Positions 1 to 64,000 of a stretch of DNA of 64,000 bases are shown one piece after another. The notes under the pieces were generated by a model. It made no database searches. It saw nothing but the letters and a program-made list of their open reading frames with translations, and was not told the origin of the DNA. The position numbers and the translations under genes were made by a program. Positions within the stretch are counted from its first letter, which is position 1. Each line of letters opens with the position of its first letter. Source of the stretch: Candidatus Poribacteria bacterium (lineage in GTDB: Bacteria > Poribacteria > WGA-4E > PCPOR2b); contig OZ244587.1 of the NCBI GenBank assembly GCA_965218095.1, positions 480,001-544,000 on the forward strand, in the 5' to 3' direction.

Positions 1-230
1 GTGATACTAAGGATATCCGGTTGCTCCCTGTCAATCAACTCGCGGAAATTGGTGTAACCTCACGGAACATTCCAGCGTTTCTGAAACGCCGCCAGTTTCT
101 CCTCTACAACGTCGCATGCAGCAACCATCTCCGTTTCATCAATCACCGCATAGCCACCCACGTGGCAGTATGGCAACACCCCCCCACGGTAGGGGCTTTG
201 TTTCCTTCTCGCTATCTGTTCATCTTCATT
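1..230 (-). pseudogene. Gfo/Idh/MocA-family oxidoreductase N-terminal remnant, running off the window edge
   Basis: Manual minus-strand translation gives EDEQ...LPYCHVGGYAVIDETEMVAACDVVEEKLAAFQKRWNVP*GYTNFRELIDREQPDILSI. In-frame TGA at 60-62 and no in-frame start. Confidence 0.65.
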
Positions 231-478
231 TAAGGCGTAGAATCATGAGGATGGTTCATTTTCTGTGTTTTATCACTAAACCTTTGAGAATCAGCATCGG
301 AACTAGGAAATTCACGTCGCAAAAGTGCAGAGCCTGCCCCAATCTATCGAAGAGTTCACGAGTTGATGGGTTTATTGAACCCTTGAACTCAAATCCCCGG
401 TCGTCTTCTCAATACGCCAACCAGAGCAGATTTTCTCACGGATTTAGTGATAGCACACCATCCCTGACATTCTCAACA

Positions 479-518
479 AAAAAGCCTGTTACAGATACTT
501 ACCTGTAACGGGCCTTTT
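479..518 (-). terminator. Intrinsic terminator of the 522-794 gene
   Basis: Hairpin aggcccgttacagg-taagta-tctgtaacaggct followed by a T-run on the minus strand, just after the stop codon. Confidence 0.75.
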
Positions 519-521
519 CTG

Positions 522-794
522 TTAGCTTTTCCGCTTCATTAGCACAACAACAATGATAACGACGAGGATAGCGACAATCCACCAATTATGCCTGACCCAG
601 CTCCAAAAGATATTGAACGCGATCCAGCTTAAAACCTCAATGGCGAGAATAATCCCTGCTTTATTCCACGGAAATTCCGCGTACCGTTCACGATATTTCG
701 TGGATAGCCACCATGATAACCCCACCGTACCAAGTACGATAATCAAAAACAGAAAATTAACCAGTGATTGAGCCGCGCCTAAAATCGATTCCAT
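522..794 (-). CDS. Small hypothetical membrane protein (3 TM)
   Basis: 90-aa ORF with three hydrophobic segments and a basic tail. RBS aaggag upstream, terminator downstream. Confidence 0.75.
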   Translation of the reverse strand: MESILGAAQSLVNFLFLIIVLGTVGLSWWLSTKYRERYAEFPWNKAGIILAIEVLSWIAFNIFWSWVRHNWWIVAILVVIIVVVLMKRKS

Positions 795-814
795 TCAGAA
801 TAATCTCCTTTCCC

Positions 815-881
815 ATGCACTACATATCATATGCACTACATATCATATGCACTACATATCATATGCACTACATATCATATG
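815..881. repeat. Perfect tandem repeat, 4 x ATGCACTACATATCAT (16 bp)
   Basis: Units at 815, 831, 847 and 863, plus a partial ATG. Confidence 0.95.
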
Positions 882-925
882 GATGTGTCTATTTAGCTAT
901 AACTTTATTGCTATTTTACAGATGT

Positions 926-1741
926 TCAACGAATTCGATCCGGACGGCTATAAACGGTCATGTCCTTGCCTCGCATAAACCCAATCAGCGTCATTTCACC
1001 CTCTTGCGCCAATTCGACAGCGAGACTTGATGCGGCCGAAACCGCCACAATCACTGGTATACGGGCGAATAACGCTTTTTGAATAATCTCGAAACTGGCG
1101 CGACCACTCACCATCAAAATGTGTCGATCTAGAGGAAACTGCTCAGTCAGCAATGTTTCTCCAATCACTTTATCTACTGCATTGTGTCTCCCGATATCCT
1201 CACGTATGATTTGCAGTTTACCCCGTGCATCAAATAAGCCAGCGGCGTGGAGTCCACCAGTTGCTTCAAAGACAGATTGGGCGGATCGAAGCTGATCATC
1301 GAGCCGGTGAAAAACAGCTAGATCTATTTGAATCTGCGAGTCAATCGGCGGCACCTCTTGTTTAACGGATTCGATGGTCATTTTGCCGCACAATCCACAA
1401 CTGGCATTGGCGTGGAAGTTCCGCTGCCATCCTTCCTGTTTTTCGATTGCTTGTCCATTCGTGAGGTGAACGTTAATGATATTTTGCAGGTTGGCTTGCT
1501 CAACATCGTCGCAATAGGCAATCGCTCCGATGTCGTCAGATGATGCAATGAGTCCTTCTGTGTAGAGAAATCCTGCGGCGAGATCGAAGTCATGTCCTGG
1601 TGTCCGCATCACAACAACGAGACTCTGCCCACCTACCCGAATTTCGAGCGGCTCTTCAACCACAAGAGAGTCTTCATCCGGCGACAGTTGAAAATTACGC
1701 CAGCGTGTAACCTGTTTCGTGAGAGTTGGTTTTGGCTGCAT
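926..1741 (-). CDS. fdhD: Formate dehydrogenase accessory sulfurtransferase FdhD
   Basis: EEPLEI, MRTPGHD, SCGLCG, TGGLHAA, REDIGRHNAVDK and SGRASFE motifs. Confidence 0.95.
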   Translation of the reverse strand: MQPKPTLTKQVTRWRNFQLSPDEDSLVVEEPLEIRVGGQSLVVVMRTPGHDFDLAAGFLYTEGLIASSDDIGAIAYCDDVEQANLQNIINVHLTNGQAIEKQEGWQRNFHANASCGLCGKMTIESVKQEVPPIDSQIQIDLAVFHRLDDQLRSAQSVFEATGGLHAAGLFDARGKLQIIREDIGRHNAVDKVIGETLLTEQFPLDRHILMVSGRASFEIIQKALFARIPVIVAVSAASSLAVELAQEGEMTLIGFMRGKDMTVYSRPDRIR

Positions 1742-1941
1742 AGTGAATTGGGAATCAAAAGGGTGACGTGTCTGAGAACCGACAGAATTTTTGATATTGT
1801 ACCATATTCCCGGTATCTTGTATAGGGAAATTTAGAATCTACGATGCCTTCCCTTTTAGTGAGAAAAACGAAAATCATGTTGAGTATGATGTGTATTGCG
1901 TGAAACACGATATGCGATCAGGGGAATTATAAATTTGTTCC

Positions 1942-1971
1942 TTGACGAATCTGGGGTTTCTGTGTAATAAT
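1942..1971 (+). promoter_or_regulatory. Putative sigma70 promoter for tpiA-secG
   Basis: TTGACG-N17-TAATAA(T) with an upstream TG. Confidence 0.45.
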
Positions 1972-2206
1972 TTGAAGCTAATTCTGGGAAGGTTCATTTC
2001 TCCGTGCTATCATTAAATTGTTGAGAAAATCTGTTTTGCCGTAACTTGAAGCTCTGCAGCGTCTCACAACGATGCAAGATTCAAGATGCAATGAACCCTG
2101 TATCTTGTTTTCCTTATGCGCCATTTTCCAGTCACCACACGGCTTCTCAAATATTTAGTGTAGTATACACAGTCGTCAAAAGGCAACCTCTGGGAGTATT
2201 GGGAAA

Positions 2207-2965
2207 ATGAGGACACCAATCATTGCCGGTAATTGGAAACTCAACAAAACCATCGGTGAATCCGTAGATCTCGTCATCGCACTGCGAACTCTGATAGTTG
2301 ATGTCACCAATGTTGAAATTATTGTTGCTCCGGTTTTCACAGCACTCTCTGCAGTTGCACAGGTGCTGGAAGGCAGCAATATTTGTCTTGCCGCACAGGA
2401 TGTGTTCTGGGAAGAGAGTGGCGCATTCACAGGCGAAGTGTCGCCGACGATGCTCAAGGATGCTGGATGTGATTACGTGATCATCGGTCACTCGGAACGC
2501 CGGCAATATTTCGGTGAAACAAACGAGAGCGTTAACCGCAAAGTGAAGGCAGCACACGCGCACGGCTTGACGCCGATTATCTGCGTTGGTGAACAGCTTG
2601 CAGACCGGGAGGCTGGCAGAACCGAATCGGTAGTCGAGTACCACGTCATTAACGGGCTCGCGGAGTTATCTGCCGATCAGATCTTGTCCACCGTCATCGC
2701 TTATGAACCTGTCTGGGCGATCGGTACTGGCAAAACTGCGACCCCAAATCAAGCGCAAGAAGTCCATGCGTTCATCAGATCGCTGTTATCAAAAATTTGT
2801 ACGGCTGATGTCGCATCACAGGTTCGGATTCAGTATGGCGGGAGCGTCAAGCCGGACAACGCTGACGAGTTGATGGCGCAGCCGGATGTAGATGGCGCGT
2901 TGGTCGGTGGGGCAAGCCTGGAATCGGAATTGTTTGCACAAATTGTGAAGGCTGTGGAAAGATAG
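2207..2965 (+). CDS. tpiA: Triosephosphate isomerase
   Basis: IAGNWK, IGHSERR, AYEPVWAIGTG, YGGSV and LVGGAS motifs. Confidence 0.98.
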   Translation: MRTPIIAGNWKLNKTIGESVDLVIALRTLIVDVTNVEIIVAPVFTALSAVAQVLEGSNICLAAQDVFWEESGAFTGEVSPTMLKDAGCDYVIIGHSERRQYFGETNESVNRKVKAAHAHGLTPIICVGEQLADREAGRTESVVEYHVINGLAELSADQILSTVIAYEPVWAIGTGKTATPNQAQEVHAFIRSLLSKICTADVASQVRIQYGGSVKPDNADELMAQPDVDGALVGGASLESELFAQIVKAVER

Positions 2966-3162
2966 CTAGTTGAAGAAAGGGGTTGCGCCCCAATCGAAGA
3001 TCAGGGTTGGAAACGAGAGATTTTAGCAATCGTAACTTTGAGTACGAAAGTCGTGGTCTGGCGGTCCGAATGTGCTCGGGGTCGCTTTTCAGGATCCAAT
3101 CAAGAATCGAGAACACTCGAAAAAATAGCACACCCTATCAACAAGTAAAGTGAGGAACTATC

Positions 3163-3552
3163 ATGGAAATTATCGTTGGCTTTATTCTTGTGCTGTTTCT
3201 GCCCACCTGCTTTTTATTGCCGATTATTATCTTGTTACAAGATAGCAAAGGTGAAGGGCTTTCGACAGGCGCATTTGGTGGAGCGGGCAGCAGCATGCAA
3301 TCAATTTTGGGCGGGCAAGGCGCCGCAACCTTCCTTTCCAAGTTCACAACATGGCTTGCTATCGGATTCATGGTAATGGCGCTCTTCCTGATGCGCTTCT
3401 ACGGTGAGAAAGACGATCAACAACTATCACTACCTCCACAGGAAGCAGCACAATCAGCAGGAGTAATTACTCCTGTTGATGAAACGGAGGAATCAACAGC
3501 CGATTCGGAAGTGGGCGAGGCATCTGACGCTAGTGATACCGAAGCAAACTAG
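3163..3552 (+). CDS. secG: Preprotein translocase subunit SecG
   Basis: ILLQDSKGEGL...AFGG...GAATFLSKFT with two TM segments. Conserved position after tpiA. Confidence 0.9.
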   Translation: MEIIVGFILVLFLPTCFLLPIIILLQDSKGEGLSTGAFGGAGSSMQSILGGQGAATFLSKFTTWLAIGFMVMALFLMRFYGEKDDQQLSLPPQEAAQSAGVITPVDETEESTADSEVGEASDASDTEAN

Positions 3553-3583
3553 TCAACATCTGATAGTTCAGAAGACGCTGGGA

Positions 3584-3661
3584 AGTGAAAACGTGAGGAG
3601 TGATGAGTGAAGCCAAAGCCTGATGTGCATCTTCACTTATCACTTGTCATTGGTCACTTCA
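3584..3661. repeat. Heptamer short tandem repeat hairpin
   Basis: A degenerate (a/g)AGTGA/ACGTGA 7-mer run followed by an inverted TCACTT run. Confidence 0.55.
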
Positions 3662-3703
3662 GCCGCAAAATGAATAATCTCGATCCGTGCCGCAAATCCA
3701 CCA

Positions 3704-4126
3704 ATGTCCGATCAGCCTATCCCTCAACAGGCGTGGGTTGTGCACCCGTTGCGTGAAAACTGGATGCGCTCAACCCTGCTCTTACTCTTTCTTACCCTCT
3801 TTTTCTCAGGCGTTTACTGGCTTTTCCAGTCCGTTGCCGTTACCTTCCTTTCAGCGATCTTTTTAATCGCGTCCTTATACCGCTATTTCGTGCCTTTTCG
3901 ATACGAATTCTACGAGCATCAGCTTGTCGTCACGGCGCCATTTTATCGACAAACAAAGCCCTGGTCCGCCTTTCGCAGCTTTTACGTTGATAGCAACGGT
4001 GTGCTCTTGAGCCCATTCGCGAAACCCTCTCGGCTTGAGAACTTTCGGGGCATCTATGTGCGTTTTGGCGCAAATCAATCCGAAGTAGTTGATTTTATCA
4101 AAGAAGTCATATTGAGTAAAATATAA
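3704..4126 (+). CDS. Hypothetical membrane protein (2 TM plus PH-like tail)
   Basis: 140-aa ORF with two TM helices and a soluble C-terminus (GVLLSPF..PSRLENFRG). Confidence 0.75.
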   Translation: MSDQPIPQQAWVVHPLRENWMRSTLLLLFLTLFFSGVYWLFQSVAVTFLSAIFLIASLYRYFVPFRYEFYEHQLVVTAPFYRQTKPWSAFRSFYVDSNGVLLSPFAKPSRLENFRGIYVRFGANQSEVVDFIKEVILSKI

Positions 4127-4411
4127 AGATGTGGTAAAATAGAGGAAGGGAGATAATTTATGTCCCCAAATTTTCGCTTCGGATACCCATTCACTTTATG
4201 AAAGCATTGAAACGGTTTCGGATGCGAAAAACTGTGAGGAACTGTACTACCTCGTTCCTGATTGTGCGGAGCTGGCCCATAAGGGGCCTGACTGAAAATG
4301 TGATGCAGATGGCGGTCATCCATCTTGGAACCGGGCAATCCGCTGGCATTGGCTCATGTTAAGACTCCGTGTAAAGGCAAAATTCACACCAATGATTTCG
4401 CGGCTTCTCTA

Positions 4412-4569
4412 GGTTCTGTTGACATTTGACAAATTGAACCAATCTCCGTTCCGAGAGTCTTCGACCTGATGCACTTGAGGCGATTTCGGACAACCGCCTC
4501 GGTTTTTGGCGGATCGCCCGATGATTACAGCATTTCTCGAATTGGCGACAGCAAAATGTCAACACACCC
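4412..4569. mobile_element. MITE copy 1 (IS5-type ends)
   Basis: GGTTCTGTTGACATTT ... AAATGTCAACACACCC, TA-flanked. The interior matches the copies at 9172 and 9540. Confidence 0.9.
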
Positions 4570-4664
4570 TAGACATTTACCATGTAATCATCTCTTTGGA
4601 AAGATGGAAGATTCGGTGCAAATAACGCAATTGCGTTCCTTGTGCTGTTCTTCGGATTTTACTA

Positions 4665-5484
4665 GGTTCTGTTGACATTTCAAGGGAGCCATATAAGAGT
4701 GGAGACAAAGCTGAGAAATCCCAAATAACGGACAGCTAGCTTCTCAAACCGAGAGAAGATACGACGATACCATTTTATCTTGTTGATGAAACATTCAACC
4801 TGATGTCTCTCTTTGTATAAGCGTTTGTCATACGTTCTTTGGTCAACACGATGACTTTTTGGCGGTATCACCGCAATCGCTCCATTCGCCTCAATAACCG
4901 CGATAAAAGCGTCCGAATCGTACCCCTTGTCTCCAATCACATATTCACTGTTATATCCGATTATCAACCCTTCCGCCTCAGCTATGTCATGTCTCTGACC
5001 GGGGGTCAGATGAATTCTTAGCGGATTGCCTAGTCCGTCAACTGTGATGTGATTTTTTGTACTGAAACCGCCCCGAGACCGACCTAATGCTTGGTTTTCA
5101 GTTCCCCCCTTTTTTTTAAGGCGCCCGCCGCAGACGGGTGAGCGCGGCAGATGGTACTGTCCACAATAAGCGACTCGATATCGGGGTCAGAGGCGAAGTG
5201 GGGGTGCATCTGTGTGAAGATACCTTTGTCGCACCATCGAGCAAAACGCTTGTAGCGGGTGTTCCATTTGCCATAGGTGTCTGGTAGAAGTCTCCATTGA
5301 GCGCCGCTACGAGTCACCCACAGGACGGCTTCGACGAAGCGGCGTGTAGCAGCTTCGTCGCCAACATAGATGGTGGGACAGCTTAGAAGAAACTGGTATA
5401 TCTTATTCCATTGTTCATCAGGTAAGGTTATTGGCGTCATTCTTCTATTATGCCACAACCTTATACTCAAATATCAACAGAACC
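4665..5484 (-). mobile_element. IS5-family (IS427-group-like) insertion sequence, apparently intact
   Basis: 16-bp TIRs and a TA duplication. orfA (5084-5470) and orfB (4680-~5105) join at an A8G6 slippery site. Motifs LRSGAQWR-like, DST, GDKGYD, ERHQVECFINKIK. Confidence 0.92.
4680..5440 (-). CDS. IS5-family transposase (programmed -1 frameshift)
   Basis: After CTTAAAAAAAAGGGGGG the shifted frame reads ENQALGRSRGGFSTKNHITVDGLGNPL..., continuous with ORF 4680-4967. Confidence 0.85.
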
Positions 5485-5685
5485 TAATTGCTGCATTATA
5501 GTGGGCAAAGCGGTCTGGGTCATCATTGGGCGGTAGGCTAAAAAATGCCCCAATCAGCGTCGATAGACGCCGTGGGAGATTGCCGCAACCCGTTCATCGG
5601 ATTCGGCGTGGATTGCTTGAAGATGAGTAATGAAGTTTCCAGCGTCAGTGAAGACGGTTATTGTCCCAAAAATTCTGCACGCCGC

Positions 5686-6441
5686 TTATTTAGATATATG
5701 GAGTTGATTGATCAATGACGCACTGTATCCGCCTCCGAATCCATTGTCAATATTGACAACGGTTACGCCTGAAGCGCAACTATTCAGCATGCTCAACAAT
5801 GCTGCGACGCCACCAAAACTGGCGCCATAACCCACGCTCGTGGGCACGGCGATGACGGGCTTATCGATCAACCCACCGACAACGCTCGCAAGTGCACCTT
5901 CCATTCCTGCCACAACGACGAGCACACGGGCTTGGATCAGCTTCTCGTGATTGTTGAGCAGGCGATGCAACCCAGCAACGCCGACATCGTACAATCGCTC
6001 CACACGGTTGCCCATAATCTGTGCGGTTTCCACTGCTTCTTCAGCGACAGGAATATCAGAGGTGCCAGCGGATACGACCAGGATGCCATCGTGCAGATCG
6101 CCGGCAGATCGCCCGATCGTGATTGTGCGTCCGAGTTGATTGAAATGGGCCGATGGATCGAGGGCAACTAACGCTTCGTAAATTTCCGGGGTCGCACGGG
6201 TGGCGAGCAGGAGATGATTGGCAGTGAGAATCCGTTCGCTTATTTCTTTCACCTGATTAACGGTTTTTCCTTCGCAAAAAATGACCTCCGGGAAACCTTG
6301 TCGTAGTTGCCGATGGTGGTCCACTTTGGAAAACCCAAGATCTTCAAACGGTAAGTGACGTAAAGATTGAATTGCCTTTTCAACTTCAACTTCGCCGTGC
6401 TTAACCTGTTCAAAGAGCACACGTAATCTGTCGAGATTCAT
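5686..6441 (-). CDS. larB: Nickel pincer cofactor biosynthesis protein LarB (AIR carboxylase-like)
   Basis: [56 protein letters not shown] and VNIDNGFG motifs. Confidence 0.93.
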
Positions 6442-6530
6442 TTAATTTTTGGCTCCAGATAAAGAAACCACAGGCATCCGATGCTTCCACCTGTGGTTTC
6501 GGTTTCTAAAGAATATGCAATGTGTGAATC

Positions 6531-6911
6531 TTAACTAACCGATTCCCCTTCGTCGGCTTCGACCTCTGCCTCTTCGCTATCATTCGAGATGATAGTGGCA
6601 AGGTCTGCCTTCTTCTCGACGAAAGCAGCTTTTCCAGCCTCAACTGCCGCTTTCATACCCTCCGCTGCTTCGTCAATGCGCGTTCTCCCCTGATCGACCA
6701 GGGCAGTTACCCTTTCCTTTGTCACTTCTCTTGCTCTATGGGCAGTTCCAACGGTTCGTGCTTTCGCATCCATGGAAGCATCGCGGATTTTTTCTCGTGT
6801 CTCTCTGCCGGGCATTGGCGCGAAGAGTAAACTGAGAATTGCACCGACTATCCCGCCCAGAAAGAAAGCAAACACAACGGCAAGCCCATTGCCTTGTTTT
6901 TCGTTATCCAT
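6531..6911 (-). CDS. YtxH domain protein
   Basis: FFLGGIVGAILSLLFAPMPGRETR motif. Follows a DUF948 gene. Confidence 0.85.
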   Translation of the reverse strand: MDNEKQGNGLAVVFAFFLGGIVGAILSLLFAPMPGRETREKIRDASMDAKARTVGTAHRAREVTKERVTALVDQGRTRIDEAAEGMKAAVEAGKAAFVEKKADLATIISNDSEEAEVEADEGESVS

Positions 6912-6941
6912 TTGAATGACCTCCTTCGCTGTTATGATTGA

Positions 6942-7189
6942 TTATTTTTCCAAAATTTCGCTAATCCGCTCTATCCCCTGATTAACGAAATCACCGACCG
7001 CTTCTTTCGCTTTGTGAGTCGCTTCAACCGTTCGTTCTTTGGCATCAATAGAGGCTCTGCGAATCTGCTGTCTCGTTTTCCTGCCTAGCTGTGGCGCCAG
7101 CAGTAAACTGAGGGTCGCACCGACCAGGGGCTGCCTATGGACAAACCGACCACAAACCAGAGCGCGCTATTTCCTCTTTCGTTATCCAT
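6942..7189 (-). pseudogene. Frameshifted YtxH paralog
   Basis: MDNERGNSALWFVVGLSIG / LVGATLSLLLAPQLGRKTRQQIRRASIDAKERTV...EK*. The 248-bp length implies a frameshift near 7128. Confidence 0.8.
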
Positions 7190-7258
7190 TTCGATTACTC
7201 CTTTCGCCAACAGGGTATAGTTTGCTTGCACTCGTTCTTAACATGAGCCAATAGCGAT

Positions 7259-7828
7259 TTACTCGCTTTGTTCCTGTTGGGTTGTATCTTCCGAATCTGA
7301 TGTGCGTGACTTCCGAAACTGATGGAATACCTCCCAGCCCGCTTTAATCCCGCTCCATCCACTGATAATGTCTGTGACAGGGACGGAAAGTTGATCGCGA
7401 TAGTATTTCGCACGCTTAACTGTTGTTTGCGAAAAATCCGTTAAGACGTTGATCAATTCGTCAATTTTCGCAACGTTTCGGTTTATCGTTTCCGTCATTT
7501 CCTGGATGCTATGCGTCGTCGGTTGGATCTCGGATTCGCTAATCTGCTGGATGGAAGCCGTGATACCATTAACATTCTCAAGCAACTGTGGAAGTTCGCG
7601 GTTCAATTCCGTAACCGTTTGATCCAAAGATTCGAGTAAGGTGCTGACCTCTTTATGTACACCTACCAGGTTTTCGGTAGATTTGAGTAAGTTGCTGACC
7701 TCTTTGTCTACCAGATTCTCTATGGACTTCAAAGCTCTTCCAATACTATACGCCAGCGACACAAACAACCAAGCTAGTACTAATAGCGCCAAAGCTAAAG
7801 GAATTTGCCATAAAAGCGAAGTATCCAT
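7259..7828 (-). CDS. DUF948/YtxG-like membrane-anchored coiled-coil protein
   Basis: N-terminal TM followed by a helical heptad region. Lies upstream of the ytxH-like genes. Confidence 0.7.
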   Translation of the reverse strand: MDTSLLWQIPLALALLVLAWLFVSLAYSIGRALKSIENLVDKEVSNLLKSTENLVGVHKEVSTLLESLDQTVTELNRELPQLLENVNGITASIQQISESEIQPTTHSIQEMTETINRNVAKIDELINVLTDFSQTTVKRAKYYRDQLSVPVTDIISGWSGIKAGWEVFHQFRKSRTSDSEDTTQQEQSE

Positions 7829-7858
7829 ATTTCATTCCTTGCTACGAAGGGTTAGTTT

Positions 7859-7925
7859 GTAAAACGTAATAAGAAGAGTCGTAAAACGTGAAGCGTCAGA
7901 AGACGCCTTACGTTTTACGAACTCT
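7859..7925. repeat. Heptamer (AAAACGT)-based hairpin, possible terminator
   Basis: gagtcgtaaaacgtgaagcgtc-agaa-gacgccttacgttttacgaactc. Confidence 0.7.
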
Positions 7926-7958
7926 CTGTAACACCATTAGTTTTCACGCTTCTTCCAT

Positions 7959-9143
7959 TTAGAAGACGCGGTAGTTGAGTACAACGGTAAAATCGCTGAT
8001 GATGTCTTCTTCAGGCACCTTTGTGATTTGTTCCGTTACCACTAGGTTGAGATTATTCTCAATGTAGTAGATGAACGAAGCTCCCAATGAATGACTGGTC
8101 TTTGTATCCTCTGCTTCGAGTTTTTCCAACCGAAGCAGATGTCGAAAGCGAACGTCAATACGGTTGGACAACTCGTAAGAAATATCGGTTGATAACGACG
8201 ACGAGAATGCTGTCCCGAAGTTATCAAAAGGTGTGTTCATTGAGATGCGCTCACTGACCTGCCACTGCCAAGCTATTGGACGGGCATAACTCGCACTCAC
8301 ATCTAAATTCGCAGGTGAACGGTCCTGGTCTGTATATGGTAGGGTAATATCGAACTTGGAGCCAAGGGTCACGTCCCAGCCATAAAACCGATCTGCGATA
8401 TCCTCACGTTCAAGAACCTCCTCAATGCGAAGGATTCCGATTGCACCGAGCCCACCTTCTTTGAGAAGATTTGACTCACGCATAATCGTTTCCATGTCTT
8501 TATACCATTCCTTTTCGTAGGTCTCGCCATATCTGTCTCTATATTCCCCTTCGCGATTGATAATCTTGCTAATTTCAAGAAGGGCTTCCTTGGGCAAATG
8601 ATCGCTAAGTTCTCCCTCCTTAATGAGAAACTCTTCAATTCGAACGGCTTTTGCCAGATCTGTTGCTTCAATAAACCGTCCATATCCCACACCGACAGTG
8701 AGAGCGGAAGCGGGTTGATCGTACTCCTTGAACATGTTTGAACTGGCACGGACGGAACCGAAGAGATCTTTAAGTGCCGCACTATTTTGCATAAGATACT
8801 TTTTGACCCCTGCATCTCCGTTCACTTGATAATTCGTGTTGTACTCGTCGGTCTCTATGTTTTTATCCACTAAACCAGAGCCAATAATGTCAATGGAATA
8901 ACCAAATGGCAAGGAATCATAAAACCTTTTGTAAACACCGCCGATGTTTCCTTTGCTGGTTGTCGCATCCGATCCTGCCGTCGCGTGGTTCATGGAAAAA
9001 TCAATGAGGAGGCGGTCCGCAGCACTGACTGGAACCTGATAATCGGTAACAGATACGTTTTGTGCAGACACATTGCTCGAGATAAACTCTCCAAACAACA
9101 CGAGTGTTGCCCCTAGAAGTGCATACACACATTTCTTCAACAT
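7959..9143 (-). CDS. Hypothetical secreted/outer-membrane beta-barrel protein
   Basis: Start MLKKCVY at 9143 with RBS ggag. Signal peptide, alternating beta-strand pattern and C-terminal LNYRVF. The ORF-track extension to 9323 is MITE sequence. Confidence 0.7.
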   Translation of the reverse strand: MLKKCVYALLGATLVLFGEFISSNVSAQNVSVTDYQVPVSAADRLLIDFSMNHATAGSDATTSKGNIGGVYKRFYDSLPFGYSIDIIGSGLVDKNIETDEYNTNYQVNGDAGVKKYLMQNSAALKDLFGSVRASSNMFKEYDQPASALTVGVGYGRFIEATDLAKAVRIEEFLIKEGELSDHLPKEALLEISKIINREGEYRDRYGETYEKEWYKDMETIMRESNLLKEGGLGAIGILRIEEVLEREDIADRFYGWDVTLGSKFDITLPYTDQDRSPANLDVSASYARPIAWQWQVSERISMNTPFDNFGTAFSSSLSTDISYELSNRIDVRFRHLLRLEKLEAEDTKTSHSLGASFIYYIENNLNLVVTEQITKVPEEDIISDFTVVLNYRVF

Positions 9144-9171
9144 AGCAAATCTCCTTTTTCTAAGTGTTCTA

Positions 9172-9330
9172 GGTTCTGTTGACATTTGACGGATTGAACC
9201 AATCTCCGTTCCGAGAGTCTTCGACCTGATGCACCTTGAGGCGATTTCGGATAACCGCCTGGGTTTTTGGCGGGTTGCATGATGATTACAGCGTTTGCCG
9301 AATTCGCGATGGCGAAATGTCAACAGAACC
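9172..9330. mobile_element. MITE copy 2
   Basis: Perfect 16-bp TIRs GGTTCTGTTGACATTT/AAATGTCAACAGAACC, TA-flanked, 159 bp. Confidence 0.93.
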
Positions 9331-9539
9331 TAGTAGTCAAATTTGAGTTTTACAAACCCGTGAAATTACCCTAAAAATAATCGTATATATAGGCCACATT
9401 TGTCAAGGAAAAACTAAACTCTAAGCCACCATCTGCTTATTACGTTAGTTTTTGTCAGAAAACATGGTTTCGAGACATCGGGGAAGATTCGATACAAAAA
9501 GCCGGTTTCTCTAACGGTAGGGCAAAACCTCAGTTATTA

Positions 9540-9698
9540 GGTTCTGTTGACATTTGATGGATTGAACCAATCTCCGTTCCGAGAGTCTTCGACCTGATGC
9601 ACCTTGAGGCGATTTCGGATAACCGCCTGGGTTTTTGGCGGGTAGCGCGATGATTACAGCGTTTCCCGAATTCGCGATGGCGAAATGTCAACAGAACC
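9540..9698. mobile_element. MITE copy 3
   Basis: Near-identical to copy 2, same orientation, TA-flanked. Confidence 0.93.
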
Positions 9699-9792
9699 TA
9701 ACACTTTTGCACCTTCTTTTGACATAAGCCCAGGGATTAAATCCTCACCAACGGTGAAGTTTAATCCTGCAAAGGTAATGCATGCGCTGTCT

Positions 9793-10560
9793 TCAAACGG
9801 TTACATTGCACGTATCAAAAGCCGCTTTCATCGCCGTGAGTGGACGGACTTTCGGAACAAATTCATGTCCAACATAAAGATCATAGTCCGTCTCGGCGAT
9901 GGCACGCATGACAGGCGGATAGTAGATTTCCTGCTCATCGTCGAGGTCTTTGCGTCCCGGATTACCTGCTGTGTGGAAATGACCAATGTAATTGATGTTT
10001 TCCTCGATCGTGCGGATAAGATCGCCTTCCATAATTTGCATGTGATAAATGTCGTAAAGTAGCTTGACACACGGCGAATTTACGCCTTTGCAAACCTCCA
10101 CGCCCCAAGGGGTACGATCGCACTGATAGTCAGGGTGGTTCACTTTGCTGTTGAGCAATTCAATGCAAAGGTTGACGCCTCTCTCCTCGGCGGTCTTAGC
10201 AACGCGCTGGAGTCCCTCAATGGTATTATCGCGCCCCTCCTCATCCGATTTGCCTTCTCGGTTCCCTGAAAAACAGATTAGACCGGGGATGTCGTTAGCG
10301 GCGGCGATTTCGAGATTTTCCAGCAACTCCTGCTCAATCCGGTCGTGATTCTCGCGCTTATTGAGTCCATCGGGCAGAGACTCGTGCCCAACGATGATCG
10401 CAACGCACATCCCCTGCTCACGCACCAAGGGCCAGTATTCTTGGGGGAGCATTTCGACAGATTTATAGCCGATTTTCGTCGCCTCACGGATGACCTGTTC
10501 AGGAGAGGCATCACCGCGAGTAAAGCAACCGAAGCAAATTGATTGATTGATTGAACTCAT
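9793..10560 (-). CDS. Hydroxypyruvate isomerase-family TIM-barrel protein
   Basis: IELLNSKVNHPDY, LLYDIYHMQIMEGD, HFHTAGNPGR and GHEF motifs. Confidence 0.9.
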   Translation of the reverse strand: MSSINQSICFGCFTRGDASPEQVIREATKIGYKSVEMLPQEYWPLVREQGMCVAIIVGHESLPDGLNKRENHDRIEQELLENLEIAAANDIPGLICFSGNREGKSDEEGRDNTIEGLQRVAKTAEERGVNLCIELLNSKVNHPDYQCDRTPWGVEVCKGVNSPCVKLLYDIYHMQIMEGDLIRTIEENINYIGHFHTAGNPGRKDLDDEQEIYYPPVMRAIAETDYDLYVGHEFVPKVRPLTAMKAAFDTCNVTV

Positions 10561-10700
10561 CCTTTCTCCTTCTTCTTGTGTGATGGGTGTTTTTTCTTGA
10601 GATTAATCTGGATATTATGAGGCAGAAAGTGTGTATCTTCTCCACACCCTGTACCCAGAGCTCCAGGCGTGGGAAAACGGGTGAAAGAAGGAGACTGAGC

Positions 10701-11007
10701 ATGCGATTGTCTGTTCCTCACTACCGCCAAGAACAGAAAGCTACTTGCCTTCCTTCCGGTTTTCGCATGGTGCTGTCTTATCTGGGGATTGAGTTCGACG
10801 AACTCTCGCTGAGTCGGCTTCTCAAGACCCACGCTGGTGGAACTCCTGTTGATAGTTTTGCCGCTGTAGAGATACCGGGCATAAGCATCGTTGCTGAACA
10901 TATGAACGTAGATCTTGTTCGGAAGAACCTCCGACAGCAGCAGCCAGTCATAGTTTATATCTACACTGAACCCCTGCCCTACTAGGATACGCCCAGCGCC
11001 CATTTTT
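10701..11007 (+). pseudogene. Truncated C39-like cysteine peptidase
   Basis: MRLSVPHYRQEQKATCLP...PVIVYIYTEPLPY*DTPSAH. A TAG sits where W is expected, then the frame runs into the rsmI 3' end. Confidence 0.65.
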
Positions 11008-11715
11008 TCAATCAGGCTCTTTCCCCGCAATCACGATGGTGAACTCTCCGCGCGGCGGCGTTGATTGAAATTTTTCGATAGGTTCACTCACAACGCCGCG
11101 AAAAATCTCCTCAAATTTCTTCGTCAACTCGCGTGCGACGACAACCCGCCGATTGCCGAAAATCTCCAGAACATCCCGCAAGAATGCAATCAGCCGATGG
11201 GGAGATTCGTAGAAAATCAAGGTCCGTGTTTCGTCGGACAAATCTGCAAGCCGGCGTTTCCGCCGCCCCGACTTTGGCGAGAGGTAGCCTTCAAATACGA
11301 AATTGTGCAACGGCAATCCCGCGACCGACGCCGCTGTGATGCAAGCCGAAACACCGGGTATTGGAACGATCGGGATGTCCCCTTCGATGCACCGCACCAC
11401 GAGGCGATATCCTGGATCTGAAATTGTCGGCGTACCCGCATCAGAAACAAGTGCGATGGCCTCCCCCGCCTTTAGCTGCGCAATCAGCTTTTCGCCCTTC
11501 TTGATCTCGTTGCCTTCAAAGTAACTAGTGATCGGCGTATGAATCTCGTAGTGTGCAAGTAGCTGACGTGTATGACGGGTGTCCTCCGCGGCAATGAGAT
11601 CGACTTCCTTGAGTGTCCGTAGCGCCCGCAACGTGATGTCTTCCAAGTTGCCAATTGGCGTGCTCACAATGTAAAGCTCGCCACTTTTTGTGTCGGTATC
11701 GGCAGGTTTTGACAT
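11008..11715 (-). CDS. rsmI: 16S rRNA (cytidine1402-2'-O)-methyltransferase
   Basis: TPIGNLEDITLRA, AAEDTR, VSDAGTP.ISDPG, YESPHR and RELTKKFEE motifs. Confidence 0.96.
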   Translation of the reverse strand: MSKPADTDTKSGELYIVSTPIGNLEDITLRALRTLKEVDLIAAEDTRHTRQLLAHYEIHTPITSYFEGNEIKKGEKLIAQLKAGEAIALVSDAGTPTISDPGYRLVVRCIEGDIPIVPIPGVSACITAASVAGLPLHNFVFEGYLSPKSGRRKRRLADLSDETRTLIFYESPHRLIAFLRDVLEIFGNRRVVVARELTKKFEEIFRGVVSEPIEKFQSTPPRGEFTIVIAGKEPD

Positions 11716-11951
11716 TTTCAGTCCTTATAAATAACGTCTATTCGTTCCGTTCGTAGTTTCTTCGGATAGCCATTCCTTCTCATCTTCCTTCAGACTTTCT
11801 AGGTGTTTATTTTGGGAATCTCATCTCAAATGATAACAAGTTTCTCAGAAAAGATCTACTTAAAAAATGGGTGTACTTTGCTTTCTCTTACTTGACACGT
11901 TTGTGGCAATGTGTTATCTTTCCCTTGACAGATAGAAAGGCGGGAAATACG

Positions 11952-12854
11952 TTGGCGGAATTAATAAAACTGAAAACGCCGGGTGAGCAGGGAGGTACAG
12001 ATTGGCGCAAAGCCAGGATCGCACTCGCACAGCGCGATGATCCGGCAGCATTGCAGCAACTGCTCGATCAATACTGGACGTGGCAGTCCGACGAATCATT
12101 GACGGAAGCCGCTCGGCTGCTGTTAGCGACAAATCTGGGCTGGGAGGGGGTGCAAGCCTTCACAACCCCGCCGGTCGGAGAGGTGATTTCGCCTCTTGGA
12201 TACGCGCTTGATCACGCAGATGAAACTGTCCGCGATGCGGCTCGCCAAGTATTGGATACTATGGTTGACATCCCAGCCGGAGAGGTGCTAATCGGCGAGG
12301 AGTTGACCCCGCTGTGGGTGGAAGGATTCCAGATGGCCCGCTATCCGGTTACGAATGCGCAGTACCAGCAGTTTATTCAGGAAACGGAGCATCGGCCGCC
12401 TCAGTTTTGGGAAGAAGGGACATTTCCAGAAAAGAAAGGCGATCACCCTGTCGTGGAGGTGAGTTGTGAAGACGCAGAAGCTTATGCGGAATGGGCAGGT
12501 TGTCGCCTACCTTCTTTCGAGGAGTGGGCGCGAGCAGCCCGTGGCGATGATGGACGTCTATTTCCGTGGGGAGACGAGATCGATAAGCCACGCTGTAACA
12601 CCGTGGAGCTTGGCACCGGCGGCACAACTCCTGTGGGCGCCCTCCCCGATGGGGTCAGCCCCTTCGGTTGTTACGATATGGTCGGCAATGTGTGGGAGTG
12701 GACAAGCACATGGTACGACGAAGCAGAGGAGCACTTTCGCATAGTGCGCGGTGGGGCATGGTACTATAACCACGATTACAGCACCTGCATCAGTTACGAT
12801 TTTTTCAGCAAGGAATACACGGAATTCATCATCGGATTTCGTCTCGTTCGCTAG
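11952..12854 (+). CDS. Formylglycine-generating enzyme (SUMF1/EgtB/PvdO) family protein with HEAT-like N-terminus
   Basis: YPVTNAQY, HPVVEVS, RLPSFEEW, DMVGNVWEW, RGGAW and IGFRL motifs. Likely TTG start after aaaggcggg. Confidence 0.85.
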   Translation: MAELIKLKTPGEQGGTDWRKARIALAQRDDPAALQQLLDQYWTWQSDESLTEAARLLLATNLGWEGVQAFTTPPVGEVISPLGYALDHADETVRDAARQVLDTMVDIPAGEVLIGEELTPLWVEGFQMARYPVTNAQYQQFIQETEHRPPQFWEEGTFPEKKGDHPVVEVSCEDAEAYAEWAGCRLPSFEEWARAARGDDGRLFPWGDEIDKPRCNTVELGTGGTTPVGALPDGVSPFGCYDMVGNVWEWTSTWYDEAEEHFRIVRGGAWYYNHDYSTCISYDFFSKEYTEFIIGFRLVR

Positions 12855-13190
12855 TTCTCGTCCATTGGTCATAAGCCTTCCTCTTCCTATATTGGCGCGA
12901 CATATTTTCAACAAGTCTAGGCGTTCACGAAAACACTCGAAAGCGGTATGATTTAGGGGTAACGGGCAGACCAATGACAGGCAGAATAAATGGACGAAGT
13001 GCCATAACATACATCAATTCTGAGTTTCTTGATCATCGGAAGGATCCACCCGGATTCGGAATGGAATTTTAGCAACATCTTTCCATTTGTTTCCAAATTT
13101 ATTTGGCATTTTAAATGCCAAATAAAAGGGGGTTTTGCACTAAAAAACGCCTTTATTTCGCCGGTAAATGGCACTATTCGATATAATTCC

Positions 13191-13300
13191 CTAAAAGTTA
13201 GTCATGTAATTCAGGACACGAAGCGCCATAAAATCGTCAACCGTTGACTGAAACTCGATGAGGATGTAGATATAAACCTCAATTCCATTGGCAGGATCTA
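13191..13300 (-). pseudogene. Rpn-family (PD-(D/E)xK putative transposase) fragment
   Basis: IEVYIYILIEFQSTVDDFMALRVLNY motif, followed by a stop. Confidence 0.7.
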
Positions 13301-13328
13301 TAATCTTTGATATACTGAAATGGTTTGC

Positions 13329-13362
13329 AGACCTGAACGGGTTTTCAAAACCTGCCAGGTCT
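13329..13362. repeat. REP-like palindrome
   Basis: agacctgaacgggttttcaaaacctgccaggtct, an imperfect palindrome. Confidence 0.65.
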
Positions 13363-13432
13363 ATCCTATACGGACTTACGAAATGAACTACTAAGTTGTG
13401 GACTCTGTAATTACTTTGCAAGGAGTGACATC

Positions 13433-14287
13433 ATGGCAGATTTCCCAATTGTGGATACCCACATTCATCTATGGCATCCAGACATTTTGAGATATCCGTG
13501 GCTTGAAGATATCCCCTTTCTGAGCAAACCCTATGTTTTAGATGACTATCGAAAGGCTTGTGGGGCAGTTGATGTCGAAGCGATGGTTTTTGTGCAATGC
13601 GACGCCCAGCCTAAAAACGGCTTGACAGAGGCGGAGTGGGTAACATCTCTGGCGGAAGAAGATCCCAGGATCAAAGGGATTGTGGCATGGGCCCCCCTTG
13701 AGGAAGGAGAGGGCGCGCGATCTCACCTTGAAAAACTGGCTGAAAATCAGTTGGTCAAAGGGATTCGTCGCCTCATTCAATCGGAAAGTCTAGAATTCTG
13801 CGTGCAGCCCAGCTTCATTAGAGGGGTACAGATGCTTGAGGAATTCGGCTTGAACTTCGACATCTGTATTTACCACCCGCACCTTGCCAACACGATTCAG
13901 TTTGTCAAACAGTGTCCGGATGTCCAATTTATACTGGATCATATTGGAAAGCCCAACATCAAGAACCAGGCCTTTGAGCCATGGAAACGCGAGATCAAAA
14001 CCCTGTCAGAATTCCCCAATGTGTTTTGTAAAGTTTCCGGTCTTGTCACTGAAGCCGATTTTGAAAAATGGACGCCGGAAGATCTGAAACCTTACATAGA
14101 CCACGTGATCGGATGTTTTGGTTTTGATCGCGTGATCTATGGCAGCGATTGGCCCGTCGCAGCACAGGCAACCGAATATCCAAGATGGGTCGATACTCTA
14201 AAGTGGGCGGTAAGTGGCTGTTCTGACGACGAGTTGAAAAAATTGTTTCATGACAACGCGATTCACTTTTACAAGCTATCAGTTTGA
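13433..14287 (+). CDS. Amidohydrolase family (L-fuconolactonase-like)
   Basis: DTHIHLW, ILDHIGKP, CKVSGL and YGSDWP motifs. Confidence 0.9.
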   Translation: MADFPIVDTHIHLWHPDILRYPWLEDIPFLSKPYVLDDYRKACGAVDVEAMVFVQCDAQPKNGLTEAEWVTSLAEEDPRIKGIVAWAPLEEGEGARSHLEKLAENQLVKGIRRLIQSESLEFCVQPSFIRGVQMLEEFGLNFDICIYHPHLANTIQFVKQCPDVQFILDHIGKPNIKNQAFEPWKREIKTLSEFPNVFCKVSGLVTEADFEKWTPEDLKPYIDHVIGCFGFDRVIYGSDWPVAAQATEYPRWVDTLKWAVSGCSDDELKKLFHDNAIHFYKLSV

Positions 14288-14315
14288 AATATTACCGATT
14301 CAAGGAGCATAAACC

Positions 14316-15410
14316 ATGGGAACGCCCCATCAATTCCAAGCAAGTTATCTGCACGCGATAACGCGCCAACTGTTTATAGCCGCGGACACACCTCGTCACA
14401 TCGCCGACATCGTGGCGGAAATTCTGGTCAACGCAAACCTTGCCGGACATGACTCGCACGGCGTGATTCGCATTCCTACCTATCTGCAGCGCATCTCAGA
14501 TGGTGAAACTCAGCCTGCCGCTGAACCAGAGTTTATCAACGAAACCACAAACACGGTGCGTGTTGACGGCGGTCACGGTTTTGGGCACTACACCGCTCGA
14601 CGGGCGATGGAACGGGCAATTGAGAAGGCAAAGGAGGCAGACGTCTGCAGCGTGAGCCTCGTCCGTACCGGGCATATCGGCCGGCTCGGGGAGTACGCAG
14701 AGGCGGCAGCGCGTGCGAGGTGTATCGGTATCATCACCGTCGGCGGCGGTGGGAGGAATCTCGGAAGCACTGTGCCTTTCGGCGGTGCGAGCAGAGCACT
14801 TAGCACCAATCCTATCTCTGTTGGCGTTCCAACCGGCGATGACGCCCCGTTTATCATCGATTTCGCTACGAGTATGATTGCCAACGGCAAAATTCTGTTT
14901 GCTCAAAGCAGAGGGGCGGACCTGCCCGAGGGTTGCATCGTGGATAAGCACGGCAACCCGAGCGTCAAAACAGCGGACTTTTACGATGGCGGATCTCTGT
15001 TAGCGTTCGGCGGGCACAAGGGTTACGCACTTTCGCTGCTAACCTGTTTACTTGGCGGGCTGTCTGGAAACTTTGATGTTGAGGGCGGCACGATGCGGGG
15101 AATTTTTATGCAGGTGATGAACGTCAACGCATTCACGCCACTCAAGGCATATCAGCAGGGCGTGCGCGCGTTCTTAGACGGTATTAAGTCAATACCCCCC
15201 GCACCCGGCTTTGACGAAGTGCTGGTTCCCGGCGATTATGAACACCGTTCCCGCGTCCAGCGCCTAACTCACGGCATCGAAGTACCTAATACCACTTACC
15301 AACAGATTCGGGAATGGGCGGAGAAATTGAACGTTTCCTTGAGCGAAGAGATCGTCGAAGCCACCGATGTGGAACGATACCAACCGAGGGGTGAGAGTAC
15401 TGTTAATTGA
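14316..15410 (+). CDS. Ldh_2-family (AllD/YbiC-type) oxidoreductase
   Basis: GHDSHGV, HIGRLGEY, TNPI, DFATS, GGHKGYAL and VPGD motifs. Confidence 0.9.
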   Translation: MGTPHQFQASYLHAITRQLFIAADTPRHIADIVAEILVNANLAGHDSHGVIRIPTYLQRISDGETQPAAEPEFINETTNTVRVDGGHGFGHYTARRAMERAIEKAKEADVCSVSLVRTGHIGRLGEYAEAAARARCIGIITVGGGGRNLGSTVPFGGASRALSTNPISVGVPTGDDAPFIIDFATSMIANGKILFAQSRGADLPEGCIVDKHGNPSVKTADFYDGGSLLAFGGHKGYALSLLTCLLGGLSGNFDVEGGTMRGIFMQVMNVNAFTPLKAYQQGVRAFLDGIKSIPPAPGFDEVLVPGDYEHRSRVQRLTHGIEVPNTTYQQIREWAEKLNVSLSEEIVEATDVERYQPRGESTVN

Positions 15411-15562
15411 GGAGTGGTCATAATTCGTCAGGGACTTTGGTGACTGGTGGTTGGTGAGTGTCAAGCGGTTTCACCACCCACCTCATCTCCACAAAGCGTG
15501 AAAAACCCAGCCTTGATTTATGACTAGGCTCACCGAATGCAAAGAGAGGAATCATTTGCACG

Positions 15563-16156
15563 ATGCTTAACAACTCACAAATTGCAACATTTGAGGAAGA
15601 AGGTTATCTGGTCATCGAAAACCTTTTTACCGAAGATGACTTCCGTGCGGTGAAGGACGAGTTCAGTGCTGTAGTCGAACAGCAGGCAAGAAAACTCTAC
15701 CAAGCGGGGAGAATCAGCGCCCTGTACGGAGATGAGACGTTGGTTGTGGCGTGCTTGATACCACTCATTGATACCACGCTGGAGAACGGGTGCTTATGGG
15801 TTGCACCGCGTCGGCATAAAGAAGGGGTTCTGACCCATTTCTGGGGCGAGGGTGGGCTGAATATCCCTCTCGAAGATGTCTCAGAGGCAGAGCGGCTGCC
15901 GATGCCGATGAAGGCAGGCAGTATCGTGATGTTCAGCAGCATGCTGCCACACGGTTCGCTGGCCAATCGCACGGATACCATCCGTTGGAGTATGGATCTG
16001 CGCTATCAGGCGATAGGGAAACCGACAGGACGCTGGTACGTTCCCGGCTTCGTTGCCCGCAGTTGTTCACATCTAGAATTGGAGACGCCCAACTGCGAGG
16101 CGTGGGTTGCCGAAGTCGAGCGGGTCGCGCAACACGCGAACAAATATCCCGAATAA
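15563..16156 (+). pseudogene. Phytanoyl-CoA dioxygenase family protein with internal in-frame deletion
   Basis: The N-terminus (FEEEGYL) joins directly to IPLID..ENGCL...HGS..N...RWSMDLRY. The HxD iron-binding segment is absent. Confidence 0.7.
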
Positions 16157-16435
16157 CGCCGCTTCCGCTGGCCTCAGACGTCATAAGCACATCGTTATAC
16201 GAATTATTTTGACAATGTTAAATTACCGCGTAAACCCTGATTTCATCAGAGTTTGAAGTCAAACAACCGAACTTGAGAAGCCGCGTCATAACTGGATCTG
16301 CTGTCTAACTTAACATTCGCGAAAGCATTAAGAAGACCTACGATTGCTGAATTGGTAAAACAATCTGAGTCAAGAAGCGTCAAGTGGACGAGGAATTGAT
16401 TAACCGAGGTGCTTTCTCTTGCCGGGAGGTATTTG

Positions 16436-16831
16436 ATGAAAAAGGTGTTTACTTTTCGCATTGGCGATGCCACAATTGGACAATTCAAGGGGATGCTCGA
16501 AGAATCAGGTATCGCTTGTGTCGTCCGAAATGAACTGCTCGTGACGGCAATCGGAGAGATTCCGGTTTCGGAATGCTATCCCGAACTCTGGGTTGTAAAC
16601 GACAACGATTATGCGTCAGCCCAAGCTTCAATTGATGAATGGAAGAAGATGGAAAGCGATGCACACCACTCATGGCCGTGTCCAAACTACGGACAGCATA
16701 TTGAGAAGCAATTTACCGCATGTTGGAAATGTGGGACGGAGGCGTTGCGTTTGACGCCGGATAGTGACGCCGATGATCTGGAAGATCGAATCATTGAGGC
16801 GGTGCGTAATCTGCCAACCCGTTTGCATTGA
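16436..16831 (+). CDS. DUF2007 (putative signal-transducing) protein with C-terminal zinc ribbon
   Basis: LEESGIACVVRNE, GEIP..ECYPELWV and WPCPN...FTACWKCG. RBS ggaggt. Confidence 0.8.
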   Translation: MKKVFTFRIGDATIGQFKGMLEESGIACVVRNELLVTAIGEIPVSECYPELWVVNDNDYASAQASIDEWKKMESDAHHSWPCPNYGQHIEKQFTACWKCGTEALRLTPDSDADDLEDRIIEAVRNLPTRLH

Positions 16832-16967
16832 AAATTAACGTCCGGCGATTTTGCCGTTGATTCGCTCTGTATGGTTGTGGTAGGATACGAAAAAGAGTTA
16901 GGCGACTGTTCAGTGCTATATTGACAATGGCAGGAATAAGATCACCATCAAAGTATTAGGAAAAAAG

Positions 16968-17921
16968 ATGTCCACCAATATCCTACAACACTATGTCCAA
17001 AAGATGAAACACTTGCGGATAGACAGAGCACACAAAGATGCTCCTCACAAACCGCTCCTCCTGTTAGCAATCATCGAACTGATCGAGCAAGGACAGATTC
17101 GCGAAAATAGGATTTACTTCTCCCCAGCCTTGGCAGAGACTGTCATGAAATATTGGGTAGAGGTAACAGATCGGAGATTCAATATTGCCATGCCATTTTT
17201 TCACTTAAAAAGTGATAAATTTTGGCATCTCCATCCAAACCCTAGATATAAAAAAGTATTGGAGGGTGCTCGTCAAATAAGAAGCATTTCTGGTATCCAA
17301 GAAGTTATTGCGTATGCTAGTTTGGATGATGACTTTTTTGTTTTACTCACTGATGCCGATAATCGAGAGATAATCCGTCAAACCCTTATTCGCACCTATT
17401 TCTCAAATTTCCAGCAGGCGATTGAAAGTCTCATTGCAGAAAGACAACAGATTGGAGAGTACGGACAGTTACTAATCCACGAAGTGGAACACCCCTTTTC
17501 ATTTCAGAGACCGACAGCACCAACCTCAAAAGAAGAACCAATTCGTAGTGCAGGTTTCCGTAAAGCAATCATGCGATTATACAAGTACACCTGCGCTATC
17601 TGTCGGTTGTGTATTATTACAACGGATGGAGAAAGTGCGACTGAGGCTGCTCATATCATCCCATTTTGTATTTCGCAGAATGACGATGTACGGAATGGGA
17701 TTTCTCTTTGCAAATTGCACCATTGGGCTTTTGATACAGGGTTAATCTCCCTGAACACGACCTATCGGGTTATTGTTTCACGGCTTATAGTCGAGCAGGG
17801 CCCAATGGAGTGGAGACTAACCAAACTGCGTGGTAAATCCATACTGTTACCCGAACACGATCAACTTTACCCGGCCCAAGATGCGTTGGATTGGCATCGT
17901 GAGAAAATGCTCAGACGGTAA
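16968..17921 (+). CDS. SBD-HNH endonuclease (phosphorothioated-DNA-binding restriction enzyme family)
   Basis: N-terminal APHKPLLLLA and PFFHLKSDKFWHL (SBD-like). C-terminal CAIC...EAAHIIP...NGISLCKLHHWAFD (HNH). Confidence 0.85.
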   Translation: MSTNILQHYVQKMKHLRIDRAHKDAPHKPLLLLAIIELIEQGQIRENRIYFSPALAETVMKYWVEVTDRRFNIAMPFFHLKSDKFWHLHPNPRYKKVLEGARQIRSISGIQEVIAYASLDDDFFVLLTDADNREIIRQTLIRTYFSNFQQAIESLIAERQQIGEYGQLLIHEVEHPFSFQRPTAPTSKEEPIRSAGFRKAIMRLYKYTCAICRLCIITTDGESATEAAHIIPFCISQNDDVRNGISLCKLHHWAFDTGLISLNTTYRVIVSRLIVEQGPMEWRLTKLRGKSILLPEHDQLYPAQDALDWHREKMLRR

Positions 17922-17937
17922 CTTAACGTGGTGCCTA

Positions 17938-19992
17938 TTACTCCTCTGAATTTTTTATTTTCCAGAAGTAACGTTTTTCTACATTGGTGCCTCCTTCAAT
18001 CGGGTCATACACCAAATGATACGCATGTGAAACGTGTGGACTTAACATCTCAAAGTTCTGTTTATCGAGTTCCGTATCCGTTGACAATACAACCACCTGA
18101 TGACTGGCGTATGGAAAGTAATGCTCAATCAGGCGGTGTTGATGGTCACTGTCCAAGCGACCGAGTGGTGTATCAATAATCATTGGCAGTGGACGGCCGG
18201 ACGTTTTCGCCAACCCCCACAGCATCGAGATAGCGTAGATCTGCTTTTCGCCTGCCGACAGCTCTTCCTTGGGAATCAATCGGTCTTGCTGGTCATAAAG
18301 GGTGACAGCAAAGGTTTGCGGATCAATCTTGATTCGCTTCACCAGACCGTATTTGCGGCACAGTTGGTTGAAGCAATCCACAACGGCGTCCTTTAACGCT
18401 TCGACTTTCGCATGCGTTAATTGACAGGTATACGCATCCAACACCGATTGGACATCCGCCACCAACTGAGCGCGTCGCAGATCGGCTTGTCTGTCCCGCT
18501 GTGATTCGCTCAATTGGCTCAACCGCCGTTCAACCTCATCGCGACGATACATCAGCGACTGAATATTTGCCGCCTCATCTTGTTCCTGTTTCTGCAATGC
18601 ACCAAACTGTTGATGAAGATTCTTAAGCTCAAGCATTAGTGGTTGTAAAACCTCATCGGACGGTATCCGTCCCAAAGCGGTTTCAACCCGTTGTAACTGG
18701 CGGTTGCTTTCCTCTAACTTCCGATTCAGTTTATGAAATCCCTCTGGAATCTCGGAGAGGCACGAATCAATCCAACTCAGCAACTGTTGAGATTCGGGTG
18801 GCGAAAGAGAGTGAATCCGGTACACATCTTTGAGTGCTTCGGGTGGCTGAAGCTGTTTTGTGAGCAGGTTGGCAATCCTGCTGTGGATGGAATCACGAAG
18901 GGATGGCTTGGGTGGAAGCCCCAGCACCGATTCCCAAAATTCATTCCCTTCTAATTGTGCAAGCAGTTCTCGATTTCTCTCCTTCAGTGCTTTATGTGCT
19001 GAATCCCACGCCTCAATTTCTGCCTCCTTAATCAATCGGGTTCGCAATTGCTCACACAGTGAAGCCGCCAACGCAAACGGAAGTAGCCCGCCGCACGCAT
19101 CCTGAATCTGTTTCTCCAAATCAGATATGCTCTGATTCAATTTCGCCTGCTCTGTTTTCAGCTTTTCACGCTGGCGAGCGTAACCACCTCCCTCTTTTGC
19201 GATCTGTTCCTCTTGATGGGTAATCTGTGTTTCAATCTCGTCAATTTGCGCGTCAAGAACCGCTATCTTCTCAGTCGCACAACTTAATTGCGTTTCAAAG
19301 TCTCGTAGTTCTTTTTCAGCGGAATTGATAGCTTGGGAGAGTTGGTCGGGGTCAGTATCCTTCTTCGACCGATTCAGGTAAATCTTGAGGTCAGAATGTA
19401 GCCGTTCAACGAGGTCAACACCAAGCAAAGATTTAATCGAATCGGCAAGGAAGGTATGGCTAGAGGCATCATCCGCCAACCCTTGAATCTTTTCACCATC
19501 AAAGAAGAATAGCTGAGAGAGTCCAATGGGAATCAATTCATTGAGAAAGTCCTGCCAATGCTCGGCTTCAAAATCAGAGAGCGGTTCGTTGTTCTTGTGG
19601 ATAATCAGCGATTCCTTGACCAGTTCTCTGATGCTTTGACGAATCTCCCATCGTCGCTCTACATAATAGTGGTCTTTTTCCCCACTGTGGACATGTTCAA
19701 ATCCGAGCGCAATAGAGGCCTGTTTCGGCTGAAGTAAAGTCACTTGGCTATGATGAATGGTTGAGGCGAGGTATTCATGATACGCATTCCGACTGATACG
19801 GTTGCCCAATGAGCGGGAGCCGTACAGGCAGAGACGCACGGCTTCGAGTATGGTTGTCTTGCCCGTTCCATTTTTGCCACCAATTAGGATGACAGGACGA
19901 CGTTTGTTGTATTTGATTCGCGGCGTCAGAGAAAATGTCTGCTCGCCACAAAAGAGTCCAAAATCCTTGAGTGTGAGTTGGTGGAAGATCAT
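17938..19992 (-). CDS. dndD: DNA sulfur modification protein DndD
   Basis: Walker A GGKNGTGKTT, LFFFDGEKI, coiled coil, LSAGEKQI, IIDTPLGRLDS, YFPYASHQV and LSTDTE. Confidence 0.95.
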   Translation of the reverse strand: MIFHQLTLKDFGLFCGEQTFSLTPRIKYNKRRPVILIGGKNGTGKTTILEAVRLCLYGSRSLGNRISRNAYHEYLASTIHHSQVTLLQPKQASIALGFEHVHSGEKDHYYVERRWEIRQSIRELVKESLIIHKNNEPLSDFEAEHWQDFLNELIPIGLSQLFFFDGEKIQGLADDASSHTFLADSIKSLLGVDLVERLHSDLKIYLNRSKKDTDPDQLSQAINSAEKELRDFETQLSCATEKIAVLDAQIDEIETQITHQEEQIAKEGGGYARQREKLKTEQAKLNQSISDLEKQIQDACGGLLPFALAASLCEQLRTRLIKEAEIEAWDSAHKALKERNRELLAQLEGNEFWESVLGLPPKPSLRDSIHSRIANLLTKQLQPPEALKDVYRIHSLSPPESQQLLSWIDSCLSEIPEGFHKLNRKLEESNRQLQRVETALGRIPSDEVLQPLMLELKNLHQQFGALQKQEQDEAANIQSLMYRRDEVERRLSQLSESQRDRQADLRRAQLVADVQSVLDAYTCQLTHAKVEALKDAVVDCFNQLCRKYGLVKRIKIDPQTFAVTLYDQQDRLIPKEELSAGEKQIYAISMLWGLAKTSGRPLPMIIDTPLGRLDSDHQHRLIEHYFPYASHQVVVLSTDTELDKQNFEMLSPHVSHAYHLVYDPIEGGTNVEKRYFWKIKNSEE

Positions 19993-21440
19993 CAGTTCGT
20001 ATTCTCCACACTGCGCGGAACTTCACTTTTCTCCCGTATCATTTCAAGATCAGCAAGCACGGTTTCTTCTGAACGCCAATCTTCGTGAAAAATTGCATTG
20101 ATTCGTTCATAAATCGCCGCCCGCCGACTCATGCCGTGGAACTGCCGCTCAGTGTCGAGCAACTTTGCCACAAGCGCAACAGGAATTCCTGTGTCATTAC
20201 ATAGCGATTCTAAAATCGCTTTATCAGACGCTGTGAATGTCCCAAGGTCATCTGTTGTCCAGTCGAGCCCTTCGCCGACGACCTCCCGGTAGATTTCCGG
20301 CACTGAATCTTCCCAATCTTGACGCTCTGTCTGCCAGATTTTACGAATCTCCTCAAGTTCTGCCGGAGTGATTAACTCAATGTTTGGCTCGGGGCCTTCC
20401 TGACGAACCTGCTGTTGAGTTTCCAGAAGCATTCGTAGAAGTTGTTTACAAAATTCCATTTTATAGGGGCCGCGAACCAACTGCCCATTTTTATCACTAA
20501 CAAATCCACCACGACGGCGGTGTTCTCGCAATTTCGGTTTGTTTTCCGGCTCCTGCGTCGAGGCGAGGAAGTCCCGAAACTCAAGTAGCGGCATCATCCA
20601 ATCCTCACCGTTGTCAATCATTGCTTCCATTGACTTGTCTTTCGCGACAACAGTACACGTCCAGCACCCAAATCGGCTGTTACCGCAAGAAGGTGTCGTC
20701 TCATCAACGACTAACGGACACTCCCCAGCATTTGCGTTGCGATATAGTGCAAATAACTGCTTGTTGTCATTTCCCCATGGCGAAGGGACTTGAAACAGGT
20801 AAATCCACACATCATTGAGACCGAAATCAACAATCGGCGTATATACAAAAGCGTTGGGTAGTGACGTATGGCGTGAAAGTAGAGAGTCCTTGATTTTGTG
20901 CAGGTTCAACACCTGATCGCGTGTTGTGCTCTCTCCCTTGCGAACACCGAGAATTAGAATGACTTCGCCATGGTCAGCCACTTTGTCAAGTATGAATTGA
21001 TTGGCTGGCTGAATCTTCATCCGGTCGGTACACCAACGAAATTTCGTGTACGGAGCCGGATAACCCTTGCCGATGAGGTTCACCCAAAATGTCTGGTCAA
21101 TTTTCGGTTTCACGACGTGGGTCCGAAACGGCATTCCAGTTTCCTTTGCCTTCTGCTCAATGCGCCCTAACGTGCTAGTGATGTAATCCACAATCACAGG
21201 CGTTTCGACCAGCGTGTCAGACGTAATGACGTAAACCGGCTTTTGGCGTTGCTCAGGTGGAAGTTCTTCGAGCGCGTACCAGATTAGTTGAAGTGCTGTC
21301 GTAGAATCTTTACCACCACTGTAGCCAACGACCCACGGACGGGAATCGCCGAGGTACACCTGTTGAATTTCTTGGTGAATTTCTGATGTTGTTCGGGTAT
21401 CAAAAATCGAATACGCTTTTTCGTCGGTTACTTTGGCCAT
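19992..21440 (-). CDS. dndC: DNA phosphorothioation sulfurtransferase DndC
   Basis: PWVVGYSGGKDST, DTLVETP, FWVNLIGKGYPAP, RWCTDRMKI and ECPLVVD..TPSCGNSRFGCWTCTVV motifs. Confidence 0.97.
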   Translation of the reverse strand: MAKVTDEKAYSIFDTRTTSEIHQEIQQVYLGDSRPWVVGYSGGKDSTTALQLIWYALEELPPEQRQKPVYVITSDTLVETPVIVDYITSTLGRIEQKAKETGMPFRTHVVKPKIDQTFWVNLIGKGYPAPYTKFRWCTDRMKIQPANQFILDKVADHGEVILILGVRKGESTTRDQVLNLHKIKDSLLSRHTSLPNAFVYTPIVDFGLNDVWIYLFQVPSPWGNDNKQLFALYRNANAGECPLVVDETTPSCGNSRFGCWTCTVVAKDKSMEAMIDNGEDWMMPLLEFRDFLASTQEPENKPKLREHRRRGGFVSDKNGQLVRGPYKMEFCKQLLRMLLETQQQVRQEGPEPNIELITPAELEEIRKIWQTERQDWEDSVPEIYREVVGEGLDWTTDDLGTFTASDKAILESLCNDTGIPVALVAKLLDTERQFHGMSRRAAIYERINAIFHEDWRSEETVLADLEMIREKSEVPRSVENTN

Positions 21441-21473
21441 TCAATAAACCTCCTTGGTGTTGATTCTCATTTC

Positions 21474-21502
21474 AGTATAGCAAAAAACAAAGAAGAGTTC
21501 AA
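21474..21502 (-). promoter_or_regulatory. Sigma70 promoter for dndCD
   Basis: TTGAAC-N17-TATACT with extended TG, about 34 bp upstream of the ATG. RBS aaggagg. Confidence 0.6.
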
Positions 21503-22003
21503 GAAAATTCATACCTCTGTATCTCTGCACCAATATAGAGATGCCAAAAGATGGGTATCGCACGGTGTCGAAATGGGCTCGCCGCAACAATCGCTTTGAA
21601 ACCGCCAATCAGGTCGGTTTCATCTCTCAAAATCTGAGCCTCACGCTTTTCAACGCCGGGTTTTTCAAAACGGGCTTGAAAATCTCCGTCAGATGGGTTG
21701 CCATGGGTATTGGATTCACTTGTTTGGGGTGATATTTTCCTTATCATAATACCTCCTTGAGGTTGTTCGGATAAAGCCTTGATTGTGCGAGGATTCCTTC
21801 ACAACAGCGGATTCAGAAATCGAGTTGAAAACAATCGAAAACATTCCCAAAATCCCGCCCCAAATAGCAAATTTTATCCCATACAGATAATTGGATTGAA
21901 ATTGAGATGACACCTGGTCCCACCAGCGAAACGATTGCCATAACAGTAGATAATGTTCATGCAACGACTGAAGAATTCCGACAGAAAGGAGTTTATATTA
22001 TTA

Positions 22004-22787
22004 GGTTCTGTTGACATTTCATCGTAACCAGATAATCGCAGCAACGAAACTCAGAAACCCCAAATAGCGACCCGCCAACTTATCAAAACAACTGAAGATA
22101 CGCCTATAGTGCTTGATTTTGTTGATGAAGCATTCAACCCGATGTCTCTCTCGGTACAGATGCGTATCATAGTCTCGTGACTCACGGCGGTTGATACGGG
22201 GACGAATCACTGGCTCTGCACCCATACGGGTTATCAACTGCACCAATGAATCCGCGTCATACGCTGAGTCAGCTATCACATACTCACTGCTATACCCCTC
22301 CACACAAGTCATGGCGTGGCGTTGTCCAGCCGTCAGCGCAAAACGTAATGGATTGCCTAAGCCATCAACCGTGATGTGAATTTTGGTTGAAAATCCACCC
22401 GCACTACGTCCGAGTGCCTGTGAGGCTTGACCGCCACTTGTTTTCAAAGCCCCTGCAGCACAGGGGTGAGCGCGGCAGATGGTACTGTCACCATATCTGG
22501 GTCGTTGACAAAGTGTTGATGCAGCCGTTGGAAGATGCCTTTATCGCACCAGCGAGCGAATCGTTTATAGACGCTGTTCCAACTGCCGTACTCTTTTGGT
22601 AGGAGTCGCCATTGACTACCACTACGAGTTATCCAAAGCACTGCTTGGACAAAACGTTTTAAGTTCGCTTGCTGTCCGGTGTAGACATCGGAACAGGTTT
22701 GCAGGAATGCTGCTATTTTTGACCATTGATTATCGGATAAGGTAAGTGTTGACATATCGTTATTATGCCATAAATGTCAACACGTCC
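22004..22787 (-). mobile_element. IS5-family element, degenerate, with the same TIR family as 4665
   Basis: GGTTCTGTTGACATTT ... AAATGTCAACACGTCC with TA flanks. orfA (22444-22755) and orfB (22019-22447) carry small deletions; orfA lacks the in-frame DST motif. Confidence 0.88.
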
Positions 22788-23085
22788 TAAGTTGAACGAA
22801 ATTATTTTGGTAATTCGTGCAAAGCAGAGAGATGGGGAACTGGAATGGGGGCGGGGAAGCGAGGAAGAGTGACCCTCATTTGCCTCCCGCATACTCACAC
22901 ACTCCACCGCCTTACAGGGCTTCTGAGGGCATTTTAGGGGTATTTCTATCGCGGTTGGGCAGTCACGTTTGAAAAGCAGCATTTTTGATGGTGACAACAG
23001 TTTGATTTTCTGCTATAATGGCTCTGTCAAACGGCAATCAAACTGACAGCAATTCTCCAACCTATCCACCACGAGAAGAGAACTC

Positions 23086-23967
23086 ATGAAAAAACGATTG
23101 ATGTTGTTTCTTGCCGTGCTGATGATTTGCCAAGCAACCACAACCCACGCCGCTGAAGTCAAACTGACTGCCAGCGACGCGGTGGTAGATGATAACTTCA
23201 GCACTTCGGTCTCCATCAGTGGAGACTGGGCCATCGTCAGTTCTCATCATGACAACCGCGGGGCAGGTTCAGCCTATATCTACCAGCGTGACGAGGAGCT
23301 TTGGAAAGAGCAGGGCAAAGTCAATGCCAAGGATGGGGACAAAAATGACAGTTTCGGCTTTTCCGTCGCTATCAGCGGGGACACTGTCATCGCCGGGATG
23401 CCTCAAGATGATGATGACGGAGCTGACTCCGGCGCGGCGTATGTCTTCGCGCGTAGCGGGAGTAGTTGGAAAGAGCAGGCAAAGCTCACTGCCAGCGACG
23501 CGGCGGCAGGGGACAGGTTCGGCGGTTCCGTCTCTATCAGCGGAAACTCCGCCATCATCGGGACGACTTTGGACGGTGATGCTGCCGGCTCAGCCTATGT
23601 CTATGATGCGACCGGTGATCTTGCCCTTGCTGTCGAGTTATCTGCATTGATGGCAACCACGTTAGGTCAGGTCAAACGGACGGCACTGCTTCAAAACTTT
23701 CCCAATCCGTTTAATCCCGAGACGTGGATTCCGTATCGGTTGGCAGAAGATGCTTCGGTCACGTTGACCATCTCTGACCTAACGGGTTAGGTTGTCCGCA
23801 CGTTCAAAGTCGGACATCAGCCTGCCGCTGTGTATGATTCCAAGGAGCAGGCGATTTACTGGGATGGTCGCAATGACACAGGTGAGCCGGTTTCCAGCGG
23901 AATCTATTTCTACCACCTACAAGCTGGGGACTTTGCCGCGACGAAGAAGCTAATCATTCTGAAGTAA
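23086..23967 (+). pseudogene. FG-GAP repeat protein with Poribacteria-type C-terminal T9SS/FlgD-like domain, interrupted by an in-frame TAG
   Basis: Signal peptide and FGxSVxISG repeats. LLQNFPNPFNPETWIPY...DLTG*VVRT...YWDGRNDTGEPVSSGIYFY...KKLIILK, with TAG at 23788-23790. Confidence 0.85.
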
Positions 23968-24335
23968 TGGACAAAATCACTCTCAAGGGCATTCGATTTC
24001 ACGGCTATCACGGGGTCGCAGAAGCGGAGCGGCAGCTTGGGCAGAAGTATGAAGTGGACCTTGAACTGATGTGCGATCTCTCAGCCGCCGGCAAAACCGC
24101 TGATCTCGCCCACACAATTAACTACGCCCAAGTCGTTCGGCTGGTAGTTGAAATTGGGACACAGCAGTCATTTCAACTCATAGAAGCCCTCGCCGAAACG
24201 ATTGCAGGGGCGATTTTAGCTCGATTTCCAATTGAGGAAGTCCGAATCACTGCAAAGAAGTTATCTCCTCCCATTGAACAGCCTCTGACTTACGCAGCCG
24301 TTGAAATTCACAGAAAGCGGAACCCAAATGGATAA
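23967..24335 (+). CDS. folB: Dihydroneopterin aldolase
   Basis: FHGYHGV..ERQLGQ, TINY, LIEALAE and KLSPP motifs. Confidence 0.93.
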   Translation: MDKITLKGIRFHGYHGVAEAERQLGQKYEVDLELMCDLSAAGKTADLAHTINYAQVVRLVVEIGTQQSFQLIEALAETIAGAILARFPIEEVRITAKKLSPPIEQPLTYAAVEIHRKRNPNG

Positions 24336-25599
24336 CCACGTAAACCTATCCTTTCATCAAACATCACAGCCGGCCCCGACCTATCGGGGTTTCATATTTC
24401 ACGTTTCACGTTTCATTCTCAGCGTCTGCTTTCTTCTGATCACCGGTCGATCCGTCCAAGCAGTTGTTCATGGCACTGACCTGTTTCAAGAACTTCATCC
24501 GGGGCTGCGCATTTATCGGTATGATTGGCCTCAACAGGCGTGTATTCTTTATGTCGCCGAAATGGATCGCTCCCATCCCAACCTTCATTTTGAAGCGGCA
24601 ATTGCTAGGGATGCAATCTTGGGAAAGGAAACCGTCAGATCGATTGCGCATCGGCGATCGCAGCGTGATGATCGCCAGGTTTTGGTTGCTGTCAACGGGG
24701 GATTTGGTGTCTTGGGCGATATGAAAGGGTACGGCGGTGCGCTGGAAAATCTGCATATTCAGAATGGTGAGTTGATGACGCAACCCACCGATAAGGAAGC
24801 CTGTTTTGGAGTAACGGCGGACGGCGACTTTCTGATTGGGCCCGTCCAGATGAAAGCTACCGTGACCATAGGGACTCATGCGTTCCCAATCGAGTGCATC
24901 AACCAGAGATTTCTGGATGATTGTAAATCTATCCTTTATACCCCTCGCATGGGTTTCTCGACGCACACGAATCGTAAGCGAGCATACGAGATTATTTTGA
25001 CTGGGCTCAGGCTGCCGATTACGGGCAAATACAAGAATGCGTTCGTGGTCGATCGATTTGGAAAAGGTGGGAATAACCCGATTCCTGAAGAAGGCGCGGC
25101 GATCTCCTTCCGCTCACGGATTGATAAAAAATTGGCGGCTCAATTACACGAGGAAAATCGTGGAAAGATCGAAATTGCATTAGAACCGGCAATCTGGAAT
25201 CGCGTGGTTCACGCGATCGGTGGGCGACTACGACTCGTAAAAAATGGGAAAGTCAATGAACTGCTGGAAAAGAAACACCGCGCTGAAAAAGAACACACGC
25301 TTGGTGAACGAAAGCCTGACCTAGTGCTGAGTTATGAACCGCGGACGGCGCTCGGCTTTAACGATCAGAAGCTGATTCTGATTGTCGCTGATGGACGGCA
25401 GCCGGGGTATAGCACGGGGCTCTCTCTGTATCAGCTAGCAAGCCTTTTTATTGCGCTCGGCGCGATGGATGCTATCAATCTGGATGGCGGTTCATCGAGC
25501 ACTTTTGTTGTTGATGGGAAGGTCGTTAATCGCCCTTCTGGGCAAAGTGAGCGTGATGTCCTCAACGCGGTTTTTATCACTGTTGGTAAGGGGCGGTAA
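24328..25599 (+). CDS. Phosphodiester glycosidase (NAGPA) family protein
   Basis: AVNGGF, EPRTALG, VADGRQ, AINLDGGSS and NRPS motifs. Confidence 0.85.
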   Translation: MDNHVNLSFHQTSQPAPTYRGFIFHVSRFILSVCFLLITGRSVQAVVHGTDLFQELHPGLRIYRYDWPQQACILYVAEMDRSHPNLHFEAAIARDAILGKETVRSIAHRRSQRDDRQVLVAVNGGFGVLGDMKGYGGALENLHIQNGELMTQPTDKEACFGVTADGDFLIGPVQMKATVTIGTHAFPIECINQRFLDDCKSILYTPRMGFSTHTNRKRAYEIILTGLRLPITGKYKNAFVVDRFGKGGNNPIPEEGAAISFRSRIDKKLAAQLHEENRGKIEIALEPAIWNRVVHAIGGRLRLVKNGKVNELLEKKHRAEKEHTLGERKPDLVLSYEPRTALGFNDQKLILIVADGRQPGYSTGLSLYQLASLFIALGAMDAINLDGGSSSTFVVDGKVVNRPSGQSERDVLNAVFITVGKGR

Positions 25600-25663
25600 A
25601 GCGTGTAAAGTGGTCGATAGTAGATAATAGGATGCAAAATACGGTGATGTAGGAGGGAACACA

Positions 25664-26719
25664 ATGTCAAATAGACAACGGCTATCAACAATCGCATTCA
25701 TCCTCTTTTCAATTTGCATGTTTGGACCAGGGAACTCCGTGAGTTTCGCGGAAAAACCGAGCATGATTTCCGCAACCACACTTTCCCAAACTGCCGTTGA
25801 GTTACGATTTGATCAAGTGCTAAATCGCAAATCGGCGGAGAATGTGTCAAATTACCGAATCGATCTGGGGGTTGAGATTGAATGGGCGTCGCTTGATCCA
25901 AGAACGAATATCCTGCGTCTATACACCACCCCGCTGGAGATTGATAAAAAATATACGTTGACCATTCAGGGGATAGTCGATCCAGTGAAAAACTTTCCCT
26001 TCACCCTTTCGGACCCAACGGAGATGACTTTCGGTGAAGGGGATGCGGTGACATTTTCGGGCATTTTGCAGGATACTTCTTTGATTGTTCATCCGAAAAA
26101 GAAGATGAAAAACCACAACGCCGGTGGAGAAGAATTCCTATTGTGTACGCCCATGGGGGGTGTCTTCTTCGTCGCTTTCGGGATTATGGAGGCGTTTGAG
26201 GAAATCGGCATCATGGGTACGGATGGGATTTTAGACGCGTCGATCAGTCTCTATGTAGGGTCAGTCGAAAATGATAAACCGCAGCAGCTCATTATTCGGC
26301 GCGTCCTGCTTCCCTGGAAGGAGGGGGTGCAGAAATCACAACCGGCGACGGAAAACGAACTGACTTATAATAGTGCGTTGCACCGAAATCTTCCCTGGAA
26401 TAAGCCGCCGGCGCAAGCCATGCTGGAAGGGATTAACGGCGATAAAGCAACTGATTACAACGGTTCTGAGGATGTCGCATATCGAATTGATAGCATGACA
26501 AAGATCCAGGGGGCTGGAGTACGATATGTTTGGAAGGGAGATTTGGTGACAGACGCTTTCCGCTTTTGGCTTGCCAACCCAGATTATAACTACGGCTACC
26601 TGTTTGCGCTGCGTGATGGGGCCGGATCGGTGCGTTTTACTTCTAAAGAGCATCCCGATGAAACCCGCCGCCCTGTGCTGACGATCCGGTATGCAACGCG
26701 TGTAAAACGTAATGAATAA
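25664..26719 (+). CDS. Secreted Ig-like plus DNRLRE-type domain protein
   Basis: Signal peptide, RVLLPWKEG, WLANPDYNYG and FTSKE...RPVLTI motifs. Confidence 0.65.
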   Translation: MSNRQRLSTIAFILFSICMFGPGNSVSFAEKPSMISATTLSQTAVELRFDQVLNRKSAENVSNYRIDLGVEIEWASLDPRTNILRLYTTPLEIDKKYTLTIQGIVDPVKNFPFTLSDPTEMTFGEGDAVTFSGILQDTSLIVHPKKKMKNHNAGGEEFLLCTPMGGVFFVAFGIMEAFEEIGIMGTDGILDASISLYVGSVENDKPQQLIIRRVLLPWKEGVQKSQPATENELTYNSALHRNLPWNKPPAQAMLEGINGDKATDYNGSEDVAYRIDSMTKIQGAGVRYVWKGDLVTDAFRFWLANPDYNYGYLFALRDGAGSVRFTSKEHPDETRRPVLTIRYATRVKRNE

Positions 26720-26750
26720 AGCGTGATGCGTCAAATGCCCATCCTTGTTT

Positions 26751-28049
26751 TCATTGCGTTTCTCGCAGATAGGATCTAATGTGAATCAGTGTCCGCTCAG
26801 ATGCTCCTAAATTCTCCTCGATGACCTGTTTCCCGATTTGTCCCATTCGGGTACACCCCTCCGCATCTGAGAGCAGTGCTTTGAGAACATCTGTTATCTC
26901 TTGCGCGTTATTAACCAACTGAGCCGCCCCTCGCGTTTTCAGCAGGTAAGCCTCATAAGCGTTATGGATGGTGGGCCCGAATAAGATCGGTTTTGCCATC
27001 GCCGCTGGCTCCATCACGTTATGCACGCTCCCGTGAAAACTCCCACCGACAAAAGCAATATCTGCCGACCGATAGAGCTTTGCCAGAAGACCGACTGTGT
27101 CGATCACAATTACGTCAATTTGGCGCAGATCAATGCCCTCCTCAAGTTCCGAAAAACAGATCTGTGAAAATCTCCGGTGCGCTAACTGCGTCCGGATCTC
27201 GCTGATTCGTTCGTCTGTCGGTTCATGGGGAACGAGAATTAAATGAGGCAAGGGCTGCGGCGAATCTTCGCGCAGGCGGTGGCAGGCTTCAAGCAACACC
27301 CGTTCATCCTCCAAATAAGTGCTTCCTGCAATCAAGATTGGGCGTTGCAAGGTTGACTGTCCCGGGAAAAATTCAGCGTTTGCATCAACAGCGATCGCGC
27401 GTTGATAGACGCGATCAAAACGGGTATCCCCTGTGACTTGGATCTGCGCGTGGGGCGGGCAAATTTGGCGAAAGCGTTGCGCATCATCCTCTGAGATGAC
27501 GCAGTGCACCGCAATGTGCCGATGAACATCTTTGAAGAAGGATTGCGCAAAGGGCGCCAAACACCTGGACTTTGGGTGCAGGGTCCCCGCGATGAGAATG
27601 ATCGGAATCCCGTGCTCGGACGCACACCAGACCAAGTTGGGCCAGATGTCAAATTTGGAAAAGATCAGTAAAGATGGCTTGATGATTTCAAGAAGGCGTT
27701 CTGCGTTTCGGGAGGTATCCAATGGCAGATAAATGGCCGCGTCGCGATGGGGATATTTTACGACGTTGGGGTGGACGGAAGGTGAGAAGTAGGTTAAGAC
27801 GATACGCGTCTTGTCTTTGATGGATTCGATTAACGGCTTGGCTTGCTCGAATTCCCCGACGGAGGTGAAATGGAACCAGGCCGTTTGATTAAGCTTTCGT
27901 GCTGGATCCAACTGACTTTCGAGTGAATCGAAAACGCTTCGCCGCCCGGCAATCCCTTGGCGGATCTTGGGACTAAACCGGGCAGCAGTGTAAAATCCAG
28001 TGGCTAACGCGGGAATTGCAATCGTATTATAGAGCGTTTTCCAGATCAT
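26751..28049 (-). CDS. waaA: 3-deoxy-D-manno-octulosonic acid transferase
   Basis: WFHFTSVGEFEQ, YLPLD, DIWPN, GDTRFD, AGST, VPHE and AFVGGS..HNVMEPA motifs. Start taken at MIWK. Confidence 0.9.
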   Translation of the reverse strand: MIWKTLYNTIAIPALATGFYTAARFSPKIRQGIAGRRSVFDSLESQLDPARKLNQTAWFHFTSVGEFEQAKPLIESIKDKTRIVLTYFSPSVHPNVVKYPHRDAAIYLPLDTSRNAERLLEIIKPSLLIFSKFDIWPNLVWCASEHGIPIILIAGTLHPKSRCLAPFAQSFFKDVHRHIAVHCVISEDDAQRFRQICPPHAQIQVTGDTRFDRVYQRAIAVDANAEFFPGQSTLQRPILIAGSTYLEDERVLLEACHRLREDSPQPLPHLILVPHEPTDERISEIRTQLAHRRFSQICFSELEEGIDLRQIDVIVIDTVGLLAKLYRSADIAFVGGSFHGSVHNVMEPAAMAKPILFGPTIHNAYEAYLLKTRGAAQLVNNAQEITDVLKALLSDAEGCTRMGQIGKQVIEENLGASERTLIHIRSYLRETQ

Positions 28050-28050
28050 G

Positions 28051-28112
28051 GAACGTAAAACGTAAAACGTAAAACGTAAGGCTTTCACGCATTCCGTTTT
28101 ACGCATCACGCT
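28051..28112. repeat. Heptamer tandem (AAAACGT)n with inverted partner
   Basis: gaacgtaaaacgtaaaacgtaaaacgtaag...ttcacgc...ttttacgcatcacgc. Confidence 0.8.
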
Positions 28113-28186
28113 TACCTCAACTCTGAGAAGACCTCAGAAAATCTGTTATTTGGTGGAGGAATCAGTGACTTGATGATTCGCTTCTC

Positions 28187-28522
28187 TTAAAGCGCAGACA
28201 GGATCTTTGTCTTCAGCACATTTTTCGCGTTCCCTTGAGGGACGCCGGCAATCTGATCTGCAACTTCTCCATCCTTGAACACTAGCAGTGTCGGGATACT
28301 ACGAATGCCGTACTTCATTGCTGTTTCACGGTTGTCATCAACGTTGAGTTTACCCACCTTGAATTCGTCTACATGCTCATCAGCAAGCTGTTCCATGATT
28401 GGGGCAATCATTTTGCATGGGCTGCACCATTCCGCCCAAAAATCAACGACAATTGGAATATCTGAATTCATGACAGTATCTTCAAAATTAGTGTCAGTGA
28501 TTTCTAAAACATTTTCAGCCAT
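28187..28522 (-). CDS. trxA: Thioredoxin
   Basis: VDFWAEWCSPCK and YGIRSIPTL motifs. Confidence 0.93.
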   Translation of the reverse strand: MAENVLEITDTNFEDTVMNSDIPIVVDFWAEWCSPCKMIAPIMEQLADEHVDEFKVGKLNVDDNRETAMKYGIRSIPTLLVFKDGEVADQIAGVPQGNAKNVLKTKILSAL

Positions 28523-28842
28523 GAGTTTTCTTCTCCTTACAGCTAGTAAATTGATAGACTCAGTTTATTTTTATTCATTTGGCAACCCAAGCATAGGGAC
28601 AAGTTGCATGTCAGGCTTTATCCTGAGACAACTAAAATCGGAAATGAGGGAAATTGTTGCCAATTTTGATATTTGACAACCCTTTAGGCCGGTTCGTTGG
28701 AGGCCGGAATGACAGCCCACAATGGTTATGCGATGATTGCATGTCATTATGGCACATTTTGCTTTTGGGAGTATTGCTCAATTTCAAATTTTCACTCACT
28801 TCAGATAAGTGAACTTATAGCGAGTAAAACGTGCTCTTCTCC

Positions 28843-28900
28843 CGTCATCCTCAGCGAAGTGAAGGATCTCTTGCACCTTAAGAGGAGATTCTTCGCTGCA
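28843..28900. repeat. REP/MITE-like element (gtcatcctgagcgaagcgaaggatct type)
   Basis: gtcatcctcagcgaagtgaaggatctc...gagattcttcgctg inverted arms. Confidence 0.65.
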
Positions 28901-29038
28901 TTCTATTAGACTTCCAAGAAACTACCCGCAATGGGTTCAGTGTAAAAAATGCTCACCCTATTGTCAAAAACAGGTTAATATGGTACCCTACAAAAGCGAG
29001 GGAGTCAATAATATTACTGTAAGTCCCCTGACAATCTG

Positions 29039-29875
29039 ATGATGCTCATTCGCTCCACATCAAATCCACAGATCAAGTACATTCATGAATTGCGCCAAAA
29101 ACGGAAGGTGCGTAAAGCCCACCGCGAATTTTTCGTTGAAGGCGTACAGGTGATTGCTGAAGCGTACAGCTACGGCTGGAATGTGAAGCGGTTGATCTAC
29201 TGTCCGTCTATGGTATGTTCTGATTGGGCGAAGAAAACGGTTGCAGAATCTGATCCGCACACCCATCTGCAAGTTGCGGAATACCTGCTTAACAGGCTCA
29301 GTGACCGCAACGATCCGGAGCTAATGGCGGTCGTCGTACAAGCGGAAGATGACCTCGTACGGGTTCCCATTGAAGCGGATCTGCTCGTTATTGCTGTAGA
29401 CCGTCCACAGAATCCGGGGAATTTGGGGACGATCATTCGCTCCGCCGACGCCATGGGCGCCCACGGGGCGTTGATCATTGAGCCCGCTGTTGATCTCTAC
29501 CATCCAAAGACCGTCCGGGCGACGATGGGGTCGCTGTTTGCGTTGCCGGTGCCTCGTGTCAGTGAGCCCGAACTTTTCCAGGATTGGCTGAATCAAGTCC
29601 GTGCGACGCTCGACAACGTACAAGTGGTCGGGACAAGCCCACACGCTCCAATGACGATAGACCAGCGCGATTTCACGCTTCCAACGGTCCTCATCATCGG
29701 GAATGAACAATCCGGACTCAGCGATTATTTTGAAGCGATGTGTGATGCGTTAGTCTCTATCCCTATGTCCGGTTCAGCGGAGTCTCTCAACAGCGCGGTA
29801 TCCGCTTCGATTGCACTCTATGAAGCACATCGCCAACGATTGGCACGCAAAACAGGCTCTCAGAAACGCCGATAA
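29039..29875 (+). CDS. TrmH/SpoU family RNA methyltransferase
   Basis: STSNPQIK, PGNLGTIIRSADA, VRATMGS, IGNEQSGL and IPMSGSAESLN motifs. Confidence 0.93.
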   Translation: MMLIRSTSNPQIKYIHELRQKRKVRKAHREFFVEGVQVIAEAYSYGWNVKRLIYCPSMVCSDWAKKTVAESDPHTHLQVAEYLLNRLSDRNDPELMAVVVQAEDDLVRVPIEADLLVIAVDRPQNPGNLGTIIRSADAMGAHGALIIEPAVDLYHPKTVRATMGSLFALPVPRVSEPELFQDWLNQVRATLDNVQVVGTSPHAPMTIDQRDFTLPTVLIIGNEQSGLSDYFEAMCDALVSIPMSGSAESLNSAVSASIALYEAHRQRLARKTGSQKRR

Positions 29876-29901
29876 AATAGAGATCGGTTGTGTTTTAGAA
29901 C

Positions 29902-52399: not shown

Positions 52400-54938
52400 A
52401 ATTATTTAGTTATGCTCAACAAATCGCCGAAACACAATACTTATGTCTTTACGCTTCTAGCTTCATCGGAAATGAGCTAGATTTTGACCACAAAATTATT
52501 CCTCATCGTGACAATGCGAAAATTTTAGAACGAGATACAACACTGCTGTCTTTTACCAAAGCCACCAACGTTGAAGACCGCTTCGCCGCTTGGCGTGATA
52601 CCTATCAATCACAACATGCCGAAAGCGGTATTTTTGAAGGCAATATTCAAGCCTACCAAATCGGTAAAAACAACTACACCCTAGCAGACGACACCAAAGC
52701 CATTGATGCCACCGATAAAGAGGGTAAATACCATCAATTCCGAACAATTTTAAGAAAGCACAACATAGCGAGGCGAGAGAACGCCTTTGAGGTATTGGTC
52801 AATCTGTTTTTATGCAAACTTGTTGACGAAGAGGACAACGAAACCGACCTGAAATTTTATTGGAAAGGTCGTACTTACGATGATTACTTTGATTTTGTCG
52901 ATAGATTGCAAAACCTCTATCAAAAAGGGATGCGTAAGTTTCTAAACGAAACCATCAGTTACATCAGTAACGAACAGATTGACGCCGCATTTTGGACGGT
53001 CAAAAACAAACGCAACGCCACCAAGAAACAGATTCAAGCCTATTTTAGAGATCTTAAATTTTTCACTAATTCCGCTTTCTCCTTTCTGGATACTCACAAC
53101 AAAGAATTATTCAACAAAAACGCCGAAGTGTTGTTAAAGATTGTGCAGATGTGGCAAGGGTTACGGCTCAAAACAGATGATCCAAACCAGTTTTTGGGGG
53201 ATATGTTTGAGTTTTTTCTCGACAACAGCATCAAGCAGTCCGAAGGACAGTTTTTCACGCCTTTGCCTATCTGCAAATTTATTGTCGCGTCCTTGCCACT
53301 CGCTAAAAAAATTGCAGCCACCCCCGAACCGATTAGAATCATTGATCACGCCTGTGGTTCGGGGCATTTCTTGAATGAATACGCTTATCAAATAAAACCG
53401 TTGATTGCAGAGCAGAACAGGGATCTAAGCGACTATTATAGCCAGATTACCGGCATTGAAAAAGAAGATCGTTTAGCCAAAGTCGCCAAAGTTGCCGCCC
53501 ATATGCACGGTCAAGGACAGATCAAGATACTGGATGCCGACGCGCTTGCTTCTCACCCTGAAGTCCCACCGGCGAGTTTCGATGTCTTGGTGGCAAATCC
53601 ACCCTTTGCAGTGGAAGGATTTTTAGAAACCTTGAGCGAGGAGGATAAAAAACAGTATCAACTTATCAAAGCCACGGGTGAAAGTAGCGATACCAATACC
53701 ATTCAATGCTTCTTTTTAGAACGGATTCATTACTTAATGGCTCCCGGTGGTCTGGTCGGTGTGATTGTTCCTTCCAGCATTCTGTCGAATACTGATGCGG
53801 TTCACACCCGCACGCGTGAGTTTCTGTTACAATTTTTTAATCTGGTGAGTATCGCCGAACTAGGTAAGGGTGCTTTTGGCAAGACAGGCACCAATACGGT
53901 GGTGCTCTTTTTAAGACGGAAAACGCAAAGACCTGAAGCAGCCGAGCATTACCACAATCGAGTGGAAGACTTTTTTGAAGGCGATCTCGAAAATGCAGAA
54001 TATCAAGACGACTACCTGATAAAAGCCTACTGCGAGCATATTGAAATCCCTTATGAGGAATACATCAAACTCTTTGCCCCAACCAGCATCGCACAACTTA
54101 CTGAGTTATTGCAATACGATATTTTCAATGACTACAAACAAGCCTTTAGTCAAAGTGCGGAGATGAAAGATCTGAAAAAATCCAATGTCTTTAAGAGAAA
54201 AACGGCAACGGAACAATCCGCAGAATTAGAGCAGCGCTTTATCGCTGACCTACATGCCATAGAAAAAAACAAACTCTATTACTTTATTCTGGCACACGAG
54301 CAAGCTGGCAGAGTGCTGATTGTCAATGCACCGAGCAGCAAAAAGGAATTAGACCAATTTTTAGGCTATAAGTGGAGCAAAGCCAAAGGCAGGGAAGGCA
54401 TTAAATACAACGGGGGCGAAACGGTCAACGATATTATCACTCCCCTGTTTGACCCGAAGGATTTAGACAATGGCAGCAAAATAAACACGGCGATCAAAAG
54501 CAACTTTATCGGTGAAACCACGGACCCACTGCCTGAATACTGCAATTATGCCAAACTCACCGATATGCTGGATTTTAGCCGCGCAGATTTTAATAAAGCC
54601 ATTAGCTTAAACCCTCAGCAGAATACTGATATTGAAACCAAGTGGAAGCGAAAAACTATACAGAATTTACTAGGAGAAATTGATGGACATACAACTCAAA
54701 TACAGGAAAGCGAAATTTTAGAAAAAGGGGAAACAGCAGTTATAACACAAGAACAAGATTTATTAATTTCTGGGTATACTGATAAAAAAGAAATTATTAC
54801 AGATTTACCTTTAATTGTTTTTGGCGATCATAGTTGTACATTCAAATATATAGATTTTCCATTTATTTGTGGTGCTGATGGCACACAATTATTAAAAGTT
54901 GATGAGAATGAATTAATACCAAAATGCTTTTATTATTT

Positions 54939-56047
54939 GAGGGGTGTGCATAGTAGTTCATTGGAAAACAGCCGCCATATGAGAGATATTGCGAGCAGGT
55001 AACTTCCATATGGCATTGGCAATCATAGCCACTTGCACTGATAACACCCCGATAGCTAAACAACAGCGTACATTGAAAAACCCCTTGACCGGTAACTGCT
55101 TCTGTTGAGGAGTGGTGCCTATCACTTTAGCAATCAAGTCAAACAACGGTTCAACCGAACTGCGACGTTTGCTTAAACAGAGACGCTGCTTGGGTTGGTT
55201 GATAAATCGATGATACGCCTTGGCAAACCGTCCCTTTGTCCATCTAAGTGCCGGGGTAATCAAAGCGACTTGTGCCTTCGCCCAACGACGGATACGGTCT
55301 GCTTGGGTATAGGCATCATCGGCAGTGAGTGTCTGCGGTGAAAGTTGTGTCAGAATCTCAGACGCTTTAGCATCTATCGCCCAACTTTCGGAGACCGACG
55401 CACGGTGCACAGTTATCAGTGTTGGGAACGCACCTTGTGTGCAGATAATGTGAAGTCCGTAGCCATAGACCCAGCCATGATAACCACTCTTGCTCCACGT
55501 GGCATCGGTGTCGAGGTTGCGTAGATGTTTAGGTACTTTTCCTGCTTTGCGGTCAGTTTGATGCCAGACGGGTCCTCGTGCCTTAAATAAACTTTTGTCG
55601 GCTACCAGATGAGCCAAGTTGAATTGTTGGGACAAGTCAGTGGCATACTGACCGATAAACAATACAAATGCCTCTATCACTTCATATAATGCCTTATAGC
55701 GACGTGCAATCGTGGTTCGATGAGGGGGCTGTTGCCACCCCAGCATTTGTAACACTTCTGGGTGATTGATTAGCCACCGCCATTGCGTTTTGAAGCCATA
55801 GATGCCGTGAAACTGCATCAACATGAAGAAAATGATAAACGAGGTGGTTGAATATGTCAATGGTTTTGCGTGTGTGACACCTGGTTTGTCAATACGGTGT
55901 TGCATAAACTGCTCAAAGAGTTGCATAATAAGAGTGACATAATCAGCCAACATTGGTCTTTGTACCATATTGGGGCTCCTTTTGCTATGATAACAATAGG
56001 AAACCCTTTTGGCTTGATTATGTCAACTATATTTATGCACACCCCTC
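54939..56047 (-). mobile_element. IS copy B, 1109 bp, inverted relative to copy A
   Basis: Same TIRs, 8-bp TSD TATTATTT. The protein differs by one residue (IGATPQ vs IGTTPQ). Confidence 0.95.
54958..55968 (-). CDS. DDE transposase, 336 aa
   Basis: Near-identical to 51370-52380. Confidence 0.9.
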   Translation of the reverse strand: MVQRPMLADYVTLIMQLFEQFMQHRIDKPGVTHAKPLTYSTTSFIIFFMLMQFHGIYGFKTQWRWLINHPEVLQMLGWQQPPHRTTIARRYKALYEVIEAFVLFIGQYATDLSQQFNLAHLVADKSLFKARGPVWHQTDRKAGKVPKHLRNLDTDATWSKSGYHGWVYGYGLHIICTQGAFPTLITVHRASVSESWAIDAKASEILTQLSPQTLTADDAYTQADRIRRWAKAQVALITPALRWTKGRFAKAYHRFINQPKQRLCLSKRRSSVEPLFDLIAKVIGTTPQQKQLPVKGFFNVRCCLAIGVLSVQVAMIANAIWKLPARNISHMAAVFQ

Positions 56048-56883
56048 TATTATTTAGTCCAGTTAGTTGAAATTCCAAACAGAGATAAATATGAGAGACA
56101 CTTTAAATATTTAAAAAATTTAGAAATCCCCCTCCCACTGTTTGAAATACAACAGCAGATTATCAATGAATGCGAGGCAGTGGATCAGGAAACCAACCAA
56201 GCCCTCCAAACCATTGTCACCTTCAAACGGCAGATTGAAGAAAAGGTGCAAGTGGTAATCAATGTAGGGTATGAAATGCAGAGAATAGATAGAGTGTTAA
56301 CTTTGGAATATGGGATTTCTTTACCTGAACACAAAAGAATTAGTGGTGATTTTCCTGTTTATGGTTCAAATGGAGTCGTTGGAAGCCACAATGAATTTTT
56401 AGTTAATGCACCTTGCATAATAGTTGGACGGAAGGGGAGCGCGGGGGAAATCAACTGGTCTGATAAGAATTGCACACCGATAGATACAACCTTTTATGTA
56501 AAGCTATTGGATGAAACTGCTACAGACTTAAGGTTCACTTACCACATGTTAAAGTCATTAAACCTGCCTTCATTGAAGGCGGGGTCAGGGCCGGGCGGAA
56601 TCAATAGGAACAATGTGTATAGCTTACAAATCCCCGTTCCCCCGCTTGATATTCAACAGCGGTTAGCGGCAGAAGTCAAGCAATTAGAAGAAGAAATCAC
56701 CCAAGCCCAAGCCATAATTGATAAGGCCACCGAGCGTAAAAATGTTATTCTCGCAAAGTATCTATGAAAGCAGAAAAAAGCACATCAGTTGTGGCGAATT
56801 CGGTTAGTTTACACTTTTTGGCAAACTTGCGCTGCAATTGAACTCAGTAATTAAACGAAGTCAGAGAAAGGAGCAAGAGGAAA

Positions 56884-57312
56884 TTGGGACCAATCACGCT
56901 CTTTGATAAATCGTTTCTACAGTCGCTTAGCATTGATGAATCGGTATGGTTTGATAACTTCTTCTATTCTGTTATCTGCCCAATCTTCTACGTGGAGACG
57001 CTGGCGGAAGCGCACTATATCCCGCTTGCGCCGCACTGTACGATGTCTTATCTTGGGCTGACTGCTAGTTTGCATGTGGCGGCGTCTATTCCATTTTTCT
57101 TGATTCATGAAGGCTACAAGGACGTCTTACCGGAGGGGGTCGCACGGAAGACCTGGGAAATGAATGAGAAAGGCTACGTGGCACTGCCAGAGGGCCCTGG
57201 CTTGGGCGTGGAGATTGATGAGGCGTTGGTGCTCAAGGTGGGGAAAGAACCAGCGCGACAGTTCAAGTGGCCTGATAATCGATTAAAAGATGGCTCCATT
57301 GCAGATTATTGA
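56884..57312 (+). pseudogene. Chimeric ORF: PIN-like hypothetical N-terminus fused to mandelate racemase/galactonate dehydratase C-terminus
   Basis: GPITLFDKSFLQSL...FYVETLA | EAHYIPLAPHC...PEGPGLGVEIDE...DGSIADY. Confidence 0.65.
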
Positions 57313-57425
57313 GTGGATGGTTATTGAAGAAACTGATACCAATTATCTATAGACTACTAAGCCACGCTCATATGATTGACCAGATGAGCGTTGAATCGAA
57401 GGAGTGTTTACAGGAGGAAATCGAG

Positions 57426-58442
57426 ATGAAATATCATGCTTACATTTCTATTGCAGGTGAGAACAAGATTTCGACCTTCACGATGCAGCCGGATACGGGA
57501 AAACTTCTGTTTCAGGAGGATGTCGCGGTCAGCGGTTCTGCCGGACCACTCGTGGTCCATCCTGATCGAAGTTTCCTTTACGCCGGCCTCCGATCTACCC
57601 GCGAAATTTCAAGTTTTCGCATTGATCAAAGTACAGGCGGTCTGTCGCTTATCGGGACGGTGTCGCTTGATGCGGATGCGTGCTACATGGCCACGGATCA
57701 AAAGGGCAACTTCTTACTTTCTGCGTATTATGGCGCCGGGGTGGCAGCGGTTCATCCCATTGGCCAGGACGGAGCGGTGGACAGCCTAGCCATCGAATGG
57801 CGTTCCACAGCGAATAAAGCGCATTGCATTATGACGGATACGTCCAACAAGTTTGCCTTCGTGCCCCATGTGGGTGAATCCAACCTTATTTTTCAATTCA
57901 AATTCGATGAAAACACCGGCGCACTAATCCCCAACGATGTGCCCACAGTTATCGCGGGAGAAGGGGAAGGTCCCCGTCACTTTGTCTTTCATCCGAACAA
58001 AGATATGCTGTATTTCTCAAACGAACAGGGGTCCGGTGTAACCGCCTACTATTTCGATTCGTCAGCCGGTATCCTGTCGGCTTTTCAGACAATATCGACG
58101 CTGCCGGGGGATTATGATGAGGAGAATTTCTGTGCACAGATCCATATCACACCCAATGGGAAATTCCTATATGTTTCAAATCGCGGTCACGACAGCATTG
58201 CAGGTTTTTCGATCGACGAAAGCACCGGTCGGTTAGCTTCTTTGGGACAACAGCCGACGGAAGCGACACCGAGAGCATTCACCGTCGATCCGACGGGAAA
58301 CTTCCTTTTTGCCGCCGGTCAGGCTTCGGGCAAGCTCGCCTCTTACCGAATCGAGTCCGAAAGCGGCACGCTTACGCCTTTAGAGACATACACGGTTGGG
58401 GAAAACCCCATGTGGGTGGTTATCTTAGGCTTACCAGGCTGA
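57426..58442 (+). CDS. Lactonase family (6-phosphogluconolactonase-like beta-propeller)
   Basis: LSAYYG, KAHCI, GPRHFVFHP, LYVSNRGHDSI and TPRAF motifs. RBS aggagg. Confidence 0.9.
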   Translation: MKYHAYISIAGENKISTFTMQPDTGKLLFQEDVAVSGSAGPLVVHPDRSFLYAGLRSTREISSFRIDQSTGGLSLIGTVSLDADACYMATDQKGNFLLSAYYGAGVAAVHPIGQDGAVDSLAIEWRSTANKAHCIMTDTSNKFAFVPHVGESNLIFQFKFDENTGALIPNDVPTVIAGEGEGPRHFVFHPNKDMLYFSNEQGSGVTAYYFDSSAGILSAFQTISTLPGDYDEENFCAQIHITPNGKFLYVSNRGHDSIAGFSIDESTGRLASLGQQPTEATPRAFTVDPTGNFLFAAGQASGKLASYRIESESGTLTPLETYTVGENPMWVVILGLPG

Positions 58443-58469
58443 TGGATGTTACCTGGATGGGGAGGCTTA

Positions 58470-58612
58470 ATGATTCAAGCCAACAAACACAATATCAAAG
58501 TTGGCCAAAAAATTGACAAACAGGTGAAATCCGAGTGGTGGACGAATGCGGTGTTGTGGTCGCCGGTGGAGGTGTGACCGTATTTGCCACAACCGTCGCC
58601 GCCGGTCGACTG
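58470..58612 (+). pseudogene. FAD-dependent oxidoreductase N-terminal stub
   Basis: EIRVVDECGVVVAGGGVTVFATTVAAGRL, a degenerate Rossmann start. Confidence 0.5.
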
Positions 58613-59008
58613 GTTGAGCAAATCGATGGTTGGCACAATGATCAGTGTGCTGCGACCAACGCGTTCAATGGCTTTGAGCGCAAGGAAGGTTTTTCCCGCG
58701 CCTGTTGGCAAAACAACCGTGCCGAGACAGTCTGCATCAATCCACGCCTGCAATGCCTCCTGCTGATAGTCGTGAAGATCGAAATCGAGTTTGAGCGTCG
58801 GCTTGATGGTTTCGTATTGAGGAACCGTTGTTGCGTATTGGACGCTGTCTTCACGGAGTTGGTTCACGGCATCCGGATAGTGCAACGCGAGCGCACACCA
58901 CTTTTCAACCCGCGTATCCCATTCAAAGTGCTCAGGAGGCGTTTCCGTGTTTTCAGCGATAATTGTGCCGTCATCGTAGCGGAAGTAGATTTTCTTTTCT
59001 TCGCTCAC
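58610..59008 (-). pseudogene. XPB/Ssl2-like DEAD/DEAH helicase, 3'-truncated
   Basis: LHDYQQEAL, LPTGAGKT and IIVPTIDLLNQ, then unrelated sequence. No DEAH motif. Confidence 0.8.
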
Positions 59009-59095
59009 GGTTCATGATGCGTAGAAACACAACCTTTCGACTTGGACAGCACGGTAAAGACTTGACCTTGTCAAAGGTGGTTTTGTGGAGACTGC

Positions 59096-60040
59096 TTAGT
59101 GGACTTGAATCTGGAGGGATAAATCCGTCTCAACTTGCTTTAGTCGTTTGTTATAAATTTGAATTATCTCCTGCAAGATTCCAAAGAAATCAGTCCTTTT
59201 TTCAGTAGCGATTTCGATAATGTTTAATGCTACGAATCCTTCTATCGAAGTGATTGTTATATCTTCCTCAATACCTTCATCTTGCGCAAGCGCTTTGGCT
59301 CTGTACTCTTGATCATTTGGGATGAGGAGCACTGGATGCTGACCTGCTTTTACATTTGTCGCACATTTTTGGATAACACTTCTTGATGGCGTGGCAGTGA
59401 CATGGTAGACCGTTTGTGCGATGGTAAAGTCACCGTCACGATCCGTTTGTCTATCAGCAGCATGAGCCGGATGATTCGGCACAGTTATGCCCTCGTATCG
59501 CCTTTCCAATTTCGCCCCCACAAGGTGTTGCTCGACCACGCCACCTGAGTTCTCCTTCGCATTTTCCAGAATAAGGCGAATCCAAGCCGTTGGCGCATGT
59601 CTTCGATTAAGCTCTAGTTTAAGGCTTTGTCGACTAAGCCATACCCTAGCTAACCTTGCTGTTTCTCCAATTAAGTCCTCAAGTAACTTATCTCGTTCCT
59701 GATTAGAAAGAGCCATTAATGTTCTTCCCCAATTAAAGAGTTCAAACAGCTTTTGTCCATCTTGAGGTGCCTGGCGCGTCGTGACTTCCTTAAGATACTT
59801 GCTGCTAACACCGTACTTTGCCAATATTTCTTCGAGTCCTGCCCGTGCTCCTTTGACTTCGCCTCCCTTTGATATGACATCCGTTCTTGAAACAGGACAG
59901 CTTCGACGTAAGTGATCAAGAACCACGATTCCAACAGCGACTGTATTTCGGGATATTTTTCCGCGCCGTGTACAAGACTTAATCCACTTATGGAGCGTCT
60001 CGAAGCTTTCTTGCCTAATTCGTTCGGTTTGAGCACTCAT
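59096..60040 (-). CDS. DUF4928-family protein (putative restriction endonuclease)
   Basis: EVTTR, GGVVEQHLVGAKLE, AADRQTDRDGDF, YHVT and YNKR...ETDLSLQI motifs. Operonic with vsr and dcm. Confidence 0.75.
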   Translation of the reverse strand: MSAQTERIRQESFETLHKWIKSCTRRGKISRNTVAVGIVVLDHLRRSCPVSRTDVISKGGEVKGARAGLEEILAKYGVSSKYLKEVTTRQAPQDGQKLFELFNWGRTLMALSNQERDKLLEDLIGETARLARVWLSRQSLKLELNRRHAPTAWIRLILENAKENSGGVVEQHLVGAKLERRYEGITVPNHPAHAADRQTDRDGDFTIAQTVYHVTATPSRSVIQKCATNVKAGQHPVLLIPNDQEYRAKALAQDEGIEEDITITSIEGFVALNIIEIATEKRTDFFGILQEIIQIYNKRLKQVETDLSLQIQVH

Positions 60041-60474
60041 TAGCTCGCCTTCTCCATGTTTAGCGCCTTCCGTATTTCCGACCGAATCCGTTTTCTTGCG
60101 GATGGATGACTCATTTCATGTTCCCAAATTCTTATCACATACCACCCACTACGACATAGTTTTTCGTTGTTCATGTGGTCTCGCTCAATATTACGTCTGA
60201 TTTTTTTCTCCCAATATTTGCGGTTTGTTTGAGGTCGTAGCATCCGATCGCAATGTGGACAACCGTGCCAAAAGCAGCCATCTGCAAAAATAGCAACATG
60301 TTCTGTCGAGAAAACAACATCAGGCTTTCCGGCAATCTCACCGGCGTTTTTCTTCCAACCCTTTAGTCCCATACCGGCAATCATAGAGAAAAGCCGTCTT
60401 TCGAGGCTAGTACCTTTTCCCTTGACGGCTTGCATTGTCTTCCGACGGTCTTCCAATTTAAGATTATCAGCCAT
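60040..60474 (-). CDS. vsr: Very short patch repair endonuclease
   Basis: GKPDVVF, AIFADGCFWHGCP, YW..KI..N..RD and IWEHE motifs. Confidence 0.93.
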   Translation of the reverse strand: MADNLKLEDRRKTMQAVKGKGTSLERRLFSMIAGMGLKGWKKNAGEIAGKPDVVFSTEHVAIFADGCFWHGCPHCDRMLRPQTNRKYWEKKIRRNIERDHMNNEKLCRSGWYVIRIWEHEMSHPSARKRIRSEIRKALNMEKAS

Positions 60475-60479
60475 CTTTA

Positions 60480-61640
60480 TTAGACCTTATAAACAGCTTG
60501 TGGTCGCTGACGGCTCAATTTTTCAACGAAGGGATTGAGGGCGTTTTCGGCTATCCAAGCAATGGCAGGGACACAAACGGCATCGCCAAATCCCCATAGT
60601 GCTTGGTTGAGGGGCACGGATATTGTGTAATCATCGACGCCCATCAATCGCGCACATTCGCGGGGGGTAAGAAGTCTTGCGAAGTATTTCCCCCTTCCAG
60701 CCTTAAACAGAATTTGTCTACCACTCCCGCCCCGGGGTGTGCGTAGGCAACCTGCTAAACCATCGACCCTCAACTCTGCCATTGATTTACCTTTGCGCAT
60801 TCGACGAAAAACCGTTCCGTAAGACCACTCTGAGCCCGCTATCATCCGATCCGCTATCTCCGCATGACGTGGACTCATCTGATTGAGAAGATACGTCGCA
60901 CGTTCCGGACTCCACCACTCCGGCGCGTTTTCAGGGAGATCTTCAAGGATCGCTTCAAGCGTTATTTTTCTCTGTGGTGGGGCTGGGAAATCGTGTATGC
61001 TCCATTGAATTTCTGGATGCATTAGGATAAAATCGAACAACGCCTTCGGCCTAACCTCGCCCCAAAAATGTGGCGTTTCTTTCAATTCGTGTAACCCTAA
61101 ATAACCATTCAGAAGTCCAATAACAAAGAGACGCTGCCTGCTTTGCGGTACAAAGTTCGCTGCATTTAGCATAATTGCATCAACACAATATCCTAAGCGG
61201 TTTAGCGCAAGCAGGGCTTCCTTGAAATCTGCTCCTTTATGCGACGTAAGGAACCCGGTGACGTTTTCTAGTAAGACGATGGGAGGTTTACGTTTCTCCA
61301 TCTCTTCAAGAATACGAATGAATTCCCAGAAAACGGAGGAATGTTTGCCATTTAGGCCAGAGTATCCACCCGCAAGCGACAGATCGTTGCAAGGAAAGGA
61401 TGCGGTAGCCAAAGTAACAGTCGGAATATGTCCAGCGGAGAGATTGCGAATATCTTCTAAGAGAAGATGCGTATCGGCATCGCTGAAGTGCCCTTTGTAC
61501 ATCTCGTATTTCTGAAGATCTATATCATTGGCAAATGATATAGACCAACTTTGTTGTTCCAACCCCAACCTCATCAAACCAATCCCTGCGAAAAAATCGG
61601 CGAATGTTCTATTAAATCTTTGGCGAATACTTGTTTGCAT
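60480..61640 (-). CDS. dcm: DNA (cytosine-5)-methyltransferase
   Basis: FFAGIG, SFPCNDLS, LENV, PQSRQR, LTPRECARLMG and FGDAV motifs. Confidence 0.93.
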   Translation of the reverse strand: MQTSIRQRFNRTFADFFAGIGLMRLGLEQQSWSISFANDIDLQKYEMYKGHFSDADTHLLLEDIRNLSAGHIPTVTLATASFPCNDLSLAGGYSGLNGKHSSVFWEFIRILEEMEKRKPPIVLLENVTGFLTSHKGADFKEALLALNRLGYCVDAIMLNAANFVPQSRQRLFVIGLLNGYLGLHELKETPHFWGEVRPKALFDFILMHPEIQWSIHDFPAPPQRKITLEAILEDLPENAPEWWSPERATYLLNQMSPRHAEIADRMIAGSEWSYGTVFRRMRKGKSMAELRVDGLAGCLRTPRGGSGRQILFKAGRGKYFARLLTPRECARLMGVDDYTISVPLNQALWGFGDAVCVPAIAWIAENALNPFVEKLSRQRPQAVYKV

Positions 61641-61759
61641 ATCACTTGTTACTCTTTACGTTGTACGCATCACGCACAGGCTGACGACATCTCTGCTGAG
61701 AGCCCCTTTTTTCGAGTGTGTCCTTCGTAACCACTTCATACAGAATTGCGTATTTTCCT

Positions 61760-62431
61760 TCACGCTTGCCGATTGAATCCCCTTCGCCCTAGCCAGCCAT
61801 CGAAAATCGCATATCCCCAGAAGAGTGCCATTTGAATTAGACCACTGATCTTGAACTGCCAACGTGGGCGAAACCGCCACTGTGCGGTACTGTAAATGCT
61901 TAATCCATATTCGTCTTTCTTAACCGAGTATGTCTGGTAATTATCAGCTATCAACCACCAACTACCTTCTTTTTTTGTTGAAATCTTCGCATCTTTATAA
62001 ACTAAGACTTTATGATTCCTAAATTCCTGTCGCAAACTCTCTGAGAGACCTTTGCTATCCACTAAATCCTTTTGGAACTCAGCCCCCATGCGAAATAGAA
62101 ACTTTCTGTCGGACGTGTGTAACGGATAACTACGCCACCGTTTTTGTTCCCTATTTTCCGCAGCGGGTTCATGGACTTCTGAACTTACTTCTGCCTGTTT
62201 TTTCGCCTGTCGCTCGTCCGGCGATTTATCAAACAGATCGAGGCGTGTCAAATCTCGCCAACTGTTCACCGGCAACGAATGGATGTAGATGAGCGCTGCT
62301 GCGGAGGCAACCCCCAGGAATAGAATGAATCCTTTCAGCTGCTTACGCAGATAGAGCTGTCCCAGTCCAGGCATAACAACCGACAGCAACATGGCGCGGT
62401 AAGATCGCCTGCCGGCACTCACTTCTGCCAT
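61760..62431 (-). CDS. Hypothetical membrane protein (PGLGQLY-type)
   Basis: LSVVMPGLGQLYL..KG N-terminal motif and a C-terminal TM ending YAIFDG. Confidence 0.7.
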   Translation of the reverse strand: MAEVSAGRRSYRAMLLSVVMPGLGQLYLRKQLKGFILFLGVASAAALIYIHSLPVNSWRDLTRLDLFDKSPDERQAKKQAEVSSEVHEPAAENREQKRWRSYPLHTSDRKFLFRMGAEFQKDLVDSKGLSESLRQEFRNHKVLVYKDAKISTKKEGSWWLIADNYQTYSVKKDEYGLSIYSTAQWRFRPRWQFKISGLIQMALFWGYAIFDGWLGRRGFNRQA

Positions 62432-62446
62432 CCTGATCTCCTCCTT

Positions 62447-62818
62447 CTATGAGTCGCTACTGGCAATGAGGTAGACGCCGATACAGATGACGATCACCCC
62501 AATGATCCGTATCTTTGGCACCGGTTCTTTGAATAATAATCATGCAAAAAAGATTGATAAAACATAGCCCAAACTGATCATCGGGTAGGCGACGCTCAGT
62601 TTGACCCGTGACAAAATCACAAGCCAAATCGCCGTTGTGAATCCGTACACCGCAATCCCGCCAATGACAAATGGATTCAAAAGCGCCCGAATTAACATCG
62701 GGATGACAGCTTTCAGCGATCCAACCCGACCGACATCGATCATTCCCTGCTTCAACAGGACTTGACCCATAACCGCTAAACATACGTTAAAAAAGAGTAA
62801 CAGAAAATCTTTCCTCAT
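62447..62818 (-). pseudogene. EamA/SMR (ArnE/ArnF-like) transporter with in-frame TGA
   Basis: GQVLLK...LSVAYPMISLGYV...FA*LLFKEPV..RIIGVIVICIGVYLI. TGA at 62540-62542 where W is expected. Confidence 0.8.
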
Positions 62819-62936
62819 TATGTGTAAGTGCTTCCCTTCAATTGTACAGTTTGAATATTGTCCGTCATCGTTGTATCCTCTTTGTCTTGTAGTGATGACT
62901 CAACCATTGAGTTCTCGGATAGGCTCTTAGTATACA

Positions 62937-63051
62937 AGCCGGTTGAAATTTTTAACAGATGCAAAAGCAATACAAACTTTTCGGCTTCCATTGTATTCTT
63001 TTGCTATGATTAACCTACGCCATTTACTAACGTGAAAAGTTTCAACCGGTT
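62937..63051. other. Nested inverted repeat (possible structured RNA or MITE)
   Basis: Outer arms ccggttgaaattttt/aaaagtttcaaccgg and inner arms gcaaaagcaatacaa/ttgtattcttttgc. Confidence 0.55.
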
Positions 63052-63078
63052 CTACAACAATTTTGCGCAAAAGTAAAT

Positions 63079-63107
63079 TTGACATTAAGGTGTGTATGAA
63101 ATATAAT
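63079..63107 (+). promoter_or_regulatory. Consensus sigma70 promoter of iscU-iscA
   Basis: TTGACA-N17-TATAAT, perfect match. Confidence 0.8.
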
Positions 63108-63147
63108 ATAAACTGTTCATTTCCGCTGATGTTGCTTGGAGACAGAT

Positions 63148-63534
63148 ATGCATACCTCGCAAGTTATGGATCATTATGAAAATCCGCGGAGTGTTGGCAC
63201 GATCAAAGACGCCGATGGGGTGGGAGTTGTTGGCACACCCGCTAGCGGCGATATGATGAAACTCACAATCAAGGTCTCTCAAGATCGGATTGTCGATGCA
63301 AAATTCAAGACATTTGGGTGTCCAACCGCAATCGCAGCAAGTTCCGTCATAACAGAACTCATCAAGGAATGCACCATTAAAGCGGCACTGAAAATTACGA
63401 ATCGGCAAGTCGATGAAGCGTTAGGGGGATTACCATCAGATAAAACTCACTATGCTGTGCTGGCTGAAAAGGTATTAAAAGCTGCAATTCATAACTATAT
63501 CTCACAAATAAATGAAGGAGGAGAATCAATATGA
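63148..63534 (+). CDS. iscU: IscU/NifU-N-like scaffold, atypical (two ligand Cys replaced)
   Basis: VMDHYENPR, GTPASGD, AKFKTFGC..AIAASS and LGGLP..KTHYAVLAE motifs. Confidence 0.85.
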   Translation: MHTSQVMDHYENPRSVGTIKDADGVGVVGTPASGDMMKLTIKVSQDRIVDAKFKTFGCPTAIAASSVITELIKECTIKAALKITNRQVDEALGGLPSDKTHYAVLAEKVLKAAIHNYISQINEGGESI

Positions 63535-63872
63535 TTACGGTCACTGAAACGGCTGCAAAAAAGGCGTTCCTGTTATTAGAAAAAACGATGGAAGGAGACG
63601 GCATGGATCCGGACAAGGAGCACGGTCTGCGTATGCAGGTTATTGGCGGCGGCTGCTCCGGTTTTCAGTATAATCTCGGATTCGATGAACAACGGAGCAG
63701 CGATAAAGTCTTTGAACACCACGGATTGAAGGTTCTCATTGACCCGCGCAGCACACTCTACCTCGCCGGTTCAACGCTAGACTATAAAGACGGTCTAATG
63801 GAGTCCGGTTTCAAAATTACCAACCCCAACGCGAAGTCTGAATGTGGTTGTGGAGAATCTTTCAGTGTGTAA
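63531..63872 (+). CDS. iscA: Fe-S cluster assembly accessory protein (HesB/IscA/ErpA)
   Basis: GGGCSGFQY and NPNAKSECGCGESF motifs. Confidence 0.92.
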   Translation: MITVTETAAKKAFLLLEKTMEGDGMDPDKEHGLRMQVIGGGCSGFQYNLGFDEQRSSDKVFEHHGLKVLIDPRSTLYLAGSTLDYKDGLMESGFKITNPNAKSECGCGESFSV

Positions 63873-63897
63873 ACCTGATTCGCGTTTTACAGGCACA

Positions 63898-63939
63898 GGG
63901 CAGGAAGCTCAAATTGAGTATCCTGCCCTTTTTTATTTT
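63898..63939 (+). terminator. Intrinsic terminator after iscA
   Basis: gggcagga-agctcaaattgagta-tcctgccc followed by a T-run. Confidence 0.8.
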
Positions 63940-64000
63940 GACAATGTTAAATTTCAGACCAAAGCCCGGTAACACATGTGCTTGCATCCCGATCCATCGG

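Follow-up and report, generated by a model that had tools for sequence, protein, structure and literature searches.

Organization of the locus

The window, the whole 64,000-nucleotide stretch of DNA that was analysed, belongs to the complete, single-contig genome (6.35 Mb) of a Candidatus Poribacteria sponge symbiont. A sequence-only reading had described here a dndCD operon that writes phosphorothioate (PT) into DNA, convergent with a gene for a PT-reading SBD-HNH nuclease, and the three ORFs were found at the positions that it gave. The features of the region are as follows.

16409-16831: DUF2007-like ORF, its 3' end overlapped by the conserved stretch 16756..16899
16756..16899, + strand: conserved stretch upstream of the SBD-HNH gene (blastn), left edge of the nuclease cassette
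16968..17921, + strand: SBD-HNH nuclease, 317 aa (SBD at about residues 6-144, HNH at about residues 209-263)
17922..17937, no strand: 16-nt spacer separating the two convergent stop codons and holding the junction of two homology tracts
17938..19992, - strand: dndD, ABC/SMC-like ATPase, 684 aa, full length (TIGR03185, PADLOC)
19992..21440, - strand: dndC, PP-loop sulfurtransferase, 482 aa, full length (TIGR03183, PADLOC)
21441..21964, - strand: dndC upstream region containing two ORFs of 82 aa (21499-21747 and 21716-21964)
22003..22782, - strand: IS5-family insertion sequence (NF033580 IS5; DDE_Tnp_1, DUF4096), ends approximate and taken from its inverted repeat
22019-22447 and 22444-22755, - strand: IS5 transposase, split over two ORFs

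The dndC product, the only DndC encoded in the genome, scores 585 bits against TIGR03183 (cut-off 290) and E 1e-204 against the PADLOC DndC model, and the dndD product scores 564 bits against TIGR03185 (cut-off 246) and E 2e-226 against PADLOC DndD. The stop of dndC and the start of dndD share 1 nt, and the DndD is 82% identical to that of a dndE-containing locus (L022). Upstream of dndC, the two 82-aa ORFs gave no family match in Pfam, PADLOC or NCBIfam and show no protein-level conservation in other loci, and the segment 21646-21754 has short nucleotide matches to the dndC upstream regions of three dndCDE loci (L022, L024 and L045); the IS5 element lies ~560 nt upstream of dndC. Shuffled sequences contained promoter-like and terminator-like sites at least as often as the region did.

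The nuclease carries the residues of a PT reader

The description of the nuclease as intact was borne out: the motifs quoted for it are in the translation, and residues 209-263 form a Pfam HNH_2 domain (E 2.3e-12) that also matches the HNH domain of TagI. The N-terminal part (residues 6-144) matches SBDHga, a PT-binding domain of known structure (PDB 8h0l, E 6.7e-20), with H27, K28, M75, P76 and H79 aligned to its sulfur-cavity residues H25, K26, L75, P76 and H79, and PF26340 is assigned to the orthologues in precomputed annotation. Across 44 orthologues P76, H79, H229, N243, C248 and H252 are invariant, and positions 27-28 vary (HK, NK or HQ) in dnd-bearing and dnd-less loci alike. The MPFFHL motif, which had been singled out as non-canonical, turned out to be ordinary, (L/M)PF(F/Y)HL being the usual form in 150 representative homologues. 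NF045808, an NCBIfam model of type "exception", scores 135 bits on the protein, under its cut-off of 180; no SRA match was found, and the interval between the SBD and the HNH domain is only ~55 residues long. These domains and residues point to a nuclease that probably depends on PT.

The nuclease orthologues evolve with a dN/dS of about 0.18 both with and without dnd genes beside them. For the window's copy, dN/dS against its nearest relatives is 0.28-0.35, compared with 0.13-0.17 among those relatives, and it has four private changes at conserved SBD columns (G23K, F59V, G93R and E95K), inside the range of 0-16 in other sequences. A search among the orthologues for a substitution specific to dnd-bearing loci found none. 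A complex prediction from the DndC and SBD-HNH alignments scored 0.00, which has no bearing on binding either way.

No dndE at the locus or elsewhere in the genome

A gene for DndE was not found in the genome with PF08870, TIGR03184 or a Poribacteria DndE protein query, and the same PF08870 search was positive in 44 of 176 related genomes. The locus has no room for it, as only the 16-nt spacer at 17922-17937 separates the dndD stop from the nuclease stop on the opposite strand, just as the sequence-only reading had measured, and the window contains no DndE-like ORF or conserved small ORF. That reading had overlooked the absence of dndE from both locus and genome. A 267-aa ORF located 3' of dndD in L010 and L012 was considered as a DndE replacement and rejected, because it bears an HNH-like motif and a nuclease-only locus (L072) has it as well.

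The claim that the usual Dnd partners are missing held for PbeA, since a PbeA protein query had no match in the genome; for DndH, the family search of the genome was silent but the control genomes were equally so. No Pbe match was found in the window, and DndB was not found. Housekeeping IscS can stand in for DndA, according to Rakesh 2024 (PMC10853773), which also describes DndD-DndE as an obligate pair whose module is otherwise non-functional. We infer that a DndCD lacking DndE does not write PT.

Nuclease and full-length dndE exclude each other at the locus across Poribacteria

Our survey covered 176 genomes of the phylum Poribacteria. The nuclease-beside-dnd arrangement, whose conservation in relatives had been proposed as a check, recurs in 21 of them, convergent in 20 and co-directional in one (L013), and is therefore neither unique to this assembly nor an assembly scar. 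The nuclease itself is more widespread: an orthologue (best E <= 1e-60) is present in 94 of the 176 genomes, 70 of which have no DndC as counted from our tables, and none of 20 nuclease-only loci sampled from the about 70 contains DndC, DndD or DndE. In 21 of the 24 genomes that encode both nuclease and DndC, the two lie on the same contig within 10 kb.

Full-length dndE is present in none of the 21 nuclease-bearing loci, three of which keep dndE fragments (L002, L011 and L019), whereas each of the 39 evaluable dnd loci that lack the nuclease has it. A pbeC homologue is likewise found in 0/21 nuclease-bearing loci versus 27 of the 40 retrieved loci that lack the nuclease. The two allele types are interleaved in the trees, with at least 8 changes between them, and all eight independent contrasts on the DndC tree agree with the nuclease/dndE exclusion (sign test, p 0.0078). 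Genome-wide, the nuclease accompanies a near-full DndE in only 5 of 42 genomes, where ~26 would be expected by a hand count assuming independence among 152 genomes of three families. The five comprise genomes with a divergent DndC (G030 and G143) or an altered or divergent nuclease (G072 and G152) and a 910-contig assembly (G094). These data fit strikingly the premise, put forward from the sequence, of a conflict between a PT reader and an active Dnd writer. The dndD gene is absent, truncated or frameshifted in 7/21 nuclease-bearing loci versus 1/39 without the nuclease, an excess that did not reach significance in the independent contrasts (median p 0.5). The locus counts leave out G101 (DndC at contig ends), the second G094 contigs, and G030 and G143 (DndC 55% and 42% identical).

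Two homology tracts abut between the stop codons

By blastn, homology to nuclease-only loci stops at 17935/17936 and homology to the dndCDE loci L022, L024 and L045 starts at 17937. The segment 16756-17935 is continuous in a nuclease-only locus of the same family (L063), and the first 115 nt of the 16756..16899 stretch also occur in the dndCDE locus L045, 7.3 kb beyond dndE; L045 has an alternative 7.6-kb content between the same edges. The complete allele in relatives consists of dndC-dndD-dndE followed by convergent pbeA-pbeC-small ORFs, with or without a DndB-like gene; the other restriction module at complete alleles is a SNF2/ParB/MORC-like set, and the modules are convergent or downstream. 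The hotspot in relatives also houses SMODS/SLATT_4, AlbA_2, DUF3644 and other HNH genes, and dndD and the nuclease are 0.65 to 7 kb of other genes apart in most relatives. At the hotspot edges, including 16756..16899, no tRNA gene and no Rfam family was found. Among the pieces listed for contigs of four public runs on 16700-21800, none bridges the junction at 17921-17938, so the runs give it no independent support. Sponge metatranscriptome contigs, in which DNA carry-over is possible, contain pieces nearly identical to dndC, dndD and the nuclease gene.

The remaining dnd genes are under purifying selection

The intact dndC and dndD genes of nuclease-bearing loci are under purifying selection, and relaxation was not seen: the median pairwise dN/dS is 0.082 for DndC when both loci have the nuclease versus 0.084 when neither does, and 0.153 versus 0.174 for DndD. 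The same holds for pairs of loci with a common junction, in which dndC has a dN/dS of 0.046 at dS 0.50 (L004 and L007, which share a dndD-deletion junction) and dndD one of 0.154 at dS 0.45 (L010 and L012). This does not fit a mere relic, which should decay. Because the allele types are interleaved in the trees, however, recombination with complete alleles could refresh both genes and mimic constraint.

Related arrangements with Ssp genes and in other phyla

The window's genome contains a second case, in which sspB, an sspC broken by an in-frame TGA and a frameshift, and sspD are followed by a second SBD-HNH gene, whose product matches ScoMcrA. This second SBD-HNH was found in 81 genomes, and its locus was retrieved for 37. 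In the Poribacteria genus g18 the second type lies upstream of sspB-sspC-sspD, and all four genes are uninterrupted in 13 of 14 loci, indicating that an apparently complete writer need not preclude a reader. The pair of sspD and a following second-type SBD-HNH persists in loci without sspB or sspC. Many genomes with a nuclease of the window's type also have an uninterrupted sspC and sspD (e.g., G043). In other phyla, where related loci were sought with a 10-sequence alignment of SBD-HNH homologues, 3 of 80 loci (Saprospiraceae, Dyadobacter and Chloroherpetonaceae) have DndC adjoining SBD-HNH but neither DndD nor DndE, and in one of the three (L115) the pair is encoded inside an overlapping five-gene operon.

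Proposed replacement of dndE by the gene of a putative PT-dependent nuclease

We consider it the best explanation, with a probability of roughly 60%, that a gene for a type IV, PT-dependent restriction enzyme took the place of dndE and of the restriction partner within a polymorphic defence hotspot, leaving the writer disarmed. The SBD-HNH protein would be a stand-alone type IV restriction enzyme whose N-terminal SBD binds PT DNA and whose HNH domain cuts it. The site would be a Poribacteria hotspot that in relatives is occupied by a complete PT system, and the window would have a ~1.1-kb nuclease cassette in place of everything from dndE to the end of the restriction module. The dndC and dndD genes that remain, deprived of their DNA-scanning partner DndE, would most likely be unable to phosphorothioate DNA, and the PT reader could for that reason live beside them. 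Writing by dndCDE and Dnd-type PT reading would thus be mutually exclusive alleles of one locus, with conflict between reader and writer as the probable driver of the exclusion pattern.

This reading draws on the reader domains and key residues of the nuclease, its independence from dnd in 70 of 94 genomes, the exclusion of dndE at the loci and in the contrasts, the low genome-wide overlap with DndE, the absence of pbeC and the broken or missing dndD genes, the abutting of the tracts at 17936/17937 with alternative content in L045, the second SBD-HNH beside a broken sspC in the same genome, and literature on the restriction of dnd clusters by SBD nucleases, on mutated dnd clusters and on the obligate DndD-DndE pair. 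Counting against it are the unrelaxed selection on dndC and dndD, in the pairwise medians and the shared-junction pairs alike, the non-significant excess of broken dndD, the DndC-SBD-HNH neighbours in other phyla, the g18 operons with uninterrupted sspBCD and, weakly, the gene pieces in metatranscriptome contigs. Moreover, the essentiality of DndE has been tested only in other organisms (work on Streptomyces lividans and Salmonella). The mechanisms proposed from the sequence (marking and destroying or abortive infection, two specificities, and antisense-coupled exclusion) all presuppose PT writing by DndCD and are undercut by the missing dndE, here and in all 21 nuclease-bearing loci; an inactive dndCD, which that reading had named as refuting its proposals, is now the likeliest state.

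Alternatively, DndC with or without DndD may form a working DndE-independent module with the SBD-HNH protein, the nuclease giving DNA binding or nicking while the PP-loop enzyme writes, maintains or signals a sulfur mark, or the nuclease may be an SspE-like PT-sensing effector. Such a module is favoured by the purifying selection that persists on dndC and dndD once dndE is lost, and on dndC once dndD is gone too, by the orientation conserved in 20 of 21 loci, the DndC-SBD-HNH neighbours elsewhere with the overlapping operon of L115, the survival of the sspD pair without sspB or sspC, and the proposal of Rakesh 2024 (PMC10853773) that SBD-bearing HNH genes are restriction partners of Dnd loci. 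We nevertheless regard it as unlikely, given that about 70 of 94 genomes have the nuclease by itself, that a third of the loci (7/21) have lost dndD or carry a broken copy, and that the nuclease never accompanies dndE at a locus, an avoidance for which a cooperative system has no reason; the apparent constraint could also reflect recombination between the interleaved alleles (at least 8 changes). DndC is not known to act on DNA without DndD and DndE. A more general form, in which a PP-loop sulfurtransferase (DndC or SspD) and an SBD-HNH nuclease make up a self-standing two-gene PT-related module, is quite unlikely; such a module would survive loss of the scanning subunits (DndD/DndE or SspB/SspC), with the nuclease targeting DNA or the enzyme controlling the nuclease, and the window's locus would then be a working DndE-independent system rather than a disarmed one.

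That the nuclease is PT-independent or inactive and owes its position to defence-island crowding accords with the sub-threshold NF045808 score, the company of SMODS/SLATT_4, AlbA_2, DUF3644 and further HNH genes in the hotspot of relatives, the raised dN/dS of the window's copy, and Bsp48385I, a nuclease beside a dnd cluster with low activity regardless of PT (Lutz 2020, PMC7461809). It is very unlikely in view of the sulfur-cavity (P76, H79) and HNH residues invariant in 44 orthologues and the equal dN/dS in both contexts, and crowding by itself does not predict an exact exclusion of dndE in 8/8 contrasts. We hold it highly unlikely that writer and reader are both active with different specificities, an unrecognised substitute standing in for DndE and the nuclease reading foreign PT contexts only: coexistence with complete dndCDE, which this predicts, is seen in 0/21 loci, no DndE-like or conserved small ORF was found in the window, and the closest solved SBD (that of Hga) is promiscuous. 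Two specificities are nonetheless among the explanations offered in Lutz 2020 (PMC7461809), SBDs do vary in specificity (PMC10602919, PMC6224610), and the nuclease must tolerate Ssp-type PT in genomes such as G043 if Ssp is active there. An antisense switch, in which convergent transcription over the 16-nt gap makes dndCD and nuclease expression mutually exclusive, would suit the absence of a terminator-like site from the spacer (17922-17937) and the convergence retained in 20/21 loci, but it is extremely improbable, as the tight spacing is not conserved (0.65 to 7 kb in most relatives), L013 is co-directional, and the loss of dndE is left unexplained.

Relation to known PT systems

HNH nucleases with an SBD at Dnd loci are already in print, so that calling the locus an undescribed system was too strong: Lutz 2020 (PMC7461809) lists co-occurrences of SBD nucleases with dnd and has "dnd cluster mutated" among its explanations, and Rakesh 2024 (PMC10853773) describes SBD(wHTH)+SAD+HNH genes at the Dnd loci of 698 taxa and regards them as candidates for the restriction partner. 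The window shares with the latter an SBD-bearing HNH nuclease adjoining Dnd modification genes; those loci have a DndD-DndE core and a SAD/SRA domain, whereas here DndE and SAD are lacking and the nuclease excludes dndE. Like SprMcrA, EcoWI and the SBD of Hga, the protein has an N-terminal SBD with H-K...P..H cavity residues, and like SprMcrA and EcoWI it has a C-terminal HNH_2, ~300 aa and a single gene in most genomes; unlike characterised two-domain SBD-HNH proteins, it shows only ~30-40% or lower identity to them and falls below the NCBIfam cut-off. The nuclease domain of Hga itself is PD-(D/E)XK rather than HNH. ScoMcrA (SBD-SRA-HNH) is also a PT reader, and the exclusion of dndE would be the natural counterpart of its dnd-restriction assay; the window's nuclease differs in having neither SRA nor head domain and no match to ScoMcrA at E <= 1. 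Published reports show that SBD nucleases restrict incoming dnd clusters (PMC6224610; PMC10602919) and that ScoMcrA Y164M binds PT more strongly (PMC6224610).

The DndCDE-PbeABCD system (DndD/DndE plus a CxC-ABC ATPase system) is exactly the complete-allele type at the hotspot in relatives, but the window retains dndC and dndD alone, with dndE and all pbe genes gone. SspABCD-SspE provides a precedent for a nuclease dependent on PT in the host's own DNA, and in Poribacteria the operon positions next to sspBCD are taken by the second SBD-HNH type; SspE differs in architecture (PMC9646914), and the window's locus is of Dnd type with an incomplete writer.

If the replacement reading is true, about 60 Poribacteria loci would amount to a natural experiment showing that a genome cannot have both a Dnd-type PT writer and this PT reader. 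Resolution of the conflict by dndE loss every time would support DndE as indispensable for writing, and the predicted SBD-HNH clade of the window as actively reading the local PT motif. Replacement would also reconcile "rarely coupled" (Lutz 2020) with "strong neighbourhood association" (Rakesh 2024), since adjacency can signify replacement rather than partnership. The parts that could yield novelty are the constraint on orphan dndC and the g18 SBD-HNH/sspBCD operons. On the replacement reading, defence-system callers that score "Dnd" from DndC and DndD would mis-score loci of this kind.

Gene content of the locus

The genome to which the window belongs is assembled as a single contig of 6.35 Mb, and the proteins most similar to those of the window are labelled Candidatus Poribacteria in their source records. 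The flagged stretch is filled by three long ORFs:

16968-17921, plus strand: SBD-HNH nuclease (sulfur-binding domain followed by HNH domain), 317 aa
17938-19992, minus strand: DndD, full length by the TIGRFAM equivalog model and PADLOC
19992-21440, minus strand: DndC, full length by the TIGRFAM equivalog model and PADLOC

The 16-nt gap between the stop codons of the nuclease and dndD, pointed out in the sequence-only reading, is borne out by these positions. Over residues 6-144 the nuclease is similar to the sulfur-binding domain of Hga, whose structure is known (PDB 8h0l, E 6.7e-20). Residues 182-269 show a weak similarity to the HNH domain of TagI, and Pfam places HNH_2 at residues 209-263. 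With the NCBIfam model 'phosphorothioated DNA-binding restriction endonuclease' the protein scores 135 bits and so falls short of the cut-off of 180. The residues reported to form the sulfur cavity of Hga, H25, K26, L75, P76 and H79 (PMC10602919), are aligned with H27, K28, M75, P76 and H79 of the window protein. The motif MPFFHL had been taken as unusual, but (L/M)PF(F/Y)HL is the common form among 150 cluster representatives. In ScoMcrA, the Y164M substitution is reported to strengthen binding to phosphorothioate (PT) DNA (Liu et al., PMC6224610). The dN/dS of the window nuclease against its nearest stand-alone relatives is 0.28-0.35, compared with 0.13-0.17 among those relatives, and four otherwise conserved SBD columns carry changes private to this protein (G23K, F59V, G93R and E95K). 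An IS5 element lies ~560 nt upstream of dndC. The window holds two IS5-family copies (22003-22782 and 4686-5440) with transposases ~62% identical, and the transposase of the copy near dndC is split over two ORFs.

The sequence-only reading overlooked the absence of dndE. There is no dndE at the locus, the 16 nt 3' of dndD being too short for any gene, and a search of the whole genome with PF08870, TIGR03184 and a Poribacteria DndE protein gave no match. Since the same PF08870 search is positive in 44 of 176 Poribacteria genomes, the Pfam model works in this phylum. DndB and PbeA were also looked for in the genome and neither was found; a DndH family search gave no match there and was equally silent in control genomes.

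Recurrence in Poribacteria

The nuclease protein matches 129 of the 176 genomes at E ≤ 1e-10, and counting from the match table gives an orthologue in 94 genomes (best E ≤ 1e-60), while DndC (≥ 68% identity) is present in 62. Both occur in 24 genomes, and in 21 of these, the window counted, they lie ≤ 10 kb apart on one contig. We fetched the 20 other loci with nuclease and dnd genes, 40 nuclease-free dnd loci and 20 of ~70 nuclease-only loci. The nuclease and dndC-dndD converge at every one of the 21 loci except L013, where they are co-directional, and the arrangement is therefore no assembly scar.

Some loci carry SBD-HNH genes in tandem pairs with ~50-60% mutual identity (L006, L010, L012 and L002, as well as genomes G111, G119, G127, G133, G138 and G143), the copies differing at sulfur-cavity positions 27 and 75 (NK/L versus HK/M). 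In several loci the nuclease is immediately preceded, in the same orientation, by a 429-aa DndB-family (ParB-like) gene (L004:10175-11464, L062:8989-10242, L070:6268-7515 and L072:9115-10371); in complete loci this gene is the last of the pbe operon.

Mutual exclusion of full-length dndE and the nuclease at dnd loci

In nuclease-free dnd loci, dndD is directly followed by a gene of 120-128 aa that is DndE (PF08870 E ~1e-27; PADLOC DndE). Most of these loci also have a convergent pbeA-pbeC operon, of the Dnd-linked PbeABCD restriction system, accompanied by small ORFs and in some cases by a DndB-like gene, and others have a SNF2/ParB/MORC-like set in its place. One of the dndCDE loci has a duplicated 5' fragment of dndC (L022:2920-3087; 60 codons, 65% identical), which precedes a HATPase gene and is located 2 kb upstream of the full dndC copy.

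Table. Gene states at dnd loci with and without the nuclease (L035, cut by a contig end, is not among the 39 evaluable loci).
Gene state; nuclease-bearing loci; nuclease-free dnd loci
Full-length dndE; 0/21 (fragments in L002, L011 and L019); 39/39 evaluable
pbeC; 0/21; 27/40
dndD missing, truncated or frameshifted; 7/21; 1/39

The two allele types are interleaved on the DndC tree, where well-supported branches force at least 8 changes, and likewise on the DndD tree. dndE was absent where the nuclease was present in 8 of 8 independent contrasts (sign test p 0.0078). The excess of broken dndD has a Fisher's test p of 0.0019 with kinship ignored and does not reach significance when independent contrasts are used (median p 0.5). 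Genome-wide, by hand count, a near-full DndE occurs in 42 genomes and only 5 of them also have the nuclease. All 5 are atypical: the DndC is divergent, the nuclease is altered or divergent, or the assembly is fragmented and contaminated.

At the window locus, positions 16756-17936 are homologous at the nucleotide level to nuclease-only loci from the same family, and from 17937 on the homology is to dndCDE loci. In the dndCDE locus L045, the initial 115 nt of this left element are found 7.3 kb past dndE, so that the two common edges hold either dndE with six defence-type genes or a 1.1-kb nuclease cassette. In family f4, a single syntenic site, with GFO/IDH/MocA-family oxidoreductase genes on one side and a conserved gene pair on the other, shows three states: dndCDE with pbe; the nuclease together with dndC, dndD being present or not; and the nuclease by itself. 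In some loci SMODS/SLATT_4, AlbA_2 or DUF3644 genes lie between dndD and the nuclease. A CBASS-like SMODS and SLATT_4 pair with an AlbA_2/Schlafen gene (L005:10770-13354; also L007, L009, L015, L019, L021 and L079) sits in that interval or adjoins the nuclease.

Proposed stand-alone nuclease and possible DndE-independent function

On the simplest account, the window-type nuclease would act by itself as a type IV enzyme that reads PT made by the Dnd systems of Poribacteria, and it would share a locus with dnd genes only once the writer has been disabled. DndE is reportedly essential in vivo, according to work in Streptomyces and Salmonella. The stand-alone account is in line with published experiments where incoming dnd clusters were restricted by SBD nucleases (PMC10602919, PMC6224610), agrees with a mutated dnd cluster, which Lutz et al. 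name among their explanations of rare co-occurrence (PMC7461809), and is consistent with DndD-DndE being an obligate pair, as stated by Rakesh et al. (PMC10853773).

At odds with simple loss of the writer, intact dndC and dndD beside the nuclease are under no less constraint than in nuclease-free loci, with median dN/dS of 0.082 versus 0.084 for DndC and 0.153 versus 0.174 for DndD. The junction of the dndD deletion is identical in L004 and L007, whose dndC has a dN/dS of 0.046 at dS 0.50, and L010 and L012 have a junction in common, with a dndD dN/dS of 0.154 at dS 0.45. In other phyla, DndC neighbours the nuclease without DndD or DndE in 3 of 80 SBD-HNH loci:

L115:5799-10981, Chloroherpetonaceae: DndC adjoining SBD-HNH, in an overlapping operon that also includes three unknown genes
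L153:8554-10957, Saprospiraceae: DndC adjoining SBD-HNH, then PDC-M23A/B
L140:3610-5983, Dyadobacter: frameshifted DndC adjoining SBD-HNH

Because of this constraint and these neighbours outside the phylum, we keep in consideration that DndC, alone or together with DndD, might have a DndE-independent function next to the nuclease, which we regard as unlikely. The dndC-nuclease segments of L004 and L007 are 84% identical and the flanking housekeeping genes ~95%, so these alleles either predate the species split or came by recombination, and dndC and dndD could be refreshed by recombination with complete alleles.

The locus itself is an SBD-HNH type IV enzyme next to a truncated Dnd module, both of known kinds, and SBD-bearing HNH genes in Dnd loci have already been published (PMC7461809; PMC10853773). 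The literature searched on the topic and on Poribacteria contained nothing on gene-level dndE exclusion, allelic replacement at a single hotspot, a complete genome with DndD but truly no DndE next to it, or constraint on orphan dndC.

A second PT locus and ssp clusters

A PADLOC SspD model search located an ssp locus, of the other PT writer type, at ~4.12 Mb of the same genome:

G000:C1:4120364-4131569 (L166, 6364-17569), outside the window: sspB, broken sspC, sspD, HATPase gene (633-aa product), second SBD-HNH, AlbA_2

An in-frame TGA and a frameshift disrupt its sspC. The second SBD-HNH (295 aa) has the canonical YPFW motif and matches the SBDs of ScoMcrA and SprMcrA (PDB 5zmm, E 4e-12; 7cc9, E 7e-11). 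AlbA_2 repeatedly adjoins both SBD-HNH types. Among 23 fetched loci with the second nuclease 3' of sspD, only 2 (L178 and L187) have no interruption in any of sspB, sspC and sspD. In one genus (g18; 14 loci, L192-L205), the second-type SBD-HNH lies upstream of sspB-sspC-sspD and is co-directional with them, and 13 of the 14 loci show no interruption in any of the four genes. This cluster looks like an Ssp system with SBD-HNH in the place of SspE, and no paper in the literature searched describes it. A reader is therefore able to coexist with an apparently complete Ssp writer, consistent with the reported much weaker restriction by Hga of Ssp-type single-strand PT (10-fold versus 1000-fold; PMC10602919).
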